A stretch of 64,000 bases of DNA from positions 896,001-960,000 of the forward strand of contig OZ251992.1 of assembly GCA_965246885.1 (NCBI GenBank). Reading direction: 5' to 3'. This document shows positions 1 to 64,000 of the stretch, in pieces. A program made the position numbers and the translations under genes. Numbering within the stretch: the first letter of the stretch is position 1; every line of letters begins with the position of its first letter. Under the pieces are notes generated by a model. It did not search any database, was not told where the DNA came from, and saw only the letters and a program-made list of their open reading frames with translations. Origin of the DNA: Abditibacterium sp. (GTDB taxonomy: Bacteria; Armatimonadota; Abditibacteriia; Abditibacteriales; Abditibacteriaceae).

Positions 1-2
1 GG

Positions 3-1232
3 TTGCTGGTGTCGGTGGGGTATATGGATCCGGGCAACTGGGCGACGGACATCGCGGGCGGCGCGCGCTTTGGCTACGCCTTGATGTGGGTGATTTTGGC
101 GTCGAACCTCATCGCCATCTTCTTGCAAACGCTGTGCGCGCGCTTGGGGGTAGCGACCGGGCACGATCTGGCGCAGGCGTGCCGCGCCTATTATCCGCGC
201 CCCGTCTCGTTCGCGCTGTGGGTGCTGGCGGAGATTGCCATCGTCGCGTGTGATTTGGCCGAGGTCATCGGGAGCGCCATCGCCATCAACCTGCTTTCGG
301 GCGGGCGGGTGCCCTTGACGGTAGGCGTGCTCCTTACTGGCTTGGACGTGCTAATTCTGCTGGGCGCGCTGCATTTTGGCTTTCGCAAGTTGGAAGCGAT
401 TATCCTCGCGCTCGTAGCGACCATTGCCGCCTGTTTCGCGCTGCAAATCTTCTACGCCCACCCCGATTGGCTCGGCGTCGCGCGCGGGTTGTTGCCGACG
501 CTGCCGTCGTCGCCACAAGGAACTGCCACGTCGGATGGCTCCTTATACCTCGCCCTTGGCATCTTGGGCGCGACGGTAATGCCGCACAACCTGTATCTCC
601 ATTCCTCGGTCGTCAACACGCGCCGCTTTGAACACACGAGCGCGGGCAAGGCCGACGCCATCAAGTGGAACACGCTCGACACCGCGCTTAGCTTGGGCGC
701 GGCGTTCTTCGTGAACGCGGCGATTCTGGTGGTGGCGGGCGCCCTCTTCCACGCGGCGGGGCGCACCGAAGTGAAGGAGTTGGCCGACGCGCACTTGCTC
801 CTGACGAAGATGCTGCCCGCTTCGCTCGCCGCGACCGCGTTCGCCGTCGCGCTGTTGGCGAGCGGGCAAAGCTCGACCATTACCGGCACGCTCGCGGGGC
901 AGATCGTGATGGAGGGCTTCTTGAACATCCGCATCAAGCCTTGGCTGCGCCGCATGATTTCGCGCGGGCTGGCCATCATCCCGGCGCTGCTGCTCATTCA
1001 CGCGAGTGGCGGCAAGAACACCACCGGTTTGCTGGTGTTGTCGCAGGTGGTCTTGGCGATGCAACTGCCGTTCGCGGTCTTTCCGCTCATTATGTTCACG
1101 AGCGACCGGGCGAAGATGGGCCAGTTCGCTTCGACGCCGCTCGTGAAGTGGGTGGGCTACGCGCTCGCGTCGGGCATGACGGCGCTGAACGTGTATCTGC
1201 TCATCCAAACGCTGCGCGAGGTGGCGAAATGA
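3..1232 (+). CDS. mntH: Nramp-family divalent metal (Mn2+) transporter, 5' end outside window
   Basis: YMDPGN and MPHNLYLHS signature motifs, many hydrophobic helices. Confidence 0.95.
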   Translation: MLVSVGYMDPGNWATDIAGGARFGYALMWVILASNLIAIFLQTLCARLGVATGHDLAQACRAYYPRPVSFALWVLAEIAIVACDLAEVIGSAIAINLLSGGRVPLTVGVLLTGLDVLILLGALHFGFRKLEAIILALVATIAACFALQIFYAHPDWLGVARGLLPTLPSSPQGTATSDGSLYLALGILGATVMPHNLYLHSSVVNTRRFEHTSAGKADAIKWNTLDTALSLGAAFFVNAAILVVAGALFHAAGRTEVKELADAHLLLTKMLPASLAATAFAVALLASGQSSTITGTLAGQIVMEGFLNIRIKPWLRRMISRGLAIIPALLLIHASGGKNTTGLLVLSQVVLAMQLPFAVFPLIMFTSDRAKMGQFASTPLVKWVGYALASGMTALNVYLLIQTLREVAK

Positions 1233-1687
1233 TGCCCGAAACCGTCTCTCCGCTCGGTCGCGCCGCGTTGTCGCGCTCGGTTGAAGATTACCTGAAAGCC
1301 CTGCACGCCCTTGCCGAAGGCGGCGCGTCCGTTTCGACGCAATCGCTCGCCGACCTCCTCGGCGTCGCCCCCGCCAGCGCCACCAACATGGCCAAGCGCT
1401 TGGCCGGAATGGGCCTCGCCCACCACACCCCCTATCGCGGCATCGAACTCAGCGAAGCGGGCACGCGCGCCGCCCTCGAAATCGTGCGCCACCACCGCAT
1501 CATCGAAACCTTCCTCCTCGAAATCCTCGGCCTCGACGCCCACAAAGTCCACGCCGAAGCCGAACGCTGGGAACACGTCGTCAGCGAAGAAGTCGAACAA
1601 CTGATGATGGATAAACTCGGCCACCCCCAGTTCGACCCACACGGCAGGCCGATACCGGTGGTGGAACCGATTAAACTGGGCGCGTGA
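1229..1687 (+). CDS. mntR: DtxR/MntR-family metal-dependent repressor (no C-terminal FeoA domain)
   Basis: EDYLKAL, HTH, RHHRIIETFL, EAERWEH, DPHG motifs; ATGA overlap with the mntH stop. Confidence 0.92.
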   Translation: MMPETVSPLGRAALSRSVEDYLKALHALAEGGASVSTQSLADLLGVAPASATNMAKRLAGMGLAHHTPYRGIELSEAGTRAALEIVRHHRIIETFLLEILGLDAHKVHAEAERWEHVVSEEVEQLMMDKLGHPQFDPHGRPIPVVEPIKLGA

Positions 1688-1717
1688 CAATTCCGGATTC
1701 ACTTTGAGAGAAATGAT

Positions 1718-2446
1718 ATGCCCAACTCTTTTCTTGATGTTGCCAAGAAGTATCGAAGCAAGCCTGTTAGTTGGTGGCTAAGGGTGCCTTTATACGCCAG
1801 CCGTTATAGCCGCCACTTGTTGCGGTCGCAAATGCGCGTTCTGGCCTACCGCAGCAAAACTGTCAGGCGTATCACGGGGCTTCAGGTGCCCGCGCCGCCA
1901 TCAGTTAAGCGCGCTATTGTGCGTGTCTTCGCTACCAATTATCGGCTTGGAGTCTTCGTGGAAACCGGCACTTACCTTGGCGACACAACGGCGGAGTTGG
2001 CGGAGGTCGTGCGGCGCGTTTATTCCATCGAGTTGTCTCCCACATTGTTCGCTCAAGCGCAGGCGCGATTTGCCGGACACGACAATGTCGTGCTAAAGTG
2101 CGGCGATAGCGGCGAAGTATTGCCTGCGCTACTTCAAGAGTTGACCGAGCCGTGTCTGTTCTGGCTCGACGGCCACTTTTCGGGCGGCGAGACGGCGCGC
2201 GGGGCATCGGATACGCCTATCGGCATCGAGTTAGAAGCCATCATCCGCCGCGCCCAAGCAGACCCCGACGGCGTCGGACGCAGCGTGATTTTAATAGACG
2301 ACGCCCGCGATTTCGGTCGCGGCGCCTACCCTCCAATTGCATCTTTACGTGCTCTTATCGACAAAGCCATTCCCGACGCATCCTTTACCGTAGACGCCGA
2401 CATCATCCGCATAGTGCTTGCGCCGCGCCCGCTTGAAGTCCAATGA
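1718..2446 (+). CDS. Class I SAM-dependent methyltransferase-like protein
   Basis: FVETGTYLGDT, SIEL, GDS, FWLDGH motifs; heads a glycosyltransferase locus. Confidence 0.7.
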   Translation: MPNSFLDVAKKYRSKPVSWWLRVPLYASRYSRHLLRSQMRVLAYRSKTVRRITGLQVPAPPSVKRAIVRVFATNYRLGVFVETGTYLGDTTAELAEVVRRVYSIELSPTLFAQAQARFAGHDNVVLKCGDSGEVLPALLQELTEPCLFWLDGHFSGGETARGASDTPIGIELEAIIRRAQADPDGVGRSVILIDDARDFGRGAYPPIASLRALIDKAIPDASFTVDADIIRIVLAPRPLEVQ

Positions 2447-3129
2447 ATCAGCAATTCTTAAGTCGTGTGAGTCGAAAGATAAAGCGGGTGATCTATGGCG
2501 CGAAGATTGAGAAGTTCGCTTACCAGTCGGAGGTAGATCGCTGGTTTGCTGATCCTCACAGCAACACCAAGCGCTTTGATTACCCGCTCTCATCAGAATC
2601 TTTGGTTTTAGATGTGGGTGGTTTCGATGGTGTTTGGGCGATGAGAGTCTTCGCTCGCTTCCAGTGTCGTATTTTTGTTTTCGAGCCGAGCCGGGCCAGA
2701 ATCGAGACATTAAACGAGATTTTTAAGGGTAATGCCGTAGTTCGCGTGTTTCCTTTTGGTTTAGGATCCAGCAGCCGCAAAGAAGCTCTCTCCTTGGCAG
2801 GTGACGGCTCTTCGTTTTATTCTTCGGCCATAACTGACACAGAAGAAGCTGAAATCGTGGACGTCTCTCAATTCCTCCAAGATGAGTCGCTCAAGAGGAT
2901 TGATTTGCTCAAAGTGAACATTGAGGGCGGAGAATACGAGTTGCTTGCCCGCATGATAGAAACCGGACTCATTAAACACGTGGCGAACTTGCAAGTCCAG
3001 TTTCACTTTCTGTCTGAGCAGTCGAAGGCCGATAGAGCGCGCATCCGCGAAGATTTAGCTAAGACGCACACCTGCACTTATTGCTATGAGTTCGTTTGGG
3101 AGAACTGGACTCTCAAGTCCGATGGGTAG
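2443..3129 (+). CDS. FkbM-family methyltransferase
   Basis: VLDVGG, FEP, DLLKVNIEGGEY motifs. Confidence 0.85.
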   Translation: MNQQFLSRVSRKIKRVIYGAKIEKFAYQSEVDRWFADPHSNTKRFDYPLSSESLVLDVGGFDGVWAMRVFARFQCRIFVFEPSRARIETLNEIFKGNAVVRVFPFGLGSSSRKEALSLAGDGSSFYSSAITDTEEAEIVDVSQFLQDESLKRIDLLKVNIEGGEYELLARMIETGLIKHVANLQVQFHFLSEQSKADRARIREDLAKTHTCTYCYEFVWENWTLKSDG

Positions 3130-3237
3130 TCTGCACACTGACCGCTACCCGTTTCCGTTTCCGCAAACTCGCTGAATTAGGGGTGAGGCGCTGGTTCAAA
3201 TATGGGAGCAGTGGGGGCAATCTACACTTCAAACGCG

Positions 3238-3981
3238 ATGCCCCAGATTTTCCCTTTGTCTACCCTGCCTCGGCGCGTTGTTGGAAGGGTGAAACTTTTC
3301 CTTGCCCTTCGGAACGCCGTTGATGATTCGATACCACTTAAGGAAATTGCCAAGTATCTTCCCCACAACCCCGTGATTGTAGAAGCGGGCGCTCATAATG
3401 GCTCGGAGACGGTGTCAATGGTGCGGTTTTGGCCACAAGCGCAAATTCACGCCTTTGAGCCGGTGCCGTCCATATTCGCTCAGTTGGAAAACAAGACGCG
3501 CGCGTTTCCTCAGGTGGTTCGCCATAACACGGCTTTGGGGAAGGAGACGGGGCAATCAACCCTGTATGTTAGCAGTGGCGGCTCCGATGCCTCCAGTTCT
3601 CTGCTGCCCCCCAAGGAGCACTTAATCACGAATCCCCACGTCAAGTTTGAGGAGGAGATCATCGTCCAAACGATTACGCTCGACGATTGGAAGCGGCGTG
3701 ATGGTATCAAGAAAATAGACTTTCTGTGGCTGGATATGCAGGGGTATGAACTGGCCGCGCTCAAAGCGGGGTTGAGCGTTCTGGAGGATGTTCAGGCGAT
3801 TTACATGGAGGTTAACACCCTCGAAACGTATGCCGGAGCGCCGCTTTTGCCCGAAGCTGAGGCTTGGCTGAAAGGGCGCGGGTTTCGCATGGCCGCCGTG
3901 AAGATTCCTTACAGCGATGGTGGCAATGCCTTGTTTATTCGGGAGGACGGACGCCCAACATCAGTTTCGCGCGGTTTTTGA
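3238..3981 (+). CDS. FkbM-family methyltransferase (alternative start 3202)
   Basis: VEAGAHNG, FEP, DFLWLDMQGYE motifs. Confidence 0.88.
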   Translation: MPQIFPLSTLPRRVVGRVKLFLALRNAVDDSIPLKEIAKYLPHNPVIVEAGAHNGSETVSMVRFWPQAQIHAFEPVPSIFAQLENKTRAFPQVVRHNTALGKETGQSTLYVSSGGSDASSSLLPPKEHLITNPHVKFEEEIIVQTITLDDWKRRDGIKKIDFLWLDMQGYELAALKAGLSVLEDVQAIYMEVNTLETYAGAPLLPEAEAWLKGRGFRMAAVKIPYSDGGNALFIREDGRPTSVSRGF

Positions 3982-4918
3982 CCCGCGAAAGTAGCGTGGC
4001 GCGCGGCAAAGGTTCCGGCTGAAAAACTTGGTGCTGGCACAGTGTGGTGGTTCGTGAAAGGGTTTGGGAGGCCAGTTCGAGGGCGTTGTATGCGTTCAGA
4101 ACCAAGTCGCGCGCCCTCTTTCTCGCGGCCTTTGATTGCTCGGCCACGTTGTTCTCGATGGCTTCGCGGATGATATCGGCGGCTTCAACCGGCGAGCCGG
4201 ACGGCAACAGGCAAAGGCTGGACGGCTCGAAGTAGGCGTGTATATTGGGTGCACCGATATAAAAAGGAAAGGCCCCTCCCAAAAAACTGTCGGCGAGTTT
4301 CTCCGTCCAATAGTGTTCAACTTCGCTATTTTCTATGGCGATGTGATAGCGATAGGGAACAATGGCTTCCCACTTGTCTTGGATGTCCCGTATGCCGCGC
4401 CCATAAAAATCAAGTTGGTCGCCTAAAATCTCTTTCAAGGCACGCACCATCGCCAGACGTTTTCGGTGTCCCGGAGTAAAGGCTTTGTCTGAGCAAATCA
4501 CCGAGAGATGGTGTGGCTTATTGTCCCCATCGAGCGTTTGAAAATCTTCGTAGAGGGGAAAGTGCCCAAGCGGTGAGCCATGAAGTCCCAAGTGCCAAGG
4601 CAGGCCCGGTGCCATCAACCGCACGCGGGGATGAGACATGGACGGCTGGCAACTGATGACTTGGTGGAATTGAGCGAGGAACCGGGGATTGTACGAACGA
4701 ACTGCGGGCGGTTCGGCGGCGAAAAAGAGGGTGTTTTCGGCTGGGCACGACACTTCAAACGCATCGCTAAAACCTTCGAAAACCACACAGGCATCGCAGA
4801 CGGTTGCGTCGAGCGAGAAGCGGCAGTCTTTCCATACACCTTCGCCATTGGGAGATTGACGCAAGAGAAGCCGCAAATCGGATTCGGCTCCGACCAATCG
4901 AATGAGCATGAAGCGCAA
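3935..4918 (-). CDS. Glycosyltransferase family 10 (alpha-1,3-fucosyltransferase-like)
   Basis: YRYHIAIENS...YWTEKLADSF...PFYIG fucosyltransferase motif. Confidence 0.8.
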   Translation of the reverse strand: MRFMLIRLVGAESDLRLLLRQSPNGEGVWKDCRFSLDATVCDACVVFEGFSDAFEVSCPAENTLFFAAEPPAVRSYNPRFLAQFHQVISCQPSMSHPRVRLMAPGLPWHLGLHGSPLGHFPLYEDFQTLDGDNKPHHLSVICSDKAFTPGHRKRLAMVRALKEILGDQLDFYGRGIRDIQDKWEAIVPYRYHIAIENSEVEHYWTEKLADSFLGGAFPFYIGAPNIHAYFEPSSLCLLPSGSPVEAADIIREAIENNVAEQSKAARKRARDLVLNAYNALELASQTLSRTTTLCQHQVFQPEPLPRATLLSRVKNRAKLMLGVRPPE

Positions 4919-4961
4919 GTATCAACTCTTCGTCGTTGGTAGAGGCAAACTTGCTTCTCTC

Positions 4962-6086
4962 GTGCACATCTTCTACGCTTCCGACACGCGGCCCAACGCG
5001 GCGATTCAATCGAGCATCTGGCGGCGCAACCTGTATGAAACGCTCGTGAGCATGGGGCACCACGTCACCGAGTTGCAAGGCGACTTGGGCGAAACCTTTC
5101 GCAATCTCGACCCGGCGATTCCCGCACAAAAGGCCTTCATCGAGAAAAACCGTCCGGTCTTGAGCGCCCTCGTGTGGAAGCAGGTGCAAGAAGCCCACGC
5201 GCGCCAGCCGCTCGACCTCTTCTTCTCCTACTTCTACGATGCGTGCATCACGCCAGAGATTGTGGAGGCGATAAACGGTCTGGGGGTGCCGACAGTTAAC
5301 TGGTATTGCAACGGCTCGTTTCAACTCCATCTGGTGCGCGCCATTTCGCCGCACTACCGCTACTGTTTAGTGCCGGAAAAGTTCCGCTTGAAGGATTACG
5401 AGGCGATGGGTGCCCATCCCATCTACTGCCAAGAGGCGGCGAACCCCGATTTCTACAAGCCCTACGATGTGCCGCGCGAGTTCGACGTCGCCTTTGTTGG
5501 GCAAGCCTACGGTGAACGGCCTCAAGCGGTTGCCGACCTTATCGAAGCCGGAATAGACGTGCGCGTTTGGGGGCCGGGATGGACTGATTTAACCAAGCAA
5601 GGCCAACGCGACCGACAAACGATTCGTATGAGGTTGGGAAAACTCAAGCGCATGGTCTTGGGGCAACCGTTGCCCGGAGTCGTCACGCTGCCCGCGCACA
5701 ACGTGGGCGGAGTCCTCAGCGACGACGAGATGGTGAAAACATTCTCGCGCGCCAAAATCAACCTCGGCTTTTCGAGTTGCGGCGATACGCACAGGGGCGA
5801 AGAGCGCATCGTGCAAGTGCGCCTGCGCGATTTTGAAGTGCCGATGAGCGGCGGCTTCTATTTGGTCGAACACATGGACGAACTGGGCGAGTTCTTTGAG
5901 TTGGGGCGGGAAATTGAAACCTACCGCGATTTCTCCGAACTGCGCGACAAAGTCCGTTTCTATCTCCAGCACGACGACGCCAGAGAAACCATCCGCCGCG
6001 CCGGATTCGCGCGCGCGCGCCGCGATCATACATGGCAAAAACGCTTTGAGATGGCCTTCGAGAGGATAGGGTTGGAAGCCGGATGA
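4962..6086 (+). CDS. CgeB-like glycosyltransferase (GT-B fold); GTG start assumed
   Basis: DVAFVG..YGER, KINLGF, RLRDFEVPMSGGF, DHTWQKRF motifs. Confidence 0.8.
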   Translation: MHIFYASDTRPNAAIQSSIWRRNLYETLVSMGHHVTELQGDLGETFRNLDPAIPAQKAFIEKNRPVLSALVWKQVQEAHARQPLDLFFSYFYDACITPEIVEAINGLGVPTVNWYCNGSFQLHLVRAISPHYRYCLVPEKFRLKDYEAMGAHPIYCQEAANPDFYKPYDVPREFDVAFVGQAYGERPQAVADLIEAGIDVRVWGPGWTDLTKQGQRDRQTIRMRLGKLKRMVLGQPLPGVVTLPAHNVGGVLSDDEMVKTFSRAKINLGFSSCGDTHRGEERIVQVRLRDFEVPMSGGFYLVEHMDELGEFFELGREIETYRDFSELRDKVRFYLQHDDARETIRRAGFARARRDHTWQKRFEMAFERIGLEAG

Positions 6087-7042
6087 GTCAGTTCGACATC
6101 CTCATGCCCGCGTTCAATGCGGCCCAAACCATCGCCGAAAGCATCGAAAGCGTGCAACGGCAAACTTTCTCCGCTTGGGAGTTGTGGATAGTGAACGATG
6201 GCTCTACCGACGAGACATCCGAAGCGGTGCGCCCGTTCCTCCGCGACCCGCGCATCCATTTGATAGAGCAGGAAAATCAAAGATTAGGCGCCGCGCGCAA
6301 CGCGGGGTTGAGAGAAGGAACGGCCCCACTGGTTTGCTTCTTGGACTCGGATGATTTGTGGGAGGCGCCCAAGTTGGAGCGCCAGTTCCAAGCGCACGAG
6401 GAACACGACGCGTCGGTGTCTTTCAGTGATGGAGAGATATTCTGGGATGCTGAACCGACGCGAAGAGAGACGTTTGGAACCGCTCGTGGCTTCTTTGAAC
6501 CCCATGCGATGTTGCGAAGGCTTTTGCTCCGAAACCAGTTGCCCGTTCTTTCGGTCGCCGTGCGGCGCGAGGCCATCGAGAGGGCTGGAGGTTTTGATGA
6601 GACGGCGGCTTTTCACGGCGTCGAGGACTACGACTTATGGCTTCGCTTGGCGGAGCAAGGCGCGAGCTTCTATGGCATAAACGCTTCCTTGGTGCGCTAC
6701 CGGCGCCATGCTCAGGCGATGACCCTTGACCTATCACCCCACGTGATGTTGCGCGAGATTAACGTCTGGGAGCGCCACTTTCCAACCGCCCAAGCGTTGG
6801 GCTTGGGTGATGCGCTCGCCGCCAAACTGCGGGTTTACTATCATGGTGCCGCTCTCAAGCTAGTCAAGCAAGGCGATGTCCAAGCGGCAGTGGCGCTGCT
6901 TTGCGGGCCGGACACTCGGCGATGGGACAATGCGCCTTCTAAAATAAAGCGGGCGGTATTTCAAAGAGCGCCGCGTTTGTATGTCGCCTTTTACGACACC
7001 CTCGCTGCTGCCAAGCGGCAAGCCAAACGAGTTCCAAAATGA
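6083..7042 (+). CDS. Glycosyltransferase family 2
   Basis: ILMPAFN, VNDGSTD, ARNAGL, FLDSDD, EDYDLWLR. Confidence 0.92.
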   Translation: MSQFDILMPAFNAAQTIAESIESVQRQTFSAWELWIVNDGSTDETSEAVRPFLRDPRIHLIEQENQRLGAARNAGLREGTAPLVCFLDSDDLWEAPKLERQFQAHEEHDASVSFSDGEIFWDAEPTRRETFGTARGFFEPHAMLRRLLLRNQLPVLSVAVRREAIERAGGFDETAAFHGVEDYDLWLRLAEQGASFYGINASLVRYRRHAQAMTLDLSPHVMLREINVWERHFPTAQALGLGDALAAKLRVYYHGAALKLVKQGDVQAAVALLCGPDTRRWDNAPSKIKRAVFQRAPRLYVAFYDTLAAAKRQAKRVPK

Positions 7043-8007
7043 CGCCCATTGTTTCCGTCATCATTCCCTGCCACAACTACGCGCATTTGCTGGGCGAGAC
7101 GTTGGAAAGCGTCAGGGCGCAGACGCTGCCCGAGTGGGAGTGCCTTGTGGTGGATGATGGGTCGAGCGACGGGACGGCGGAACTGGTGGCGTCGTTTCGG
7201 GCGCGCGACGAGCGGTTTGTGCTCGTGGAGCGGGAAAACGCGGGCGTTTCGGCGGCGCGCAATGCGGGAATCGCGCGGGCGCGCGGCGAGTTTTTGCAAT
7301 TCTTGGATGCCGACGACCTCATTGAGGCCGACAAACTGCGCGTCCATAGCGACTTGTTGCGGGGAAATCCCGAATGGGCGCTGGTTTATGGCGACGCGCG
7401 GTTTTTCGATTCTTCTGACGCGCCTTGGCCCCCCGAATCGCGCTTGCGGCTGGGGATGTTGCCCGATTCGCCCGAACGGATGCCGCGCGTTTCGTCGGAG
7501 CAAACTGATGTGATGGCACCCCTGCTGCGGCAAAATATCATGGTGGTCAGCGCGCCGCTTGTGCGCCGCGATTGGGTGCGCCGCGCGGGTGGTTTCGTCG
7601 CCGGGTTTAATCACAACGAAGACTGGGATTTGTGGCTGCGGCTGGCCGTTCTGGGCGCTCAGTTTCAGTACAGCGATGCGCCGCAAACACGCACTTTGAT
7701 TCGCGTTCACGGCCACAGTGCCAGTCAGAACCGGGCCGAGATGTTTCGCGGGGAATGGGAAATGCGCGCGCGGTGGCGTGAAATCCTGTTGCACCCGTCT
7801 CACCGCGCGTTCAACGAAGAGCGCATCCTGCGAGCGAAAGGGTTGTGGCTCCAGATTCAATCGAAAGGGCGCCATTTTGGGCGCGGTCGCGCGTTGTTGC
7901 GGGCCGAGCCGAAGGCGAATCGGGCACCCATCCTTAAGTATTGTCTGGCCGCCCAGTTGTTCGAGTGGCCCTTGTTCGGCAGGCTTTGGCGCAAACTCAA
8001 GAAATGA
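7039..8007 (+). CDS. Glycosyltransferase family 2
   Basis: VSVIIPCHN, VDDGSSD, FLDADD, EDWDLWLR. Confidence 0.92.
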   Translation: MTPIVSVIIPCHNYAHLLGETLESVRAQTLPEWECLVVDDGSSDGTAELVASFRARDERFVLVERENAGVSAARNAGIARARGEFLQFLDADDLIEADKLRVHSDLLRGNPEWALVYGDARFFDSSDAPWPPESRLRLGMLPDSPERMPRVSSEQTDVMAPLLRQNIMVVSAPLVRRDWVRRAGGFVAGFNHNEDWDLWLRLAVLGAQFQYSDAPQTRTLIRVHGHSASQNRAEMFRGEWEMRARWREILLHPSHRAFNEERILRAKGLWLQIQSKGRHFGRGRALLRAEPKANRAPILKYCLAAQLFEWPLFGRLWRKLKK

Positions 8008-8029
8008 TCCCCTTGAAAGGATGCTCAGC

Positions 8030-8890
8030 ATGAAATGGATCTTCGCGCTTAACGCGGAATCGGTGGACTCTTATGGCGACTTCGCGCGGGTGGCGGTGTG
8101 GTCGGCGCGGCGCCATTCGTCGTTGGAGGCGGTGTGTTTGTTCGATGGCGAGCCGTGCGACTTCACCGATTGGCTCGAAGGGCGGGGCGTCGAGGTGGTG
8201 CAGGCGCGCTCGCGGTTTTATGAGGCCATCGGCGAGGTGGCGCGGCGGCGAAACAATCCGGGCCTTTTCCGAACGGGCGCGGGCGCGTTTTTGCGCTTGG
8301 AGATTCCGCGCGTGGCGCAGGAGTTGGGCTGGAGCGACGAGTTCGTGTTTTACACCGACTGCGACGTGATTTTTCAGTCCGACCCGCGCCCGCTTTTGGA
8401 GGGGCTGACGCCGCGCGTGTTCGCGGCGGCGCCGGAAACGTTCCGGGAGAAGCCGCTTCACATGAACACGGGCGCGATGTGGCTACGCGTGGCGGCGCTC
8501 GCCGACCCACAGTTGGAAGTGTGGACGCGGGCGAATCTGGAAAGATGCCTCGCGGCGTCGTTCGACCAAGGCGCGCTCCGCGTGTTTTATAACTTGTTGC
8601 ACCGCCGCGCGTGGCGCCTCGGTGTTCCCGATAAGCTCTTTTATGCCGTGATGTCGCGTGTGCCGCTCCGAACGTGGCAGTGGGACGACTTGCCGCTCGA
8701 ACTTAATTGGAAGCCGTATTGGGGCGAGAACCCTGCCGCGTCCGTCATCCACTTTCACGGCCTCAAGCCCACGTATCGCGCCGTTACTGCACAAGCCAAG
8801 TTGCCTCCTTATATGGCCGTGATGCACACCCCGTTTTGGGAGGAGTGCGCCGCGCGGTGGGACGCGCTTCTCTTGGAGGCCAAGACATGA
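8030..8890 (+). CDS. Glycosyltransferase family 8-like (alternative start 8021)
   Basis: RLEIP, YTDCD (DxD), NTG, DQG, IHFHGLKP motifs. Confidence 0.72.
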   Translation: MKWIFALNAESVDSYGDFARVAVWSARRHSSLEAVCLFDGEPCDFTDWLEGRGVEVVQARSRFYEAIGEVARRRNNPGLFRTGAGAFLRLEIPRVAQELGWSDEFVFYTDCDVIFQSDPRPLLEGLTPRVFAAAPETFREKPLHMNTGAMWLRVAALADPQLEVWTRANLERCLAASFDQGALRVFYNLLHRRAWRLGVPDKLFYAVMSRVPLRTWQWDDLPLELNWKPYWGENPAASVIHFHGLKPTYRAVTAQAKLPPYMAVMHTPFWEECAARWDALLLEAKT

Positions 8891-9759
8891 CCGTTTCCGT
8901 TGTGGTTCCCGTTTACAATCGCGGCGCGGCGGTGGCTTTGACGCTTGATTCCGTGCTGGCGCAGACGCTCGCGCCGATGGAGGTTATCGCCGTAGACGAC
9001 GGCTCGACCGACGGAAGTGCCGATTTCATCGCGGCGCGTTATGGCGGCGCGGTGCGCGTGATTCGCCAGCTTAATGGCGGCGTGGCGCGCGCGCGCAATC
9101 GCGGTTGGCGCGAAGCGCGGGGCGAATGGATCGCTTTCCTCGACCACGACGACGCTTTCCGTCCGCACAAGTTGGCGACGCTACGGCCCTTTTTGGCGGG
9201 CGAAGCGAGCGTTCTGGTGTCGCGGTGGCGCGAGGTGGAGGGTGGCGAAGTCGTGCGCATCAGCCCCGTCGTGCAGGGCAACCGCGCTTTTGGTTGGCTG
9301 TTTGGCTGGGACAATCCACTCGTGTCGGCGAGTGTGCCGCTCGTGCGCCGCGCCGTGTTGGAGAGCGTCGGCGGCTTCGATGCGCGTTGCGTGCCCGCCG
9401 ACGACTGGGATTTGTGGTTGCGCTTGGCCGCGCGCGGTGAAAAGTTCGCATGGAGCGATGAAGTCCTCACCGACTACATTCTTCACCCCGGCCAGCAACG
9501 CCGCGCCGAGGCCGCGATGTTCCGCGCCGTCCGCCGCACGCTGGGGCGCCACCCCGCCGCGCTCGCCGCGCGCCCGGTTTTGCTGTGGTGGCTCGTGTGG
9601 AGCGGCGCGTTCGTTCCGTCTTCTCCGGCCTATGCGCGCTTCAAAGCTGGCGACCCCACCGCCCTGCGCGATGCCGTGCGCGCCCATCCGCTCGCGTTGC
9701 TTAGCCCGCAGTGGCTAATCGCCCTCGCGCGCCGCGCGATGAAAGAACGGGCTACGTGA
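8887..9759 (+). CDS. Glycosyltransferase family 2
   Basis: VSVVVPVYN, VDDGSTD, FLDHDD, DDWDLWLR; ATGA overlap. Confidence 0.92.
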   Translation: MTVSVVVPVYNRGAAVALTLDSVLAQTLAPMEVIAVDDGSTDGSADFIAARYGGAVRVIRQLNGGVARARNRGWREARGEWIAFLDHDDAFRPHKLATLRPFLAGEASVLVSRWREVEGGEVVRISPVVQGNRAFGWLFGWDNPLVSASVPLVRRAVLESVGGFDARCVPADDWDLWLRLAARGEKFAWSDEVLTDYILHPGQQRRAEAAMFRAVRRTLGRHPAALAARPVLLWWLVWSGAFVPSSPAYARFKAGDPTALRDAVRAHPLALLSPQWLIALARRAMKERAT

Positions 9760-9762
9760 CCG

Positions 9763-9938
9763 GAAGAATTAACTAACTCCCCGGAGAGTTAGCTAATTCT
9801 TCGACTGACAGACCTCTGTCTGCCGAAGAATTATATGCGCCAGTCAAAGAGGAAGGTGATTCTTCCGCCGACACACGTAATTCTTCGGAAGAATTACGTA
9901 GTTCCCTCGAAGAATTAGCCGTCTCTTCGGAAGAATTA
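9763..9938. repeat. Degenerate 21-bp-period array with GAAGAATTA/TAATTCTTC cores and two inverted repeats
   Basis: GAAGAATTA at 9763, 9825, 9888, 9909, 9930; reverse-complement core at 9794, 9878 (variant at 9857). Confidence 0.8.
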
Positions 9939-9951
9939 CCTCGTTTTTTCC

Positions 9952-10416
9952 ATGCCGCAACGACCTCTGCAATTTGGCGCCATCGCTGGCGTTCTGGAAG
10001 GCCAGACTTTTGCCAATCGCCGCGAAGTTTTCGAGGCGCGCTTGCACCGCTCTCTGCTCGCGGGCATCTCCGGCACCGCGCGCGACGGGAGTGACGCGGT
10101 TATCGTGTCCGGCGGCTACGAAGATGACGACGACCGAGGCGACACGCTCATTTATACCGGCGAGGGCGGGCGCAACCCCCAAACCGGCGAACAAATCGCG
10201 GGGCAAATCCTCGTTAAAGGCAACCTCGCCTTGGAAAGGAGCCGCATCAACGGCCTCCCCGTCCGCGTCATTCGCGGCGCCGCCGCCAAGTCCCGCTTCG
10301 CCCCCCAAGAAGGCTACCGCTACGACGGCCTCTACCGCGTGAGGCGCTCATGGCCCGAAAAGGGCAAGTCGGGCCACATCGTGTGGCGCTTTGAACTGCG
10401 TAAGGAGGACGGGTAG
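9952..10416 (+). CDS. Stand-alone SRA/YDG domain protein (methyl-cytosine reader fold)
   Basis: AGISG, IVSGGYEDDDD.GD.LIYTGEGG, GNLAL, PVRVIRG, YRYDGLY. Confidence 0.92.
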   Translation: MPQRPLQFGAIAGVLEGQTFANRREVFEARLHRSLLAGISGTARDGSDAVIVSGGYEDDDDRGDTLIYTGEGGRNPQTGEQIAGQILVKGNLALERSRINGLPVRVIRGAAAKSRFAPQEGYRYDGLYRVRRSWPEKGKSGHIVWRFELRKEDG

Positions 10417-10462
10417 AACACAGGCGGCACTCTTATCTTCCGGCTGTGATACTTCATTCGCC

Positions 10463-10657
10463 ATGAAAGAAGCGACATACCCAACGTCAACAACAGACGA
10501 ACAATATCGAGCCGAAGCCGAGCATTGGATGGCCCAAATCCATCTGCTCAACGAGCAGTCGAACCGCGAGTGGACGCGCATCGAACAACTGCGCGCCGAA
10601 TCGCAAGCCAACCTCGCGCGCATTGAAGCCATCGTCGCGCGTTTGGAGAATCGCTGA
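10463..10657 (+). CDS. Small predicted coiled-coil hypothetical protein
   Basis: Helical heptad pattern; stop overlaps the next start (TGATG). Confidence 0.6.
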   Translation: MKEATYPTSTTDEQYRAEAEHWMAQIHLLNEQSNREWTRIEQLRAESQANLARIEAIVARLENR

Positions 10658-10920
10658 TGTGGAAGCAAATCACAGACATCGGCAAGCAACTCTTCAACTT
10701 CGGCCAACGCATGAACAAAGTGGAGGCAGAGCAAACCCAACTGCGCGAAGACGTGAACCGCATCGAGCGTTCGCTTGAACGCCTATTGCTCGCCGAAGAC
10801 AACAACCGCGAAGTCCGCGACCGGGAACGCCAAATCTGGGAGCGCGACCAGAAGATTCTGATGCTCGAACTGCAACGCGAACTCGACAAGTTCGAGCGCC
10901 GCCTCCCGCCCGCCAGCTAA
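10657..10920 (+). CDS. Small predicted coiled-coil hypothetical protein
   Basis: Amphipathic N-terminus, heptad pattern, ends FERRLPPAS. Confidence 0.7.
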   Translation: MWKQITDIGKQLFNFGQRMNKVEAEQTQLREDVNRIERSLERLLLAEDNNREVRDRERQIWERDQKILMLELQRELDKFERRLPPAS

Positions 10921-11115
10921 GACAACAGGCCGCACCCAAAATAGTCGTGCCCCCGCGCCATCGGCTCCGGGAGTGGCCAACGGGCGCGGGTGTTTCGTCG
11001 CCCGATGCCCTCGAAAACGGCGCCGACACTGCGCCGCCTTACCCTCGCCGGGTTACGGTCAAGGGTGGCGGCGTTCTCTGGGCCGTTGCGACGCGGCTTT
11101 AAACTGTGCGCTATT

Positions 11116-11448
11116 ATGAAGCGTTTTCTCACCCGCCCGTTTCTCCCCGGCAAGCGCCAGTTCTGGCTGTCAGTTCCTCTCTTCGTCATTGGCGCAACTC
11201 CTTACTTCAGCTTGCCCCGGATGCCCCAAGACGAGTTCTTCGCCGTCGTTTGCTTCCTCTTCGCGTTCGTCTTCGCCTTGAATGCTGTCCTCGACTTGCG
11301 CCGCATCCCCGCCGTCGCGCACGGCTTCGTCGTGCTGTGGTTCGCGTTGCTTCTTGTGCTGCTTCCTTTTACGCTGTGGAACACATTCAACAACGCACTT
11401 TGGTATCGCTCGCACCCAATGCCAAACGGCGGGATTGGCGCGCGGTAA
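11116..11448 (+). CDS. Hypothetical membrane protein
   Basis: About three hydrophobic segments. Confidence 0.6.
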   Translation: MKRFLTRPFLPGKRQFWLSVPLFVIGATPYFSLPRMPQDEFFAVVCFLFAFVFALNAVLDLRRIPAVAHGFVVLWFALLLVLLPFTLWNTFNNALWYRSHPMPNGGIGAR

Positions 11449-11469
11449 AGTCACAACGTTCAACTTCTC

Positions 11470-11766
11470 ATGTCGTCTCGCCCTTCCTCCGAACGTCTGT
11501 CAAAATTCGCGCCTTTGTTCTTTACCGTTGTTGGTTTGTTTTGGGGAGGTTGGATTGGTTTTGCCGTCGCTGTCAATTACGCGACGGTAGAAATCGCCAA
11601 GTATCAAGCGCAACACAACGGGGATGATGGCGGCGCGAGTGAAGGCGCGTTCGCGCTCCTTGTCGGTTTGCCTGTGGGCGCAGTGCTGGGCGCGTTGTCG
11701 GGGTGGCTTTTAGGACTCGTTGTCAGGCATTTCGCTGACAAAAAGCGCCCGCTACTCAACGAGTAG
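11470..11766 (+). CDS. Hypothetical membrane protein
   Basis: Two hydrophobic Gly-rich segments. Confidence 0.6.
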   Translation: MSSRPSSERLSKFAPLFFTVVGLFWGGWIGFAVAVNYATVEIAKYQAQHNGDDGGASEGAFALLVGLPVGAVLGALSGWLLGLVVRHFADKKRPLLNE

Positions 11767-11775
11767 CGGGCGCTT
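11740..11775 (-). terminator. Intrinsic terminator downstream of fusA
   Basis: 15-bp inverted repeat AAGCGCCCGCTACTC-aac-GAGTAGCGGGCGCTT ending in a U-tract on the minus strand. Confidence 0.8.
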
Positions 11776-11790
11776 CCATTCAATCAAACA

Positions 11791-13911
11791 CTACCGGCGA
11801 CCAGTCGCCGTCGCCAGAATTTCCTCTTGGATATTGCTCGGCACTGGTTCGTAGTGGCTTGGCTCCATTGTGTAGGTGGCGCGGCCTTGGGTGAGCGAGC
11901 GCATGGTCGTCGCGTAGCCGAAGAGTTCGGAGAGCGGGACTTGCGCGCGCACGATTTGGGTGCCGCCTTTGTCGGGGCGCATTTCGTTGATGCGTCCTCT
12001 GCGGCTCGACAGGTCGCCGATGATGTCGCCCATGTTGGCGTCAGGGGTGACGACTTCCATTGACATGATCGGTTCGAGAATCACCGGTTTGGCTTTGCGG
12101 GCCGCTTCGCGCAGTCCTTCGGCTCCGGCGATTTCAAAGGTCATCGCGTTCGAGTCCACTTCGTGATACGATCCGTGAACCAGTTCCACGCGCACGTTCA
12201 CGAGCGGATAGCCCGCCAACACGCCGCGTTCGAGAGCGGACTTGGCGCCCTTTTCGACGCTCGGCCAGAACTCGCGGGGGACGACGCCGCCCACGACTTT
12301 CGACTCGAACTCGAAGTTGTTCTGCTTGCCGTTCTCGTCCGCGACCGTCGGCATCACGTTGATGACGATGTGCGCGAACTGGCCCGAACCGCCCGACTGC
12401 TTGACGTGCTTGTAGGTCAACTCCTTGACCGTGCCTTGGATGGTCTCGCGGTAGGCGACTTGCGGCTTGCCGATGTTGGCCTCGACCGCGTATTCGCGCT
12501 TCATGCGATCCACCATGATTTCCAAGTGCAACTCGCCCATGCCGCCGATGATGGTCTGGCCCGTTTCTTTGTCGTTGCGGACTTTGAAGGTCGGGTCTTC
12601 CTGCGTGAGCTTGATGAGAGCGTCGGTCATCTTGTCCGCGTCGTTGCGAGTTTTCGCTTCGATGGACTGGAAGATAACCGGCTCGGCGAAGTTGATGTTT
12701 TCGAGAACAATCGGGTTGTTCTCGTCGCACATCGTGTCACCCGTCACGGTGTCGGACAAGCCGATGGCGGCGCAGATGTCGCCCGCTTCGGCGTATTCCA
12801 CGTCTTCCTGCTTGTTGGCGTGCATCCGCAAAATGCGCGACACGCGCTCCTTTTTGTTCTTGCCCGAATTCAGGATGTAGCTGCCCTTGTTGACGCGGCC
12901 CGAATAGACGCGAAAATAGGTCAGGCGCCCGAACTTGTTGGACATGATTTTGAACGCGAGTGCCGAGAACGGGTCGTCCGGGTTCGGTTCGCGCGAGGTG
13001 CTTTCGCCGGTATCGGGGTTGGTGCCGATGATGGCGGGCGTGTCGAGCGGCGACGGCAAAAACTCGATAACCGCGTCGAGCATCGGCTGCACGCCCTTGT
13101 TCTTGTAGGACGAGCCGCAAATGACGGCGATAATGTCGTTTTGAAGCGTCGCTTTGCGGATGCCTTTGCGGACTTCCTCTTCGGTGAGTTCTTCGCCAGC
13201 GAAGAATTTCTCCATCAAGGTGTCGTCGGTTTCGGCGACGAATTCGAGCAGTTCGCGGCGATACTCCTGCGCCTTTTCCATGAGTTCGGCGGGAATCTCT
13301 TCCTCGTCGAACGTCGAGCCTAAGTCTTTGGCTTCGTTGTAGCGGATCGCCTTCATCTTGATGAGGTCAACCACGCCCGCGAAGTCGTCTTCGGCGCCGA
13401 TGGGGATTTGAAGCGGCACGGGCCGCGCGCCCAATCGCTCGCGCAGTTGGCCGACAACCTCGTAGAAGTTGGCGCCGGAGCGATCCATTTTGTTAATGTA
13501 GGCCACGCGCGGAACGCCGTAGCGGTTGGCTTGGCGCCACACGGTTTCCGATTGCGGTTGCACGCCGCCAACGGCGCAGAACACGGCGACGAGTCCATCC
13601 AAAACGCGCAAGGAGCGTTCGACTTCAACGGTGAAGTCCACGTGACCGGGCGTGTCGATGATGTTGATGGTGTGGCGCGGGTATTGGTGCGTCGAGCCGT
13701 CCCAAGTGCAGGTCGTCGCGGCACTGGTGATGGTGATGCCGCGTTCTTGCTCTTGTTCCATCCAGTCCATCGTCGCGCTGCCATTGTGGACTTCGCCGAT
13801 GCGGTGGTTGACGCCCGTGTAGAACAAGATGCGTTCGGTGGTGGTTGTCTTACCGGCATCGATGTGAGCCGCAATGCCGATGTTGCGTGTGAGCGATAGA
13901 TCTTTCGCCAT
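11791..13911 (-). CDS. fusA: Elongation factor G
   Basis: [23 protein letters not shown]; about 706 aa; AAGGAGAGG RBS upstream. Confidence 0.98.
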
Positions 13912-14020
13912 GATGTTTAAAGCCTCTCCTTTGAGGTGTGTGGGTTTCCCGTGCGCGTCCAGCAACGCTAATTTTCTCGCGTCGTCATTCCGACTCTCGC
14001 GCTGTCATTCGATTCTTCCG

Positions 14021-14143
14021 CGCTGTCATTCCGAGGGGAGCCTTGGCGACCAGAGGAATCTTATTTGAGCCGCTCGTCGGTTACAAACGAGCAGTTGCAA
14101 GTAGATTCCTCTGGTCGCCAAGGCTCCCCTCGGAATGACAGCG
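14021..14143. repeat. REP/MITE-like palindromic element
   Basis: Perfect 41-bp inverted repeat (14021-14061 / 14103-14143) with TGTCATTCCGAG...GGAATCT ends. Confidence 0.9.
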
Positions 14144-14184
14144 TCTGCTTGCTTGGTTCAAGGGCGAACGCCCCCAAATCCGGG

Positions 14185-14321
14185 CAAACAAAAACCGCAG
14201 CCAGATTTTCCCTTCGGGCGAGCCAAAGAAGAAAACGCGAAACGGTAGAAGCAGAATGTCTGCTTCTACGCGAGTTCGTCGTCGTCTTCGTCGTCGTCCA
14301 TGAGAAAATCCGCCTGCGGTT
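14185..14321 (-). promoter_or_regulatory. Putative attenuator in the fusA leader
   Basis: 20-bp outer stem (14302-14321 / 14193-14212) followed by a U-rich tract; perfect 11-bp inner hairpin 14245-14269. Confidence 0.65.
14266..14301 (-). CDS. Putative leader peptide MDDDEDDDELA
   Basis: ATG GAC GAC GAC GAA GAC GAC GAC GAA CTC GCG TAG; SD-like AGGCGG upstream; nested in paired stems. Confidence 0.6.
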   Translation of the reverse strand: MDDDEDDDELA

Positions 14322-14387
14322 GGATACTTTTAATTGCGCGTGCGGGGAAACCGGGCTACAAACGCTTCGCGCAAGAGTGGGGTTGCG

Positions 14388-15050
14388 CTATTTTCGAGCG
14401 GACAGGCGCTTTAACTCTTCTCGTGTCCAAGGGTTCTTATTAGCGACCATTACACGTTCGGGACGCCGCAAGGTTTCTACTGATCCATAGAACAAAAACA
14501 AGCCAACAAGGGAGAAAAACAAGGAAGCATCTCCCCATCCCCAAACCAGAACAGATTGTTCTGGTTGTTGAGGATTGACAAGGCACTGCGCCTTTGAGCC
14601 GTCAGGATAGTTCTTGAGCCAGTCCCCCTGCTTAAACGTCATAGAAAAAGACGTTAATCGTTCACCGGCATACCGGCGACCATTGACGATGTAGGAGTAG
14701 GATATCCGGTTTTCCGGTGTATAGGTGGGGCTTGTCCATGAGACAACACAAGGAACTTGCTGCCAGTCCTTCGACCGAAGAGTAAATGCGAGGGGTTCAA
14801 ACACGAGGCTTCGTCCAAAGATAAGGATAATGAACAGGAACAACAAGCCACAAAGACGAGCTTTGGTGTTGTGCCTCATCCGTTCTGAGAACGCTCGACG
14901 CTCATCGTTCGAGAGAGCAGCTTCTCGCTGTTGGATTTCGGCTACGAGTTCGTGATAACGCTCTGGCGCACGACGTTCACTCATGCGACTTCGCATAACC
15001 ACAAGTTCGGCCAAAGAACACTCAGCATAATCGGGCGCCTCGTCAATCAT
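14388..15050 (-). CDS. DUF3592-like membrane protein
   Basis: TM-...W..V...YSY.VNGRRY.G...VNPQQPEQSVL-TM pattern. Confidence 0.7.
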   Translation of the reverse strand: MIDEAPDYAECSLAELVVMRSRMSERRAPERYHELVAEIQQREAALSNDERRAFSERMRHNTKARLCGLLFLFIILIFGRSLVFEPLAFTLRSKDWQQVPCVVSWTSPTYTPENRISYSYIVNGRRYAGERLTSFSMTFKQGDWLKNYPDGSKAQCLVNPQQPEQSVLVWGWGDASLFFSLVGLFLFYGSVETLRRPERVMVANKNPWTREELKRLSARK

Positions 15051-15132
15051 ATCCTCATTGTAACGCAAACGCCCGCGCGTGCCGAGGGGCAACTCAGCGC
15101 GCTTTTCACGCTCACGGCGCCGCACACTCCCC

Positions 15133-15321
15133 GCGTTCAACGTCCAACGCGGCGCGTTCAACATTCAATGCGGCGCGTTGAACATCCAACGGCCCGCGCT
15201 GTGCGTCTCCTACGGCTCGTTGAACGTCAAGCGGGCCGCGTTGAACTGCAAATACGGCCCATTTGCAGTTCAACGGGCCGCATTTGCAGAACAGCTTGCA
15301 CCATTTGCAGAAGCTGGCAAA
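15133..15321. repeat. Degenerate 21-bp tandem array, 9 units
   Basis: Units such as GCGTTCAACGTCCAACGCGGC, GCGTTGAACATCCAACGGCCC drifting to CCATTTGCAG... Confidence 0.85.
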
Positions 15322-15451
15322 CTCCCGCGCGAGGTATTTCAATCAATGGCCGACAGCATCCCACAAAATCCTGAACCGGGAGTCAAGCGCGTGGACGACT
15401 TCTTAGAGACGGTCTGAAAAGGCTCTGACCGATGGCGTAATTCTTCGTTTC

Positions 15452-15619
15452 CTCTCCGTATTTTGGGCGAAGAAATACCTCCTTTCCCCGGCCAAATACG
15501 GATTTCCCCCGGAGGAATCCGTACTTGGCGGCGTCAAATCCGTATTTGGCCAGAAGAAATACGGATTTAACTCGGTCAAATCCGTATTTGACGCGGCTAA
15601 ATATGGATTCCTTTGGGTG
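15452..15619. repeat. Degenerate 21-bp tandem array, 8 units
   Basis: AAATACGGATTT (15494, 15557) and its reverse complement AAATCCGTATTT (15536, 15578) in the same 21-nt phase. Confidence 0.88.
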
Positions 15620-15659
15620 CCACGCCCTTATTTGCCGAACTGACGGGCGGGCGGGCCAC

Positions 15660-15693
15660 AAGCGCGCCGCTTTCGAGAGAAGTCGGCGCGCTT
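15660..15693. terminator. Hairpin downstream of the relE-like gene
   Basis: AAGCGCGCCG / CGGCGCGCTT inverted repeat. Confidence 0.55.
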
Positions 15694-15696
15694 TGT

Positions 15697-15966
15697 TCAG
15701 TCGTAAACATCCTTGCGGTCGCCGACTTCCACGACGACAACGACTAATATGCCGTCTTGAACGTCGTAGATGATGCGGTAGTCGCCGACGCGAAGGCGAT
15801 AGAATTGCGTTTTGCCCCGGAGTTTCTTGCCGCCCGATGGACGCGGTTCGAGTTCGAGGGTGTAGATTTTGTCGAAGAGCTTGTTTTGCACTTCTTCCGA
15901 CAAGCGGTTAATCTGGCGCCACGCGGGTGACTCAATTAGCACGCGGTAGGAGTGTGGTTCGTTCAT
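15697..15966 (-). CDS. RelE/ParE-family toxin
   Basis: PRPSGGKKLRG, YRLRVGDYRIIY, VGDRKDVY. Confidence 0.93.
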   Translation of the reverse strand: MNEPHSYRVLIESPAWRQINRLSEEVQNKLFDKIYTLELEPRPSGGKKLRGKTQFYRLRVGDYRIIYDVQDGILVVVVVEVGDRKDVYD

Positions 15967-16196
15967 CGCCCCAAAGCCTTGCGCCAATCGTCCAAAGTTT
16001 TGCGTTGCGACGGGTCGCTATTCGCCAAGATGCGCTCGGCTTCGGCGGCGTCCACTTCGTCCTCCAACTCTTCGAGCAACTCCTCGGTCGGCTCTGGGTA
16101 AAGCGCGACGACTTCCTCAAACGGGATACCACGCTCTTTGGCGACATCTGCAAAAACGTTCTGGGCGTAGCGGGAGAGGGTGGCGGTAGGTGTCAT
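15963..16196 (-). CDS. Putative antitoxin
   Basis: Small acidic protein overlapping the toxin start by 4 nt; EELED..D...A pattern. Confidence 0.75.
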   Translation of the reverse strand: MTPTATLSRYAQNVFADVAKERGIPFEEVVALYPEPTEELLEELEDEVDAAEAERILANSDPSQRKTLDDWRKALGR

Positions 16197-16205
16197 CTGT
16201 TGAGT

Positions 16206-16472
16206 TTACTGAGCGAGAAGATGATGGGGTTTCGCGCTCCGGTTGGCGATGTAGGCGCGCAAATCATCGAGCGTGTAGCGTTCGTTCGGGTCATCTTCCA
16301 ACCGCGCGCGGCGTGCGGCGGCGACATCCAATTCGTCTTCCAATTCTTCCAGCGCCTCTTCGGAGAAATCGAGGCAACTCGCCACGACTTCTTCGAGCGA
16401 CACGCCGCGTTCTTTGGCGACGGCGCGGAGCAGACTTTCCACTTCGGGCTTGAGTTCGAGGGGCAAGGTCAT
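16206..16472 (-). CDS. Putative antitoxin paralogue
   Basis: Shares VAKERG..EEVVA....EE.LEELEDE.D with 15963-16196; ribbon-helix-helix-like N-terminus. Confidence 0.72.
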   Translation of the reverse strand: MTLPLELKPEVESLLRAVAKERGVSLEEVVASCLDFSEEALEELEDELDVAAARRARLEDDPNERYTLDDLRAYIANRSAKPHHLLAQ

Positions 16473-16533
16473 GGCCCCAATTTGCCACGAACTGGCGGCG
16501 ACTCAACGCGCGGCGTCCCTTAAACTCCCACCC

Positions 16534-16650
16534 ATGAAAACGATTCGTCTTCGCTTCGATGGGCGCACTTTTGTTCCGCAGGAGGAGGTGCATCTGCCCG
16601 CCGGGTTTGAAACGACGGTGGAAGTAGAGCCGATAAACTTTGGGCTATGA
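16534..16650 (+). CDS. Short DUF104/AF2212-like antitoxin-family protein (38 aa)
   Basis: MKTIRLRFDGRTFVPQEEVHLPAG..TVEV pattern. Confidence 0.55.
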   Translation: MKTIRLRFDGRTFVPQEEVHLPAGFETTVEVEPINFGL

Positions 16651-16907
16651 AAACGACTTCGGCGATTTGGGATGGGGCGGGGCTTCGGTTCGAGAACATC
16701 ACGCCGCCTGCAGGGGTGCGCGTGAGCGTCAGTTGGGCCGATGAAGACGAGGGCGAAGTGGAAGGGCCGGGGGTGGCGTTGTTGCGGTTAGTCGAAGAGT
16801 TGAACGAGCAGTTCCCGCCCGACCCGGACACACCGTCCGACTTGGCGGCGCAGCACGATCACTATTTGCATGGCCAACCCAAACGAGCGGACAATGATTT
16901 TCGTTGA
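16647..16907 (+). CDS. Putative VapB-type antitoxin
   Basis: Acidic; C-terminal PSDLAAQHDHYLHG; overlaps the PIN gene. Confidence 0.72.
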   Translation: MKTTSAIWDGAGLRFENITPPAGVRVSVSWADEDEGEVEGPGVALLRLVEELNEQFPPDPDTPSDLAAQHDHYLHGQPKRADNDFR

Positions 16908-17298
16908 TACGGGCTACTTCCTCGCTTTGCTGCAACCACGCGATGGGTTGAACGCACGCGTAGGGCGTTGGGCCACAGCCGTTGCAGAGCCGCTCGTGAC
17001 CCACGAGTTTGTGTTGGTTGAAGTGGCCGACGCGCTTTCGAGTCCTCGTGACCGCCGCCGCATCGCGCCTTTTTTCGCGGGGCTGTACGCTCAGTCCTCG
17101 TTGAACATTATTCCCGCTTCGACGGCTCTGCTCATTGCCGGTCTCAATCTCCATTCGCAGCGTCCCGACAAGGAGTGGTCGCTCACCGATTGCATTTCGT
17201 TCGCCCTGATGCAAAAGCGCGGCCTCACGCGGGCGTTGGCGTTCGACCATCATTTCGAGCAGGCGGAGTTCGAGGCGTTGCTGCGCCACAAGCCGTGA
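16894..17298 (+). CDS. vapC: PIN-domain (VapC-family) toxin
   Basis: IFVDTG, VLVE, WSLTDCISF, AFDHHFEQA. Confidence 0.92.
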   Translation: MIFVDTGYFLALLQPRDGLNARVGRWATAVAEPLVTHEFVLVEVADALSSPRDRRRIAPFFAGLYAQSSLNIIPASTALLIAGLNLHSQRPDKEWSLTDCISFALMQKRGLTRALAFDHHFEQAEFEALLRHKP

Positions 17299-17343
17299 AC
17301 TTCCCCTTTCTCCCGTCGGTGCGCATAATTTGGTCGCCGCCCG

Positions 17344-17448
17344 GGGTCGGTGAAAGAAAGCGCGGGGTCATTGGACGACCCGTTTATGCCGGTCAACGTT
17401 TGATGTGTACCGGCGAATGAGTCGCCCATGCCGGTGAACGGTTGCGCG
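17344..17448. repeat. Degenerate 21-bp tandem array, 5 units
   Basis: GGGTCGGTGAAAGAAAGCGCG (17344), ATGCCGGTCAACGTTTGATGT (17386), ATGCCGGTGAACGGTTGCGCG (17428). Confidence 0.6.
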
Positions 17449-17456
17449 GGGCCGTT

Positions 17457-18911
17457 TTATTCCTCGCAGAACTGCGTGACGCGGTTGCGGCCCCCTTCTT
17501 TAGCGGCGTAGAGGGCTTGGTCGGCTTGGTCGAGGAGGCGCAGGCCGGTTTGGGAGTTGGCGGTGTGGGTGGCGATGCCGATGGAAATGGTGATGGGGCG
17601 CAACCGCCAAGGCGCGGTTTCGATGGTGCGGCGCATGCGCTCGGCGAGTATGAAAGCACCCTCGGCGCCGGTGTTGGGCAGCAAGATGGCGAACTCTTCG
17701 CCGCCCAAGCGCGCCACAAAGTCGCTGGTGCGCGCTTTTTCGGATAGGAGGCGCGCAACGGTTTGCAGCACTTCGTCGCCGCAACCGTGCCCGAAGGAGT
17801 CGTTGAAGAGCTTGAACTTGTCCACGTCGAGCATCAGCACCGACAAGGGCACGCCATAGCGGTGGGCGCGGTCGAACTCGTCCTCTAAGCGCGGATCGAA
17901 GGCGCGGCGGTTGTGCAACCCGGTGAGCGCGTCGCTGCGGCTTTCGGCCTCGACGCGAATCAGCGCGTTTTCTAATTCCAGTTGGTAGCGCTCCAACTGC
18001 TGCTCGTAGTGCTTGGTTTGAGTGACATCGAGCGCCACGCCCGCCAAAGAGCGCGCGTTTCCACCGCCGCGCGGCAGGGGGAACTTGAAGACTTGCCAGA
18101 ACCGCTCGCCGTCGGGCGTGGGGACGCGCTCCAAGATTTCGACGATGCTCTCGCCCTCGACGATTTGGGTGTCGTGCGCGCGCAGATCGGCGGCGACTTC
18201 AACGGGCCACAGGTCGAAGTCGTCGTGGCCGATGACCTTTTCTTTGGTGAGGTTGAAGCGCTCCAAGAACGGCTTGTTGACATACGAGAAGCGCCAGTTG
18301 GCGTCTTTAACGAATGCCACCAAGGGCGAGGCATCCATGAACGCTTCAAAGCGGGTTTGGCTGTCCCGCAGTCGGGCCTCGTTTTGAACATGGAGGGCGA
18401 GGGCGTTGCTCAAACGGACGAGGTTGCGGCGCAGTTCGAGTTGGGCCACAGCCTGACGCGCAAGCGCGCGGAGCGCTTTTTGTTGGGCGGGCGACAGTTC
18501 GCGCGGTTGGTGGTCGAGGACGCACAGCGTTCCCAGCGCGTCGCCTTCGGGCGTGACGAGCGGGGCGCCCGCGTAGAATTGGATGTTTTCTTCGCCCGTC
18601 ACGAGCGCGTTGTCGCGGAAGCGCGGGTCGTTGCGGGCATCGGGAACAATAAGCAGTTCGTCGGCTTGGAGCAGGGCGTGCGCGCAAAAGGAGAGATCGC
18701 GCGGCGTTTCGGACACGGTGATGCCCAAACGCGACTTGAACCACTGCCGGTCGTTGTCAACGAGGGACACGAGCGCCATCGGCGTCCCGCAAATCTGCGA
18801 CGCCAGCACCACGATGTCGTCAAACCCCTCCTCTGGAGGGGTGTCCAGAATGTTATAGGATTCCAGCGCCAACAAGCGTCGGGCTTCATCGGGCGGCAGG
18901 GGAGCTTTCAT
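17457..18911 (-). CDS. GAF-PAS-GGDEF diguanylate cyclase
   Basis: GAF (SFCAHA, FYAGAPL), PAS, DALTGLHNRR, GGEEF active site. Confidence 0.95.
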   Translation of the reverse strand: MKAPLPPDEARRLLALESYNILDTPPEEGFDDIVVLASQICGTPMALVSLVDNDRQWFKSRLGITVSETPRDLSFCAHALLQADELLIVPDARNDPRFRDNALVTGEENIQFYAGAPLVTPEGDALGTLCVLDHQPRELSPAQQKALRALARQAVAQLELRRNLVRLSNALALHVQNEARLRDSQTRFEAFMDASPLVAFVKDANWRFSYVNKPFLERFNLTKEKVIGHDDFDLWPVEVAADLRAHDTQIVEGESIVEILERVPTPDGERFWQVFKFPLPRGGGNARSLAGVALDVTQTKHYEQQLERYQLELENALIRVEAESRSDALTGLHNRRAFDPRLEDEFDRAHRYGVPLSVLMLDVDKFKLFNDSFGHGCGDEVLQTVARLLSEKARTSDFVARLGGEEFAILLPNTGAEGAFILAERMRRTIETAPWRLRPITISIGIATHTANSQTGLRLLDQADQALYAAKEGGRNRVTQFCEE

Positions 18912-18989
18912 GGGACGGTAAAAGATAAAGACTACACCGACAAGTTTAAGAACCAAAACTGCCACTCGCAGCCAACGCCCAGCCGAAGT

Positions 18990-19601
18990 TCACTCTTCTC
19001 TAATGGAAGCTGGACGCAGGGGGAGCACGTCGGGTACATCCAATTCGTCGTAGATGTCGGCGAGGGAGAGTTCGATGCCCACGCTGTCCAACTCTATCAC
19101 CTCGCCGCGCCCGTCGTAAGACCGGTGCACCCAGTTTGCCCCCTGCCGCGAGAAGTGCTCGACCCACACGCGGTCTTGCTCTATAAGGATGTACTCCTCG
19201 AAGGTGGGAATGGTTTTGTAGAGCGCGAACTTGCCCGTGCGGTCGTAGTTTTGGGTGGAATCCGACAGCACCTCGAAGATGACCTTGGGAGTCAGCAGGG
19301 CGGAGTCGCCCTTGCCAACGAACCGCGACGGCGGGCAGAAGATAACCGCATCGGGATAAACCTCCTTCCCGTTCGACTCGGCTTTGACGCGCATCTCCGA
19401 ACTGCGCGCCTTGCACGGCTTGCCCCGCAAAGCCTCCTTCGCAGCAGCCGCGACGTTGGTGCAGATGGTGGCGTGATTGAAAGTCCCACCCGCCATAGCG
19501 AACACTTCGCCATCGAGCCACTCGTGTTTGACCGTCGAAATCTCCTCGCCCTCGCGGTACTCTTCCTCGGTGATGTAGTCGAACTGGCGCTGCGCGTTCA
19601 T
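18990..19601 (-). CDS. Uma2-family (DUF820) endonuclease-like protein
   Basis: KHEW.DGEVFAMAGG..NH, YPD, EVLSDST..YDR..KF..Y. Confidence 0.92.
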   Translation of the reverse strand: MNAQRQFDYITEEEYREGEEISTVKHEWLDGEVFAMAGGTFNHATICTNVAAAAKEALRGKPCKARSSEMRVKAESNGKEVYPDAVIFCPPSRFVGKGDSALLTPKVIFEVLSDSTQNYDRTGKFALYKTIPTFEEYILIEQDRVWVEHFSRQGANWVHRSYDGRGEVIELDSVGIELSLADIYDELDVPDVLPLRPASIREE

Positions 19602-19658
19602 GGGAGGAAGTTTGACGCTTTGGGCGCACCCCTCACAACCGGGAATTGCGCTTTGGGT

Positions 19659-20192
19659 TCATTGGCGTGTCCAAATGTTTGTGGTCGTTCGAGGCACTCC
19701 GCCTAAGTTATCAGTCGAAGTGGCCACTATTCTATTTGACCCCCATGCCATCCAGCGAAGGCGAATGACAATGCCCTTGTGGGACTTGCTCTTGTCATAC
19801 GCATCAATCGAGTACTTCTCGGCATCGTCAATCGTGTTACCATTGGGAACAAAAGGAATGTCGGCTCCGTTTGTTCGCACGTATCGTTTGAAGTTGAACA
19901 GCCTAACTGAGTTGGCGCTCACGGAGTAGCTGCCCTTGAACACAGATGGAGCGCCGGGGCCAGAGCCATCTTCCCCACCTATCTTTGATGTTGGGGAGAA
20001 GGTCGTAACGTCTTCGTATTGCCCATTGGCTTTGAATGTGGTTATTGTTGTGCGGTCTTTATCGCTGTGCACTTGCCATGTGCCCACAAGACGAGAAGTT
20101 ACGGGGCTACGAAGCAGGGCCTGAGCGACAATCACGACAAGCGGCATCAAAGGGCAGGTCAGCAAAATCAACTTTCTACGGTTAAAGTGCAT
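19659..20192 (-). CDS. Hypothetical exported protein
   Basis: N-terminal hydrophobic segment, LVGTW motif. Confidence 0.6.
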   Translation of the reverse strand: MHFNRRKLILLTCPLMPLVVIVAQALLRSPVTSRLVGTWQVHSDKDRTTITTFKANGQYEDVTTFSPTSKIGGEDGSGPGAPSVFKGSYSVSANSVRLFNFKRYVRTNGADIPFVPNGNTIDDAEKYSIDAYDKSKSHKGIVIRLRWMAWGSNRIVATSTDNLGGVPRTTTNIWTRQ

Positions 20193-20366
20193 GACGAATT
20201 CTCCATTAACTTAATACCTTTATTCTACTCGCTCCCGCCGCCGCGCGTTTGACGCCCTGCCCCAATCCCCTCACAATATAAGCCCGTGTCGTCGCGCCCT
20301 GAGGCGCGGCTGAGGGCCACCCTTGGCACCCGCACGGAAAGCAGACACACGTTTCCGCCCGTTGCC

Positions 20367-21356
20367 ATGCAAAACCAAAACACCTCGAACTCGCCCGTTT
20401 CCGATTTCCTGCGCCACCATTACCGCCACTTCAACGCGGCCACGCTCGTTGACGCCGCCGATGCTTATCGCGCGCACCTTGACGGGGGCGGGCAGATGAT
20501 GATCACGCTCGCGGGCGCCATGTCCACCGCCGAATTGGGATTGTCGCTCGCCGAGATGATTCGCCAAGGCAAAGTGCATTGCATCACTTGCACCGGCGCC
20601 AACCTCGAAGAGGACATCTTCAACCTCGTCGCGCACGACTTCTATGTGCGCGTGCCGCACTACCGCGAACTGTCGGCGCAGGACGAAGTTGACCTGCGCG
20701 CGCGCGACCTCTACCGCGTCACCGACACCTGCATCCCCGAAGACGAGGCGATGAAGCGCATCGAAAACCGCATGATTGACCTGTGGAACGCCGCGAACGC
20801 ATCGGGCGAGCGCCTGTTTCCGCACGAGTTCTTCTACCGCCTGCTCGACCAACCGGGCTTTGCCGACCTGTTCCAGATTGACCCGAAAAACTCGTGGATG
20901 CTCGCCGCCAAGGAAAAGAACCTGCCCATCTTCGTGCCCGGTTGGGAGGATTCGACGCTCGGCAATATGTTCGCGGCGCACTGCATTCGGGGCGAAGCCA
21001 AGCCCTCGGTCGTCAAAGGCGGCATCGAATACATGATCGAACTCGCCGACTACTACACCCGCACCACGACCGACAAACAGTTGGGCTTCTTCCAAATCGG
21101 CGGCGGCATCGCGGGCGACTTCCCCATCTGCGTCGTCCCGATGCTCCACCTCGACCTCAAAAGGATGGAAGCGCCCGTGTGGGGCTACTTCTGCCAGATT
21201 TCCGACTCGACCACGAGCTACGGCTCCTACTCCGGCGCCGTGCCCAACGAGAAGATAACATGGGACAAACTCAAGCCCGAAACCCCCAAATTCGTCATCG
21301 AATCCGACGCCACGATAGTGGCACCGCTGGTGTTCGCGTTGGTGTTGGGGATGTAA
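20367..21356 (+). CDS. Deoxyhypusine synthase-like protein (probable homospermidine synthase)
   Basis: TGANLEED, GWEDSTLGN, GGGIAGDF, SGAVPNEKITW.K, ESDATI. Confidence 0.92.
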   Translation: MQNQNTSNSPVSDFLRHHYRHFNAATLVDAADAYRAHLDGGGQMMITLAGAMSTAELGLSLAEMIRQGKVHCITCTGANLEEDIFNLVAHDFYVRVPHYRELSAQDEVDLRARDLYRVTDTCIPEDEAMKRIENRMIDLWNAANASGERLFPHEFFYRLLDQPGFADLFQIDPKNSWMLAAKEKNLPIFVPGWEDSTLGNMFAAHCIRGEAKPSVVKGGIEYMIELADYYTRTTTDKQLGFFQIGGGIAGDFPICVVPMLHLDLKRMEAPVWGYFCQISDSTTSYGSYSGAVPNEKITWDKLKPETPKFVIESDATIVAPLVFALVLGM

Positions 21357-21371
21357 TTTAGTTACGTAACT

Positions 21372-21404
21372 AAAAAGCGCGCCGTTTTGATGAATGGCGC
21401 GCTT
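21372..21404. terminator. Hairpin between convergent genes
   Basis: AAGCGCGCCGTT / AATGGCGCGCTT with an A-tract on the left. Confidence 0.6.
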
Positions 21405-21588
21405 ACTGTTTCTGCGCCCAACGAATATAAAGGCGGGCAGAAGCTGCGCCACAGATGAGCATGGAGGGCAGGAGCGCGATTAGAAAAACGAGCTTAGAAT
21501 GGTGGACATACAAAAAAGCCAACTGGTTGAGGCCTGCCCCGATCAGCATTCCTACGATTAAAGCTGGAAGTTCATGTATATAGCCCAT
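21403..21588 (-). CDS. Small hypothetical membrane protein
   Basis: Two hydrophobic segments. Confidence 0.45.
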   Translation of the reverse strand: MGYIHELPALIVGMLIGAGLNQLAFLYVHHSKLVFLIALLPSMLICGAASARLYIRWAQKQ

Positions 21589-21598
21589 GAGAATTGAT

Positions 21599-21847
21599 TT
21601 ACGGCATATAATGCCATTTCGTTTCGAGCCGTCCAATCAGTCCGCCCAGTTCGTCCGTGTCGTCGCCCTGCGCCCATGCGTTTACTTCGCGGTTCGGGTC
21701 GAAGAACTCGATGACTTCGCCGCGTTGCCGCTCGTTCAACTCGTCGCAGCTGAACTTCTCCTTGAGAACATCGCGCGCGGCTTCGACCGAATCCATGCTC
21801 AGGATTTCGTAGGCCATTCCATCGGACAAATAGGTGGTGAGTCGCAT
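21599..21847 (-). CDS. Hypothetical protein
   Basis: 82-aa acidic ORF with coding-like composition. Confidence 0.55.
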   Translation of the reverse strand: MRLTTYLSDGMAYEILSMDSVEAARDVLKEKFSCDELNERQRGEVIEFFDPNREVNAWAQGDDTDELGGLIGRLETKWHYMP

Positions 21848-22200
21848 GATGTGTCAGAGGAAATAACCCGGCGAGTGTAAGCGCACAGACCCGTTCGGGC
21901 GCGAAATCCCAAATGGGCGCCGCCGATGGGGAACTAAAGGCGCCCTTCGACACGCCAGTGGCGCGGCTTCCCAAGTAGGGGACTTCCTCGCGGCGGGGAG
22001 GGCATCGGGGCTACGCGTTTAGCGGGCACCCCTCCGCGTCTTAGCGTCTTGGCGGGAAATCTCCGCCGTGCCCAAACGCGCGAAAACCCTCAAGAGGGGC
22101 ATTGGCGGCCCCAGTTATTTTCTTATTTTGTAGGTTTAGGATTTAAAGCTATGCAACTCAGTGAAAACGTGAGTGGCAAGCGCCCGGAAATTTCGTAAAA

Positions 22201-22246
22201 TGGACGGCACAGGACGCGAAGTGACGGCAAATGACGCGAAGTGGCG
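22201..22246 (+). promoter_or_regulatory. Putative MraZ operator (five boxes, 10-nt period)
   Basis: GACG at 22203, 22213, 22223, 22233 and GGCG at 22243, upstream of mraZ. Confidence 0.6.
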
Positions 22247-22342
22247 GATTTCGGAATTCCTTCCGGAGACGCCATCAGAACCGAGTTTTTCGTTGCCAAC
22301 GCCCCCTCGCAGGTGGAACGTTTTCCTGCTTCGTATGCGACC

Positions 22343-23029
22343 ATGCCCCGCGCCATCGCCATCAAAGGCGAAGACAAACCGGACGCCCCGTCCGTGATCG
22401 TTCCCGTTCCGGTCATGACCGGGACGCACTTTCACGGGTTGGACGACAAAGGCCGCATTATCATCCCCGCCAAATTACGGGCGGGGCTGACGGAGCGATT
22501 CTGGATGATGCTCGACGAAAACGATAACGTGGCCATGTATGATTTCCAAACAGGGCTGGACGTTCTCGCTTACTGCGAGCGCCAGATGGCGGACAATCCA
22601 AACGACGAGTTTATCGCGGCGGCGGTGGAGCGTATCACCGGCGCAGCGGAACAAACCCAAGTAGAGAACGATTCGTGGCGCGTCCCCGTTTCCGACATTC
22701 TGCGCTTATACGCGGGCATCGAAAAAGAGGTCGTGTCAGTGGGTGTGTTGAACAAAGCGGTGATGTGGTCGCGGGAACGCTGGGAGGAAGCGCAACAAAA
22801 GCGCGAATCGCCCGAAGTTCGCCGCGCTCAAGCCGGGATGTTGCGCGCTGCGGCCAGTCAGGTCAAAAAACCGGGCGTGCCGCAAGCGCCAGAAGTGGAA
22901 GTCGTGGAGGAAGTGGCCGCCAATGCAACCGGAACAGAAGGCAATGGAACAAGGGGAGCGGCGGTTGCATCCACCGGCAATGGTGGCAGAGGTTCTCGCG
23001 TTCTTACGCTGTCAACAATTGGCAGATAA
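22343..23029 (+). CDS. mraZ: Transcriptional regulator MraZ (start may be 22415)
   Basis: G.H.H.LDDKGRIIIPAKLR, WSRERW; first gene of the dcw cluster. Confidence 0.88.
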   Translation: MPRAIAIKGEDKPDAPSVIVPVPVMTGTHFHGLDDKGRIIIPAKLRAGLTERFWMMLDENDNVAMYDFQTGLDVLAYCERQMADNPNDEFIAAAVERITGAAEQTQVENDSWRVPVSDILRLYAGIEKEVVSVGVLNKAVMWSRERWEEAQQKRESPEVRRAQAGMLRAAASQVKKPGVPQAPEVEVVEEVAANATGTEGNGTRGAAVASTGNGGRGSRVLTLSTIGR

Positions 23030-24173
23030 GGACTCGCCCCTTTACCAACCGGACGCCGTGTTTTTGGACGGGACGCTGGGAAGTGGCGGGCACACACTCG
23101 CACTCTTGAAAGCTCATCCGACCTGCCGCGTGGTCGCTTTTGACCGCGACGGCGAATCGCAGAAAATCGCGCTCGAACGCCTTCAATCGGAAGGGGTCGC
23201 CGAGCGCGTGACGGCGGTGCAGGGCGATTTTCGCCAAGCGCCGTCGCTTTTGGAACCGTTCTTTGAAAACCAGAAGGTCGGAAGTGATGGCAGGCCAATC
23301 AAGGGGATTGATGGCGCATTAGTGGACGCGGGAATGAGTCTGATGCAGGTGTTCTGGCCCGAACGGGGCTTGAGCTTCCGCGAAGACGGCCCGCTCGATA
23401 TGCGCTACAATCGGACGAGTGGCCCCACCGCTGCCGATCTCGTGAACCGGCTTTCGCAGACCGAGTTGGAAGACATGTTCTTCCAACTCACCGACGAGAG
23501 ATGGGCGCGCCGCATCGCATTATTCATCGCAGAACAACGCCGCAGTCAACCCATTCGCACCACGTTGGAACTCGCCCGAATTGTCGAAAAGGCCATCCCT
23601 GCTTCTGTGCGCCGTTCGTCGCGCGTTCACCCCGCGACCAAAACTTTCGCCGCTTTACGCATTGTCGTAAACGACGAGTTTTGGGCACTCGACGACGGAG
23701 CACAATCACTCAGCAGTGTGTTGTCACCTTCAGCAAGACTGGTCGTTCTCACTTACAGCAGCAACGAAGACCGCACTTTAAAACGCACCTTTCGCCGCCT
23801 TGCGGGGCGCGAGGAGGAGGAATCCGATGGGTTCTTTCTTCACGCAACCAAGCCTCGCCGTTCTGCCGGGTTCTCCAGACCCCGACAAGACGAACAAGCG
23901 GCGCGCTCATCTCTCGCCCAACTTTTCCCCCATAGGGATAACTTTACCCGAAATCCACTTGAATTGCCATTCAAAACGGAACTTTCGGCCCAAAAATTAG
24001 AAAATCCGGTTCACATCGGCTCGGATGGCTTGGGTGTGACGTGGAAAATGACCACGCTCACGCGCAAACCGGTCGAGCCAACCGAAGCCGAAATCGCAGC
24101 AAATCCGCTCGCCCGCTCCTGTAAGTTGCGTGCCGCAGAAAAAGTCTCTCTCGAAGCGCCACAAACGCCCTAA
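22944..24173 (+). CDS. rsmH: 16S rRNA m4C1402 methyltransferase (start 22923 or 22944)
   Basis: DGTLGSGGH, GPLDMR, HPATKTFAALRIVVNDE, NPLARSCKLRAAEK. Confidence 0.95.
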   Translation: MEQGERRLHPPAMVAEVLAFLRCQQLADKDSPLYQPDAVFLDGTLGSGGHTLALLKAHPTCRVVAFDRDGESQKIALERLQSEGVAERVTAVQGDFRQAPSLLEPFFENQKVGSDGRPIKGIDGALVDAGMSLMQVFWPERGLSFREDGPLDMRYNRTSGPTAADLVNRLSQTELEDMFFQLTDERWARRIALFIAEQRRSQPIRTTLELARIVEKAIPASVRRSSRVHPATKTFAALRIVVNDEFWALDDGAQSLSSVLSPSARLVVLTYSSNEDRTLKRTFRRLAGREEEESDGFFLHATKPRRSAGFSRPRQDEQAARSSLAQLFPHRDNFTRNPLELPFKTELSAQKLENPVHIGSDGLGVTWKMTTLTRKPVEPTEAEIAANPLARSCKLRAAEKVSLEAPQTP

Positions 24174-24211
24174 GACAAACACCCAAAGCATACCAAACAC
24201 GGCAGCCAGCG

Positions 24212-24763
24212 ATGCAAACCCAGAGTGTGAGCGACGGGGTTGTAACCCACACTTGGCCCGTCGCTCACGCTCTGGGTTCACAATCCCGACGCCATCACAC
24301 CATGCCCGCCGCCGCCCGCCGTCACCCTCAACCCGAAGAACTCCTCCCCTCTCCCGTCGCATCTGACTGGGAGCAATTGGCGCCGCTTGTAGACCGCTTC
24401 ACTGACCAGCGCGACGACGAGCAACGCGCCAAGCGCAAGCAGAAACTCCGCCGCCACAAGCGTTTCTTTGTCTCGTCCCTCTTCGTGGTTTCGACGCTTC
24501 TCACGCTCGAACTCGTCGCGCTCGTCGGCCTCTACGCCCTCGACTTGCGAACAATTCGCCAATCAGATCAACTCGACCGCGATATTCGGCAGGCTAATCT
24601 ACAAAAAGCTCTGATAGCCGATAAAGAAGCGGAGATGAAGGCCGCGCCCTTGCTGAACCAATGGGCGCAGGAACTCGGCTTCCAAAAGATGGATAGCTTC
24701 ACTCCATCCGATAAAGTGAACAGCGACGCGCCCATGCCGCTGCCAAAGGAAAAGAGCCGCTAA
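24212..24763 (+). CDS. ftsL: FtsL-like cell division protein
   Basis: Position between rsmH and ftsI; basic patch, single TM, coiled coil, AQELGF. Confidence 0.6.
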   Translation: MQTQSVSDGVVTHTWPVAHALGSQSRRHHTMPAAARRHPQPEELLPSPVASDWEQLAPLVDRFTDQRDDEQRAKRKQKLRRHKRFFVSSLFVVSTLLTLELVALVGLYALDLRTIRQSDQLDRDIRQANLQKALIADKEAEMKAAPLLNQWAQELGFQKMDSFTPSDKVNSDAPMPLPKEKSR

Positions 24764-24818
24764 CTATTAGCCGCGAGGCACGCCGCCAAGTCGCAAGCTA
24801 TGATTCCAAGGCAGAACT

Positions 24819-24900
24819 CCGTCATCCTGAGCTTGCGAAGGATCTCGCGTTACTCCGACGAGAGCGTGACTTGAGATCCTTCGCAAGCTCAGGATGACGG
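24819..24900. repeat. REP/MITE-like palindromic element
   Basis: Perfect 28-bp inverted repeat CCGTCATCCTGAGCTTGCGAAGGATCTC (24819-24846 / 24873-24900). Confidence 0.9.
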
Positions 24901-24967
24901 GGCGCTGCTTCTGGCGAGACCGTCCTCACACCCACCACCGCCCACATCACACCCATTCATCGCCGCC

Positions 24968-26824
24968 ATGACCCATCCCCGCACCATCGCCAAAACTTCT
25001 CAGCACCGCATTGAGCGTGTCTTTTATGTCTTCGCCGCAGCGTTTCTGGTGTGCGGCGGGCGCGTGGCTTGGTTGCAAATGGCCTCGCACGCGGCGACGG
25101 CCAAGGGGCCGGACGCGGCTTTTGAAAAGGCGCTGCTGCTTCCGGCGCGGCGCGGGCAACTGCTCGCGCGCGACGGGACGGCGATGGCCGTGACCATTGA
25201 CGAATACACCGTTGCCGCCAACCCGCGCGGCTGGTCGCGCGAGGAAAAAGACCGCGCCTCGGCAATTTTGGCCGCGACTTTGGGCGCCCCCCAAGCGGCT
25301 ATGCGCGCCAAGTTGGATGAAGTCAACAAACTGGGCGGCGCGAAGAACTACTACGTCAAACTCGCGCAGCACGTGGATGAGACGCACGCCGACGCCTTGC
25401 GGAAAGTAATGGGGCCGCAGCCCAAAGAAACGCGCAAGGACAGGTCGGCGCGCAAGAAGTTCTGGGAAACGCTTTCCCTCGAAGCGTCGCCGCGTCGCCA
25501 TTATCCGCTCGGTCAATTCGCGCCGCAATTGATCGGTTTCACCACCAATTCGGGACTTGGCGCCGATGGCATGGAAGCGGCGTGGCAAAAAACACTCGGC
25601 GGCACGAACGGCGAGCGCGAGGCTTTGGTGGACGCGCAGGGCCGCGCGGTTCCCGGAACGGTGCGCGTATGGCGCGAGCCGTCCGACGGGCTGTCGGTGC
25701 AAACCACCATCGACCCGAAAATCCAACAGGCCGCCGACGACACGCTGCGGGCGACCTACGAGAAATATCACCCGAACTTCTGCGTCGCCGTCGTTCTCAA
25801 ACCCGACACCGGCGAGATCGTGGCGATTTCGACCGCGCCCGGATATGACCCGAACGCGCGCCCGAAAAACATCGTGGACATCACGACCAATCGCGCGTTT
25901 TCCTACGCCTACGAACCCGGCTCGACGTGGAAAATCATCACGGCTTCGGCGGCGGTCGAAACCATCCCGAACTGGCAATCGAAGAGCTTCTACATAGACG
26001 GCCAAGCGCAAGCGGGCAACCACACCATCCACGATTGGCAGTTCTGGGGCGGGCACGTCCAACCCGGAATGAAGGGCCTGTCCGAGGGCATCCGCGACAG
26101 TTCCAACGTGTGTATGTGGCATTTCGCGCAGCTTATGCCGCGCGATACTTTGCCCAACTACGCCCGCAAATTTGGCGTCGGAACCAAGCCCAGTCTGCCC
26201 GGTTTCAACGTTTCCAAAGGCTACTTGCCGCGCTCGGACGCCAAAACGTGGTCAATGGCGCAGTGGGCGAACTTCTCGTTCGGGCAGGGCATGATGATTA
26301 CCCCGCTCCAACTCGCCCAAATCGGGTCGGTGATTGCCAACGATGGCGTAATGATGAAGCCAATGCTGGTCAAGTCCATCCGCGACGCGCGCGGCCAAAC
26401 GGTCAAGGCGTTCAAGCCACAAGTAGACCACCGCGTCATTCAAGCGGCAACGGCGCGCACCGTCAAGACCATGTTGCGCCGCGTTGTCGCCGAAGGGACG
26501 GCGCGCAAATACATCTTCATCCCCGGCTACGCGGCGGCGGGCAAAACCGGCTCGGCCCAAAAAGCGGTCGGCAAAAAGGGCTATGCGGCGGGCAAATTCA
26601 TCTCCTCGTTTGTGGGCATGATTCCCCTCGACCGCCCCAAATACGTCATCGCAGTCATGGCCGACGAGCCGCACGGCAGTCACTGGGGGTCGGAAGTCTG
26701 CGGCCCCGCGTTTACCAATATCGCCCAAGAAGCCGTCACCTCGATGCGCTTGGAAGACGGCCCCCGCGCTCCGGCGCCCGACGCCAATTTAATGGAGCGC
26801 CCTGCCGCGCCAGAGAAGCATTAG
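24968..26824 (+). CDS. ftsI: Class B penicillin-binding protein (FtsI/PBP3)
   Basis: EPGSTWK (SxxK), SSN (SxN), GKTG, N-terminal TM, dcw position. Confidence 0.93.
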   Translation: MTHPRTIAKTSQHRIERVFYVFAAAFLVCGGRVAWLQMASHAATAKGPDAAFEKALLLPARRGQLLARDGTAMAVTIDEYTVAANPRGWSREEKDRASAILAATLGAPQAAMRAKLDEVNKLGGAKNYYVKLAQHVDETHADALRKVMGPQPKETRKDRSARKKFWETLSLEASPRRHYPLGQFAPQLIGFTTNSGLGADGMEAAWQKTLGGTNGEREALVDAQGRAVPGTVRVWREPSDGLSVQTTIDPKIQQAADDTLRATYEKYHPNFCVAVVLKPDTGEIVAISTAPGYDPNARPKNIVDITTNRAFSYAYEPGSTWKIITASAAVETIPNWQSKSFYIDGQAQAGNHTIHDWQFWGGHVQPGMKGLSEGIRDSSNVCMWHFAQLMPRDTLPNYARKFGVGTKPSLPGFNVSKGYLPRSDAKTWSMAQWANFSFGQGMMITPLQLAQIGSVIANDGVMMKPMLVKSIRDARGQTVKAFKPQVDHRVIQAATARTVKTMLRRVVAEGTARKYIFIPGYAAAGKTGSAQKAVGKKGYAAGKFISSFVGMIPLDRPKYVIAVMADEPHGSHWGSEVCGPAFTNIAQEAVTSMRLEDGPRAPAPDANLMERPAAPEKH

Positions 26825-26842
26825 GTCATTCGTCGCGTGGTG

Positions 26843-26931
26843 GATGTCCGCGACGCCGCTACAGACGTCCGCGACGCCGCTACAGACGTCCGCGACGCCG
26901 CTACAGACGTCCGCGACGCCGCTACAGACGT
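26843..26931. repeat. 21-bp tandem repeat, about 4.2 copies
   Basis: (GACGTCCGCGACGCCGCTACA)n, near perfect. Confidence 0.95.
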
Positions 26932-26971
26932 TCACAGCGCGGTGCGGGACGTCCCTGCTCGTGTCGTTGCC

Positions 26972-29900
26972 CTACGGTAGCAGTTCCGCGTCCACGACGA
27001 CGCGGAAGTTGCCCTCGGCTTGGATGCCAAAGAGGAACTCGACGTTGACGGTTGCGCCGGGGGCGAGGGCGCCGCCGGGCAGCGGCGCCGTCCAGCCGGA
27101 GTTGAGGCCGCCGCCGTTGCCACTCGAACCGGACGTGGGCACAAGCGGCGCTTCGCCGGGCTTGGTGGGGGCGTCAATGGTCATGCCGGTGGCGGCGCGT
27201 TGGATGGTGTGGGCGCTGTCGTAGTAGCGCACGCCGCCCGACGAGATGGCGCGCAGGTCAGCCACACCCGTCGTGGTGCTGGTGCCCGCCGTGATGCCCA
27301 CGATGCGAAAGCGCAGGGCACTCACGGCGGCGCCGGTGTTGTTGGTGATGGTGCGCCGGATGGTCAAGCGGCCTTTGGAATCTACCGTGCTGCCCTTGCT
27401 CACGTAGCGCGCGACGGCCGCGACGCCGGGGATGCTCAGGGCCGCGTTGCTGATGCCGTCGTTGCGCTGGATGGTGCTGCTCAGGTTGTGCGGGTTGGGG
27501 CTGCCCAAGCGCGCGGCGGTGAGCGGGCCAACGCCGGTGCGGTCAACGGTGCTGTTCGTCACGGCGGTGTCCACAAGGTTGAAGTCTTGGGCGTCGCTGT
27601 TCGACTTGGCGGGCATACCCGATTCGAGGCGCCGGATGTAGGCATATTCGTGGGTCGGACTGGTGGGCGCAGCGATAGAGGACAAATCACTCACGCTGTC
27701 AATAACTACGCCCGACGTGTTCGTGAGAGTGAAGGGAGTGTTGGCCGGGATGTCGCCTGTATACGTCATGTCGGCAGTGGCCACGTTGTTGAGAGAGTAG
27801 CCATCGGAGTTGGCAATGAGCAGGTGCCCGCCCACCGGGATGGTGCCAAAGAGAGGAACGGTTGTCGCACCGGCCACGACCTGCCAGCCGTCCACGACGA
27901 GAGGCCGACTCCTTAGGTTCGCCACTTCGATGAACTCATCGCTCGCGCCGCTCGGCCCGCTCAGGCGGAACTGAGAAATCACGGCGGGGCGAGGGTTGTT
28001 ATTCATAATGGTGCCCACGCCTACGCTTGGGTCTCCCAAACTGGCGTTGATAGGAGCCGAAAGCGTGACGGTGAAGGTCTTGCTCGGCCCGAATCCGGTG
28101 TTACCACCGACTGGCACGCTGATGATGCCAGTCGTGCTTCCCAGAGGGATGGAAAGCGTGCCAGAGGTGGCGCTATAGTCTTTCCCGGCGACGGCGGTGC
28201 CGTCGCTCGTGGCATAGTTCACGGTCACCGGCGCACTTGCAAAGGCCGAGAGGGTCACGATGAAGTCGAAACTCTTCGTGCCACTGGTGCCCGCCAACTG
28301 GGAGACGCTCCCGATGCTGAGAGAGGGGGTATTGAACTCAAAGGCGCCAATATCGGGTTTGCCGTCGCGCGAAACACCGCGCTCGTCGGTTGCAAGAGTC
28401 GTGCTTCCGGCGTCCACTGCCGGGCTGCCTTTGGGCAAGGCGAGAGTGAATGTCGGGCCACCATTGTCTTGAAGCGGGCCGAGGTTGGCGTTGGCGTTGA
28501 GTTTGTCGGTGGACGTGGAAAAGGCGCCACCCCCCGTGTCGTCGCACAGGTTGTAGCCGAGGTCGTTGATGGTGCCGGAAACGTTGGTGCCTCCATTAGC
28601 CGCGACGATGGAGTTGCCCACGCTCACGGTGCCGCCGGTGATCTTGAGGTTGGTGCTGTTGCCCGCGACGGTACAGCTTTGCAGCGTCGTGGTGCCGCCG
28701 GACGTGGAAACGCCGACTCCGCAACCTGTAATGGTAGAGTTCTCAATGGTGAGGGTGGCGCCGGTGTTTTGAACGCCGCGAGTGACACCAAAGAAGGAGT
28801 AGGTATTGCCAATGATGGTGCAAGCACGGAGGGTGACGTTGCCTCCTGTCGCGCCGACGCCAACTGGCCCGCCTCGAACCGTAAGGCCCACAAATGTAAC
28901 TGTGCCACTGGAAACCGCGAAAAGGTTGGTGCTCATCGTGTCTGCCACTCGCACCGTGACGCCCGCAGGGGGTGCCGTGATGGTGAGGTCGCTCGTGATG
29001 GCTGGGAGGCCCCCGTAAGAGGCGTCGATGATTTTGCTTGGCGCGGCGAAGGCTGTCCCGTCGAAGGTGATGACGCTGGGCTTGCTTCCCGCGTTGGCGG
29101 CATTGATAGCCTCGCGCAGGGTGCAGTCGAGCGGGCCGCAGACGCTGTCGTCATGGTCGCTGACGTTGTTGACGACGAAGTTTGGGCCGCTTTGCGGCGC
29201 TTCGTTTAGCTCGAAGGCGCCAATATCCGCGCCGTTGCCGCCGCTTGTGTTGGGAACTTGGGAGAAGTCAACGGGGCGGGCGAGTCCACGCGCGTCGGTG
29301 GGAAGAGTCGAGTTGCCCGCGTCTATGGCGGCGCTCCCCGTGACGAGGGCGATGGTGGCAACCGGCCCGCCGTTGTCGCGCAGTCCGGCGGGGTCGAGGC
29401 CGGGGCTGGTGTTGAGCTTGTCGGTCGCGGCGGTGAGAAGACCTTGGCCGTTATCGTCGCAGAGGTTGTAGCCGTAGTCGGTAAGCGGCGCGCTCAAGTT
29501 GCCGCCGGGGTTCGCGGCTACGATGGAGTTGTCAAGGCTCACACTGGGGGCGGGAGTGCCCGCTTGTAAGGTAGTCACGACGCCCTTGGCATTGCCCGCA
29601 ACGGTGCAGTTTTCGATGTTCAAATTCCCGCCCAAAGAGTGAAGGGCGGAGTTCGTGTTGCCCGTGAACGTGCAGTTGACAGCATGGACGCCACCGCTGG
29701 GAGCCGTGACGACGCCGTCGCCATTGCCGCTGAAAGTGCAGCGTTCCACATCAGTACCACCGTTGCGGGTGCTAAGGCCAACAGCGCCGCCGGTTATGGT
29801 CAAAGAGGAGAGCGTCAGGTTGTAAACGCGCGTGGTGAAGATGGTATCGGAAGCGCCTCCCTTGATGGTGACACCCGTACCGGGGTCTTCGGGGCCGAGG

Positions 29901-31090
29901 ATGGTGACAGAGTAGTTGGAGTTGGTGCCAGCACTGATGGTGGGCAAAGAGCCGTTGGTTAAAGCGATGGTTTGCTTGACCGCGAACACCGGCGAGTTGA
30001 ACGTGATGGAAGTTGCGAAAGATGTGGTACTGGCGGCGTTGGCAGCGCCAATGGCCTCGCGTAGGGTGCAGTTGGCGACGCCGCACACGCCGTCGTCGTG
30101 GTCACTCGTGCTGTTGACGACGAAATACGAGCCGGTTTGCGCGGAATCTTGCTCCTCGAACGCACCGATATCGGCGTCATCCCCAAAGACCGCGTTGGCG
30201 ACTGCGGGGAAATCGAAATGGCGGGGTTTGCCGAGCGCGTCGGTGGCAAGGCTGGAACGGCCTTGGTCTACGGCCTTGCCCAACGTCACGAGCGCGACGG
30301 TGAAAACGGGGCCGCCGTTGTCGGCCAAAATGGGGTTGCCGTTAGAATCTGTTTGCAGCCCCGCATCCATCGCGCTCCCGCCGATAAGGTTGAAGCCGTT
30401 GTCCGTGATGGGGCCGGAGACGTCGGCGCTGTTACCCAAAACCAAAGTGTTGCTGAGGCTCGTGCTGCTACCGGCAGAGATACCTTGAGCATTTTGGATG
30501 ACGGTGCAGCTTTGGATTGCGGCGGTGCCGTTCGTGTTAGAAAGGCCAGAGTTGATGTTGCCAAAGAGAGTGCAACCTTGCGCGGTGACGTTGGCAGTGC
30601 CGACGCTTATTCCTGTGCCGTTGTTGTTGAGGGTGCAGCGTTGAACGGTGACGTTGCCCGCGCGGGCGCTGATGCCGACGGTGCCGCCCGTTGCGGTCAA
30701 ATCGGAGATGGTGACGGTGCCGCCGGTGATACGGAAGACCGGGGTTCCGCCGGGGCCATTAGAGCCGTTGTTGTTGCCCACAACCGAGACGCCCGCGCCA
30801 GTGGCTGTTGGGCCTTGGATGGTTAGATCGCCGTTAATAGAGGGCAGCACACCGTTGACATAAATAGGTTGCTTGGCGGCAAAAGCCGAGGAGTCAAAGG
30901 TGATGCTGTTAGCGCCCGCCGCGCCGTTGGCAGCGTTGATGGCTTGACGCAGGGTGCAGTCGGTCGGGCCGCAAGTGGCGCCATCTGTATCGGCGGTAGC
31001 GCGGACGACAAAAGTGGCGGCGTGCGCAGGAATCACGCTGGCCACAACGAGGCCGAGGGTCGCGGCCCAGCGGGGGAAGTGAAGTTTCAT
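26972..31090 (-). CDS. Large secreted CSLREA/beta-helix protein with Calx-beta, lamin-tail-like and conserved C-terminal domains
   Basis: Signal peptide (PAHA); three CTLR(Q/E)AI motifs each followed by a DNGGP...DIGAFE block; VTVNYATSDGTA..G.DY; DEFIE. Confidence 0.88.
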   Translation of the reverse strand: MKLHFPRWAATLGLVVASVIPAHAATFVVRATADTDGATCGPTDCTLRQAINAANGAAGANSITFDSSAFAAKQPIYVNGVLPSINGDLTIQGPTATGAGVSVVGNNNGSNGPGGTPVFRITGGTVTISDLTATGGTVGISARAGNVTVQRCTLNNNGTGISVGTANVTAQGCTLFGNINSGLSNTNGTAAIQSCTVIQNAQGISAGSSTSLSNTLVLGNSADVSGPITDNGFNLIGGSAMDAGLQTDSNGNPILADNGGPVFTVALVTLGKAVDQGRSSLATDALGKPRHFDFPAVANAVFGDDADIGAFEEQDSAQTGSYFVVNSTSDHDDGVCGVANCTLREAIGAANAASTTSFATSITFNSPVFAVKQTIALTNGSLPTISAGTNSNYSVTILGPEDPGTGVTIKGGASDTIFTTRVYNLTLSSLTITGGAVGLSTRNGGTDVERCTFSGNGDGVVTAPSGGVHAVNCTFTGNTNSALHSLGGNLNIENCTVAGNAKGVVTTLQAGTPAPSVSLDNSIVAANPGGNLSAPLTDYGYNLCDDNGQGLLTAATDKLNTSPGLDPAGLRDNGGPVATIALVTGSAAIDAGNSTLPTDARGLARPVDFSQVPNTSGGNGADIGAFELNEAPQSGPNFVVNNVSDHDDSVCGPLDCTLREAINAANAGSKPSVITFDGTAFAAPSKIIDASYGGLPAITSDLTITAPPAGVTVRVADTMSTNLFAVSSGTVTFVGLTVRGGPVGVGATGGNVTLRACTIIGNTYSFFGVTRGVQNTGATLTIENSTITGCGVGVSTSGGTTTLQSCTVAGNSTNLKITGGTVSVGNSIVAANGGTNVSGTINDLGYNLCDDTGGGAFSTSTDKLNANANLGPLQDNGGPTFTLALPKGSPAVDAGSTTLATDERGVSRDGKPDIGAFEFNTPSLSIGSVSQLAGTSGTKSFDFIVTLSAFASAPVTVNYATSDGTAVAGKDYSATSGTLSIPLGSTTGIISVPVGGNTGFGPSKTFTVTLSAPINASLGDPSVGVGTIMNNNPRPAVISQFRLSGPSGASDEFIEVANLRSRPLVVDGWQVVAGATTVPLFGTIPVGGHLLIANSDGYSLNNVATADMTYTGDIPANTPFTLTNTSGVVIDSVSDLSSIAAPTSPTHEYAYIRRLESGMPAKSNSDAQDFNLVDTAVTNSTVDRTGVGPLTAARLGSPNPHNLSSTIQRNDGISNAALSIPGVAAVARYVSKGSTVDSKGRLTIRRTITNNTGAAVSALRFRIVGITAGTSTTTGVADLRAISSGGVRYYDSAHTIQRAATGMTIDAPTKPGEAPLVPTSGSSGNGGGLNSGWTAPLPGGALAPGATVNVEFLFGIQAEGNFRVVVDAELLP

Positions 31091-31294
31091 AAGGAAAGCG
31101 CCACCCCTTTCAATTTGGCACAGGGCCATTTTAGCACCGCGTGTTTAAGTGCTGATTAAGACGCCGTGCGCTCCGCTCTAACTTCGGGCGGCGGTGACGG
31201 CGGCGCGTGCTGGAACCGGCTCGGCGGCCCCACAGCTAAACGCGCCCGACACGGTGGGATGTCGGGCGCGCGGCGTGGGCGGGGCGGACGCAGG

Positions 31295-32206
31295 CTACTT
31301 GTTTGCGCGCACCCAGTTGTGCGTTGTATTCACGTTGACGCACATACCGTCGGAAGTGTCGCTTGGCTCTTCGGGCCACATGAAGTGCTTGTGGCACTTG
31401 GTGCAACGCCACGCGACCGGGCCATGACCGGCGCGCTTGGCGGATGCGGCCATGTTGCGCTTGTTTTGGGCGTAGTAGTCGGCTATGCCCTTGTTGTAGG
31501 ACTTTTGTTCCTTTTGCGTGCTGGCGACGGTCTTTCTGTAGGTGGCGAGCAACTGAGGCGCAGTGAAGACGCTGTAGTGGGCAACGTCATCTTTCTCTAA
31601 CATACCCTTCTCGGCAGGGGCGTGGTAAAAGTATTGGAAGGCTCCTTCGGTGTTATCTATGGTGTGCATGTCTATGCCGAAAGTCATGACGACTTTGCAG
31701 GCCTCGAAGGTGAAGTTGTTGGCGTGCTCTCTCTTATCGGCGGCGCGCATATTCCTGAACCCGGCGCGGATGGTCTCCGGGATTGTCTTGACTTCGCCTG
31801 ATGAAGCGCCACGCGCGCCCTGTTGGAGATAGGTGACCCGGAACTCTGGGGTCGCACCGGGCCGGTATCCTGCGATTATGATGTTGGCGTTTTGAGGCGC
31901 GATTTTGCGGAGCGCCGCGCGCGTCTGTTTTTCGAGGACGTAAAGAGACGGGCCGTCAGGCGAATCCGAGTCGCTTTGGCGCCGCGCGTTCGGCCCGCCG
32001 TTTTTCGATTGGCCAGTGCTGCGCGGGGCGTCATCGGATGGGGAGCCGTTTGTGGCGTCGTCGGCTTTTTGCTTAGCGCCTTCGATTTTGTGCTTGGCTT
32101 GGTTCACGATGTCGCCCAAGTTCTGCGCGTGAACAGAAGGCATGGCAAGGCCGCTCAGCAAAACGGTGGTGGCGACGGACGCCACTTTGACGGATATGAG
32201 TTTCAT
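31295..32206 (-). CDS. Hypothetical secreted protein
   Basis: Signal peptide (VHA), C-terminal CTKC...C motif. Confidence 0.7.
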   Translation of the reverse strand: MKLISVKVASVATTVLLSGLAMPSVHAQNLGDIVNQAKHKIEGAKQKADDATNGSPSDDAPRSTGQSKNGGPNARRQSDSDSPDGPSLYVLEKQTRAALRKIAPQNANIIIAGYRPGATPEFRVTYLQQGARGASSGEVKTIPETIRAGFRNMRAADKREHANNFTFEACKVVMTFGIDMHTIDNTEGAFQYFYHAPAEKGMLEKDDVAHYSVFTAPQLLATYRKTVASTQKEQKSYNKGIADYYAQNKRNMAASAKRAGHGPVAWRCTKCHKHFMWPEEPSDTSDGMCVNVNTTHNWVRANK

Positions 32207-32368
32207 GGTTGCCGCTCTTAGCAAGCTGTCTTTGGCGGTTGTTGGTGTGCAACGGAACCGTCAATCCCCAACTATTTTGGCTTGCTGCGCGGCCAAAAAG
32301 CAAATTGAAGGCCGTTTCCCGGTGTTCTGCCGCTCAAAGTCTGCTTTTGCCACACTGAGCCGCTAACT

Positions 32369-32473
32369 ATGCCGCTTCTCAAAGAACTGCTTCAATGGTT
32401 GCCCGACGCGGAAGTGGTAGGCGACGACGGGCAGAACATCGCGGGCAGGATGGCCGTGCTCCGCAGTGGTTAA
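32369..32473 (+). pseudogene. murE: Truncated duplicate of the murE 5' end
   Basis: MPLLKELLQWLPDAEVVGDDGQNIA vs MPSLKELLSSLPDAEVVGDDGQNIA at 34923 (22/25 aa, 65/75 nt), then unrelated sequence and a stop. Confidence 0.9.
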
Positions 32474-34702
32474 GGCAACAGTTCGGCATCGAGCACGATG
32501 CGGAAGTTGCCTTCTTGTTGGATGCCGAAGAGGAACTCGACGTTCACGCTCGCGCCCGGCGCGAGGGTGCCGCCCGGAAGCGGCGCCGTCCAACTGGAGT
32601 TCAATCCGCCGCCGTTACCGGACGAGGTGGAAGTGAGCGGCGCTTCGGTGGGGGTAGTGGGGGCGTCAATGGTCATACCGTAGGCGGCGCGTTGAATGGT
32701 GTGGGCGCTGTCGTAGTAGCGCACCCCACCCGACGAAATCGCGCGCAGGTCAGCCACTCCGCTCGCGCTGCTGGTGCCCGCCGTCGTCCCAACGATGCGG
32801 AAGCGCAGGGCGCTTACGGCGCCGCCGGTGTGGTTGGTGATGGTGCGGCGGATGGTGAGGCGCCCCTTGGAGTCCACGCCACTGCCCTTGGAAGCATAGC
32901 GCGCGATGGAATACACGCCGGGGATGTTCATCGGCGCGTTGGAGATCACGTCGTTGCGCTGGATGGTGGACGCCGTGTTGTGCGGGTTGGGGCTGCCCAA
33001 GCGCGCGGCGGTCAAAGGGCCGACGCCCGTCTTGTCAACTGTGCTGTTGAGAACGGTGGTGTCCACGAGGTTCCAGTCGGTGGCGAAGGTGCCGGTGTTG
33101 GACGGAGCGCCCGTCTCCAAACGGCGGATGTAGGCGAATTGGTCGTTATCGCTCGTGGGGCCGATGGTGCGCGTGGGAACGTTGTCTACGACCGCTCCGG
33201 CAGCATTCTGTAGGGACAACGCGGTGCCGTTGGGGATGTCATCGGTATAGGATATGTCTGGGGTGGCAATGGCGCTTAAGGAGTAGCCGCCGGAATTGGC
33301 GAGAAGCAGGTGCCCGTAAGCTGGAATAATGCCCACGATAGGAACAGTAATACTCCCGGCAACGAGACTCCACCCTTCAACGTTGAGCGCCGCGCCCGTC
33401 GTGTTCGCCAACTCAATGAACTCATCTTGCGGGCCGTTTGGCCCTTCCAAGCGCAACTGGCTAATCAGCGCGCCGCTTGTGGCGGGTGGCCCAATGTAAA
33501 GTTCGGCGCTCGAAAGAGCGTGGTTGTTACTGTCGGCTCCTCCTGTCACCAGCACCTTGCCAGAGGGCAGAAGTGTAGCCGTGTGGCGGTTGCGCGCCGC
33601 TGTCATATTTCCTCCGTCCGCGAAGTTGCCCGTGCTGGGATCATATACCCCCGCACTCGAGTAGTTGACGCTTGTAGAGCGGTCGCCGCCTCCAATTACG
33701 ACCACCTTGCCATCGCTCAAGAGCGTGGATGTATGCTCGTAACGCGCCAGCATGACCCTCGCTGTAGCAAACGTGCCCGTGCTGGGATCGTATAGTTCGG
33801 CGGTGGATAGAGAGTTTGAATCCGTATATCCCCCTGTTAAAAGCACTTTGCCATTACCTAAAAGCGTGGCTTTATGATTGATGCGAGCGTTGATCATGCT
33901 GCCCGTTGCAGTGAAGGTGCCTATGCTGGGATCGTATAACTCTGCGCTTGACAGGGGGTTAGAGCCGTCAACGGCGTGGCCACCGCCACCGCCTGTTACA
34001 AGCACCTTGCCGGAGGGCAGAAGTGTGGCCGTGTGAAAGTAGCGCGTTGCCGTCATGCTACCGGTTGCGGTGAAAGTCCCCGTGCTGGGATCATATAGCT
34101 CGGCACTCGATAGAGTCGTAGAATTACCAGCTCCGCCCGTCATTAACACTTTACCATTGGCTAAGAGCGTGGCCGTGTAATAGATCCGCGCCGCTATCAT
34201 GCTTCCAGTCGCAGAGAAGCCCGTCGCGGGGGCGTAGAGTTCGGCACTCGAAAGAGAGCCGCCGGAATCATTTTGTCCTCCGGCGATTAGCACCTTACCG
34301 TTGGTTAAGAGCGTGGCCGTATGGAAGCTACGAGCCACCGCCATATTGCCTGCCGTGCCAATGAAGCCGCCCATGCTCGAATTGTATATCTCGACACTCG
34401 AAAGAGGGTGGTAGTTGCTGTCAACTCCTCCGGCTATAAACACGGCGCCGTTGTTCAAGAGAGTGGCGGTATGGCCGAAACGCGCAGTCGTCATGTTTCC
34501 CGCTGAGGTAAAGGTCTGTGGCTGGGCGTGGGCAGGCAATGCGCCGATTAGCAGCAAAAACAACAGGCATAGCCAATAAGCCGCCTTAGCTGCGGGTCGC
34601 GGGTCGCGGGTCGCGGGTCGCGGGTCGCGGGTCGCGGGTCGCGGGTCGCGGGTCGCGGGTCGCGGGTCGCGGGTCGCGGGTCGCGGGTGAAAGTGTTTGC
34701 AT
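32470..34702 (-). CDS. Secreted Kelch-repeat (beta-propeller) protein with the shared C-terminal module; likely ATG currently out of frame
   Basis: Seven R..HTATLL..GKVL..GG...SSAELY repeats; signal peptide ending PAHA. Confidence 0.85.
34592..34688. repeat. Heptamer tandem repeat (GCGGGTC)13 plus 6 nt
   Basis: Perfect repeat read directly from the sequence. Confidence 0.97.
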
Positions 34703-34922
34703 AACAGGTGAGGGGACGCCCCGCCGATTTTATCTCGTATTGTTAGGGCGCCCAAATAGTCGCGCTAAGGCTACACCATCCTCTTGCCATCTGCAAGCGG
34801 TGAGAGGAATAATGCCCGGCGCCCTCTCCGCGTCGCGTGGCGGAGTGGCAAACTGGACGGCGATTTCCGGCTGCGCCCGTACGGGTGGCGGGTGGGGGCC
34901 GCAAGGGTGTTAAACCCAAGCT

Positions 34923-36422
34923 ATGCCATCTCTCAAAGAACTGCTTTCATCTTTGCCCGACGCCGAAGTGGTGGGCGACGACGGGCAGAACATCGCCGCC
35001 GTGAACTATGACTCGCGCGAAGTGCAGCCCGGTTCGGCGTTTGTGTGCATCCTCGGCGTGGCGCGCGACGGACACGAGTTCGCCGGGGCCGCCGTCGAGC
35101 GCGGCGCAACTGTCGTGGTGGCGCAAAACCGCGAGGCCGTCGCCGACTTGCCCGCGCACGTCACGCGGGTGTTTGTGCCCGACACGCGCCGCGCGCTCGC
35201 GATGATGGCGGGGGAGTTTTACGGGCACCCCTCGCGCGAGATGATGCTGGTCGGCGTTACTGGCACTAACGGCAAGACGACCATCGCCCATCTCGTCGCC
35301 GATTTGCTGCGCGAGGCGGGCTACAAATCGGTCGGCATTATCGGGACGCTCGGCGCCAAGGCCGAGAAAACCTACTACGATACGGGCCGCACCACGCCCG
35401 AATCGCTCGACTTGCAGCGATTGCTCGCCGAGTTCCTTGATGGCGGCAGCGAAGCGGTGGTGATGGAAGTCTCCAGCCACGCCCTCGCGCTCCAACGGGT
35501 CGCGGGTTGCGCGTTCGACGCGGGCATTTTCTCGAACCTGACGCAAGATCACCTCGACTTTCACGGCAACATGGAGGAGTATTTCGCCGCCAAGACGCTG
35601 CTGTTTACCGACGTTGCCCACGAAAGCGAGGCCTTCAAGTCGTACGGCGCCGTGCTTAATGCCGACGACCGCTACGGGCGGCGCCTCGCCGACATTGCGT
35701 CCGATGTGCCATCCATCACGTATGGCATCGAAAACGACGCGCACGTCAAGGCCGAGGGCGTCTTTTTACGTCCCGAAGGCACGCAGTTCGTGGCGCGCAC
35801 TTCGGGCGGCGACATCCCCTTCGACCTCCAAATACCGGGCCGCTTCAACGTCTGTAACGCGCTCGCGGCCATCGGCTTTGGCCTCCTCAAGAACATTCCC
35901 GCCGCGCAGATTCAAGCGGCGCTCGACCGCGCGCACGCGCCCGAAGGCCGCATGGAGTCCATCCAAGAGGGCCAAGAGTTCTTCGTCGCCGTTGACTACG
36001 CGCACACGCCCGACGGCCTGAAAAACGTTTTGTCCACCGTGCGCGAGTTCACGCCGGGTCGCCTGATTTGCGTGTTCGGTTGCGGCGGCGACCGCGACCG
36101 CACCAAGCGCCCGCAAATGGGCGCCATCGCTGCGGGCCTCGCGGACATCGTCGTCGTCACGAGTGACAATCCGCGCACCGAAGACCCCAACCGCATCATA
36201 GACGACGTGCTGAGCGGCACGAGCGGGAGCGGGGCGCAGGTTTCGGTCGAAGTGGACAGGCGCGAAGCCATCGAACGCGCCGTCGGCCTCGCGCAAAAGG
36301 GCGACTTCCTCGTCATCGCGGGCAAAGGCCACGAGACGTATCAAATCTTCAAAGAGCGCACCATCCACTTCGACGACCGCGAAGTCGTGCGCGAAGCCTT
36401 GGAACACCGGGGGGCGAAGTAG
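34923..36422 (+). CDS. murE: UDP-MurNAc-dipeptide:meso-DAP ligase
   Basis: GVTGTNGKTT, MEVSSH, DHLDFH, DYAHTPD, DNPR (mDAP-type), AGKGHE. Confidence 0.97.
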   Translation: MPSLKELLSSLPDAEVVGDDGQNIAAVNYDSREVQPGSAFVCILGVARDGHEFAGAAVERGATVVVAQNREAVADLPAHVTRVFVPDTRRALAMMAGEFYGHPSREMMLVGVTGTNGKTTIAHLVADLLREAGYKSVGIIGTLGAKAEKTYYDTGRTTPESLDLQRLLAEFLDGGSEAVVMEVSSHALALQRVAGCAFDAGIFSNLTQDHLDFHGNMEEYFAAKTLLFTDVAHESEAFKSYGAVLNADDRYGRRLADIASDVPSITYGIENDAHVKAEGVFLRPEGTQFVARTSGGDIPFDLQIPGRFNVCNALAAIGFGLLKNIPAAQIQAALDRAHAPEGRMESIQEGQEFFVAVDYAHTPDGLKNVLSTVREFTPGRLICVFGCGGDRDRTKRPQMGAIAAGLADIVVVTSDNPRTEDPNRIIDDVLSGTSGSGAQVSVEVDRREAIERAVGLAQKGDFLVIAGKGHETYQIFKERTIHFDDREVVREALEHRGAK

Positions 36423-37826
36423 ATGGCGGAACAAATGGGAAAGAACCGAGCGCGCTTTAAGTTGCGCGAAGCCGCGCAAGCTATGGGCGGAAGATATATC
36501 GGCACCCACGAGGCGGAGTTGGTTGGCGTCGTCACCGATTCCCGTTTGGTCGCAGAAGGCAATCTTTACTTCGCGTTAAAGGGCGAGAAGTTCAACGGGC
36601 ACGACTTTCTCCGCGAAGTCGCCCTCCAAGACGTTGGGGCAACCGTTATCTGCGACGAGTGCTACATCTACTCCCCGCACATCGTTGTTGATGACACCCT
36701 CCTCGCCCTCGGCGACCTCGCGCGTCACCACCGCCGCCGCTTCGACATCCCCGTTATCGGCATCACCGGCAGTTACGGCAAAACCTCGACGCGCGCTTTG
36801 CTCGATGCGGCGCTGGGCGCGAAGTTCAACACCCTCGCGTCGGGGGCGAACTTCAACAACGAAATCGGCGTGCCGATGACGCTGTTCCAGTTGGACGAGA
36901 CGCACGAGGCCGCCATCATCGAGATGGGGATGCGCGGGCGCGGGCAGATTGCTTATCTGGCGGGCGTCGCCGAGCCGAGTGTGGGCGTCATCACCAACAT
37001 CGGGCCGCAACACATCGAACTGCTCGGCTCCTTGGAGGAAATCGCGCGCGCCAAAGCCGAGTTGGTCGAGGCGCTCCCCGCCGATGGCCTCGCGGTTTTG
37101 CCGTTCGATTCGCCGCTTTTCGAGATGCTCCGCGCAAAATGCCCCTGCCGAGTCGTCACCTTCGGGGCGGGCGAGGGCGCCGATTACCGCGTCGTGGGCG
37201 TGCAAGTCAGTCCCGATGGCGGCGTGGAGTTCTCCATCGAGTTCGGCATCGGCGCCAAGTCGCAGCCCGTCACGCTCGCGGTTCCCGGCGTTCACAACGC
37301 GCTCAACACTTCCGCCGCCTTCGCCGTCGCGCACCAATTGGGCGTCGAAGCGGGTGACATCGCCCTCGCGTTGGAGAGCGCCGAACTCCCCGGCGCGCGG
37401 ATGCGCGTCGTCCGAACCGCCTCCGGCGCCACGCTCATTGACGACTGCTACAACGCTGGCCCCGATTCCACGCGCGCCGCGCTGCAAACCCTGCTCGATT
37501 TCCCCGGCGCGGGCCGCCGCGTCGCCATTTTGGGCGACATGTTGGAGTTGGGCGCGTTCTCCGAAGCCGAACACCGGAAAATCGGCGCCTTCGCGGGGCA
37601 GTTCGTGGAACTGCTCGTCGGCGTGGGCGGCGAAACGCGGCCCCTCCTGAACGCCGCCATTGACGCCGCCCGCGAAGTCGAGAACGAAATGGAAACCCAC
37701 TGGTTCGCGTCTGCCGCAGACGCCCGCGCCGCCGTTCGGGACATGCTGCAACCCGCCGACGTGGTGCTGGTCAAGGGCAGCCGAAGCGTCGGCTTGGAAG
37801 CCGTCGTCGAGGAGTTAACTCAGTAG
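36423..37826 (+). CDS. murF: UDP-MurNAc-tripeptide:D-Ala-D-Ala ligase
   Basis: GITGSYGKTS, NFNNEIGVP, EMGM, DDCYNA, GDMLELG, KGSR. Confidence 0.96.
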   Translation: MAEQMGKNRARFKLREAAQAMGGRYIGTHEAELVGVVTDSRLVAEGNLYFALKGEKFNGHDFLREVALQDVGATVICDECYIYSPHIVVDDTLLALGDLARHHRRRFDIPVIGITGSYGKTSTRALLDAALGAKFNTLASGANFNNEIGVPMTLFQLDETHEAAIIEMGMRGRGQIAYLAGVAEPSVGVITNIGPQHIELLGSLEEIARAKAELVEALPADGLAVLPFDSPLFEMLRAKCPCRVVTFGAGEGADYRVVGVQVSPDGGVEFSIEFGIGAKSQPVTLAVPGVHNALNTSAAFAVAHQLGVEAGDIALALESAELPGARMRVVRTASGATLIDDCYNAGPDSTRAALQTLLDFPGAGRRVAILGDMLELGAFSEAEHRKIGAFAGQFVELLVGVGGETRPLLNAAIDAAREVENEMETHWFASAADARAAVRDMLQPADVVLVKGSRSVGLEAVVEELTQ

Positions 37827-38942
37827 ATGCCCGCCCCAACCCAAATGTGGATCATCCGCCTGCTGGATAACCCCTTGTTCATCGCCATGCCTTTTTTCCT
37901 CTTCTCGTGGGTGCTAATGCTACTGGGTGGCGGCGCGCTCATCGCGCGGCTCAAGTCGCTTAAAGGCATGAAATGGTCGCCGCGCGAGGACACGCCCGAC
38001 TCGCACCTGCAAAAAGCGGGCACGCCTTCGATGGGAGGGCTTGGGATCTTAGGCGCCGCGTCTCTCGCGTGGATTGCGGCGCTCACGATGATTATCGGCT
38101 TGGGTTATGCTGGTGGAAGAGGTTCGACGGGAATGGGCGTTTGGATATGGGTCGCGCTCAATCTCTTTTTCCTGTGCATCCTCGCGCATGGCGCTCTCGG
38201 GTTGGCCGACGATTTGTCCAAAGCGCGCGGAAAGGGCGGGCTGACTTCCAAGCAAAAGCTGGCTGGACAGATCGTGTTGGCCGCGCTGTTCCTTATAGCG
38301 GTGCGGTTATTTATGACACCTGCGGGAATCATCGCGTTGCCGGAGGAGCGCGGCTTATATTTCACCCTGCCCGTTGGCTTTCTGTGCCTGCTGCTGATTA
38401 TCGGCACCTCGAACGCGGTCAACCTAACCGACGGCATTGACGGCCTCGCGGCAGGTTTGTGCGTTCAAGTGTCGCTTGTCTTTGGTCTGTTGTTTTTCGA
38501 GACGTGGCATAACGCGGAAGTCGGATTCTTCGCCAGCGTTGCGGCGATTACTTGGCTCTGTTTGGGCGGCGCGTGTTTGGGCTTCCTCGCGTTCAACCGC
38601 AACCCGGCGAAGGTGTTCATGGGCGATACCGGCTCGCTTGCGTTGGGCGCGGCGTTGGGGGCGGGGGCGGTGTTGACGCGCTCAGTGTTTCTGCTGCCGT
38701 TCGTGGGGTTCGTCTTCTATATAGAGATGTTCTCCGTCATCGCCCAAGTCCTCTACTTCAAATACACCAAGCGCAACGGCGAGGGGCGGCGCATCTTTCG
38801 CCGCGCGCCGCTCCACCACCACTTTGAACTGGGCGGCTGGAGCGAATGGCGCGTCGTCGGCACCTTCTGGCTCGTCAACGCCCTCACGACCGCGCTCGGC
38901 CTCCTCCTCTGGAAAGCGAACATCCTGCCGCGCTTCCCCTGA
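37827..38942 (+). CDS. mraY: Phospho-MurNAc-pentapeptide transferase
   Basis: KAGTPSMGG, SNAVNLTDGIDGLA, FMGDTGS, APLHHHFE. Confidence 0.96.
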   Translation: MPAPTQMWIIRLLDNPLFIAMPFFLFSWVLMLLGGGALIARLKSLKGMKWSPREDTPDSHLQKAGTPSMGGLGILGAASLAWIAALTMIIGLGYAGGRGSTGMGVWIWVALNLFFLCILAHGALGLADDLSKARGKGGLTSKQKLAGQIVLAALFLIAVRLFMTPAGIIALPEERGLYFTLPVGFLCLLLIIGTSNAVNLTDGIDGLAAGLCVQVSLVFGLLFFETWHNAEVGFFASVAAITWLCLGGACLGFLAFNRNPAKVFMGDTGSLALGAALGAGAVLTRSVFLLPFVGFVFYIEMFSVIAQVLYFKYTKRNGEGRRIFRRAPLHHHFELGGWSEWRVVGTFWLVNALTTALGLLLWKANILPRFP

Positions 38943-38991
38943 GCAACCGGGGTGTGGGAAAAGGCGTCTACCTTTGCCGGAGGCGAAGGCA

Positions 38992-39165
38992 ATGACGGAA
39001 GAAAAAAAGAACCCACGCGATTATACCCGTGCGGAAGAGTTGGAACTGCTGCGGCAACTCAGCGAGAAAATCCGGCTTGACCCGGCTTATGGATTTCAAC
39101 TGCTCCAAAAAGCGGGCATCTACGATGAGAACGGCGAACTGACGGAGAAATACCGTGACAGGTGA
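38992..39165 (+). CDS. Small hypothetical protein (putative antitoxin/partner)
   Basis: GGAGG upstream; 57 aa; LQKAGIYDENGELT; overlaps the next gene. Confidence 0.65.
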   Translation: MTEEKKNPRDYTRAEELELLRQLSEKIRLDPAYGFQLLQKAGIYDENGELTEKYRDR

Positions 39166-39775
39166 AGTTGAAGTCGGAAGGTGGGACGTTTACAAAGTCC
39201 CGCCTTCTTTTGTGTTGGGCTTTCACGGCTGCGACCGCGCGGTGGGAGAGGCCGTGCTGCGCGGTGACATCGACCACTTGTTGCCCAGCGAAAACGACTA
39301 TGATTGGCTAGGGACGGGCATCTACTTTTGGGAGGGGAATCCGCAACGCGCGCTCGATTTTGCCGTTAAGCGGTCAGGGGGCAAACCTAACTCACGCGGC
39401 GAAATCGCAGAGCCGTTCGTGTTGGGCGCAATTATCAACTTGGGCTTTTGCCTCGACTTGCGCGACTCGTCGTCATTGCTGGAAGTTCAATCCGCCTATG
39501 CCGACTTCGCTGCGACGACGGCAAGCGTGGGACGGGAGTTGCCGCGCAATGTGGGCGACGACTTCAAATTGCGAAGGTTGGATTGCGCTGTCGTTAATTC
39601 GCTTCACTTGCGCCGCGAAGTCCAAGGCTTGAGAGCCTACAACACAGTCCGCGCTGACTTCTGGGAGGGCGGCGAACTTTATCCCGGCGCCGGATTCCGC
39701 GAGCAAGACCATGTCCAAATCTGCGCCCGCGACACCCGTTCCCTCGTTGGCTACTTCCGGCCCATCGCGGAGTGA
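39155..39775 (+). CDS. Hypothetical protein, possible ADP-ribosyltransferase-like fold
   Basis: GFHGC, DWLGTGIYFWE, QIC motifs. Confidence 0.6.
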   Translation: MTGEVEVGRWDVYKVPPSFVLGFHGCDRAVGEAVLRGDIDHLLPSENDYDWLGTGIYFWEGNPQRALDFAVKRSGGKPNSRGEIAEPFVLGAIINLGFCLDLRDSSSLLEVQSAYADFAATTASVGRELPRNVGDDFKLRRLDCAVVNSLHLRREVQGLRAYNTVRADFWEGGELYPGAGFREQDHVQICARDTRSLVGYFRPIAE

Positions 39776-39850
39776 CGCGCCGTTGTTGTCCCGCTGGGGC
39801 GCAACGATGCAAAATGTTCTGCGCGCTTTTGCGTCCTTGCGAAGCAACCT

Positions 39851-41335
39851 ATGAACGACTTTCACAACACAACCGCCGCCGTCATTGGCTTGGCGCGCGC
39901 CGGGGTTCCCTCTGCGCGGTTTCTTCTCGAACGCGGCGCGCGCGTCGTCGGCTATGACGCCAAGGAGCGCGCACAAGTGGGCGAGGACGTTCTCGCCCTC
40001 GAAGCGGCGGGCGTCGAATTGCGCTTGGGCGAACACGGCTTCGCGGGCATCGAAGCGTGCGACTTGGTGGTTTTGTCGCCGGGTTTGAAGGTGCATTTCG
40101 AGCCGCTCCGCTCGGTCATCGAAGCGGTCGAGGCGCGCGGCGGGGAAGTCATCGGCGAACTCGAACTGGCGAGCCGCTTTTGCCCCTGCCCCATCATCGG
40201 CGTGACGGGCACCAAGGGCAAATCCACGACGGTCAAGCTCATCACCGAAATGTTGCTCGCGTGCGGCGTGCGCGCGGTGAGCGCGGGCAACACCGGCACG
40301 CCGCTCATTTCCGTCTTGCCGCAGTTGGACAAGGACAGTTGGGCCGTCGTCGAAGTGTCGAGCTTTCAACTCGAAAAAGCGCCGACGTTCAAACCGAAAA
40401 TCGCCGTGCTGCTGTCGCTCCTCGAAGACCACCAAGATTACCACCCGACGTTGGAGCAGTATTGGGAAACCAAGCTGAGGATATTTGCGAATCAGGGGGA
40501 GGGAGATACGACGATCTTTAATGTGGATGATCCGCGTGTGCTCAGCCACTTTTTGCGCGATGAAAAGAGCGACCTGCCCTTAGCAACAACGTGTCGAGCT
40601 TTGGAAGAAGTTTCTGAACTGAAATGGTGGCAGGGAGTTGGTGATAAGGAGTTCGACACGTTACCTTGGGTATGGGGAGACAGTAGCCGCGAGTTTCTTC
40701 ACTTGTTCGCTTATCTGGTTGATCTTCGGGTTTCTCTTGCGGAATTTCCACTCAAAGGAACTCACAACATCTCAAATTTGGCGGCGGCTTTAGGTGCCGT
40801 TGCTTTGGTTGTGCATCTGGGGCCAAATGGTTTTTCATTTCCTGAAGAACGCAAGCAGCACTTGAACGCGATTCAGGAAATAATCAACAATTTCCAATCC
40901 CTCCCCCACCGCCTTGAAGTCGTGGCGACCAAAGATGGCGTGACTTATGTGAACGATTCGCAGTCCACGATTCCCGATGCGAGCATCGCGGCATTGCGGG
41001 CGTTTCCCTCTCCGGTGTCGCTGCTTTTGGGTGGGCGGGCGAAGATTGGCGCGGAGTCTTACGCGGCTTTGATGCGCGAAGTTGCGCGGAGCGGGGCGAA
41101 GATTTTCTTGTTTGGCGAGGCGGCGGGGCTGTTAGAAGAAGTGGCGCATAGGGAAAATGTGGAAAATTTTTGCATTTACAGGGAAAACACGTTGTCAGAC
41201 GCCTTGCAATTGGTGAAAATGAATAGCACTTCTGGAGAAACCGTTGTTTTGAGTCCCGCTTGCGCGAGTTTCGACCAATTTTCGTCCTATGAAGAACGCG
41301 GCGAGACGTTTCGGCGTTTAGTGCGCGCGCTGTAG
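39851..41335 (+). CDS. murD: UDP-MurNAc-L-Ala:D-Glu ligase
   Basis: VLSPG, GVTGTKGKSTT, EVSSFQL, HRLE, NDS, LSPACASFDQF. Confidence 0.96.
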   Translation: MNDFHNTTAAVIGLARAGVPSARFLLERGARVVGYDAKERAQVGEDVLALEAAGVELRLGEHGFAGIEACDLVVLSPGLKVHFEPLRSVIEAVEARGGEVIGELELASRFCPCPIIGVTGTKGKSTTVKLITEMLLACGVRAVSAGNTGTPLISVLPQLDKDSWAVVEVSSFQLEKAPTFKPKIAVLLSLLEDHQDYHPTLEQYWETKLRIFANQGEGDTTIFNVDDPRVLSHFLRDEKSDLPLATTCRALEEVSELKWWQGVGDKEFDTLPWVWGDSSREFLHLFAYLVDLRVSLAEFPLKGTHNISNLAAALGAVALVVHLGPNGFSFPEERKQHLNAIQEIINNFQSLPHRLEVVATKDGVTYVNDSQSTIPDASIAALRAFPSPVSLLLGGRAKIGAESYAALMREVARSGAKIFLFGEAAGLLEEVAHRENVENFCIYRENTLSDALQLVKMNSTSGETVVLSPACASFDQFSSYEERGETFRRLVRAL

Positions 41336-41395
41336 AGTTCTTTCACAATCCGGTTTCCCGCTTCTCCACTTCACACCACCATCGCAGCCAACAAT

Positions 41396-42925
41396 ATGAA
41401 GCCACAAGACACCACCGTCGCCGTCCGGCCTCGTTTCGAGCGCCACAAAACTGCCCGCCCGCTCCGCCACTTGGACGAAACGGGCCTTTCCGCGCCGTCC
41501 CGCATGGGCCGAGGGACGCGCCCCGAACTGGAATTAGTGCCCGCTGTCGGCTCACAGGCGTCCGCCGTCGGCTCGCGGGCGTCCGCCACTGCGCCACAGA
41601 CATCTGCCGTCGCGCGAGAGACGTCCGCCGTCGCGCGAGAGACGTCCGCCGTCGCGCGAGAGACGTCCGCCGTCGCGCGAGAGACGTCCGCCGTCGCGCG
41701 AGAGACGTCCGCCGTCGCGCGAGAGACGTCCGCCGTCGCGTCGCCGCTATCCCCCGCCGAAGCGCGGAAGTTCAAAAAGCTGGTCGCGCCGTCCGTGCCC
41801 ATCGCGCCGTGCCATTGGGGGTTGCTCGTGGCGGCGCTCTTGCTCGCGGCGGCGTCGGTGCCGCTCGTGTACTCGGCTTCGACGGCCATCGCGCTCGACC
41901 AGCACGGTGGCGACTCGAATGTGTTTCTGTGGAAGCAACTGCAAAACGTCTTTGCGGGCATCGTGCTGATGGTGCTGGTGTCGCGCGTGCGCACCGCGAG
42001 TGTGCGCGGCTTCGCGTGGGGCCTGTACTTCGCAGCGATTGTAGGGCTGGTGCTGACGAAGTTCTCGCCGCTCGGCTTTTCGATGGGCAACGTCGAGCGC
42101 TGGGTGAAAATCGGGCCGCTCACCTTCCAATTCTCCGAACTGGCAAAAATTGCGCTCATTGGCGTGATGGCGGACTACTGGCACTTGTCGGCCAAACGCG
42201 CGCAACGCTCGCTTGAGCCTTGGCTGGGCGCGGCGGTAATCGCCGCGATCCCGGTCGCGCTCACCTTCATTCAACCGCACTTGTCGGCGGCTTTGGTGCT
42301 GGCCGCCATTCCGTTCGTCGTCGCGTATTGTGCGGGCGTGCCGGGTGCGCATTTTCAGAAGATTTTGCTGCCCATTCTCGTCTTGGGCGCCGTTGGGATG
42401 GCGCTGTGCAAGACGCACTCCGTCCCGTTCTTGGCTCCCTACCAACAAGACCGCATCGCCGCCAAACTGTCCGGCGGCGGAGACGAGCAGGGCGGCAACT
42501 ACCAACAACTTCAAGGCGAGCGCGCCATCGAGCGCGGCGGCATGGGCGGCGTCGGTTTGGGCGGGTCGTTGTATAAGAACGGGCATTTGCCCGCGCCTCA
42601 CACGGATTTCATCTTCGCCGTCATCGCCGAAGAAACCGGCTTGTGGGGCAGCGTGTTGCTCATCGGCTTGTATGGCTCCATCGTGTTCTTCTGCTTCCAG
42701 ATTGGGCACTCGTCGCGCGACGGCTTCCAGAAGCTGCTGTGTTCGGGCGTGGGCGCGCTGTGGGCGATTCAGGCTCTGGGCAACATCTTCATCGTGAGCG
42801 GCTGGGGGCCAGTGACCGGCTTGCCCTTGCCCGGCTTAACCTACGGCGGCTCCGGTTTGTGGTGCGCCCTGTTGGGTGTGGGTTTAGTGCTGGGCGTGTC
42901 GCGCGCGCATTGTGAAGAGAAGTAA
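41396..42925 (+). CDS. ftsW: SEDS peptidoglycan polymerase with a repeat-containing N-terminal tail
   Basis: RW..GP..FQFSE.AK, LPAPHTDFIFAVIAEE.G, P.TG.PLP..TYGGS. Confidence 0.92.
   Translation: MKPQDTTVAVRPRFERHKTARPLRHLDETGLSAPSRMGRGTRPELELVPAVGSQASAVGSRASATAPQTSAVARETSAVARETSAVARETSAVARETSAVARETSAVARETSAVASPLSPAEARKFKKLVAPSVPIAPCHWGLLVAALLLAAASVPLVYSASTAIALDQHGGDSNVFLWKQLQNVFAGIVLMVLVSRVRTASVRGFAWGLYFAAIVGLVLTKFSPLGFSMGNVERWVKIGPLTFQFSELAKIALIGVMADYWHLSAKRAQRSLEPWLGAAVIAAIPVALTFIQPHLSAALVLAAIPFVVAYCAGVPGAHFQKILLPILVLGAVGMALCKTHSVPFLAPYQQDRIAAKLSGGGDEQGGNYQQLQGERAIERGGMGGVGLGGSLYKNGHLPAPHTDFIFAVIAEETGLWGSVLLIGLYGSIVFFCFQIGHSSRDGFQKLLCSGVGALWAIQALGNIFIVSGWGPVTGLPLPGLTYGGSGLWCALLGVGLVLGVSRAHCEEK
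41537..41746 (+). repeat. In-frame 21-bp tandem repeat in ftsW (10 units, TSAVARE)
   Basis: Five identical ACGTCCGCCGTCGCGCGAGAG units (41621-41725) plus degenerate flanking units. Confidence 0.95.
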
Positions 42926-42946
42926 GTGCTTACTGCGCCCGCGTTG

Positions 42947-43801
42947 TCATCTCGAATAGCGCGGGCGCCACAGGGAGCGAGCGAGGGGCGGGTGTGCGCC
43001 GGTGTAGGTGGGCGTGACGGCGCGCATCTTGTCCTTGGCGTCCTGAGGCCAGTCGGCAGGGACAGCGTGGGTTTTGGCGACGACTTGGGCTTGGATGGGT
43101 TCGGGCAGTTGGTCGAAGTCGGGCTGAAACCAGAGGGTGATGAGCGTGCGGCGCTCGTTCGTTTGGTTGTCGTGGGCGGCGTGGAGCAAGCGAGCGTCGC
43201 CCACGAGCAAGTCACCTGCGCGCACCGGCACGTCCACTTCGTCGGGACGGTCAGAAAACTCGACCTGTTCGTGCGCGTTCTCCATCTTCGACAGCCGCTC
43301 GGAGTGCGGCTCGGCGAGCAGGGCGTGAAGCGGGTTCTCTTCGATGTGCGAGCGCGGAATGGCTCGCAAGCAACCGTTCTCGCGCGAGGTGTCGCTCAGG
43401 TAATACATGAGGAACAGTTGCGGCGGCGGGTTTTGGTAGGAGCGGTCGTCGTCCCACGCGAACCAGTCGTAGTGCCAGAACAAGCGCGGGCCAAGCGGCG
43501 CTTTGGAGATAACGTAGCCATCGGAAAAGGTGGCGCTGCTGAAGCCGAGTTGTTGCAAGCACTCCAAGGCGGGAGGAAACGCGATGAGGTCGGCAAAGAT
43601 GGGGTCGGAGTTAGTGAGGATGAGCGAGCCTTGCGCTTTGAGTTGTTCGCGCTCGGCCTCGGTGCGGGCATCGAGCAGGGCGTCCGTCACGGCGCGTAAG
43701 CGCCCCAAAAAGGCGGGTGGCAAAAGGTCGGGAAACACAACGAACCCCTTTTCGAGGAGTTGGGCGCGCTTGGCGGTGTCGAGGGCAATGGATGAAGTCA
43801 T
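42947..43801 (-). CDS. Phytanoyl-CoA dioxygenase (PhyH)-family 2OG/Fe(II) oxygenase
   Basis: WHYD, ENGCLR.IP.SH, distal His, RR. Confidence 0.88.
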   Translation of the reverse strand: MTSSIALDTAKRAQLLEKGFVVFPDLLPPAFLGRLRAVTDALLDARTEAEREQLKAQGSLILTNSDPIFADLIAFPPALECLQQLGFSSATFSDGYVISKAPLGPRLFWHYDWFAWDDDRSYQNPPPQLFLMYYLSDTSRENGCLRAIPRSHIEENPLHALLAEPHSERLSKMENAHEQVEFSDRPDEVDVPVRAGDLLVGDARLLHAAHDNQTNERRTLITLWFQPDFDQLPEPIQAQVVAKTHAVPADWPQDAKDKMRAVTPTYTGAHPPLARSLWRPRYSR

Positions 43802-43821
43802 GCGATAGAAATGGCTAAAGG

Positions 43822-44769
43822 TTAGGTCGCGCCCAGTGTGGTGGGCAGGGCGCGCAGTTGATCGAGAAAGATGGCGGGGATGGCGCCGTCGTTGCCGATG
43901 GGCACGTCCCACGTGATGGCGCCGCCGCGCTCCGTCACGTATTGGGTGTAACCGCGCACGAGGTCAAGCGGGAAACGCGGCGCGCCGCTGCCCCATCCTT
44001 GGCCCAAGTAGGTGAGCAGATGGAACTGGCGCCCGCCGACAGTTGGCTCGACGGGGCGGAAGTGGAGGCCGGGTGCGGCAAAGCCCAGCGCGAGGGCGTT
44101 GTCCAGTTCGCCCGCCGTGTAGTCTTCGTGCGCGGTCATGGAAATGATGGGCGTCAAGACGCCGGGGTTGAAGGCGACCAGAGCATCGGGGTGGCCCGCT
44201 TTGAGGGCGGCGGCGAAAGACGCGAAGTTGGGCGCGTCGTCGGACGCATACATCGCGTCGGGCCAGTAGCAACCGTCTATCCACCACGCGCTGATGCGCG
44301 CGCCCCAGCGCTCCGACCACTCGCGGATCACGGCTTCCCAACGCTTTTGGAAGTCGGCGTTGCGGTGCGGCCCAATGCTCCACCCCAGTTTCTCAACGGC
44401 CAGAGCGTCGTGTTCGGGCGCCCCCGATGGCAGATACGCCATGAAGCGGATACCGCGCGCAGCCAACGCATCGGCAACATCGGCGATGAGGTCGCGGCGC
44501 GAGCACAGGCTCGGTGCGCGTCCCACGAAGCCGTCGTAGGTGGCGTTGGGAGCGCAATAGTGCCCGGAGTTCTGACCGATGGTGAGGCCAAAGTAAGCTG
44601 CGCCCGCGTCGTGCAATTGCGAGGCGAGCCGCGCGGCGTCGAAGGAATCCACCCGCGCGTTCCACGCCCGCGCCGAAGTGCCCGAAACGACGGTGCTTGA
44701 GGCAGGGGAGTCGAGGTAATGAGCGAAAACGCCCCATCTGGCGGAGCGGAGCCAGTTCGTGGTGGACAT
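43822..44769 (-). CDS. Alpha-L-fucosidase-like (GH29-related) TIM-barrel protein
   Basis: WGVFAHY, FDA..LA.Q..AGA.Y, RDLI, WWIDG. Confidence 0.6.
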   Translation of the reverse strand: MSTTNWLRSARWGVFAHYLDSPASSTVVSGTSARAWNARVDSFDAARLASQLHDAGAAYFGLTIGQNSGHYCAPNATYDGFVGRAPSLCSRRDLIADVADALAARGIRFMAYLPSGAPEHDALAVEKLGWSIGPHRNADFQKRWEAVIREWSERWGARISAWWIDGCYWPDAMYASDDAPNFASFAAALKAGHPDALVAFNPGVLTPIISMTAHEDYTAGELDNALALGFAAPGLHFRPVEPTVGGRQFHLLTYLGQGWGSGAPRFPLDLVRGYTQYVTERGGAITWDVPIGNDGAIPAIFLDQLRALPTTLGAT

Positions 44770-44772
44770 GAG

Positions 44773-45561
44773 CTAACGGGTTGCGCCCGCATGGGCGGGG
44801 AAGTGGGCGGCGTCTTGGTGCCAAGGAACGAGGCCGCACAGTTGGCGGCGGATGGGGTCGGTTTGGCGGGCGGCAAATTCGGGCGTGGTGTCATACCCAT
44901 CGGCCCACTGCTTCATCCAAGCGTGCTTATAAAGGATCATGATGAGGCGGCGGTCGCAGTCGCTCGTGTTGGCGGAGTTGGTGTGCCAGATTTCCGTGTT
45001 GTTGATGAGGCAACTCCCGGCGGGGCCGGTGATGCCGATTTGTCCCGGCGTGTTTGCGGGCTGCTGTCCGGGTGAGGTTTCGGGGCATAGTTCCGCGCGG
45101 GAGTGAGTGCCCGAAAGCAGAGTGAACGGGCCGGTGTCGTCGTGCACGTCGCCCAGAAAGTAGGTGGCGCGCACCCAGAAGTTTTGGCGTGGGAGCGGGA
45201 CGTTGGTCATCCACTGGAAGTCGGCGTGCCAGCCGATATAGGCCGGAGTGTGAGCGTATTTGTGGTCGAGTTCGCCGCCGCTCGCCAGTTCGATGTCGTA
45301 GCCGAGCACGCCGCGCGCGATGTCGAAGACCGGAGCATTGTCCATGAGTTGCTCAAACGCTGGGTCACGTTCGAGGATGCGGGGCACTTCGGTACGAAGC
45401 GCACCGTTTGCGCGCGGATGGAGCGCGAGTTGCGCGTCGTAGGCGCGGTTGAGTTCGAGTAGTTGCTCGGCGGACAGGGCGTTTTCGAGCAGAACATAGC
45501 CGTCGCGCGCGAGCAGTTCGAGCGCCTCGGACAGGGGCGTTTGGAGTGTGATGCGATTCAT
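44773..45561 (-). CDS. PhyH-family 2OG/Fe(II) oxygenase
   Basis: DGY, WHAD, GTH, IWH, RR. Confidence 0.88.
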   Translation of the reverse strand: MNRITLQTPLSEALELLARDGYVLLENALSAEQLLELNRAYDAQLALHPRANGALRTEVPRILERDPAFEQLMDNAPVFDIARGVLGYDIELASGGELDHKYAHTPAYIGWHADFQWMTNVPLPRQNFWVRATYFLGDVHDDTGPFTLLSGTHSRAELCPETSPGQQPANTPGQIGITGPAGSCLINNTEIWHTNSANTSDCDRRLIMILYKHAWMKQWADGYDTTPEFAARQTDPIRRQLCGLVPWHQDAAHFPAHAGATR

Positions 45562-45582
45562 AACAGATTTAATTTTTAGAGC

Positions 45583-47766
45583 TTACGGCAATACGGTGCC
45601 GGGAAGAGCGGCGCGCGGGGCGTCGCGGTGGGCAGGATCGGCGGCGCCCAACGTGCGCGGGCGCGGGATGCGCCACATGCCGTAGCATTGGCCGTTGAGC
45701 CAAGCGTCGCCGGTTTTGGGGTGGACGCGAATCCACGAGGTTTCGTGGGGGCCATCGCCAGTTGTGAGGTTTTCCCATGTCGCGCCGCCGTCGCGCGAGC
45801 GCACGAGTGTAGCGGCGCTCGCGTAGATGTTGCGCGGCCCGCCCGCGTAAACGATGCGAGGTTGGCCCGGATCAACAGCAACCGTCACGACGCGCGGCGG
45901 GCGCCCGTATTGGTCGAGGGGCAGTTTGGCGTCGGAGAAGGTGGTGCCATCCCACATTTTAACGCGCTCCTCGGATGCGAAGAAGTAATAGCCGGTGCGC
46001 GCGTCGCACGCCACGTCGCCAAAGCCGCCGGGAACCTCGACCACGCGTTGCCACGTCGCGCCGTCGTCGCGCGAGCGCACAAGAGCCGTCCCCTTTTTGC
46101 CCAACAAAGCGCCATCGGGCATCGAGATATAGACGCCCTGACAGTCGCTCATCGCTTGCCACGTCGCGCCTTGGTCGGTCGAGCGCAGGTTGGATGCGAA
46201 CAGGATGGCGGGGTTTTTCGGGTCGGTGTAGGAGATCTCATCGCCGCCCCACAGAAGCGGGGCGCCCTTGGCATCGTTGACAAAGTTCCACGTCGTGCCG
46301 CCGTCGCGCGACACGCGCATTTTGCGCGGCGGGTTCCAACTGGAGCCGGAGTCGCCATACCACATCGTCTGCCCCGACGCGCCCGCGCCGTAACACTGCC
46401 CGCCCCAGCCTAAACCCGATAGGTCGCGGTATGTCCACGTCCGCCCGCCGTCGAGGGTGAAGGCGCCGTTGTAGTCTTGAAAGCCAAGTAGCACCTCGTT
46501 CGGGTTTTGCAGGTTGAAGTTAAAGCTGACGCCGATCATGATGCCATTGTATCCGGCGTTGCTCCAGCGAAAGCGTTTTCCGCCGTCGGTGGATTTGGTG
46601 GCGAAGTCGCCGCCAATAGACCATGCCACGTTCGGGTCGGTGGGGTGCCATGTGACGTAGCCTTGACGGGCGTTGACGGGGAACGCGTTGGCGACGGTGT
46701 CGGTCGGAGCGAGATTGAAGTTCATGTTGCCAAGGGGCAATAGGCTTACTTCCATCAGGATGGGCTTCCACGTCGCGCCGCCGTCGTGCGACCAATAGCG
46801 CACCCATTTCCAGTTGTCGCCTGCGACCCAACACATCATGCGTTTTGGGTCAGCAGGGGAGACTTTGACGTTACGTACCGCTTTGCCGAGGTTATTCAGC
46901 CCGACGCAAGGCAGCACGACGAAAGTGTGGCTGTCCGTCGAGCGCAACACTTTGTCATCGCCCGATATAACAAGCGCCCCATCGGAGGCGATGTCGAAAC
47001 CATAGACACCCTTGTTGTAGATGTGCTCGAAGGTGCGCCCCTTGTCGGTGGAGCGGAACAAGCCTTCTTGCCCGGAAATCAGCACCGCGCCGTTACGCTC
47101 GACGCGCACCAAGGCAAAGGTGCCGCCACCTTGCGTCCAATCGGAATCAAGGTGGCGCACTATCTGGGGCGCCACGTTTTGCCACGTTTTGCCGCCGTCG
47201 TCCGAGCGGAACAGCCCTTGGCCTTCCGACAGATAATAAGCGCGCAGGCACATCCCCGCTTTGGCGTCAAACGAGGACGGGTCGAACGCCGTAAAGCCGC
47301 CCCAACCGTTGCGCGCGGACAACACTTGAGTCCACGAACCAGCTTTATCGGTCGAAAGATAAACGCCGTTAGGCGACTGACCCCAGTTTTTGTCCCACTC
47401 CATCGAGTTGGACGCTACGCCCAAGACATGCGCGGCGTTGCGCGGATCAATGGCGAAGTTGTTCGCGCCGCGCGCGTTCCAGCCGTTCATGGCGAGGTTC
47501 CATGTCGCGCCGCCGTCGCGCGAAGCGTAAAGCCCGCCCACGTCAATGGGCAAAAGCAGGAAGTTAGGGTCGGCGGGCGATACCGCGATGTCCCATCGGG
47601 GCCACTGCGCGCCCTCACCGCCTAATTTTTCGCCCGCGCGCGCCGCTTCGGGCGACAGCATCGGCATTTTGATGGCGGGCGCGTTTGCGCGGGGAGGCGG
47701 TGCGGCCAAACTGCAAGAAGAAAGCGCGAGGAGCGCGCCCGCGTAGAGGAATCTAACGGAGTTCAT
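45583..47766 (-). CDS. Secreted BNR/Asp-box beta-propeller protein (glycoside-hydrolase-like)
   Basis: Many S.DGG.TW Asp-boxes; signal peptide. Confidence 0.82.
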   Translation of the reverse strand: MNSVRFLYAGALLALSSCSLAAPPPRANAPAIKMPMLSPEAARAGEKLGGEGAQWPRWDIAVSPADPNFLLLPIDVGGLYASRDGGATWNLAMNGWNARGANNFAIDPRNAAHVLGVASNSMEWDKNWGQSPNGVYLSTDKAGSWTQVLSARNGWGGFTAFDPSSFDAKAGMCLRAYYLSEGQGLFRSDDGGKTWQNVAPQIVRHLDSDWTQGGGTFALVRVERNGAVLISGQEGLFRSTDKGRTFEHIYNKGVYGFDIASDGALVISGDDKVLRSTDSHTFVVLPCVGLNNLGKAVRNVKVSPADPKRMMCWVAGDNWKWVRYWSHDGGATWKPILMEVSLLPLGNMNFNLAPTDTVANAFPVNARQGYVTWHPTDPNVAWSIGGDFATKSTDGGKRFRWSNAGYNGIMIGVSFNFNLQNPNEVLLGFQDYNGAFTLDGGRTWTYRDLSGLGWGGQCYGAGASGQTMWYGDSGSSWNPPRKMRVSRDGGTTWNFVNDAKGAPLLWGGDEISYTDPKNPAILFASNLRSTDQGATWQAMSDCQGVYISMPDGALLGKKGTALVRSRDDGATWQRVVEVPGGFGDVACDARTGYYFFASEERVKMWDGTTFSDAKLPLDQYGRPPRVVTVAVDPGQPRIVYAGGPRNIYASAATLVRSRDGGATWENLTTGDGPHETSWIRVHPKTGDAWLNGQCYGMWRIPRPRTLGAADPAHRDAPRAALPGTVLP

Positions 47767-47851
47767 GGAGAGTTGATGGGTGTTCACAAAGGGAAAGGGG
47801 GCGCCACTGCGCCGCGAACGCACTGTCCATTGCGGCGCGGCTGCCACGTCA

Positions 47852-48592
47852 TTACGCCGCCGGGAAAAGCTGCGCTTTGGGAAGAATAATCGAGGTGCCG
47901 CCGGGTCGTGTCCATAGCAATTGGGCTGAGGCAGAACCGGTGAGTTCTTTGTACTCCATCTTGACGATGTATTTAGTGTTAGCGGCGAGAGTAACGGGCG
48001 CCGAGAAGGTGCCCAGAGTCGTCCACTTGTCAATTACCAACACGTTGTTGATCCATAGGCGCACGCCATCATCGGTAGAGGTGGTGAACGAGTAAGTGCC
48101 GCCTTCTTGGGCCAGCACTTGCCCTGTCCATCGGATGGAGAAGTTGTCCACTCCGATGCTGGTGCCGGGGCTACCGGTGCCCCAGTTGAAGTTCACCTGT
48201 GGGTCGGTTTGGGTTTTGACAAGTGACGCCAACGCGTTGTCGCGGTAGTATTGGCCTTTCAAGCCGGTGCCAGTGCCGGTGATGGCAGGTGCCATGCTTT
48301 TGGAAGCGACGTTGGTGTATTTGCTCGTCCACGTCGCGTTGGACGCTTTGACGCGATAGTAGTAGGTCGTGCCCGCCGCCGCGTAGTTGTCCACGAAGGA
48401 GGTAACGTTGGCGCCAGTTTGTCCGCAGTATGTCCAAGGGCCAGCCGCCGCAGTTGCGCGTTCGACGGTGAACTGCGTCTCGTTGGTACTGTTGTCTTTC
48501 CACGTCAGCTTGACTTGAGCGTGGGCGGCAGTCGAGAAGGCGAGACCGCAAGCCGCGAGGAGGCCAGCAGAGAAGATGCGAAGATGTTTCAT
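47852..48592 (-). CDS. Secreted FN3 + PA14 domain protein
   Basis: AHA cleavage site; LTWKDNS.NE..F.VER...YYYRV (FN3); GLKGQYY, FSIRWTG, DDGVRLW (PA14). Confidence 0.88.
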   Translation of the reverse strand: MKHLRIFSAGLLAACGLAFSTAAHAQVKLTWKDNSTNETQFTVERATAAAGPWTYCGQTGANVTSFVDNYAAAGTTYYYRVKASNATWTSKYTNVASKSMAPAITGTGTGLKGQYYRDNALASLVKTQTDPQVNFNWGTGSPGTSIGVDNFSIRWTGQVLAQEGGTYSFTTSTDDGVRLWINNVLVIDKWTTLGTFSAPVTLAANTKYIVKMEYKELTGSASAQLLWTRPGGTSIILPKAQLFPAA

Positions 48593-48626
48593 GTGGTGTT
48601 TGGAAAATGGATGTTAATGGAATTTC

Positions 48627-50468
48627 TCACTGGGCGGCCAAGTTGGAGGGGTCTCCGGGGCCAATGCGAATGTCGTCGAGGTAAGCCCGGAATTGCCCGG
48701 TGGTGTTGGCTCGGTCGTAGGCGACCCAAACGCGATCAATGTTCTTGCCCGCCAACGATGATAAATTGGCTGTAATCTGACTCCACCCTCCCAGCACGAT
48801 CCCCCCGCCGTGTCCTGCGTTGGGGTGCAAACTCTTCCCGTTTTGATCGGTGAGGCCACTGTCACGTAGCGTGGTGCCGTCGGTACAGTGAAAGTCGAGC
48901 GCCACGTAGCGCCCACCATCTTGCACCGGGTTGATCCAGTAGGACAGCGTTGTGTTGGAGGCGATGGTGACTGGGGCGCCGCTCAGGTTGAAGACCTTGA
49001 AATAGCAGAAGTTGGCTCCAGAAGCGTTCCCCGCTGTCCCCGCCGCCATAAGCATGGACGAGCCACTGTTGGCGTTGATTGTGCCCCAGTCCCCGTTACT
49101 GCGTACTCCGCACTCTGGCCCCACGCCAGCCACGAAGCCAGACACGTTCGTGGCGCCCGCCGTATAATCGGTGTCGGGCGAGTCGTTCCACGTGGGCAAC
49201 GGATCGCCGCCGTTCTCGAAGCTTGTTGTAAACGTGCCAGCCGCAACCGGTGCCGGAGTGGGAGTTGGTGCGGGCGCCGTGCCCGACCAACCATTTAGGT
49301 CTTTGATCCACTGCGTGAGTTGGTTGGCCATCGCAATATGGTCGTTGCCGTTGGGGTGGCCGCCATGCGGCTGCTGGGGAAACGTGCGGGTAACGACCTT
49401 GGGATCGCCCAGATTTCTCACCGCACTAAATACCCCATTCAGGAAGTTGGGATCGGTCATCGTGGTGTTCATGCAGATGATCCACGCGTTAGGATAAACG
49501 CGACGCAGGTCTTGAACCTGTGCGAGGTAACGCTGCGTGAGGGTGCCATACCAATCGGTGGCGGGGTCGTATTGATACTGGTCGTTTTGCCCGGTGGCGA
49601 TCACCACGACATCTGCTTGCCACGAGGCAAAGCCTTGGTATTGGGAATAACCCGCACCCGCCGAGGCCTTGTCCCACATGGAGCGCATATTATCGAAGAA
49701 GAACCCCGTGCTCATCCCGGCCCCGCCTTTGGCGATGAGTCGCGTGTCGGCGCCGAAGTTGCGACCCGTCAAAGCCGCATAGTCATAGTAGTTGCTGCCG
49801 CCCCATGTGTCGCCGTTGTCGGTGGAATTGGCCAGTTTGATCGTGCAGCATTGCTCCGTCACAGAGTCACCGTAGAACTCGATTTTGCGAGCCGAGTTCA
49901 CCGACGGCGCTTGCAACAGTGTGGCACCGTCATCCAGAATGATGCCTTCCATGAGCAGTAATGCGAAGGCATCGCCGTCGCGCCGCACGGTCAGATTGTG
50001 TTCGCCAAGCGATAGGTTATTGGTGATGAGGGTGTTGCCGCCCCAGTCGGCGCCCACGCTTTCGCGGCGCAGTTGTTGGCCGTCCAGAAAATACAGCAGG
50101 TCGGTATTTTGTGAGTTGGGTGGAACAGTGGCATCGCGTCCCCGGAAGGTGATGCGGATGCTGGAAGAGTTGGTGAAACGAATGCGCGCTTCGCCGCCCG
50201 TCCAGCCCATATCTACGCTCTGGCCGTCCACGCTGTATTGGTTGGGATGCTGTTGGGTGCGGCCCGTGTAGGTGATGTTGCTATTGGCGCCGCTAAAAGT
50301 GACCGCGTGTGCAGTGACGGCATGGCCCACCATGAGACCGAAAAGCGCAAGCGTTGGCCAGAGTGCAAAGGTGCCCCGCTTTTGGAAGGGAGAACGCCTG
50401 TGTTCGATCCGAGCAATTCTACGTCGGGTCGCTTCTTGAAGGAAGCGTTGGATGAATGAGATTTTCAC
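48627..50468 (-). CDS. Secreted SGNH/GDSL esterase (CE2-like) with C-terminal beta-sandwich domain; GTG start assumed
   Basis: IEFYGDSVT, GQND, GHP; AHA cleavage site. Confidence 0.78.
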   Translation of the reverse strand: MKISFIQRFLQEATRRRIARIEHRRSPFQKRGTFALWPTLALFGLMVGHAVTAHAVTFSGANSNITYTGRTQQHPNQYSVDGQSVDMGWTGGEARIRFTNSSSIRITFRGRDATVPPNSQNTDLLYFLDGQQLRRESVGADWGGNTLITNNLSLGEHNLTVRRDGDAFALLLMEGIILDDGATLLQAPSVNSARKIEFYGDSVTEQCCTIKLANSTDNGDTWGGSNYYDYAALTGRNFGADTRLIAKGGAGMSTGFFFDNMRSMWDKASAGAGYSQYQGFASWQADVVVIATGQNDQYQYDPATDWYGTLTQRYLAQVQDLRRVYPNAWIICMNTTMTDPNFLNGVFSAVRNLGDPKVVTRTFPQQPHGGHPNGNDHIAMANQLTQWIKDLNGWSGTAPAPTPTPAPVAAGTFTTSFENGGDPLPTWNDSPDTDYTAGATNVSGFVAGVGPECGVRSNGDWGTINANSGSSMLMAAGTAGNASGANFCYFKVFNLSGAPVTIASNTTLSYWINPVQDGGRYVALDFHCTDGTTLRDSGLTDQNGKSLHPNAGHGGGIVLGGWSQITANLSSLAGKNIDRVWVAYDRANTTGQFRAYLDDIRIGPGDPSNLAAQ

Positions 50469-50527
50469 GATGGATAGTTCGGGGCGCCCGCTTTCTTTTA
50501 AATGGCGGGCGCCGACTCGAACGGTTT

Positions 50528-51763
50528 TTACTGGGCGGCGAGGTTGGAGGGGTCTGGTGCGAGTGCTTGGAGGAACCAGCGTTGTTGGTCGAGGGCGTAG
50601 TCGTTGTACAGGGTCAAGGGGGTGTTGTCGCCGCCGTTGTAGTCGCCCTTGGTGAGGATGCGCCCGGAGTATTTGTTGCGGATGCGATACGAGCCGTCGC
50701 TTTGGGCATCGAGATACCACCTTTGCCAGTCGAGGTCATAGTTGGTGAACAGGCTGGCGGCGGTGCCATCGGCTCCGGCGTTGTCGGCTTGGGTGAGCAC
50801 CTTGTTGCTGTAGGCGTTGCGCACGCGATACGAGCCGTCGCCCACCGCCTCGAAGCGCCAACTCTGCCACGCCACGCCGTAGTCGTTAAACACGTTCGCG
50901 GGCGTGTTGTCGCCGCCCGCGTTGTCCCCTTGCGTTAGAAAACGGGCGCCTCCACCATACTTCAACTGAACTTTATACGTCGCGCTCGTATCAACGCCGC
51001 CAGCGACGGGCGGCGGCGGGTTGGCGCGTAGCGCGGCGTCGCTCATGGTGGTGAAGTTGAACGAGCGCCAATCGGAAGTCACGTATTTCATACGCGCTTC
51101 GCCGCCGTCGGGATAGGCCGCGTAGGTTTCGGTCACGTAGTCGAAACCAGCGTTGGCGAGATATTTTCCGTTCGGGTCGTTGATTAAGCGCGCTTGGATA
51201 GTCGAGTAGACGCCGACGATGGGGCGGTTTTGCAAGTTGTAACGCGCGTCCGTAAAACCGTGAAAGTTGTAACCCGTCCCCGTATTGGCCTGACTACCCG
51301 CTTTAACTGCATTGCCCACGCGGTCGCCGGGAAGGGTGCTTCGGACGTTGAGATTAAAATCTTCGGGGTAGGCCGCGCCGCCAAATTCGTTTTGGTCAAC
51401 TAACTTTTGCCATACGCCATCGCCGTAGACAACCCACAACTGAAATCCTCCCAATTCGACGCGGGCCGAGGCAGATGGATTGCCGCTCGCCGGTTCGTAG
51501 ACCTGAAAGTAAGGTCGAATGTAAGCTGAGCCTTTGGGGTCGGTGTTGCCGCGCCCGGTTGCGTGGTTGTACCACGCGTAGAAATCGGGGACTCCGTGCG
51601 GAATGTCCTCGGAGTTCAGATTCATATCGTCCAAGATTTCTTGGACGCTGTTGGCATGGACGGGCGCCCAAGACGCCAAAAGCACTAACGCAGCGATGAA
51701 AATCGCCGCACACGCGCGCCGGAGCGCCGCTGTATTGAAGCGGTTGGTGTGGATGTGGGTCAT
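50528..51763 (-). CDS. Secreted protein with C-terminal ricin-type beta-trefoil lectin domain
   Basis: GGAGG RBS; QSW/QRW/QRW (QxW) repeats with GSYR.RN.YS. Confidence 0.82.
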   Translation of the reverse strand: MTHIHTNRFNTAALRRACAAIFIAALVLLASWAPVHANSVQEILDDMNLNSEDIPHGVPDFYAWYNHATGRGNTDPKGSAYIRPYFQVYEPASGNPSASARVELGGFQLWVVYGDGVWQKLVDQNEFGGAAYPEDFNLNVRSTLPGDRVGNAVKAGSQANTGTGYNFHGFTDARYNLQNRPIVGVYSTIQARLINDPNGKYLANAGFDYVTETYAAYPDGGEARMKYVTSDWRSFNFTTMSDAALRANPPPPVAGGVDTSATYKVQLKYGGGARFLTQGDNAGGDNTPANVFNDYGVAWQSWRFEAVGDGSYRVRNAYSNKVLTQADNAGADGTAASLFTNYDLDWQRWYLDAQSDGSYRIRNKYSGRILTKGDYNGGDNTPLTLYNDYALDQQRWFLQALAPDPSNLAAQ

Positions 51764-51951
51764 AACCTCCGTGAGAAACACGAGCTTTAGGCGTCAGTAA
51801 GAAAAGCGCCCCAAGCGGGGGGGAGGCGACTGGGTGAAGTGACAGACACAGGTCGCCCAACCCGTTGCCTGCCAAGGAGCGGGAACGGGGTGGGCAACGG
51901 ATGTTGGATCAGTGGGGGGGCGGATGCAGTCGCCGTCAGCCCCCAAACATC

Positions 51952-52698
51952 TTAGATGCGCGCGATGATTTCACCGTCTTGCAAGAACGGTTCGGCGAGG
52001 TGGAACGGGGTGCCGTTGGATTTGAGAACCGGTGCTGGCGCGTATTGCGGCAAATAAACGCGGCGCGGCGTGGCCGTTGTGTTGGGGCCGGAGCGGTGGA
52101 ACACGTCGGACATAAACACGGCGATGCTTCCTGCCGGACAAATCACCGGGTCGCCCGGATCGTCGCCGCGATAGCCGACCAAATCCCAGTCGCCCTCGTC
52201 ACGCGAATGGTGCACAATGTCGCGCCCGCCCGCGCGGTCGTAGGGCAACATGTAAACGGTGCCGTTCTCAACCGTGATGTCGTCTAAGGCGCACCAGCAG
52301 GTCAGATAAAGCGGGTTGTCGGGCGCCGCATCGTTTTGGACGTAGCCGGAATCTTGGTGCCACGCGAACTTGCCGCCCTTCTCGGCGGCCTTGATGACGT
52401 ATTGCTCGAACACGAAAAACACCGTATCGCCGAGCAACGCGCGCGTGACTTCGGCCATCGTGGGCGAAAAGACGAACTGCGCCAGTTCGGGGTATTTCTC
52501 GAACGCCGAGATGAAGTACTTGGTCGTGCGGGCGCGGCCCTGCGCGTCCGCTTCGGCGTCCACGTCGGCAACAGCGCGGTCAGCGACATCGCGCAAAAGG
52601 TGCAAGAGGTCGTCGGGGATGACGCGCTCCAACACGGTGAAACCTTGCGTTTGGAAATCGCGCAAGTGGGAATCAGAAACAACGGAAGTGATGGTCAT
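51952..52698 (-). CDS. PhyH-family 2OG/Fe(II) oxygenase
   Basis: WHQD, W.ALDD.T.ENG, HRSGPN, RR. Confidence 0.9.
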   Translation of the reverse strand: MTITSVVSDSHLRDFQTQGFTVLERVIPDDLLHLLRDVADRAVADVDAEADAQGRARTTKYFISAFEKYPELAQFVFSPTMAEVTRALLGDTVFFVFEQYVIKAAEKGGKFAWHQDSGYVQNDAAPDNPLYLTCWCALDDITVENGTVYMLPYDRAGGRDIVHHSRDEGDWDLVGYRGDDPGDPVICPAGSIAVFMSDVFHRSGPNTTATPRRVYLPQYAPAPVLKSNGTPFHLAEPFLQDGEIIARI

Positions 52699-52759
52699 AG
52701 TGAACCTGTGGAGTGGGTGGTCTGGGCAACGCAGAAGGTGCGGCCACGCTCAGAACGGG

Positions 52760-52906
52760 CTATCCGGACGGTTCACCCGACTATCCGAGTCGTCCGCTCG
52801 ACCGGGTGAACCGTCCGCCCTGCCGGGAGAGTCGTCCACCCGGCTATCCGAACCATCCGCCCGACTGAGAGAATCGTCCGGACGGCTATCCGAATCATCC
52901 GGACGG
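52760..52906. repeat. Degenerate 21-bp tandem array, 7 units
   Basis: CTATCCG at 52760, 52781, 52844, 52886; internal inverted pair 52766-52779 / 52803-52816. Confidence 0.85.
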
Positions 52907-53006
52907 GCCATTCGTTTGGAGGCCAAGGCGAGACAATCGCCCACCCCGCCGACTGACTCGGCGGAGTGGGCGAAGCGTTCAATGGCCGCGTGCCTTCTCG
53001 TCTCCA

Positions 53007-53045
53007 CTGCTTCTAATATACCCTAAATCAAACACAGCCAAACAG
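53007..53045 (-). promoter_or_regulatory. Putative promoter/operator, copy 2
   Basis: 31/39 ungapped match to 56462-56500, including an identical 17-mer carrying TATATT. Confidence 0.65.
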
Positions 53046-53149
53046 AGGCGCAGGAGGCACGTTTTTTCCCCGCTTGGATGTAGCGTGGAACAATCCTCCT
53101 CCCCAAGGTGGGGAGGAGGATTGTTGGTTGGAAGCGTGAAGCGAACCGT

Positions 53150-53383
53150 TCACTCAGGGCGCGGCAAATGAACGCGCGGGGCGCTGGGGTCTGGAGCGAC
53201 GTTTTGCTTGGCAAACGCCGCCGCCGCTTGCTGGCGGTAAGATTCCTTTTGCTTTGCAACCGCCTGCTTCGCCGACGCACTGACTGTCGTGACGGGTGTC
53301 ACGGTCGGTGCGGAGGAACACCCCGCACCGACCATCAACAAGCTAAGAGCAAGGGGCAATTGCCACAGAAGAGAGAGTTTCAT
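53150..53383 (-). CDS. Small putative lipoprotein
   Basis: Hydrophobic leader ending GAGC; directly follows the pilin-like gene. Confidence 0.6.
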   Translation of the reverse strand: MKLSLLWQLPLALSLLMVGAGCSSAPTVTPVTTVSASAKQAVAKQKESYRQQAAAAFAKQNVAPDPSAPRVHLPRPE

Positions 53384-53412
53384 AAAGCTACCGCAAGGAA
53401 CTATCGCTGAAT

Positions 53413-54372
53413 TTAGTTCCAGCCTTCTTTTTCGAGTTTGGCCAAGCCATCCACTACACCTTGGACGGGAGTGTTGCAGTTGACGGCATCTGTGCCACGG
53501 TTATCAAAATTGAAAGTCGATGAGTGGCAAGCAGCCTCATCGTCGGGACCGTTGTAAACCGGACCATTTGGGTCGAAGGCGCCCCACATATTGAAAGGCG
53601 TCATCGTTTGCAATGGGCGCATAGCCTTCACATGCCCATCGGCAAACAAGAAGTTGCCCGTTTGCATATGCCCTTTGAAAGCGCCGTTGCTCGACAGGCC
53701 AGCGAACTTTTTGGGGTCTTGGCTCCAATCCATCCAACCTGCGGCGCCACCATAAGCGAAGGGGCCATCATTGGGATCTTCGCCACCACCCTGTTCGCAA
53801 AGCATGATTTTCTGCGCAGGCGACCTAATGCCGGACAACTTTTGTCCGCGCTTCGTATAACCATTGGGCGTATACGTTTGTGGAAGCATCAACACGCGGA
53901 AGTTGGCCGCATAAGAACTGGGAAGGTTGGTAGGTGAGCCGATGCTCGCAGCATCCGCCTGATCCGCGCCATTGATTTGGCCCAACGCCAGAGTGTTGTT
54001 GGGATTGGACGGACAAGCGAAAATTTGCGCGCTCTTCACATAGGGATAAATGCGATTCGCCCATGTGACATTGTGAGTCGGCCCGCCACCTGATGGCTGG
54101 TTCGCCCACTCATATTGCGGCGGACCGTAGGGATACTTCTCGTCGTAGTCCTGCGCGTATTGCAGGATACCCAAGCCGAGTTGCTTGAGGTTGGACTGGC
54201 ACGAGGCGCGGCGCGCGTTTTCCCGGGCACGCGCGAAAGCCGGGAACAAGATGGCCGCGAGAATGGCGATGATGGCGATAACAACGAGCAACTCTATGAG
54301 TGTGAAAGCTTTGTTGACCTCTTCCGATTTGGAGGCGCCGATGCGCGTGTTGCGCTGAGTATAAATGTTCAT
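53413..54372 (-). CDS. DUF1559 prepilin-type protein
   Basis: [24 protein letters not shown]9-DG ([15 protein letters not shown]). Confidence 0.95.
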
Positions 54373-54458
54373 GGTTTGTAGGTGTGCGGCAGGGCCGCGA
54401 AGGTTTGGGGATAGGAGAACAGCCGCCCCGTCGAGCGGGGACGGGGCAGGACGGGAAT

Positions 54459-55232
54459 TTAGCTACCGTCCGCTTTTGTCTGCCAAGCGCCGAGACGATC
54501 TATTAAATCGGTCGGCGCGGTAACGTTATCCTCGATCGTCCACATATTGACGGGCGTTCCCGTCGCAATGGGCTTGAGCGACTTGACGTGGCCATCGGCA
54601 AACAGGAAGTTCGAGTTACCCAAGTGGCCTTGGAAGGCCTCCGCCGCAAATTTGCTTGCGGGCGTAAAGCCCAAAGGCATATCCGCATAGTTGCCGGAAT
54701 ACTCCGCGACGAGGATGGTGCGAGTCGTATTGGGCAATTCGGACAAGGCGCGCCCAAGCGACTTATAGGTCGGCGGTGTTGTGGTCTCATCAAGGGGGAA
54801 GGGTGAACGTCCGCCAGTGATGGGGTCGACAGGGTCGCCAGCGAACACGTCTTGTCCGTTGCAGCCGTAAGAAACGTTTGTGCCGTCCGCCGCGCCGCCG
54901 CCGCCGTCCGGGTTGGACGGGCACGAGAAGAGCTGCGTGCTCTTGAGGTAGGGCTGTAACAGTACGCGCCATGTGTGATCAGTGACCCCGACGTCGTAGC
55001 CCACATAGCGGCCCGGATAACGCTCGTCGTAGTCTTGGGTATACTGGGCAAAGCCCAAGCCGATTTGCTTGAGATTGGACTGGCAGGAGGCTTTGCGCGC
55101 GTTTTCGCGGGCGCGGGCGAAAGCCGGGAACAAGATGGCCGCAAGAATGGCGATGATAGCGATAACTACGAGGAGTTCTATAAGGGTGAAAGCGGCCCGC
55201 TTGGAGCCTTGGGCGTGAATTAGCGTTCTCAT
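54459..55232 (-). CDS. DUF1559 prepilin-type protein
   Basis: [37 protein letters not shown]. Confidence 0.95.
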
Positions 55233-55307
55233 GGGTGTGGTGGCAGTTTTTGTGCTAAGTAATGGGATGGTTTTCCCTGTGGCGTCCGTTTGAGGGGCGC
55301 CAAAGCG

Positions 55308-56456
55308 TTAACCGGAAATAAGGATGCCCGGAGCGAGCATCGCGGGTTGGCTGACGTGGCCCGAAGAGGCCCAATCAGTGCGGCAGGTCAGGCGTGGGAT
55401 GAGCTTCATCGCCACGCACCGGTGGGTGGCACCGGAGGTCAAGTTGTGATGGCGCTGCCAGAGCATTTCGGCGGCGGCCCGTCCGATTTCCTCCCAAGGC
55501 AAGCGCGCGCTGGTCAGTAGCAGGTCGCTACGCGAGTCGTCATCGAACCCCGCGAGGGCGGGCCACTTGTCACGTGGCACCCCGGCGCGGCGCAACTCCT
55601 TCAACAGTTCGAGAGCGATGGGGTCGTTGGCGACGACCACCGCTGACACCGATTCGTAGCCTCCCTCCTCGACAAAGATGCGCGCTACTTCGCGGGCGGC
55701 GATGGCGTGCTCTTCGGCGTCGAACTCCGAAACCGTGCTACCCGGATGAAACGAGAGCGGCTCCAAACCGCGTTCGCACAGCAACGCTCGCCAGCCTTCC
55801 TCGCGCGCTTGCGACCAATGCAGGTTCTGGTTGCTCGCCGTGTGCAAGGCCACAAAAGCGATGTCGCGGTGCCCCTCTTCGAGCAGATGCTGCGTGACTT
55901 GGCGCCCTCCAGCGTGGTCATCGAAAGAGATGCTGTCGCGTCCGAACGGGTCGTGCGCACCAGCACCATCTCCAAACCATACGCGGGCCGTGCCAAATAA
56001 CTCGCAGTCCAGCCACGCTCCCCACTCGAACACTCCGGCAACGGCGGGCACCCCATCCTGCTGGAATTGCCACGCTTGTTCGGCTGACCATGTGAGTGCC
56101 GCGCCACCCGCAAGCGCAACGGCGTCTTCAAAACCTCTCCTCACGTGGCGATCCCGATCCGAAGGGCTACCGGTGGGATAAATAAACACATACTCTTCGC
56201 GGGGCTGCCCGTTCGAGCGCAACACCGACGACTCACCAGCAAACATTCCCACTTTGGGCACCGCGCGAAACAAGCCTTCGTCGGCCAACGTTCGCAACGC
56301 TTGGTGCGCTATGTGGTTCGTGACCCCATGCGTTTGCGCGATTTCTCGCACGGACGGCATCACGACCCCCGGCGTCGCACGGGCATCACGAAGCAAGGAG
56401 CGCAGTGCTTCTTCCACTACGCGCCGTTGCTTCTGAGTTTCCTTGCGGGTTGCCAT
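55308..56456 (-). CDS. GntR-HTH / LacI-type sugar-binding transcriptional regulator
   Basis: MPSVREIA...GMF N-terminal HTH; GHRDIAF, AND..A, GFDD. Confidence 0.85.
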   Translation of the reverse strand: MATRKETQKQRRVVEEALRSLLRDARATPGVVMPSVREIAQTHGVTNHIAHQALRTLADEGLFRAVPKVGMFAGESSVLRSNGQPREEYVFIYPTGSPSDRDRHVRRGFEDAVALAGGAALTWSAEQAWQFQQDGVPAVAGVFEWGAWLDCELFGTARVWFGDGAGAHDPFGRDSISFDDHAGGRQVTQHLLEEGHRDIAFVALHTASNQNLHWSQAREEGWRALLCERGLEPLSFHPGSTVSEFDAEEHAIAAREVARIFVEEGGYESVSAVVVANDPIALELLKELRRAGVPRDKWPALAGFDDDSRSDLLLTSARLPWEEIGRAAAEMLWQRHHNLTSGATHRCVAMKLIPRLTCRTDWASSGHVSQPAMLAPGILISG

Positions 56457-56461
56457 GATTG

Positions 56462-56500
56462 CTGCTTCTAATATACCCAGATTCAGACAGCTTCAAACAG
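56462..56500 (-). promoter_or_regulatory. Putative promoter/operator, copy 1
   Basis: TATATT 13 nt upstream of the regulator ATG; TGTTTG/TGTCTG direct repeats. Confidence 0.65.
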
Positions 56501-56639
56501 GAAAACGCCTTTTTTTGAAAATTTTTTTTTCGCGCCCGAATTTCTCCTGAAAACTTCACCCGACAGCGCGGATTTTAAAGGCCCCCACGCGCTTTTGACA
56601 ACGCCCCCGGCGAACGCCCCACACTAAGCACCTCTCTAC

Positions 56640-57620
56640 ATGGGCGATTATTTTCTCGGCATAGATGGCGGCGGGTCGAAGACGCGCGCGGTGGTAGTGG
56701 GCGCGCGCTACGAAGTCGTCGGGCGCGGCGAAGCGGGCGCCTCCAATCATTTCGCGGTCGGTGTACCGACGGCGGCGCGCAACTGCGCACTTGCGGCGCA
56801 AAACGCGCTGACCAATGCGCTCAGTCTCGATGCTGCCTTCGATGAGAGCACGGTGCGGTCGTGGGGCATCGGGTTGGCGGGCGTGCGGCGCGAAGTGGAC
56901 GCGGCGCGCATGCGCGATGCCCTCGGCGTGGTGTGCACCCTGCCGTTCGCTTTGGAAACCGATGTGGTCGCGGCGCACGCCGGGGCGTTCGCGGGCGCGA
57001 CGGGCATTGTGGTATCGGCGGGCACGGGAGCCATTACCTTTGGCGCCGATGAGTTCGGCGCGCGCGTTTATGCCGACGGTTGGGGGCCGATATTGGGCGA
57101 CGAGGGCGGCGGCTACTGGATTGGCGTCGAGGCGCTCCGCGCGACGTGCCGCTCTTTGGATGGCCGCGCGCACCCGACACCCCTTGCGCCCGCCGTGATG
57201 GAGTGGCTCGACGTGGCGGACGGTGACGAACTGGTGCACTTCATTCACTCGTCCGACATCACCCGTGACCGCATCGCGTCCCTCGCGCGCGTGGTTTCCA
57301 AGTGCGCCGACGACGGCATCGCCGAAGCCATCGAAATCCGCGCGCGTGCGGCGGCGGCGCTGTCGCGCGGCGTCAAGTGCGTGGGCAAGTCGCTCCTGCA
57401 AAGCCGCCAAGACCATAACGCCGCGCCGGTCGAGATGCTCATTTCCCTGCGCGGCGGCCTGTTCGACGACGACTTCCTGCGCGCCACCGTCGGCTTCAAC
57501 GCGACCGAAGCAATGGTCGAACTCAAGCGCGACTTCCTGCCCATTTCCGGCTGGCGCGTCGTCAAACCCCAATTCGACGCTGCCATCGGCGCCGCCATCT
57601 TGGGGCAACTGAGCCTTTAA
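56640..57620 (+). CDS. BadF/BadG/BcrA/BcrD-family sugar (GlcNAc/MurNAc) kinase
   Basis: LGIDGGGSKT, AGTG, GWG.ILGDEGGG.WIG. Confidence 0.9.
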   Translation: MGDYFLGIDGGGSKTRAVVVGARYEVVGRGEAGASNHFAVGVPTAARNCALAAQNALTNALSLDAAFDESTVRSWGIGLAGVRREVDAARMRDALGVVCTLPFALETDVVAAHAGAFAGATGIVVSAGTGAITFGADEFGARVYADGWGPILGDEGGGYWIGVEALRATCRSLDGRAHPTPLAPAVMEWLDVADGDELVHFIHSSDITRDRIASLARVVSKCADDGIAEAIEIRARAAAALSRGVKCVGKSLLQSRQDHNAAPVEMLISLRGGLFDDDFLRATVGFNATEAMVELKRDFLPISGWRVVKPQFDAAIGAAILGQLSL

Positions 57621-57630
57621 CCCGGCCCGG

Positions 57631-59451
57631 CTACGGTTGCGGAAGAGAATCCCACTTCCCCGGCGCCGTATTGGGGTGGAACTGGTCTTCGGTCGGTAGC
57701 GGCACGGCCTCCAACACGCGCGCCACCTGCGCGGGCGAGTAATCCGGGCGCTTGTGGAACAGCAAGACGCGCGGGTGTTCATAAACGCTCAGCGCTTCTT
57801 CCAGCCCACCGTCGGGGAAGCGGAGCGGCCCGAAGCCGGGATAGTCCGTGAATTCCTGCTCCTTCCCAAAGCCCAACTCGCCCGCGAACAGCGCGCGGTA
57901 GAATGCGCTCATCATCGGCCACTTTTGCGGCCAGCGCGGGATGTTCTGCCAACTGCGGCCCGACGAGATAAAAATCCAATCGCTCGCGTTCAGCGTCTCT
58001 TCAATGTGCGCGCGCTTCTTGGGTGTGTCGAGGTCGTACGACTCCAACTGCACCGCTTGCATCGCCTTCGATGGGTCGTCTCCCGGCGGCACCCACGAAA
58101 TCGGTAGCCCCTCGTCCCAACTCGTCTCCGTTGCGACGCGCGTTCCCGGCGCGACGTGCGCGACGATCCAGCGCGAGGCTTCCATACGCGGATGGGGGCG
58201 CCCATAGATGGCCGTCACCGCCGTGCCCCACACGAACGAGTAGAGGAGCGCCGCTCCCGCGAGCGGACGTAGCTTCGGGCGGCGCGCGAGCAGTTCGCGC
58301 CAAAAGTGGGCCGCCAGCAGCGCGAACATCGGCGTGAGTGGCAGGAAGTAGCGCGTGAACTTTGAGAACTGTGCTCCCTGCACGCCCAACGACACGAGCG
58401 CAAATAGCGCGGCGACGAGTAGAACCGGCGCGCTCTTCGGGCGACGACGCACCGACAAAGCGCCGCCCGCAATGCCAGCCAGCAAAAGCGGCCAGCCAAA
58501 GCCCCACCAGCCCAAATTGGAAAGCGCGAACAACCAACGCGCGCGGCCTATCCACTGCACGTCGAAGGGCACGTCCGCCTCGCCGCTCGTGATGGCCAAC
58601 TGTTGCCCGAAATCGCCCACCCACTTTGCGTACCTCACGCGCTCCCACCAGTTGCCATCCGCCACGTTTTGCAAAAAGCGCGGGTCGAGCCGTACATCGA
58701 GCGGCCCACTCGCGCCCATGAATACCATTGGGTCGAGAACGCGGAACGTCCATAGCGCGACCAAAAAACTGCCGAGGGCAAGCGGCAAGGCGTGTCTCCC
58801 TCCATGTCGCCGCCACGCCAGCACCACAAACCCAAGCCACGCGACGGCGAAAAACAGCCCCGATAGCTTGCACGCGAGCGAGCACCCGAACCACAGCCCC
58901 AAGCCAAGGGCGTCCCACCATCGGCGCGTGTCCAACCAACGCGCGCCGTTCCAAAACGCGAGCGTGAGAAACGTTGCCGCGAACGTGTCGGTCGTGAAGA
59001 AATGGCTTTGCTGGATGTTCAGTGCCGCGAGCGAGAGCAGCGCCCCCGCGACCAAGCCGCCCATCGCACCTCCCAAGACGCGCCGCCCAATCAACACCGT
59101 AAACAGCACCGCGAGGCAATCAAACAGCCCCGACAAGGCGCGCAAAAGGGGCAGCAGGTCGCGGATGTCGGTCTTCGTGCCCGCCGCCCACTTGCCCAGA
59201 AAAAGCGGCAACTGCCCATACACGTAGTGCTGGTCTTTGATGTTGTCGGGGTTCATCGGGCTGTGCGCCGAATCGAACCACTCCCCAACCGACGAAGGCC
59301 ACGACAGTTGCGGCACCAAGCCGGAGCAAAAGCGCTCATCCGGGTGTAATGCCGCGCCCTCGTCCCAGTTCAAGCCATAAAAGCGGCACGCGAAACCGAA
59401 CAGGAGCAGGAGCAAAAGCCAAACGTGGGGTGAGCGCAAGCGCGAGGGCAT
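57631..59451 (-). CDS. GT-C-fold membrane glycosyltransferase (PMT/ArnT-like)
   Basis: HPDE loop, QQSHFFTTD, many TM helices, RYFLP. Confidence 0.82.
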   Translation of the reverse strand: MPSRLRSPHVWLLLLLLFGFACRFYGLNWDEGAALHPDERFCSGLVPQLSWPSSVGEWFDSAHSPMNPDNIKDQHYVYGQLPLFLGKWAAGTKTDIRDLLPLLRALSGLFDCLAVLFTVLIGRRVLGGAMGGLVAGALLSLAALNIQQSHFFTTDTFAATFLTLAFWNGARWLDTRRWWDALGLGLWFGCSLACKLSGLFFAVAWLGFVVLAWRRHGGRHALPLALGSFLVALWTFRVLDPMVFMGASGPLDVRLDPRFLQNVADGNWWERVRYAKWVGDFGQQLAITSGEADVPFDVQWIGRARWLFALSNLGWWGFGWPLLLAGIAGGALSVRRRPKSAPVLLVAALFALVSLGVQGAQFSKFTRYFLPLTPMFALLAAHFWRELLARRPKLRPLAGAALLYSFVWGTAVTAIYGRPHPRMEASRWIVAHVAPGTRVATETSWDEGLPISWVPPGDDPSKAMQAVQLESYDLDTPKKRAHIEETLNASDWIFISSGRSWQNIPRWPQKWPMMSAFYRALFAGELGFGKEQEFTDYPGFGPLRFPDGGLEEALSVYEHPRVLLFHKRPDYSPAQVARVLEAVPLPTEDQFHPNTAPGKWDSLPQP

Positions 59452-59619
59452 GAAGTCGAAAAGTTTGACAGGGAGCGGGAAGCAGTCCCCGCTTCCCCTG
59501 AATAAATTCAGGGGCAACGCTGCGCGTTGCGCCGACTGTTCGCGGGTGCGAACAACACGGACTACCTTCTTGTTCACGAAGGTGAACAGTTCCGCCAAAA
59601 GCGGGCGTAGCCCCTCATT

Positions 59620-60525
59620 TCAATGAGGGGAACCCTGACCCGCACCGATTGGCTCAATCTCTGCCGCGTATACCGCCGTGCGCGCGGTGATGAACAGCGT
59701 CTTGCCGTCCGTGCCGCCAAAGCACAGGTTGGCCGGGTCTTGCGGAACGGCGATGAGGCCGACGAGTTTGCCATCCGTCCCATACACCCGCACGCCTCCC
59801 GGCGCGGCGACGAACAGGCGGCCCGATAGGTCGCACTTCATGCCGTCGGGGTCGCCCGGTTTGGGAACCGTGTCGAGCGGGGTCTTATGCGACAAAGCGC
59901 CATCGGGGGCAACATCGTAAACCCACAGCGTTCCGGCTTGCGAGTCGTCCACATAAAGGCGACTAAAGTCGGGCGCAAAGCACAAACCGTTGGGCTGTTG
60001 CCAATCGCGGTCGAGCAGTTCCAGTTTGCCATCGGGGTGCAAGCGGAACAGGCCGCGAAAGTCGAGGGGGTCGGCACGCCCCGAAGTGCCGTATGTGGGA
60101 TCGGAGAAATAGATGGAGCCATCGGAGAAAATCGCCAAGTCGTTGGGCGCGTTGAGGGCGTGGCCCTCGTAGGATTCGGTGAGGGTTTGAAAAGTGTCGT
60201 CCGGCGCTTTGCGGGACACGCGGTCGACTTCGCACGATACCAAGCGGCTCCCCGCGTCGTAGGCGTTGCCGTTCGAGTGGCCGGTGGGGTGACGGACAAC
60301 CTCGGTTTTTCCCGCGAGGGTCGCCTTCCATAAGGTGTTGCCGGGGATGTCGGAAAATAGGAAGAAGCCGCGCGGATTCCAAACCGGGCCTTCGACAAAG
60401 CCGAATCCGTGCGCGACTTCGCGGACTTGGGCCGGAAAAACGGGAAGCGCGGGTGCTGTTTGCGCGCGCGCACCACCCGCAAAGGAGCAGAGCAGGGCCA
60501 GAAAAGAGATGGTGCGAAGTGGCAT
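59620..60525 (-). CDS. SMP-30/gluconolactonase-family protein
   Basis: EGPVW, FSDIP, NAPND, PNG, PDGM; signal peptide. Confidence 0.92.
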   Translation of the reverse strand: MPLRTISFLALLCSFAGGARAQTAPALPVFPAQVREVAHGFGFVEGPVWNPRGFFLFSDIPGNTLWKATLAGKTEVVRHPTGHSNGNAYDAGSRLVSCEVDRVSRKAPDDTFQTLTESYEGHALNAPNDLAIFSDGSIYFSDPTYGTSGRADPLDFRGLFRLHPDGKLELLDRDWQQPNGLCFAPDFSRLYVDDSQAGTLWVYDVAPDGALSHKTPLDTVPKPGDPDGMKCDLSGRLFVAAPGGVRVYGTDGKLVGLIAVPQDPANLCFGGTDGKTLFITARTAVYAAEIEPIGAGQGSPH

Positions 60526-60587
60526 TAAGGTGGGGCAGTGGGGGATACTGCGAGCAGTATCCCCCCGCAGCGTTGCTCCGCGCGGCC

Positions 60588-60616
60588 TTGCGAGTGGGTG
60601 CGGGAGTAGTTATAAT
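60588..60616 (+). promoter_or_regulatory. Sigma70-type promoter for the tRNA
   Basis: TTGCGA-17 nt-TATAAT. Confidence 0.8.
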
Positions 60617-60630
60617 CTCTCTTCGTCTTT

Positions 60631-60702
60631 GGCGCTATCGTCTATCGGTTAGGACGTCGGCCTTTCACGCCGGTAAGGCGGGTTCGACTCCCGCTAGCGC
60701 TA
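60631..60702 (+). tRNA. tRNA-Glu (TTC), CCA not encoded
   Basis: Cloverleaf: acceptor GGCGCTA/TAGCGCT, anticodon arm TCGGC-CTTTCAC-GCCGG, GGTTCGACTCC T arm. Confidence 0.96.
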
Positions 60703-60708
60703 CTTCTT

Positions 60709-60742
60709 CGGCCCGAACACAAGGTTCGGGCCGTTTTGTTTT
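60709..60742 (+). terminator. Intrinsic terminator after the tRNA
   Basis: CGGCCCGAAC / GTTCGGGCCG followed by TTTTGTTTT. Confidence 0.85.
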
Positions 60743-60795
60743 GGGTTCTCACATGCTTAGGCCAAAATGAGGCATACCCAAAGGGAGTTCTCTTT

Positions 60796-61860
60796 ATGCA
60801 AGCGCACCGCCCCGGCGATCTTCTCATAGTGGATGGCAACTCGCAGTTTCTCGCGCTCGCGGCGACCACGCTCAACCGGCGCGGGCACGCCGTGCGCGTG
60901 TGCGCTTATGCGCGCGAAGCGCGCGAGCACCTCGAACGGCACTCCTTCGACGCGCTTCTATGCGCTCTTGACTTACCCGATGGGTCGGGCGCCGAATTGT
61001 GCGCGTGGACGAAAAACCACGAGCACTTGTCCACTTTGCCCGTCGCCATGCTCGTGGACGCTGAGCGAGTCGCGCCCTCGAACGATCCGGTCGCCGACAT
61101 GATGCGCGAATACGCGCCCGACGCGCCCAAATTGGGGGGCTTGTTCGGGCCGGACGAGTTCATCGTGCGGCCCATTCGCGCCGAAGAGTTCGTCGTGCGC
61201 GTGGCGACCATGCTCAAAATGCGCCGCTACCGCGACGAAGTGGCGGGCACCATGAGTGCGCTCTTCGCCGTCGCCGAAGGCATCGAAGAACAGGACAGGC
61301 GCGCCAAAGGCCACTGCCGCCGCCTCGCCACCCTCTCCGTCTTGCTCGGCGCGGCTGCGGGCTGCGACGAATACCAGATGCTCACCTTGGAGCGCGCCGG
61401 TTACTTGCACGACATCGGTCGCGCCCAAATCCCCGGCGCCCTCATCGAAAAAGCTGACCCGCTCACCCCGCGCGAAAACGAGATTATGCGCGAACACCCC
61501 GTTCTGGGGGAGAAATTGTGTCACGGCGTCGCGGCGCTCCATCCGGTTTTGCCCATTATTCGCCATCACCACGAGCGCGGCGACGGGAGCGGCTACCCCG
61601 ACCGCTTGCGCGCCGAGCAAATCCCGCCTTTGGTGGCGCTGTTTTCCATCGTGGATGTCTTTGAGTCGCTGATGTCGTGGCGTCCGTATCGTCCGGCCAT
61701 GCCGCAGTGGCAGGCGCTGCAAACCCTGCAACGCGAAGCGCAAGCTGGTTTGTGGAATCACGAACTGGTCGAGCTTTTCGCGCGTAACGTTCTGCCGAGC
61801 GCCGACGAGCAATTGCGCGCGGCAGGCGTGGGATGGCCGGGACAGTTGCCTTCCCCTTGA
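60796..61860 (+). CDS. Receiver-like + HD-GYP c-di-GMP phosphodiesterase
   Basis: LHDIG, HHHERGDGSGYP, RPYR. Confidence 0.9.
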   Translation: MQAHRPGDLLIVDGNSQFLALAATTLNRRGHAVRVCAYAREAREHLERHSFDALLCALDLPDGSGAELCAWTKNHEHLSTLPVAMLVDAERVAPSNDPVADMMREYAPDAPKLGGLFGPDEFIVRPIRAEEFVVRVATMLKMRRYRDEVAGTMSALFAVAEGIEEQDRRAKGHCRRLATLSVLLGAAAGCDEYQMLTLERAGYLHDIGRAQIPGALIEKADPLTPRENEIMREHPVLGEKLCHGVAALHPVLPIIRHHHERGDGSGYPDRLRAEQIPPLVALFSIVDVFESLMSWRPYRPAMPQWQALQTLQREAQAGLWNHELVELFARNVLPSADEQLRAAGVGWPGQLPSP

Positions 61861-61915
61861 GCCTTAGCTTCCATTTGCCGCCGCCCTTCCCATGCGTTAA
61901 AGTCCTTGTCCGTAT

Positions 61916-63043
61916 ATGCAACCCGTTCGATTGGGCATCATCGGCTTGGGCAACATGGGCGCCGTCCACGCGCGCTCGATTGCCGCCATTCCCGAAGCGA
62001 CCTTGGTCGCCGTCGCCGACCAAAACCTCGCACTTGCGCGCACCATTGCAGGCGAAACCGGTGTCCGCGCGTTTCCCGATGCGAAGGCGCTACTTGAGTC
62101 GGGCGAAGTCGAAGCGGTTCTGGTGGCCACGCCGCACTTCTCGCACCCCGACATCACTTTCCAAGCCGCCAACAAGGGCGTTCATGTCTTGTGCGAAAAA
62201 CCCCTGACTGTCTCGGTGTCCGCCGCCAACACGATGGTTAGCGCTTGTGAAAGGGCGGGCGTGCTGCTGGGCGTCATGTTCCAACAACGCACGTCGCCCG
62301 CCCGCACCGAATTAAAAAAGATGATCGAGCGCGGCGAGTTGGGATCGCTCCATCGCATCAACATGGTCGCCCCTTGGTATCGCACTCAAGCGTATTACGA
62401 TTCCGGCTCATGGCGCGGCACGTGGCAAGGCGAGGGCGGCGGCATCCTCATGAACCAAGCGCCGCACTCGCTCGACCAGTTCGTGTGGCTGTTTGGCCGC
62501 TCGCCCCAGTTTGTGCAGGCGATTTGCGACACCCGCTTGCACACAATTGAAGTCGAAAACTTGGCGGTTGCCATTTGCGACTACGGCGACGGCGTCACCG
62601 GCCAGTTTTACGCTTCGACTTCGGACATTCCCACCGGAGAGTGCGTCGAAATCGCCGGAGACCGGGGCCTTGTTTGCCTTGATGAGCGCGGGTTGCGCTT
62701 CTTTGAACTCGAAACTCCTTTGTCCGATCACTTGAAAACTGCCAAGGGCGGCTTCGACGCCCCGGCTGGGGCGTGGCGCACCATTGCCACTGGCGGCGAC
62801 GAGCAAAGCCACCCGGCAGTCATCGCCGCTTTTGCCCGCGCCGTGCGCGCCGGGGATGCCTCGCTTCTCGTTGCCGATGGGCGGGCCGGACGCGCCGCTT
62901 TGGAATTGGCCAACGCCATTTTGCTCGCAGGATATACCCGCCGCGAAGTTGCCTTGCCTCTCGACAGCGCCGCCTTTGACGACATGCTTAGCCAATTGCA
63001 AGCGGGCACCGCCCCGCGCGAACTGCGCGCCCATGCCGGTTGA
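61916..63043 (+). CDS. Gfo/Idh/MocA oxidoreductase
   Basis: GIIGLG, ATPH, CEKP, GGGILMNQAPH. Confidence 0.93.
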   Translation: MQPVRLGIIGLGNMGAVHARSIAAIPEATLVAVADQNLALARTIAGETGVRAFPDAKALLESGEVEAVLVATPHFSHPDITFQAANKGVHVLCEKPLTVSVSAANTMVSACERAGVLLGVMFQQRTSPARTELKKMIERGELGSLHRINMVAPWYRTQAYYDSGSWRGTWQGEGGGILMNQAPHSLDQFVWLFGRSPQFVQAICDTRLHTIEVENLAVAICDYGDGVTGQFYASTSDIPTGECVEIAGDRGLVCLDERGLRFFELETPLSDHLKTAKGGFDAPAGAWRTIATGGDEQSHPAVIAAFARAVRAGDASLLVADGRAGRAALELANAILLAGYTRREVALPLDSAAFDDMLSQLQAGTAPRELRAHAG

Positions 63044-63048
63044 CGATG

Positions 63049-63195
63049 GGCGCGCATAATTCCTTCGTCGGCGCGCATGGGCGGACGGTTGGCGCATGTG
63101 CGGGAATTGGCGGCGCGTATCATTCCCCCGTCGGCGCGCATACGCGAACGGTCGGCGCGACCCGGTGGAGAGTCGGTGTGCATACGCGGACGGAA
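63049..63195. repeat. Degenerate 21-bp tandem array, 7 units
   Basis: GGCGC(G) at 63049, 63070, 63091, 63112, 63133, 63154; variant at 63175. Confidence 0.85.
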
Positions 63196-63304
63196 AAAGC
63201 GAACCTTGCAAAATTCCAACGGTAGCGGTGCCTGTTCTACTTGCTATCCCTACCATTCATGGCAAACAACCGAGGAGCCTCCTGATAAAATCAGAGGGTT
63301 TCTT

Positions 63305-64000
63305 ATGCGTATCGTCATTACCGGAGGAGCCGGATTCGTCGGCTCCCATTTATGCGACCGTTGTTTGGCCGAAGGGCACGAAGTCGTCGCCGTTGACAAC
63401 CTGATCACCGGCTCAACCGACAACATTGCCCACATTGAGTCCGAGCGGTTCTCTTACTCGCGCCAAAACATCTCCGAAGGCGTCTTCGTGGACGGCCCGG
63501 TGGACTTCATCCTCCACTTCGCTTCGCCCGCTTCGCCCGTTGATTACTTGGAATTGCCCATCCAAACCCTCAAAGTCGGCGCGCTTGGCACGCACAACGC
63601 GCTCGGTTTGGCGCGCGCCAAAGGCGCGGGGTTACTGCTCGCCTCAACTTCCGAGGTCTACGGCGACCCGCACGTTCACCCGCAACCCGAAGAGTACTGG
63701 GGCAACGTCAACCCCATCGGGCTACGCGGCTGCTATGACGAGGCCAAGCGGTTCGCCGAAGCCATCGTCATGGCTTACCACCGGATGCACGCCATTGACA
63801 CGAAAATCGTGCGCATCTTCAACACCTACGGCCCCCGCATGCGCTTGCGCGATGGGCGCATCGTGCCCAACTTCGTGCGCCAAGCCCTCGAAGGCGAATC
63901 GCTTACCATCTACGGCGACGGCAGCCAAACGCGCTCCTTCTGCTTTGTCACCGACCTCGTGGATGGCATTTATAAGTTGATGCTTTCCGACGAGCATCTG
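63305..64000 (+). CDS. UDP-glucuronic acid decarboxylase-family SDR, runs off the window end (not in the ORF track)
   Basis: [46 protein letters not shown]. Confidence 0.92.

Follow-up and report, generated by a model that had tools for sequence, protein, structure and literature searches.

fusA outside its operon

How the supply of elongation factor G (EF-G) is matched to ribosome demand when fusA lies outside the str operon is poorly understood. That question is raised by the window analyzed here, a 64,000-nucleotide stretch of the genome of an Abditibacterium sp., in which fusA stands alone and an initial annotation, made from the letters only, placed upstream of it a poly-acidic leader peptide within an attenuator-like terminator. 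Proteomes avoid poly-acidic N termini, which are hazardous; to our knowledge, mgtL is the only well-studied case in which such an N terminus serves regulation. The structural part of the initial reading stood, in conservation, covariation, linkage to fusA and the presence of a promoter-like motif upstream. On its regulatory part we hold, with fair but not strong confidence, that the leader is a ribosome-dependent (leader-peptide) transcription attenuator of the stand-alone fusA, and cells of this family probably set EF-G output by the way the ribosome handles a hard-to-translate acidic peptide.

The gene downstream of the leader (11791..13911, minus strand) encodes a 706-residue EF-G that matches TIGR00484 with 1063 bits against a cutoff of 659, and it is the sole full-length EF-G match, and the sole canonical fusA, in the genome. 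Its Shine-Dalgarno (SD) sequence, AAGGAG, lies at about 13931-13926.

Anatomy of the leader

On the minus strand, the leader ORF occupies 14266..14301 (ATG at 14301-14299, TAG at 14268-14266), and its 11 codons read MDDDEDDDELA: Met, the eight consecutive Asp/Glu codons DDDEDDDE that the initial annotation had described here, then Leu and Ala. An SD-like AGGCGG is found 8 nt 5' of the AUG, inside the segment (14302..14321) that is both the ribosome-binding region of the ORF and, in folds, the 5' strand of the terminator base stem, P1. The 3' strand of P1, at about 14193..14213, ends in GCGG and pairs with 14321-14302; directly 3' of it, the letters show the U-tract TTTTTGTTTG (14185..14194). 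At the top of the structure, a perfect 11-bp hairpin with a 3-nt loop (14245..14269) holds the stop codon of the ORF. Both the pairing of the SD-like region ahead of the U-tract and the burial of the stop codon in this hairpin had been claimed beforehand, and both were reproduced on folding. Folding also went further than the earlier claim: the acidic codons themselves pair with a pyrimidine-rich 3' arm (14214..14244; seen in folds and as consensus pairs), so that 14320-14195 becomes a single continuous imperfect hairpin of 125 nt with the leader ORF as its 5' arm.

The minimum free energy is -79.6 kcal/mol over 176 nt (z = -6.6; 0 of 200 shuffles equally stable), and the 133-nt hairpin of the window taken alone gives z = -8.6. 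Because fold energy is alike on both strands, and G-U strand asymmetry gave no signal, only the U-tract, the ORF and fusA served to assign the strand. A simple terminator scan did not pick up the leader hairpin, owing to its length, and an Rfam cmscan of 9000-20000 at E values up to 1 returned no match in 14185-14345. A covariance model of the leader element finds one matching site in the 3.55-Mb genome. The unit formed by the ORF and the hairpin before fusA is not due to chance. A genome-wide regular-expression scan for short ORFs opening with an acidic run returned four places, the fusA leader among them; two of the other three are C-terminal tails of long frames, and the third is a separate ORF of 20-23 codons with no U-tract after it.

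Upstream of the hairpin lies a promoter-like bipartite motif (14357..14386, minus strand) composed of GCAACC (14386-14381), an 18-nt spacer and TTTGTA (14362-14357), from which the transcription start is predicted at about 14372-14350, 5' of the hairpin. The pattern GCAACC-N17/18-T(A/T)T(A/G)TA is kept before fusA across genera, including genera that have no leader ORF, and the second genus described below has a near-consensus TTGACA-N17-CATAAT or GATACT about 35 nt 5' of the hairpin. Genome-wide, the motif is not enriched (13 matches versus 14 for a reversed control), and it may be either specific to fusA or no promoter at all.

Conservation and covariation among relatives

When the fusA upstream regions of relatives were aligned, as had been suggested along with the initial annotation, the acidic ORF proved conserved and the outer stem was found to covary. 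The leader ORF, hairpin and U-tract precede fusA in 16 of 27 Abditibacteriaceae genomes belonging to two genera, a count that stands for few independent lineages because the 16 genomes are kin and five of them have nearly identical leaders. All 13 genomes of the genus of the window (g1) carry the unit, as do three of the six genomes of the second genus (g6). Fifteen of these leaders are complete and one is cut by a contig end (G008), its contig beginning within the ORF with the 3' arm, GCGG and U-tract present. Thirty fusA loci were examined, 14 of them with an acidic short ORF upstream, and a covariance model (R1) run over the 27 family genomes adds G024. A "MEEES" match at -619 in locus L030 had passed the composition filter only and was dropped. 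Reverse-strand echoes of true R1 matches were ignored. Also discarded, as false positives, were the R1 matches in G021, G023 and G042 and two additional ones in G006, which consist of long perfect hairpins and lack the ORF.

A pattern scan of the whole collection gave 108 stretches, of which the 12 that precede fusA all come from Abditibacteriaceae. Within the family genomes, the unit is present only where fusA has become detached from the rpsG-fusA operon. A set of 80 metagenome fusA loci was retrieved with the EF-G N terminus; since these loci are only 71-79% identical and include no close relative, their counts (an acidic short ORF upstream in 0 of 80 and an rpsG-like end upstream in 66 of 80) serve as a broad negative sample only.

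All 14 hairpins folded were far more stable than their dinucleotide shuffles (z from -6.5 to -13.6; 0 of 100 equally stable in each case). Across 14 sequences, pairing at the 12 aligned pairs of the base stem reaches 95.2%, compared with 37-54% in slid controls; double-sided changes occur at five pairs (16 cells), and 0 of 500 shuffles reached the covariation score. Between the 3' arm and the acidic arm, seven sequences share 35 consensus pairs, eight of them with compensatory changes, and in relatives a conserved CATCTTC block faces GAAGA(C/T)GA. Covariation was counted only for the base stem and this seven-sequence subset because MAFFT misaligns the interior of the hairpin; a further alignment (A3), in which strands were mixed, was left out. 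GCGG shows no variation across 14 of 14 leaders, and GCGG with at least five T is found in 15 of 15 complete leaders as well as in the truncated one. Beyond the AUG, the acidic run, the base stem and the U-tract, no block is invariant.

The GC-rich stem and U-tract, placed between the putative promoter and fusA, are predicted to act as an intrinsic terminator, and the leader ORF with its ribosome-binding site makes up the entire 5' strand of it. A mutually exclusive antiterminator of the trp/his type was sought in single-sequence and consensus folds, all of which give one hairpin. The element therefore fits the ribosome-occlusion subtype of attenuator and not the classical antiterminator subtype. 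An alternative pairing of the 5'-terminal GGUUUCCCC with part of the 3' strand of the base stem was considered and rejected, as it is not conserved in relatives.

Proposed mechanism and the nature of the signal

In the mechanism that we propose, transcription would start 25-70 nt 5' of a hairpin of 125-150 nt, the GC-rich base stem and U-tract of which would constitute the intrinsic terminator. The start region of the ORF would be accessible only while the polymerase has yet to produce the 3' arm, 112-140 nt past the AUG; because the 3' arm closes this region, ribosomes would load only co-transcriptionally. In keeping with this, predictions for 13 leaders whose 3' arm is still to be transcribed leave the segment from -15 to +6 mostly unpaired, with a mean P(unpaired) of 0.51-0.79. 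Should the 5' strand be free of ribosomes by the time RNA polymerase arrives at the U-tract, zipping of the hairpin would stop transcription before fusA. If, instead, a ribosome is held up at the early acidic codons, it would cover the 5' strand of the base stem together with the mid-stem, the terminator would not form and fusA would be transcribed. The initial annotation had likewise supposed that a lingering ribosome blocks the outer stem, and the geometry read from the 14 leaders fits such blocking because the 5' strand of the base stem starts 17-20 nt 5' of the AUG; relative to the apex, the end of the stop codon falls 6.5-11 nt upstream or about 5 nt downstream. With no alternative antiterminator hairpin found, the model requires the ribosome itself to do the masking, sterically and kinetically. 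Once past about codon 6, it would free the roughly 20-nt base-stem strand, and thermodynamically the stem could still close. Transcription from an internal promoter between the terminator and fusA, which may exist, would count against the attenuator model.

The acidic run would make the dwell time of the ribosome on these codons dependent on the translation apparatus itself. With ample EF-G and RRF, such ribosomes would be cleared or moved on quickly, leading to termination and less EF-G; with EF-G scarce or inhibited, they would stay, leading to read-through and more EF-G, and thereby to a negative feedback loop. In E. coli, three to five N-terminal Asp/Glu residues are reported to cause pausing or abortive drop-off, which EttA, YbiT, bL31 and Mg2+ counter (PMC11162784; PMC11282234), and D/E runs interrupted by Pro are described as a ribosome-destabilizing composition (preprint 10.1101/2021.02.02.429294). 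Slow peptide-bond formation together with high EF-G is reported to promote the drop-off of short peptidyl-tRNAs (PMC8934632); ribosomes carrying di- to tetrapeptides are described as being removed by RRF and RF3, and inactivation of RRF as raising occupancy at codons 2-4 (PMC10192219). By analogy, the latter two reports make a link to EF-G and RRF plausible, with the qualification that the data on intrinsic ribosome destabilization, EttA and EF-G-dependent drop-off come from E. coli systems, of another phylum than Armatimonadota. The signal could be EF-G/RRF activity, ribosome stability or energy. We put forward only tentatively, as a possibility that we would sooner doubt than adopt, that the leader is a dedicated gauge of EF-G/RRF activity made from a destabilizing peptide, that it couples fusA inversely to EF-G activity and that it arose when fusA left the str operon.

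The same anatomy could instead report ribosome stability or energy, not EF-G, in a feed-forward and not a feedback arrangement. Low Mg2+, ABCF-ATP or subunit bridging would then cause abortive drop-off, the 5' strand would be freed, the terminator would form and fusA would be off, and stable ribosomes would complete the run and remain on the hairpin, so that EF-G is made. We regard this as unlikely, if deserving of serious attention: N-terminal D/E(/P) runs are the defining destabilization motif in E. coli, where MgtL is reported to sense Mg2+ by this means; the DDPDDE peptide of G024 matches the DE/P composition; and, in a leader that lacks an alternative hairpin, the loss of a ribosome can only favor termination. 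Were drop-off the main effect of the acidic run, unstable ribosomes would turn fusA off instead of signaling a shortage of EF-G. Against this reading, nothing ties Mg2+ or energy specifically to fusA, before which alone the element sits in the genome, and a search for an EttA equivalog (TIGR03719) returned a best score of 357 bits against a cutoff of 806.75. We therefore rejected EttA as the sensed factor; two ABCF-like frames exist in the genome, and ABCFs other than EttA are still candidates. Sequence alone does not separate the stability reading from the feedback reading.

Coding constraint on the acidic run

Eleven distinct complete leader peptides were found, each of which retains the AUG, the frame and an N-terminal acidic run; indels between them are whole codons, flanking residues vary freely and the stop codon near the hairpin apex is kept in 15 of 15 complete leaders. 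The ORFs have 11-16 codons with 5-8 consecutive D/E residues from residue 2 or 4, the exception being the variant of G024, in which CCC stands in place of a Glu codon (GAA) to give DDPDDE and the hairpin is kept (-71.7 kcal/mol). Asp and Glu interchange freely between species. Among the first six codons of the run, the three variable sites are all third positions, and none of the 12 first or second positions varies. Even synonymous sites of the acidic codons hardly vary, so RNA pairing constrains these codons as well; the comparison supports selection on the acidic run at the peptide level, though not in a way that is cleanly separable from RNA pairing. Judged from this comparison, the start codon and ribosome-binding region appear to be conserved as parts of an ORF, with an SD-like element that is weak and variable from species to species, and the first few residues hold a DE/P-rich motif of the mgtL type.

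This pattern bears on the possibility that the leader is an element of RNA only, such as a constitutive leaky terminator, a stabilizer or a protein-binding site, with the ORF as a by-product of pairing between a GA-rich and a CU-rich arm. Such an origin would suit the near-invariance of fully base-paired codons at synonymous positions and the weak SD, and terminator-like fusA leaders without acidic ORFs are reported from other lineages (PMC2965389). It is nevertheless quite improbable in light of the retained AUG, frame and stop, the whole-codon indels and a stop that tracks the apex. Moreover, G-to-A changes at first or second positions would leave pairing with U intact, but the core run contains none; the GAA-to-CCC replacement retains DE/P composition; and the AUG and the run are among the invariant blocks along with the base stem and U-tract.

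Stalling at cognate codons when tRNA charging is low is the mode of the his, thr and pheA leaders, and a classical amino-acid attenuator would work here if poor charging of Asp-tRNA or Glu-tRNA stalled ribosomes at the Asp/Glu codons and so prevented termination. A leader ORF that overlaps with a terminator and contains a run of 5-8 codons specifying two amino acids suits this scheme, and the format is reported for amino-acid and aminoacyl-tRNA synthetase genes, as with a Cys-codon uORF before cysS (PMC8632094). The target, however, is EF-G, neither an Asp/Glu pathway gene nor an aminoacyl-tRNA synthetase gene, and making extra EF-G under starvation would, we infer, have no obvious logic. Because Asp and Glu interchange freely and one run contains Pro, a property of the nascent chain fits better than a specific tRNA, and we give the amino-acid scheme a slightly slimmer chance even than the RNA-only element.

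Comparison with known leaders

The closest described counterpart of the proposed attenuator is mgtL, the leader of mgtA in Salmonella and E. coli, where a short ORF with an N-terminal acidic/Pro motif (EPDP in MgtL) is reported to destabilize or pause the ribosome, and where the fate of the ribosome on the leader decides downstream transcription, as we propose by analogy for fusA (PMC11282234; preprint 10.1101/2021.02.02.429294). In mgtL, termination is described as Rho-dependent, the leader forms alternative stem-loops and ribosome drop-off turns the target gene on. Neither such stem-loops nor a Mg2+ transporter gene was found at the fusA leader: its ORF is the 5' strand of a predicted terminator of the intrinsic type, drop-off should switch the gene off and the gene downstream is fusA. 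The acidic run is also much longer and purer (5-8 D/E), and the leader has neither sequence similarity to mgtL nor an Rfam match.

E. coli pyrBI and rph-pyrE likewise do without an antiterminator hairpin, and a ribosome on or next to the terminator hairpin prevents its folding. The proposed occlusion is of this kind. The signal in pyrBI and rph-pyrE is UTP-dependent pausing of the polymerase, and their ORFs extend into the hairpin or right through it; in the fusA leader, by contrast, the ORF stops at the apex, and dwell on the acidic run is the variable proposed. Leader peptides of cat and erm genes and the whiB7 uORF also share features with the fusA leader, namely a short ORF in the 5' arm of a hairpin and, as proposed here, a response to the state of translation. 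In those systems, a ribosome stalled on the short ORF remodels the leader RNA so as to free a ribosome-binding site or an antiterminator, and antibiotics or alanine supply are sensed through specific arrest peptides or codons; we know of none with a poly-acidic peptide or with fusA as its target.

Premature terminators upstream of fusA or its operon have been predicted before. Naville and Gautheret (2010; PMC2965389) reported a str-operon "rpsL-leader" and rpsG-fusA attenuators, proposed to be S7-responsive RNA structures. These lie upstream of rpsL or between rpsG and fusA and, as far as that account of them goes, come with no described leader peptide; here, fusA is outside the operon and its leader has a conserved ORF. 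The initial annotation knew of no leader of this kind for fusA, and that statement can be extended to Rfam, open-access papers and bioRxiv, in which we found neither a poly-acidic fusA leader nor leader-peptide control of fusA.

The acidic leader, with its 5-8 D/E residues in two genera, would be a second regulatory use of such an N terminus, mechanistically opposite to mgtL in that drop-off at an intrinsic terminator turns the gene off. If the leader does gauge EF-G, it would be the first natural nascent-chain destabilization motif in the homeostatic control of a core translation factor, as well as the first leader-peptide autoregulation described for EF-G. A compact natural element of roughly 170 nt, it can be transplanted into E. 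coli or a reconstituted system, and it makes testable what limits the residence of ribosomes on acidic chains (EF-G, RRF, ABCFs or Mg2+) and whether cells read ribosome residence as a measure of translation capacity. It would also offer a clean example of a new regulator that emerges upon the departure of a gene from its operon.

Flanking sequences

In most species, a co-oriented ORF lies upstream of the leader and ends 66-170 nt 5' of the hairpin. The upstream ORFs of 11 species show no mutual similarity at E = 1e-5, and the leader element therefore belongs to fusA and not to the upstream gene, as also follows from the single model match in the genome and from the pattern scan, in which the 12 stretches that precede fusA belong to this family. 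It is thus highly improbable that the unit, compact as its promoter-like motif, ORF and terminator may be, serves as a small gene with a promoter and terminator of its own, coding for an acidic peptide that is itself functional, or just as the terminator of the nearby, mostly co-oriented upstream gene (a reading that we rejected on the unrelatedness of these ORFs), given that it always precedes fusA, occurs only where fusA is detached from rpsG and, with an ORF buried in its own terminator and only the acidic run conserved, would be unlike known peptide genes.

Three RNA runs and one possible RNA run (each at 5-8% of sampled words) were aligned over 11700-15200. Contigs from these runs matched only conserved parts of fusA, at a likeness of 88-95% that marks them as coming from other organisms, and in one run also the palindromic repeat described below; cover was lacking over 14157-14390, and the runs are uninformative on leader expression.

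Between the leader terminator and fusA, the gap is 278 nt in the window versus 56-147 nt in relatives. It contains a palindromic repeat with perfect arms of roughly 41 nt (14021..14142, strand not assigned), on which the only Rfam matches near the leader fell, all of them spurious and of miRNA type (14024-14140). The repeat is missing in relatives and is an insertion, outside the conserved unit; arm-like copies of it are found at about 10 other places in the genome.

A structured leader upstream of fusA in the window. The EF-G gene fusA lies at 13911–11791 on the minus strand (TIGR00484, 1,063 bits against a cutoff of 659). The 3.55-Mb genome contains no second full-length match to EF-G; the remaining matches are partial, with 26 to 39% identity, and consistent with other translational GTPases. 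No rpsG precedes fusA. Upstream, also on the minus strand, the sequence reads as an 11-codon ORF, MDDDEDDDELA (ATG at 14301–14299, TAG at 14268–14266), whose stop codon is enclosed by a perfect 11-bp hairpin (14269–14245). A base stem (14321–14302 paired with 14213–14193) is followed directly by the U-tract TTTTTGTTTG (14194–14185). The coordinates that the initial annotation had assigned to the upstream ORF (uORF), the apical hairpin, the outer stem, and the U-tract were all correct. Its description of separate stems holds in part: the pairings are present, but RNA folding joins them in a single continuous imperfect hairpin (14320–14195), with the acidic codons base-paired to a 3′ arm rich in pyrimidines. 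The folding check that it had proposed bore the structure out, with −79.6 kcal/mol over 176 nt (z = −6.6; 0 of 200 shuffles equally stable) and z = −8.6 for the hairpin by itself. Because fold energies are similar on both strands, the strand was assigned from the U-tract, the ORF, and fusA.

The gene preceding the leader (15164–14388, minus strand) encodes a 258-amino-acid protein without an NCBIfam match. Between the U-tract and the fusA start lie 278 nt, compared to 56 to 147 nt in relatives, the excess being supplied by a palindromic element with perfect arms of ∼41 nt (14142–14021, with short repeats down to ∼13981). The element occurs before fusA in this genome alone and is absent from the leaders of other species; arm-like copies are found at ∼10 further sites across the genome. 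Three copies of a ∼13-nt motif (GAATGACAGCGCG-like) come after the element, which gives spurious matches to miRNA families in Rfam. Three genes upstream, an ordinary PAS-GGDEF diguanylate cyclase gene is encoded at 17457–18965 on the minus strand (TIGR00254, E = 1.8e-49). Just one other stand-alone short ORF with an N-terminal acidic run was seen in the genome, MLDEEEDNLPPNKRRNSRQR (G000:C1:1441346, minus strand); its start may lie 3 codons further upstream, there is no U-tract hairpin after it, and a 200-amino-acid frame begins ∼340 nt downstream.

Distribution of the leader. Loci of fusA were drawn from 40 relatives, and the 900 nt upstream were scanned for short acidic ORFs. Among the 30 loci examined, 14 carried one: the window, 11 genomes of the same genus, and 2 belonging to a second genus, g6. 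Seven leaders were used to build a covariance model, which recovered all 14 and matched the genome containing the window at one site only. Run over 27 genomes of the family Abditibacteriaceae, the model added a g6 genome, G024, in which the contig with the leader and the contig with fusA overlap end to end. In the last same-genus genome (G008), the contig begins inside the uORF, with the rest of the unit present. In all, 16 of the 27 family genomes have the unit (13/13 in the window's genus, 3/6 in g6, and 0/8 in the other four genera), and the base stem covaries, as the initial annotation had suggested checking in relatives. These 16 genomes are kin, and five of the leaders are nearly identical. 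In the leaderless genomes G013, G016, G017, G019, G021, and G041, fusA comes after rpsG, the classical str operon order. The context in leaderless G015 is different; this upstream comparison did not include G014 and G023, and G018 and G042 (63% and 77% complete) gave no fusA match.

Beyond the family, no short acidic ORF preceded fusA at 13 loci belonging to other families in the phylum or at 80 from a metagenomic sample of more distant bacteria. A pattern scan of one genome for each of 185,579 species returned 108 stretches. Twelve have fusA next and come from this same family; judging from open-frame counts, the remaining 96 are mostly acidic C termini of long frames that a terminator happens to follow.

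Conservation of the peptide and the RNA. The complete peptides are MDDDEDDDELA (three genomes), MDDDEDDDELV (two genomes), MNADDDEDDDESA (two genomes), MKSDDDEDDEGLKRL, MKSDDDEDDDGIKRL, MDSDDEDDDEGADGLI, MDSDDDDDDNGADGLI, MDSDDDDDNGADGLI, MKNDDEDDEGEGLNG, MQSDDDEDDGAA, and, from G024 (locus L158, 884–1045), MKNDDPDDEGEGLNG, in which a proline interrupts the acidic run. The start codon and the run of Asp/Glu codons are the sole constant features, and residues on either side vary. Differences in uORF length are whole codons, the frame is closed in every leader, and the three variable sites in the first six run codons are all third positions, each variant still encoding Asp or Glu. In G024, all three bases of one Glu codon are changed, to CCC, giving DDPDDE with the hairpin kept; in a preprint (10.1101/2021.02.02.429294), Asp/Glu runs with occasional Pro, exactly this composition, are reported to destabilize translating ribosomes. 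Invariant nucleotide blocks comprise part of the base stem, the ATG, the run, CATCTTC opposite GAAGA(C/T)GA, and GCGGTTTTT. As synonymous positions are nearly invariant, RNA pairing also constrains the acidic codons.

All 14 hairpins (133 to 159 nt) are far more stable than shuffled sequences (z between −6.5 and −13.6; none of 100 shuffles per hairpin was equally stable). The base stem was aligned as 12 pairs in 14 sequences; pairing holds in 95.2% of cells, falling to 37 to 54% when the partner is slid by 1 to 3 columns. Changes on both sides occur in 5 pairs and 16 cells (e.g., CCGCAGGCGG/…CUGCGG versus CCGCGAAACGAG/CUCGUUUCGCGG), and the covariation score was attained by 0 of 500 shuffles. 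The number of double-change pairs, attained by 78 of 500 shuffles, is by itself a weak measure, and the sequences are related. A consensus of 7 sequences, the only subset in which interior stems were aligned, has 35 pairs, 8 of them with compensatory changes.

Proposed mechanism. The 5′ strand of the base stem starts 17 to 20 nt before the AUG and thus coincides with the ribosome-binding region. The uORF stop codon ends 6.5 to 11 nt before the apex or ∼5 nt past it, and 112 to 140 nt separate the AUG from the end of the U-tract. Positions −15 to +6 stay largely unpaired until the 3′ arm has been transcribed (mean probability, 0.51 to 0.79) and are paired once the hairpin is complete; ribosomes should therefore load during transcription only. 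With its P site on the first few codons, a ribosome would cover the strand due to pair beside the U-tract; further along, it would cover the mid-stem and apex, where the long hairpin would nucleate. Since no alternative antiterminator hairpin was found in the folds, we read the unit as a predicted ribosome-occlusion attenuator, in which a ribosome present would give read-through and its absence termination. The acidic run would sit exactly where ribosome dwell time counts.

According to published E. coli studies, three to five N-terminal Asp/Glu residues cause pausing or abortive release, which EttA, YbiT, bL31, and Mg2+ counter (PMC11162784; PMC11282234); drop-off of short peptidyl-tRNA is driven by high EF-G when peptide bond formation is slow (PMC8934632); and ribosomes with di- to tetrapeptides are cleared by RRF and RF3, RRF inactivation raising occupancy at codons 2 to 4 (PMC10192219). 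By analogy, residence on the acidic leader should fall as EF-G and RRF activity rises, which, combined with the occlusion anatomy, leads us to infer negative feedback of EF-G on fusA.

Alternative readings and linkage to fusA. A feed-forward switch also fits this anatomy: fusA would be turned off by ribosome instability when Mg2+ or energy is low. A search of the window's genome with TIGR03719 gave no EttA equivalog (best match, 357 bits against a cutoff of 806.75), and the genome has two ABCF-like open frames of ∼600 amino acids (C1:284996–286156 and C1:1093067–1094422). An internal promoter may also lie between the terminator and fusA. A sensor of Asp/Glu-tRNA is unlikely, given that Asp, Glu, and even Pro interchange in the run and that the target is EF-G. 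An element acting through RNA only does not explain the conserved start and frame, the whole-codon indels, or the stop that tracks the apex, and the first- and second-position transitions that would keep pairing are lacking. Nor does a gene for an acidic peptide, or a terminator of the neighboring gene, fit the linkage data: ORFs that precede the unit were compared across 11 species and have no similarity to one another, so the hairpin is not simply the conserved terminator of a conserved neighbor.

Judged from this genomic context, the unit belongs to fusA and lies within its leader. Between the neighboring gene and the hairpin is a bipartite motif, GCAACC-N17/18-T(A/T)T(A/G)TA (14357–14386, minus strand), that is found before fusA across genera (loci L017 to L020 and L023), including those retaining rpsG-fusA; in the three g6 leaders, its place is taken by TTGACA-N17-CATAAT or GATACT, ∼35 nt ahead of the hairpin. 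The motif has no genome-wide enrichment, so we label it a putative promoter. The arrangement suggests that, within this family's str operon, fusA is served by a promoter of its own. A perfect TTGACA stands 17 nt before the CAACCT part of the motif in three species of the window's genus, so that either half could be the −10 element.

Relation to known systems. Rfam has no match for the unit, and full-text searches of open-access papers and bioRxiv found neither leader-peptide control of fusA nor a poly-acidic leader other than mgtL-type motifs. As read here, the unit would work like known ribosome-occlusion attenuators and shares the motif type of its acidic run with mgtL. In contrast to the fusA unit, mgtL has a Rho-dependent terminator, alternative stems, and a Mg2+ transporter as its target.

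Other leaders before fusA. Leader structures before fusA seem common and diverse in the family. In G015 (locus L016), which is of another genus, the leader of an rpsG-free fusA contains, ∼90 to 210 nt upstream of the gene, a different 14-codon ORF, MKLKISDEYSQRGR, and after it a 10-bp hairpin and TATTTTTGTG; this single example may be an unrelated attenuator. In another genus, long palindromes rich in GA/CU occur in the rpsG-fusA spacers of G019 and G021 (L018 and L019; 200 to 350 nt), as does a weak hairpin resembling a terminator ahead of fusA.

Follow-up and report, generated by a model that had tools for sequence, protein, structure and literature searches.

A split FN3 domain is well supported at this locus of the window (the whole 64,000-nucleotide stretch of DNA that was analysed): the identical DPSNLAAQ ends of an esterase and of a ricin-lectin protein would be free copies of FN3 strand A, and the next gene would supply the remaining strands, B to G, joined to a PA14 carbohydrate-binding domain. 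We propose that this 8-residue strand-A tag completes, in trans, a conserved secreted FN3 that lacks strand A, so that several glycan-active proteins could share a PA14 lectin module non-covalently, with a seven-member family of FN3-PA14 proteins acting as dedicated receptors. At a probability of roughly 0.4, docking in trans appears to be the best single explanation for the data. After export, one tail would pair antiparallel with strand B (QVKLTW), left exposed in the incomplete FN3, and the tail Leu would enter the FN3 core, a mode of edge-strand addition comparable with donor-strand complementation or with the recognition of C-terminal peptides by PDZ domains. Through its tail, the esterase or else the lectin protein would be tethered to the PA14 module, and this tethering would replace the covalent enzyme-FN3/PA14 fusions of relatives, with one module serving two proteins. 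It is tail binding, with all its consequences, that we infer here.

Two exported proteins with the same C-terminal octapeptide

All of the genes concerned lie on the minus strand. The secreted ricin-lectin protein (50528..51763, defined by its ORF; Pfam RicinB_lectin_2 E 2.6e-14; gene call P0121, 411 amino acids, N-terminus MTHIHTN) consists of a signal peptide, an N-terminal domain that matches no Pfam family, a ricin-type beta-trefoil lectin and the tail APDPSNLAAQ, followed by TAA. Between its stop and the esterase start sits a G+C-rich inverted repeat read from the sequence (50482..50513, minus strand; 9 bp with a 13-base loop, GGCGCCCGC / GCGGGCGCC), which a terminator scan did not call (long loop, no T run). 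The CE2/GDSL esterase gene (48627..50468, from its ORF and Pfam domains) encodes a long signal peptide, a CE2 N-terminal beta-sandwich, a GDSL esterase, a Pro/Thr linker, a C-terminal domain of 190 residues and the tail PGDPSNLAAQ, followed by TGA. Both Pfam domains of this upstream tail carrier exceed their cut-offs (Lipase_GDSL_2 34.9 bits against 32.9, CE2_N 30.8 bits against 27.9), which qualifies it by domain content as a probable CE2-type GDSL esterase. Its start was placed at GTG 50468 for the signal peptide that this yields; in the database the gene call, P0145, begins at ATG 50333. The C-terminal domain (48660..49235) gave no Pfam match at E up to 1 and has 645 relatives in a representative library, mostly C-terminal or with other modules after it. 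A spacer of 34 bases (48593..48626) separates the esterase stop from the next ATG; it shifts the frame and contains a TAA in frame with the downstream gene, which precludes a fusion of esterase and FN3-PA14 protein by read-through. The next gene of the cluster encodes a BNR/Asp-box repeat (Sortilin-Vps10-like) protein by Pfam (45583..47769) and is context outside the proposed pair. Signal peptides are present on the ricin-lectin, esterase and FN3-PA14 proteins, and both tail carriers are exported proteins within one glycan-degradation gene cluster.

The esterase ORF, ending at 48627, has the C-terminus ...DDIRIGPGDPSNLAAQ-TGA, and the ricin-lectin ORF, ending at 50528, has ...FLQALAPDPSNLAAQ-TAA. 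Tail copy 1 occupies 48630..48653 (stop at 48627-48629) and is encoded by GAC CCC TCC AAC TTG GCC GCC CAG TGA; tail copy 2 occupies 50531..50554 (stop at 50528-50530) and is encoded by GAC CCC TCC AAC CTC GCC GCC CAG TAA. When 161 bases around each of the two ends were aligned, DNA similarity was limited to the tail block and the flanks were unrelated. The sequence-only reading, which had described identical DPSNLAAQ ends with a synonymous Leu difference, different stops and no further similarity, was thus borne out by the ORFs, codons and alignment. The eight shared terminal residues in adjacent, otherwise unrelated proteins cannot be chance. The copies differ at three bases (TTG/CTC, TGA/TAA), all of which keep the peptide and the stop, as would 18 of the 81 possible single changes; the conditional chance of three sparing changes is about 0.011, or about 0.05 if TTG/CTC is counted as a single event, in what is a post-hoc test. 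Contigs from the second run of the same study span both tails with 0 differences, the first run being possibly the source of the assembly itself. Both tails lie past the domain ends, judged from homologues, and should therefore be free.

A secreted FN3-PA14 protein that begins at strand B

The FN3-PA14 gene (47852-48592, minus strand) encodes 246 amino acids, MKHLRIFSAGLLAACGLAFSTAAHA followed by QVKLTWKDNSTNE. Residues 1-25 (48518..48592) form the signal peptide, with cleavage probably between AHA and Q, as A25 and Q26 are invariant in six aligned members of the family. A lipoprotein signal was ruled out, Cys15 not being conserved. Residues 26-105 (48278..48517) correspond by sequence similarity and in an AlphaFold model to strands B to G of an FN3 without strand A and the A-B turn, and residues 109-236 (47885..48268) are a PA14 domain (Pfam PF07691, E 6.2e-29, 101.1 bits against a cut-off of 24). 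That the predicted mature protein would start at strand B had been claimed from the letters alone, and this is what was found: the signal peptide abuts QVKLTW. Strand A cannot be encoded in frame since an in-frame stop lies 7 codons 5' of the ATG (a 253-amino-acid stop-to-stop frame); strand A and the A-B turn, which span 14 residues of the complete FN3 in this genome, are absent from this gene.

The assignment of residues 26-105 to FN3 rests on comparison with recognised domains. The partner FN3 is 40% identical (E 7.8e-12) to the canonical FN3 of its own genome, the C-terminal domain of G000:C1:2508761-2511067, and 39% identical over 96% of the query to P0012, the FN3s of which score 78 bits in Pfam. 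Its LTWKDNSTNE and TYYYRVKA are in register with recognised FN3s at the strand B Trp and the Tyr-rich strand F. Pfam fn3 (PF00041, cut-off 25 bits) gave no match to these residues at E up to 1, and only clan relatives were hit (Tissue_fac E 0.011, Pur_ac_phosph_N E 0.13); the orthologue P0002 scored 14.8 bits with fn3 (E 0.033), below the cut-off. The AlphaFold model is a six-strand sandwich (block-mean pLDDT 71-89 over residues 31-100), one short of the seven strands A, B, C, C', E, F and G. Modelled as folded without strand A, the partner may need none, which counts against docking.

The strand-A-less form of the family is conserved. It was seen in 7/7 members, the window protein and P0002-P0007 (62-75% identical, 245-382 amino acids; six of the seven from metagenomes), and in all of them the signal peptide runs directly into AQV(K/Q/R)L(S/T/K/A)W, with A25, Q26, V27, L29 and W31 invariant across the six that were aligned. 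A search of the 26 other genomes of the host's family found no orthologous locus, and the co-occurrence of tail and partner is known from one genome.

The sequence-only reading had stated that this FN3 subtype usually starts P.APSNL.A ahead of strand B, and this holds across 65 distinct canonical domains from the fetched loci. Counting positions from the W, P stands at -17 in 56/65, L at -14 in 49/65, A at -12 in 48/65 and Q at -5 in 33/65. The tail residues P, S, N, L, A and A fit positions -17 to -11 of the canonical strand A and the mature partner begins at the conserved Q at -5, so that all that is missing is the hairpin turn at -10 to -6. The tail thus has the right subtype, register and length for the vacant position and is a candidate donor strand; its proposed identity with strand A of the neighbour's FN3 subtype gains support from both the position match and the register alignment. 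When the C-termini of 5,830 frames of at least 200 amino acids were scored with a strand-A profile, the two tails tied for third place, and their score is reached at only 97 of 2,043,633 genome positions. The strand-B motif of the subtype occurs in just two frames of the genome, the partner and one complete FN3, APTNLAASSIGRTSLTLTWTDNSTNE.

Distribution of the tail, fused relatives and alternative explanations

The search for further C-terminal tails that the sequence-only reading had suggested found none beyond this locus in the host genome, in 400 genomes of the phylum or in 185,579 species genomes. In the 3.56-Mb host genome, PSNL plus 1-4 terminal residues ended 3 of 24,015 frames of at least 80 amino acids; the third is a 100-amino-acid frame ending APPSNLR, and the real ORFs among them are just the two tail carriers. 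PSNLAAQ-stop was found in 0/400 other genomes of the phylum, where the pattern matches were PWNFAAQ-stop and PSNFAAQW, and DPSNLAAQ-stop in 0/185,579 species genomes, where three matches all lie inside genes with Trp next. Elsewhere in the host genome a secreted BNR protein ends in a shorter strand-A-like stump, TPAPANLP-stop, and there is a decayed PA14 fragment of the same family. For the esterase C-terminal domain, 159 proteins were retrieved (the best 150, including 3 of the 11 of another search, and the other 8 of those 11); 148 match the domain end and 11 do not, and no strand-A-like tail was found among the 159 besides that of the window's esterase. Per domain copy, 74 end within 5 residues, 12 have tails of 6-25 residues and 82 run on. 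Homologues that lacked the tail or continued into a full FN3 had been named in advance as a refutation of docking, and this applies in part: the homologues of the esterase C-terminal domain end without the tail or continue into a complete FN3.

The covalent FN3 or PA14 modules of relatives occupy exactly the tail sites. In P0148, P0157, P0162 and P0165 the esterase C-terminal domain (57-63% identical) is followed by a complete FN3, and in P0201 by PA14; in P0122 and P0123 the ricin domain (62-66% identical) is followed directly by PA14, P0123 also having a CE2 esterase. In the closest relatives the C-terminal domain is followed by FN3s of a different subtype, P.G..A.AGNAQV.LSW.AP.G, and the esterase tail is therefore not simply what the closest relatives carry. 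P0122 and P0123 carry near-identical ricin-PA14 ends on different enzymes and are probably on one contig, as 24,115 bases is given as the longest contig for both.

One explanation for the data is a gene-fission relic that does not bind, which we regard as a close rival to docking. An ancestral enzyme-FN3-PA14 protein would have split within the A-B hairpin, leaving the FN3-PA14 protein as a standalone secreted lectin and the tails inert; in a second step the strand-A stump, which had remained on the upstream gene, and its stop would have been copied by a short conversion tract onto the ricin gene, truncating it. The relatives have the exact fused architectures required, neighbouring genes of the group exchange modules (the P0122/P0123 ricin-PA14 ends), the tail is unique to this genome, the TPAPANLP stump and the decayed PA14 fragment, a sign of module turnover, lie elsewhere in it, and the partner model is folded even though it lacks strand A. 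However, the split must be old, since strand A is missing from every orthologue and their identity is only 62-75%, and a useless 8-residue stump is expected to decay or disappear, yet the copies are protein-identical with all three base differences silent. The flanks retain no similarity, and two separate events with the same end codon would be required. As an origin, fission, also raised in the sequence-only reading, is probably true, and docking is compatible with it. Should the tail prove not to bind, the locus would still be a clean case of gene fission, cut within a beta-hairpin with the stump kept on two genes, and a caution that FN3 domains tolerate the loss of strand A.

Another possibility is that something else reads the tail as a C-terminal motif, for instance a processing protease, a step of export or a different binding protein, with the likeness to strand A reflecting origin only. 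We consider this unlikely: the silent differences do suggest constraint on the peptide and its terminal position, and both carriers are exported from one glycan-degradation cluster, but two carriers in the genome are too few for a sorting signal, an alternative that the sequence-only reading had listed, and this reading gives no account of why the adjacent FN3 lacks precisely this strand, matching in subtype and register. The tail also lacks the hydrophobic or charged segment of known C-terminal sorting domains. Self-association of the partner seems equally improbable. Exposed edge strands tend to pair with one another, and strand B of two FN3-PA14 proteins could pair edge to edge, raising lectin avidity, in keeping with a strand-A-less start kept in 7/7 members and the invariant QV.L.W; the two identical tails would then be unrelated leftovers, however, and remain unexplained. 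For docking in trans itself, we counted in favour the identical tails, the strand-A match and register, the conserved partner, the fused relatives and the type V pilus precedent; counted against it were the restriction of the tail to this locus, the other-subtype FN3s in relatives, the folded six-strand model and the usually weak binding of a single short edge strand.

Comparison with known strand-donor and docking systems

The strand-A-less family and its conservation, the register fit of tail and strand A, and the covalent modules at the tail sites of relatives are new here. The nearest precedent is that of the type V pili of Porphyromonas gingivalis (FimA, Mfa1), in which a beta-sandwich, once exported, loses its N-terminal strand and the C-terminal donor strand(s) of another subunit fill its place (PMC13655056). 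Here too, a beta-sandwich without its N-terminal strand would be completed by a C-terminal strand of another polypeptide. Unlike type V pili, whose pilins are lipoproteins of transthyretin-like fold from which a gingipain cuts the strand, strand A is here never encoded and the signal peptide abuts strand B. In the pili, donor and acceptor reside in one protein and filaments result, whereas here they are separate proteins and a 1:1 enzyme-lectin pair would be expected: the acceptor ends ...KAQLFPAA and carries no donor tail, and the donors have no incomplete FN3. The one-subunit arrangement needed for polymers is thus absent, and the acceptor sandwich missing a strand, typical of donor-strand systems, is present. 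Chaperone-usher pili and TasA also complete an incomplete Ig-like fold with a strand of another chain, as described in PMC9674648 and PMC9046445. Those systems use N-terminal donors and form polymers, and chaperone-usher assembly needs a chaperone and an usher, whereas the tail here is C-terminal; Pfam scans of 24 window proteins found no chaperone/usher-type genes.

In PDZ binding, the extreme C-terminal residues of a ligand add as an antiparallel strand to an exposed edge strand (beta-augmentation), and a free C-terminus would account for the shared end point of the two genes, down to the residue. The fold differs, and the peptide here would restore a normally present strand, with its Leu entering the core. 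Engineered FN3 fragments reportedly complement one another, the split beta-sandwich reassembling (Dutta, Batori, Koide and Koide, in 2005), and SpyTag/SpyCatcher-type split domains reassemble from fragments, SpyTag forming a covalent isopeptide bond. These are laboratory constructs, and nothing suggests an isopeptide bond here. C-terminal sorting signals (PEP-CTERM, LPXTG, T9SS) occur on many exported proteins as a hydrophobic or folded C-terminal segment; with 2 carriers and 8 polar or small residues, the tail is not of this kind.

Ordinary covalent enzyme-CBM-FN3-PA14 proteins have the same modules in the same order as the window, as in P0123 (CE2 esterase-ricin-PA14) and P0148 (CBM6, the Pfam-less C-terminal domain of the esterase, FN3, FN3). 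Unlike in these, the window's chain is broken within FN3 and its N-terminal stump is on two proteins. The proposed function would equal that of the cohesin-dockerin pairs of cellulosomes, alternative enzymes with a C-terminal tag docking on a shared carbohydrate-binding scaffold. Dockerins are folded modules of about 70 residues with two calcium-binding repeats and cohesins are complete beta-sandwiches, whereas the tag here has 8 residues and would complete its partner's fold; no dockerin or cohesin Pfam families were found in the esterase, ricin-lectin or FN3-PA14 protein at E up to 0.01. To our knowledge, fold completion by a strand of another protein has so far been known mainly from pilus polymerisation. 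If the tail binds, it would provide a new bacterial route to extracellular enzyme-lectin complexes by such completion, and a very small natural peptide/domain pair that could serve as a protein-engineering tag; the locus would then represent a minimal, fold-completing counterpart of cohesin-dockerin.

A glycan-degradation cluster with two identical C-terminal tails

Four successive genes on the minus strand encode a secreted ricin-lectin protein (50528-51763), a secreted CE2/GDSL esterase (48627-50468), a 246-residue FN3-PA14 protein (47852-48592) and, next to it, a BNR-repeat protein (45583-47769). The ricin-lectin protein combines an N-terminal domain outside any Pfam family with a RicinB_lectin_2 domain (E 2.6e-14). 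The esterase matches CE2_N at 30.8 bits and Lipase_GDSL_2 at 34.9 bits and carries a 190-residue C-terminal domain (48660-49235, minus strand) joined via a Pro/Thr linker. The cluster is surrounded by three PhyH dioxygenase genes, a fucosidase-like gene, two DUF1559 pseudopilin-like genes and a GntR/LacI-type regulator, and is a glycan-degradation setting. The three PhyH-type genes (phytanoyl-CoA dioxygenase family; 42947-43912, 44773-45561 and 51952-52698, all on the minus strand) are interspersed among the secreted glycan-active genes and are unusual companions in a polysaccharide locus.

The sequence-only reading held that the ricin-lectin protein and the esterase share an identical tail, DPSNLAAQ, without any other likeness, and this was borne out: the former ends FLQALAPDPSNLAAQ-TAA and the latter DDIRIGPGDPSNLAAQ-TGA. 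At the DNA level the likeness is confined to A GAC CCC TCC AAC (TTG/CTC) GCC GCC CAG T(G/A)A, and the flanks are unrelated in a 161-base alignment of each end. Two sequencing runs of one study contain the stretch, one of which is possibly the source of the assembly; contigs of the other run bridge both tails with 0 differences, no tail variation was seen across both runs of the one study, and no RNA run containing the stretch is listed. The tails are identical in protein and differ at three bases, all of them silent. Single changes that keep the peptide and the stop number 18 of the 81 possible, and the conditional chance that every difference is silent is about 0.011 when three events are counted and about 0.05 when TTG/CTC counts as a single event; we give this post hoc, small test moderate weight. 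To judge from homologues, each tail is situated past the end of its domain. The two genes stop at the same residue, which is expected if the free C-terminus matters, and signal peptides are present on the ricin-lectin, esterase and FN3-PA14 proteins alike. The tail observation is real and non-random.

Within its own genome the tail is carried by only two real ORFs, which makes the previously considered sorting signal unlikely. It was absent from 400 other genomes of the phylum, where two pattern matches read PWNFAAQ-stop and PSNFAAQW, and from 185,579 species genomes, where three matches were internal with Trp as the next residue.

An FN3 strand A and a partner that begins at strand B

The opening of the FN3 subtype proved to be as the sequence-only reading had described it. 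In 65 distinct canonical W.DNS.NE domains, drawn from the fetched loci, the N-terminal 18 residues stand in a fixed register, P(-17) S/T(-16) G/N/D(-15) L(-14) x A(-12) x A V S S S Q(-5) I N L T/S W(0), and PSNLAAQ of the tail matches positions -17 to -11. The related claim, that the mature FN3-PA14 protein begins directly at strand B, also stood: the precursor reads MKHLRIFSAGLLAACGLAFSTAAHA|QVKLTWKDNSTNE, so that the mature chain opens QVKLTW at the conserved Q(-5), with a stop codon 7 codons ahead of the ATG closing the frame. Neither chain encodes positions -10 to -6, where strand A ends and the A-B turn follows. In the FN3 topology known from fibronectin's tenth such domain, the Leu at -14 is paired across from the Trp. 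In the register that we infer, L-A-A-Q of the tail would pair with W-T-L-K of the partner, and both chains would end at the site of the missing hairpin turn.

When the C-termini of 5,830 frames (at least 200 aa each) were scored against a profile covering positions -17 to -11, both tails tied at rank 3, and their score is reached by only 97 of 2,043,633 positions in such frames. The strand-B motif of the W.DNS.NE subtype occurs in only two frames of the genome, the strand-less partner and a complete FN3 reading APTNLAASSIGRTSLTLTWTDNSTNE, with which the partner aligns in register at 40% identity (E 7.8e-12). The truncated domain falls below the Pfam fn3 cut-off; we count it as an FN3 on the strength of these alignments, a 39% match to the retrieved protein P0012 (whose fn3 scores 78 bits) and an AlphaFold model with six strands, in which block-mean pLDDT is 71-89 over residues 31-100 and the whole-model mean is 62.6 from an input alignment of six sequences. 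A complex prediction that paired FN3-PA14 residues 26-246 with the esterase C-terminal domain and its tail, run without controls, scored 0.13 and 0.16 where the mark is 0.32, and is counted on neither side. The reading of a split FN3 is well supported.

Several further features of these sequences were considered. A fusion of the esterase with the FN3-PA14 protein by read-through or frameshift was rejected, as the 34-base spacer shifts the frame, a stop lies 7 codons before the downstream ATG and the fusion would also bury the signal peptide. A lipoprotein signal (LLAAC, residues 11-15) was likewise discarded, the Cys being missing or out of context in the orthologues. The second half of the partner's signal peptide (residues 12-25; 48518-48559, minus strand; AACGLAFSTAAHAQ), when aligned locally without gaps, falls exactly in register with strand A and the turn of the complete FN3 (APTNLAASSIGRTS), with 4 identities; the likeness could be a chance effect of Ala-rich sequence, or a hint that the signal peptide arose in place from the segment of strand A and turn. 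The fucosidase-like protein (43822-44769, minus strand), which is cytoplasmic and encoded 4 kb from the tails, has the top strand-A-profile score of all C-termini in the genome. It ends LPTTLGAT and was tried as a third tail, but it has no signal peptide, about 1.6 such matches are expected by chance, and it was judged to be one of these, notable though its position is. Elsewhere in the genome, a secreted BNR-repeat protein with an 833-aa frame (G000:C1:515095-517596, loci L127/L128) ends GTPVAAKTPAPANLP-stop; its last residues, TPAPANLP, look like a shorter stump, the start of an FN3 strand A. A long inverted repeat follows the stop. Relatives from two genomes of the genus (33-36% identical) stop about 9 residues short of this end, and no FN3 continuation was found in them.

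Relatives of the partner and of the tailed proteins

A search of a collection of 5.8 billion proteins gave six close metagenome relatives of the FN3-PA14 protein (P0002-P0007; 62-75% identical), one of which has 382 residues and the others 245-250. The contigs that encode P0002 to P0007 measure 6.9, 1.9, 9.9, 15.5, 52.4 and 1.3 kb. The window's protein and all six have a typical signal peptide ending A-x-A followed by QV(K/Q/R)L(S/T/K/A)W, and A25, Q26, V27, L29 and W31 are invariant among the six aligned members. As this start is conserved in the relatives, the loss of strand A is, judged from sequence, old and maintained in the family and no accident of this genome. In the 382-aa relative, P0005, the FN3 is interrupted after FFLERT by a ricin-type lectin domain some 130 residues long, a third topology in which the ricin/FN3/PA14 combination recurs. 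No family member was found in 26 other genomes of the Abditibacteriaceae, and the family-specific pattern RVKA-x4-WTSxYTNxA had 0 matches in 185,579 species genomes. Metagenome contigs searched with the alignment of the family returned at least 79 loci, the matches listed all being distant relatives; the best spanning locus among these, L045, is 38% identical and lies inside a 2,455-aa protein with complete FN3s. No strand-A tail or strand-A-less start was seen in the listed loci apart from a 155-aa frame in L114 (16811-17275, plus strand), which ends PPEPTIAPTDFNVS-stop (APTDFNVS) and resembles a bare C-terminal FN3 strand A.

From the same sample comes a 5.6-kb contig of low depth (3.4; run X1 record 2) with a further FN3-PA14 gene copy, which has about 81% DNA identity to window positions 47946-48528. 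Over 423 bases 81 differences were counted, and a stretch of 122 bases within the FN3 part (48369-48490) is either skipped or divergent in the copy. This copy points to a second, related organism with an FN3-PA14 gene in the sample. The window's own genome also holds an 81-aa frame (G000:C1:3048337-3048579), flanked by genes for a LacI-type regulator and for a secreted glycan-enzyme-like protein, that comprises only the last 60 residues of a PA14, 68% identical to FN3-PA14 residues 186-245, and looks like a decayed second family copy.

The esterase C-terminal domain matched no Pfam family at E up to 1. It has 645 relatives in a representative library (357 at E up to 1e-10), many at the extreme C-terminus of large modular proteins and some in 2-3 copies; it looks like an undescribed module and is probably carbohydrate-binding. 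The domain's last 30 residues were compared with 159 proteins, which took in the best 150 of the 645 relatives and 8 more from another search (3 of the 11 proteins in that search are already among the best 150). The domain end was matched in 148 and unmatched in 11, and the 168 matching copies divide into 74 that end at most 5 residues from the protein end, 12 with tails of 6-25 residues and 82 that run on. The sequence-only reading named homologues without the tail, or with a complete FN3 domain following on, as refuting docking, and for this domain that is what was found: apart from the window's own protein, none of the 159 proteins compared has a strand-A-like tail, and in P0148, P0157, P0162 and P0165 (57-63% identical) a complete FN3 starts 7-10 residues after the domain. 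In P0201 the domain is followed by a PA14. Among the closest relatives, the FN3s downstream of it belong to a different subtype (AGNAQV.LSW.AP.G), so the esterase tail is cognate to the FN3 of its neighbour and not to theirs. This mismatch fits a domain split in this lineage, and a fused ancestor with an FN3 of the tail's subtype after the esterase domain was not found among the closest relatives.

The nearest relatives of the ricin domain, P0122 and P0123 (62-66% identical), have a PA14 directly after it, and P0123 is a CE2 esterase-ricin-PA14 protein. By sequence comparison this is a Rosetta-stone pattern, the three chains here corresponding to one chain in relatives. P0122 and P0123 are probably on one contig, since the longest contig listed is 24,115 bases for each; they are different enzymes with nearly identical ricin-PA14 C-terminal modules, which suggests a recent duplication or gene conversion of these modules between genes.

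Proposed docking in trans and its relation to known systems

We propose that the FN3 is split, with strand A present as a C-terminal tag of 8 residues on both the esterase and the ricin-lectin protein. The tag would add in trans onto the strand-less FN3 of the FN3-PA14 protein, and would thereby tether the esterase or the lectin protein to the PA14 module. We put the probability of this reading at roughly 0.4; a docking function is plausible from sequence in the one genome from which the co-occurrence of tail and partner is known. The signal peptides on all three proteins, the position of the tails beyond their domains and the shared stop residue count for a working tail. Counted against it are that the model of the partner is folded even though strand A is missing, that the tail is unique among the searched genomes, and that the TPAPANLP stump and the decayed PA14 fragment show module debris to exist in this genome.

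The close rival, only a little less likely in our view, is that the tail is a relic of gene fission, copied once via a short conversion tract and without binding. Copies of a dead stump, however, should not stay identical in protein with three silent base differences and unlike flanks. The tail might also be functional and read by something else, which is improbable, and there is an equally slight chance that the strand-less edge of the partner serves self-association. Should docking in trans hold, strand complementation would gain a new variant.

The literature searched, which took in few subscription journals, yielded no account of a strand-A tag that docks onto an FN3, and none of the papers retrieved on PA14, FN3, carbohydrate esterases and Verrucomicrobia concerned such a system by title or abstract. 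Engineered fragment complementation of FN3 is reportedly on record. The proposed docking would be functionally like cohesin-dockerin, but the locus is no member of that system. The nearest natural parallel, by analogy, is type V pilus assembly, in which an N-terminal strand is removed after export and replaced by the C-terminal donor strands of another subunit (PMC13655056). In chaperone-usher pili and TasA the donors are N-terminal, whereas the tails here are C-terminal. The proposed system would further differ from these systems in its FN3 fold and in having no protease step; donor and acceptor are separate proteins here, so no polymer would form, and the purpose would be the docking of enzyme and lectin.
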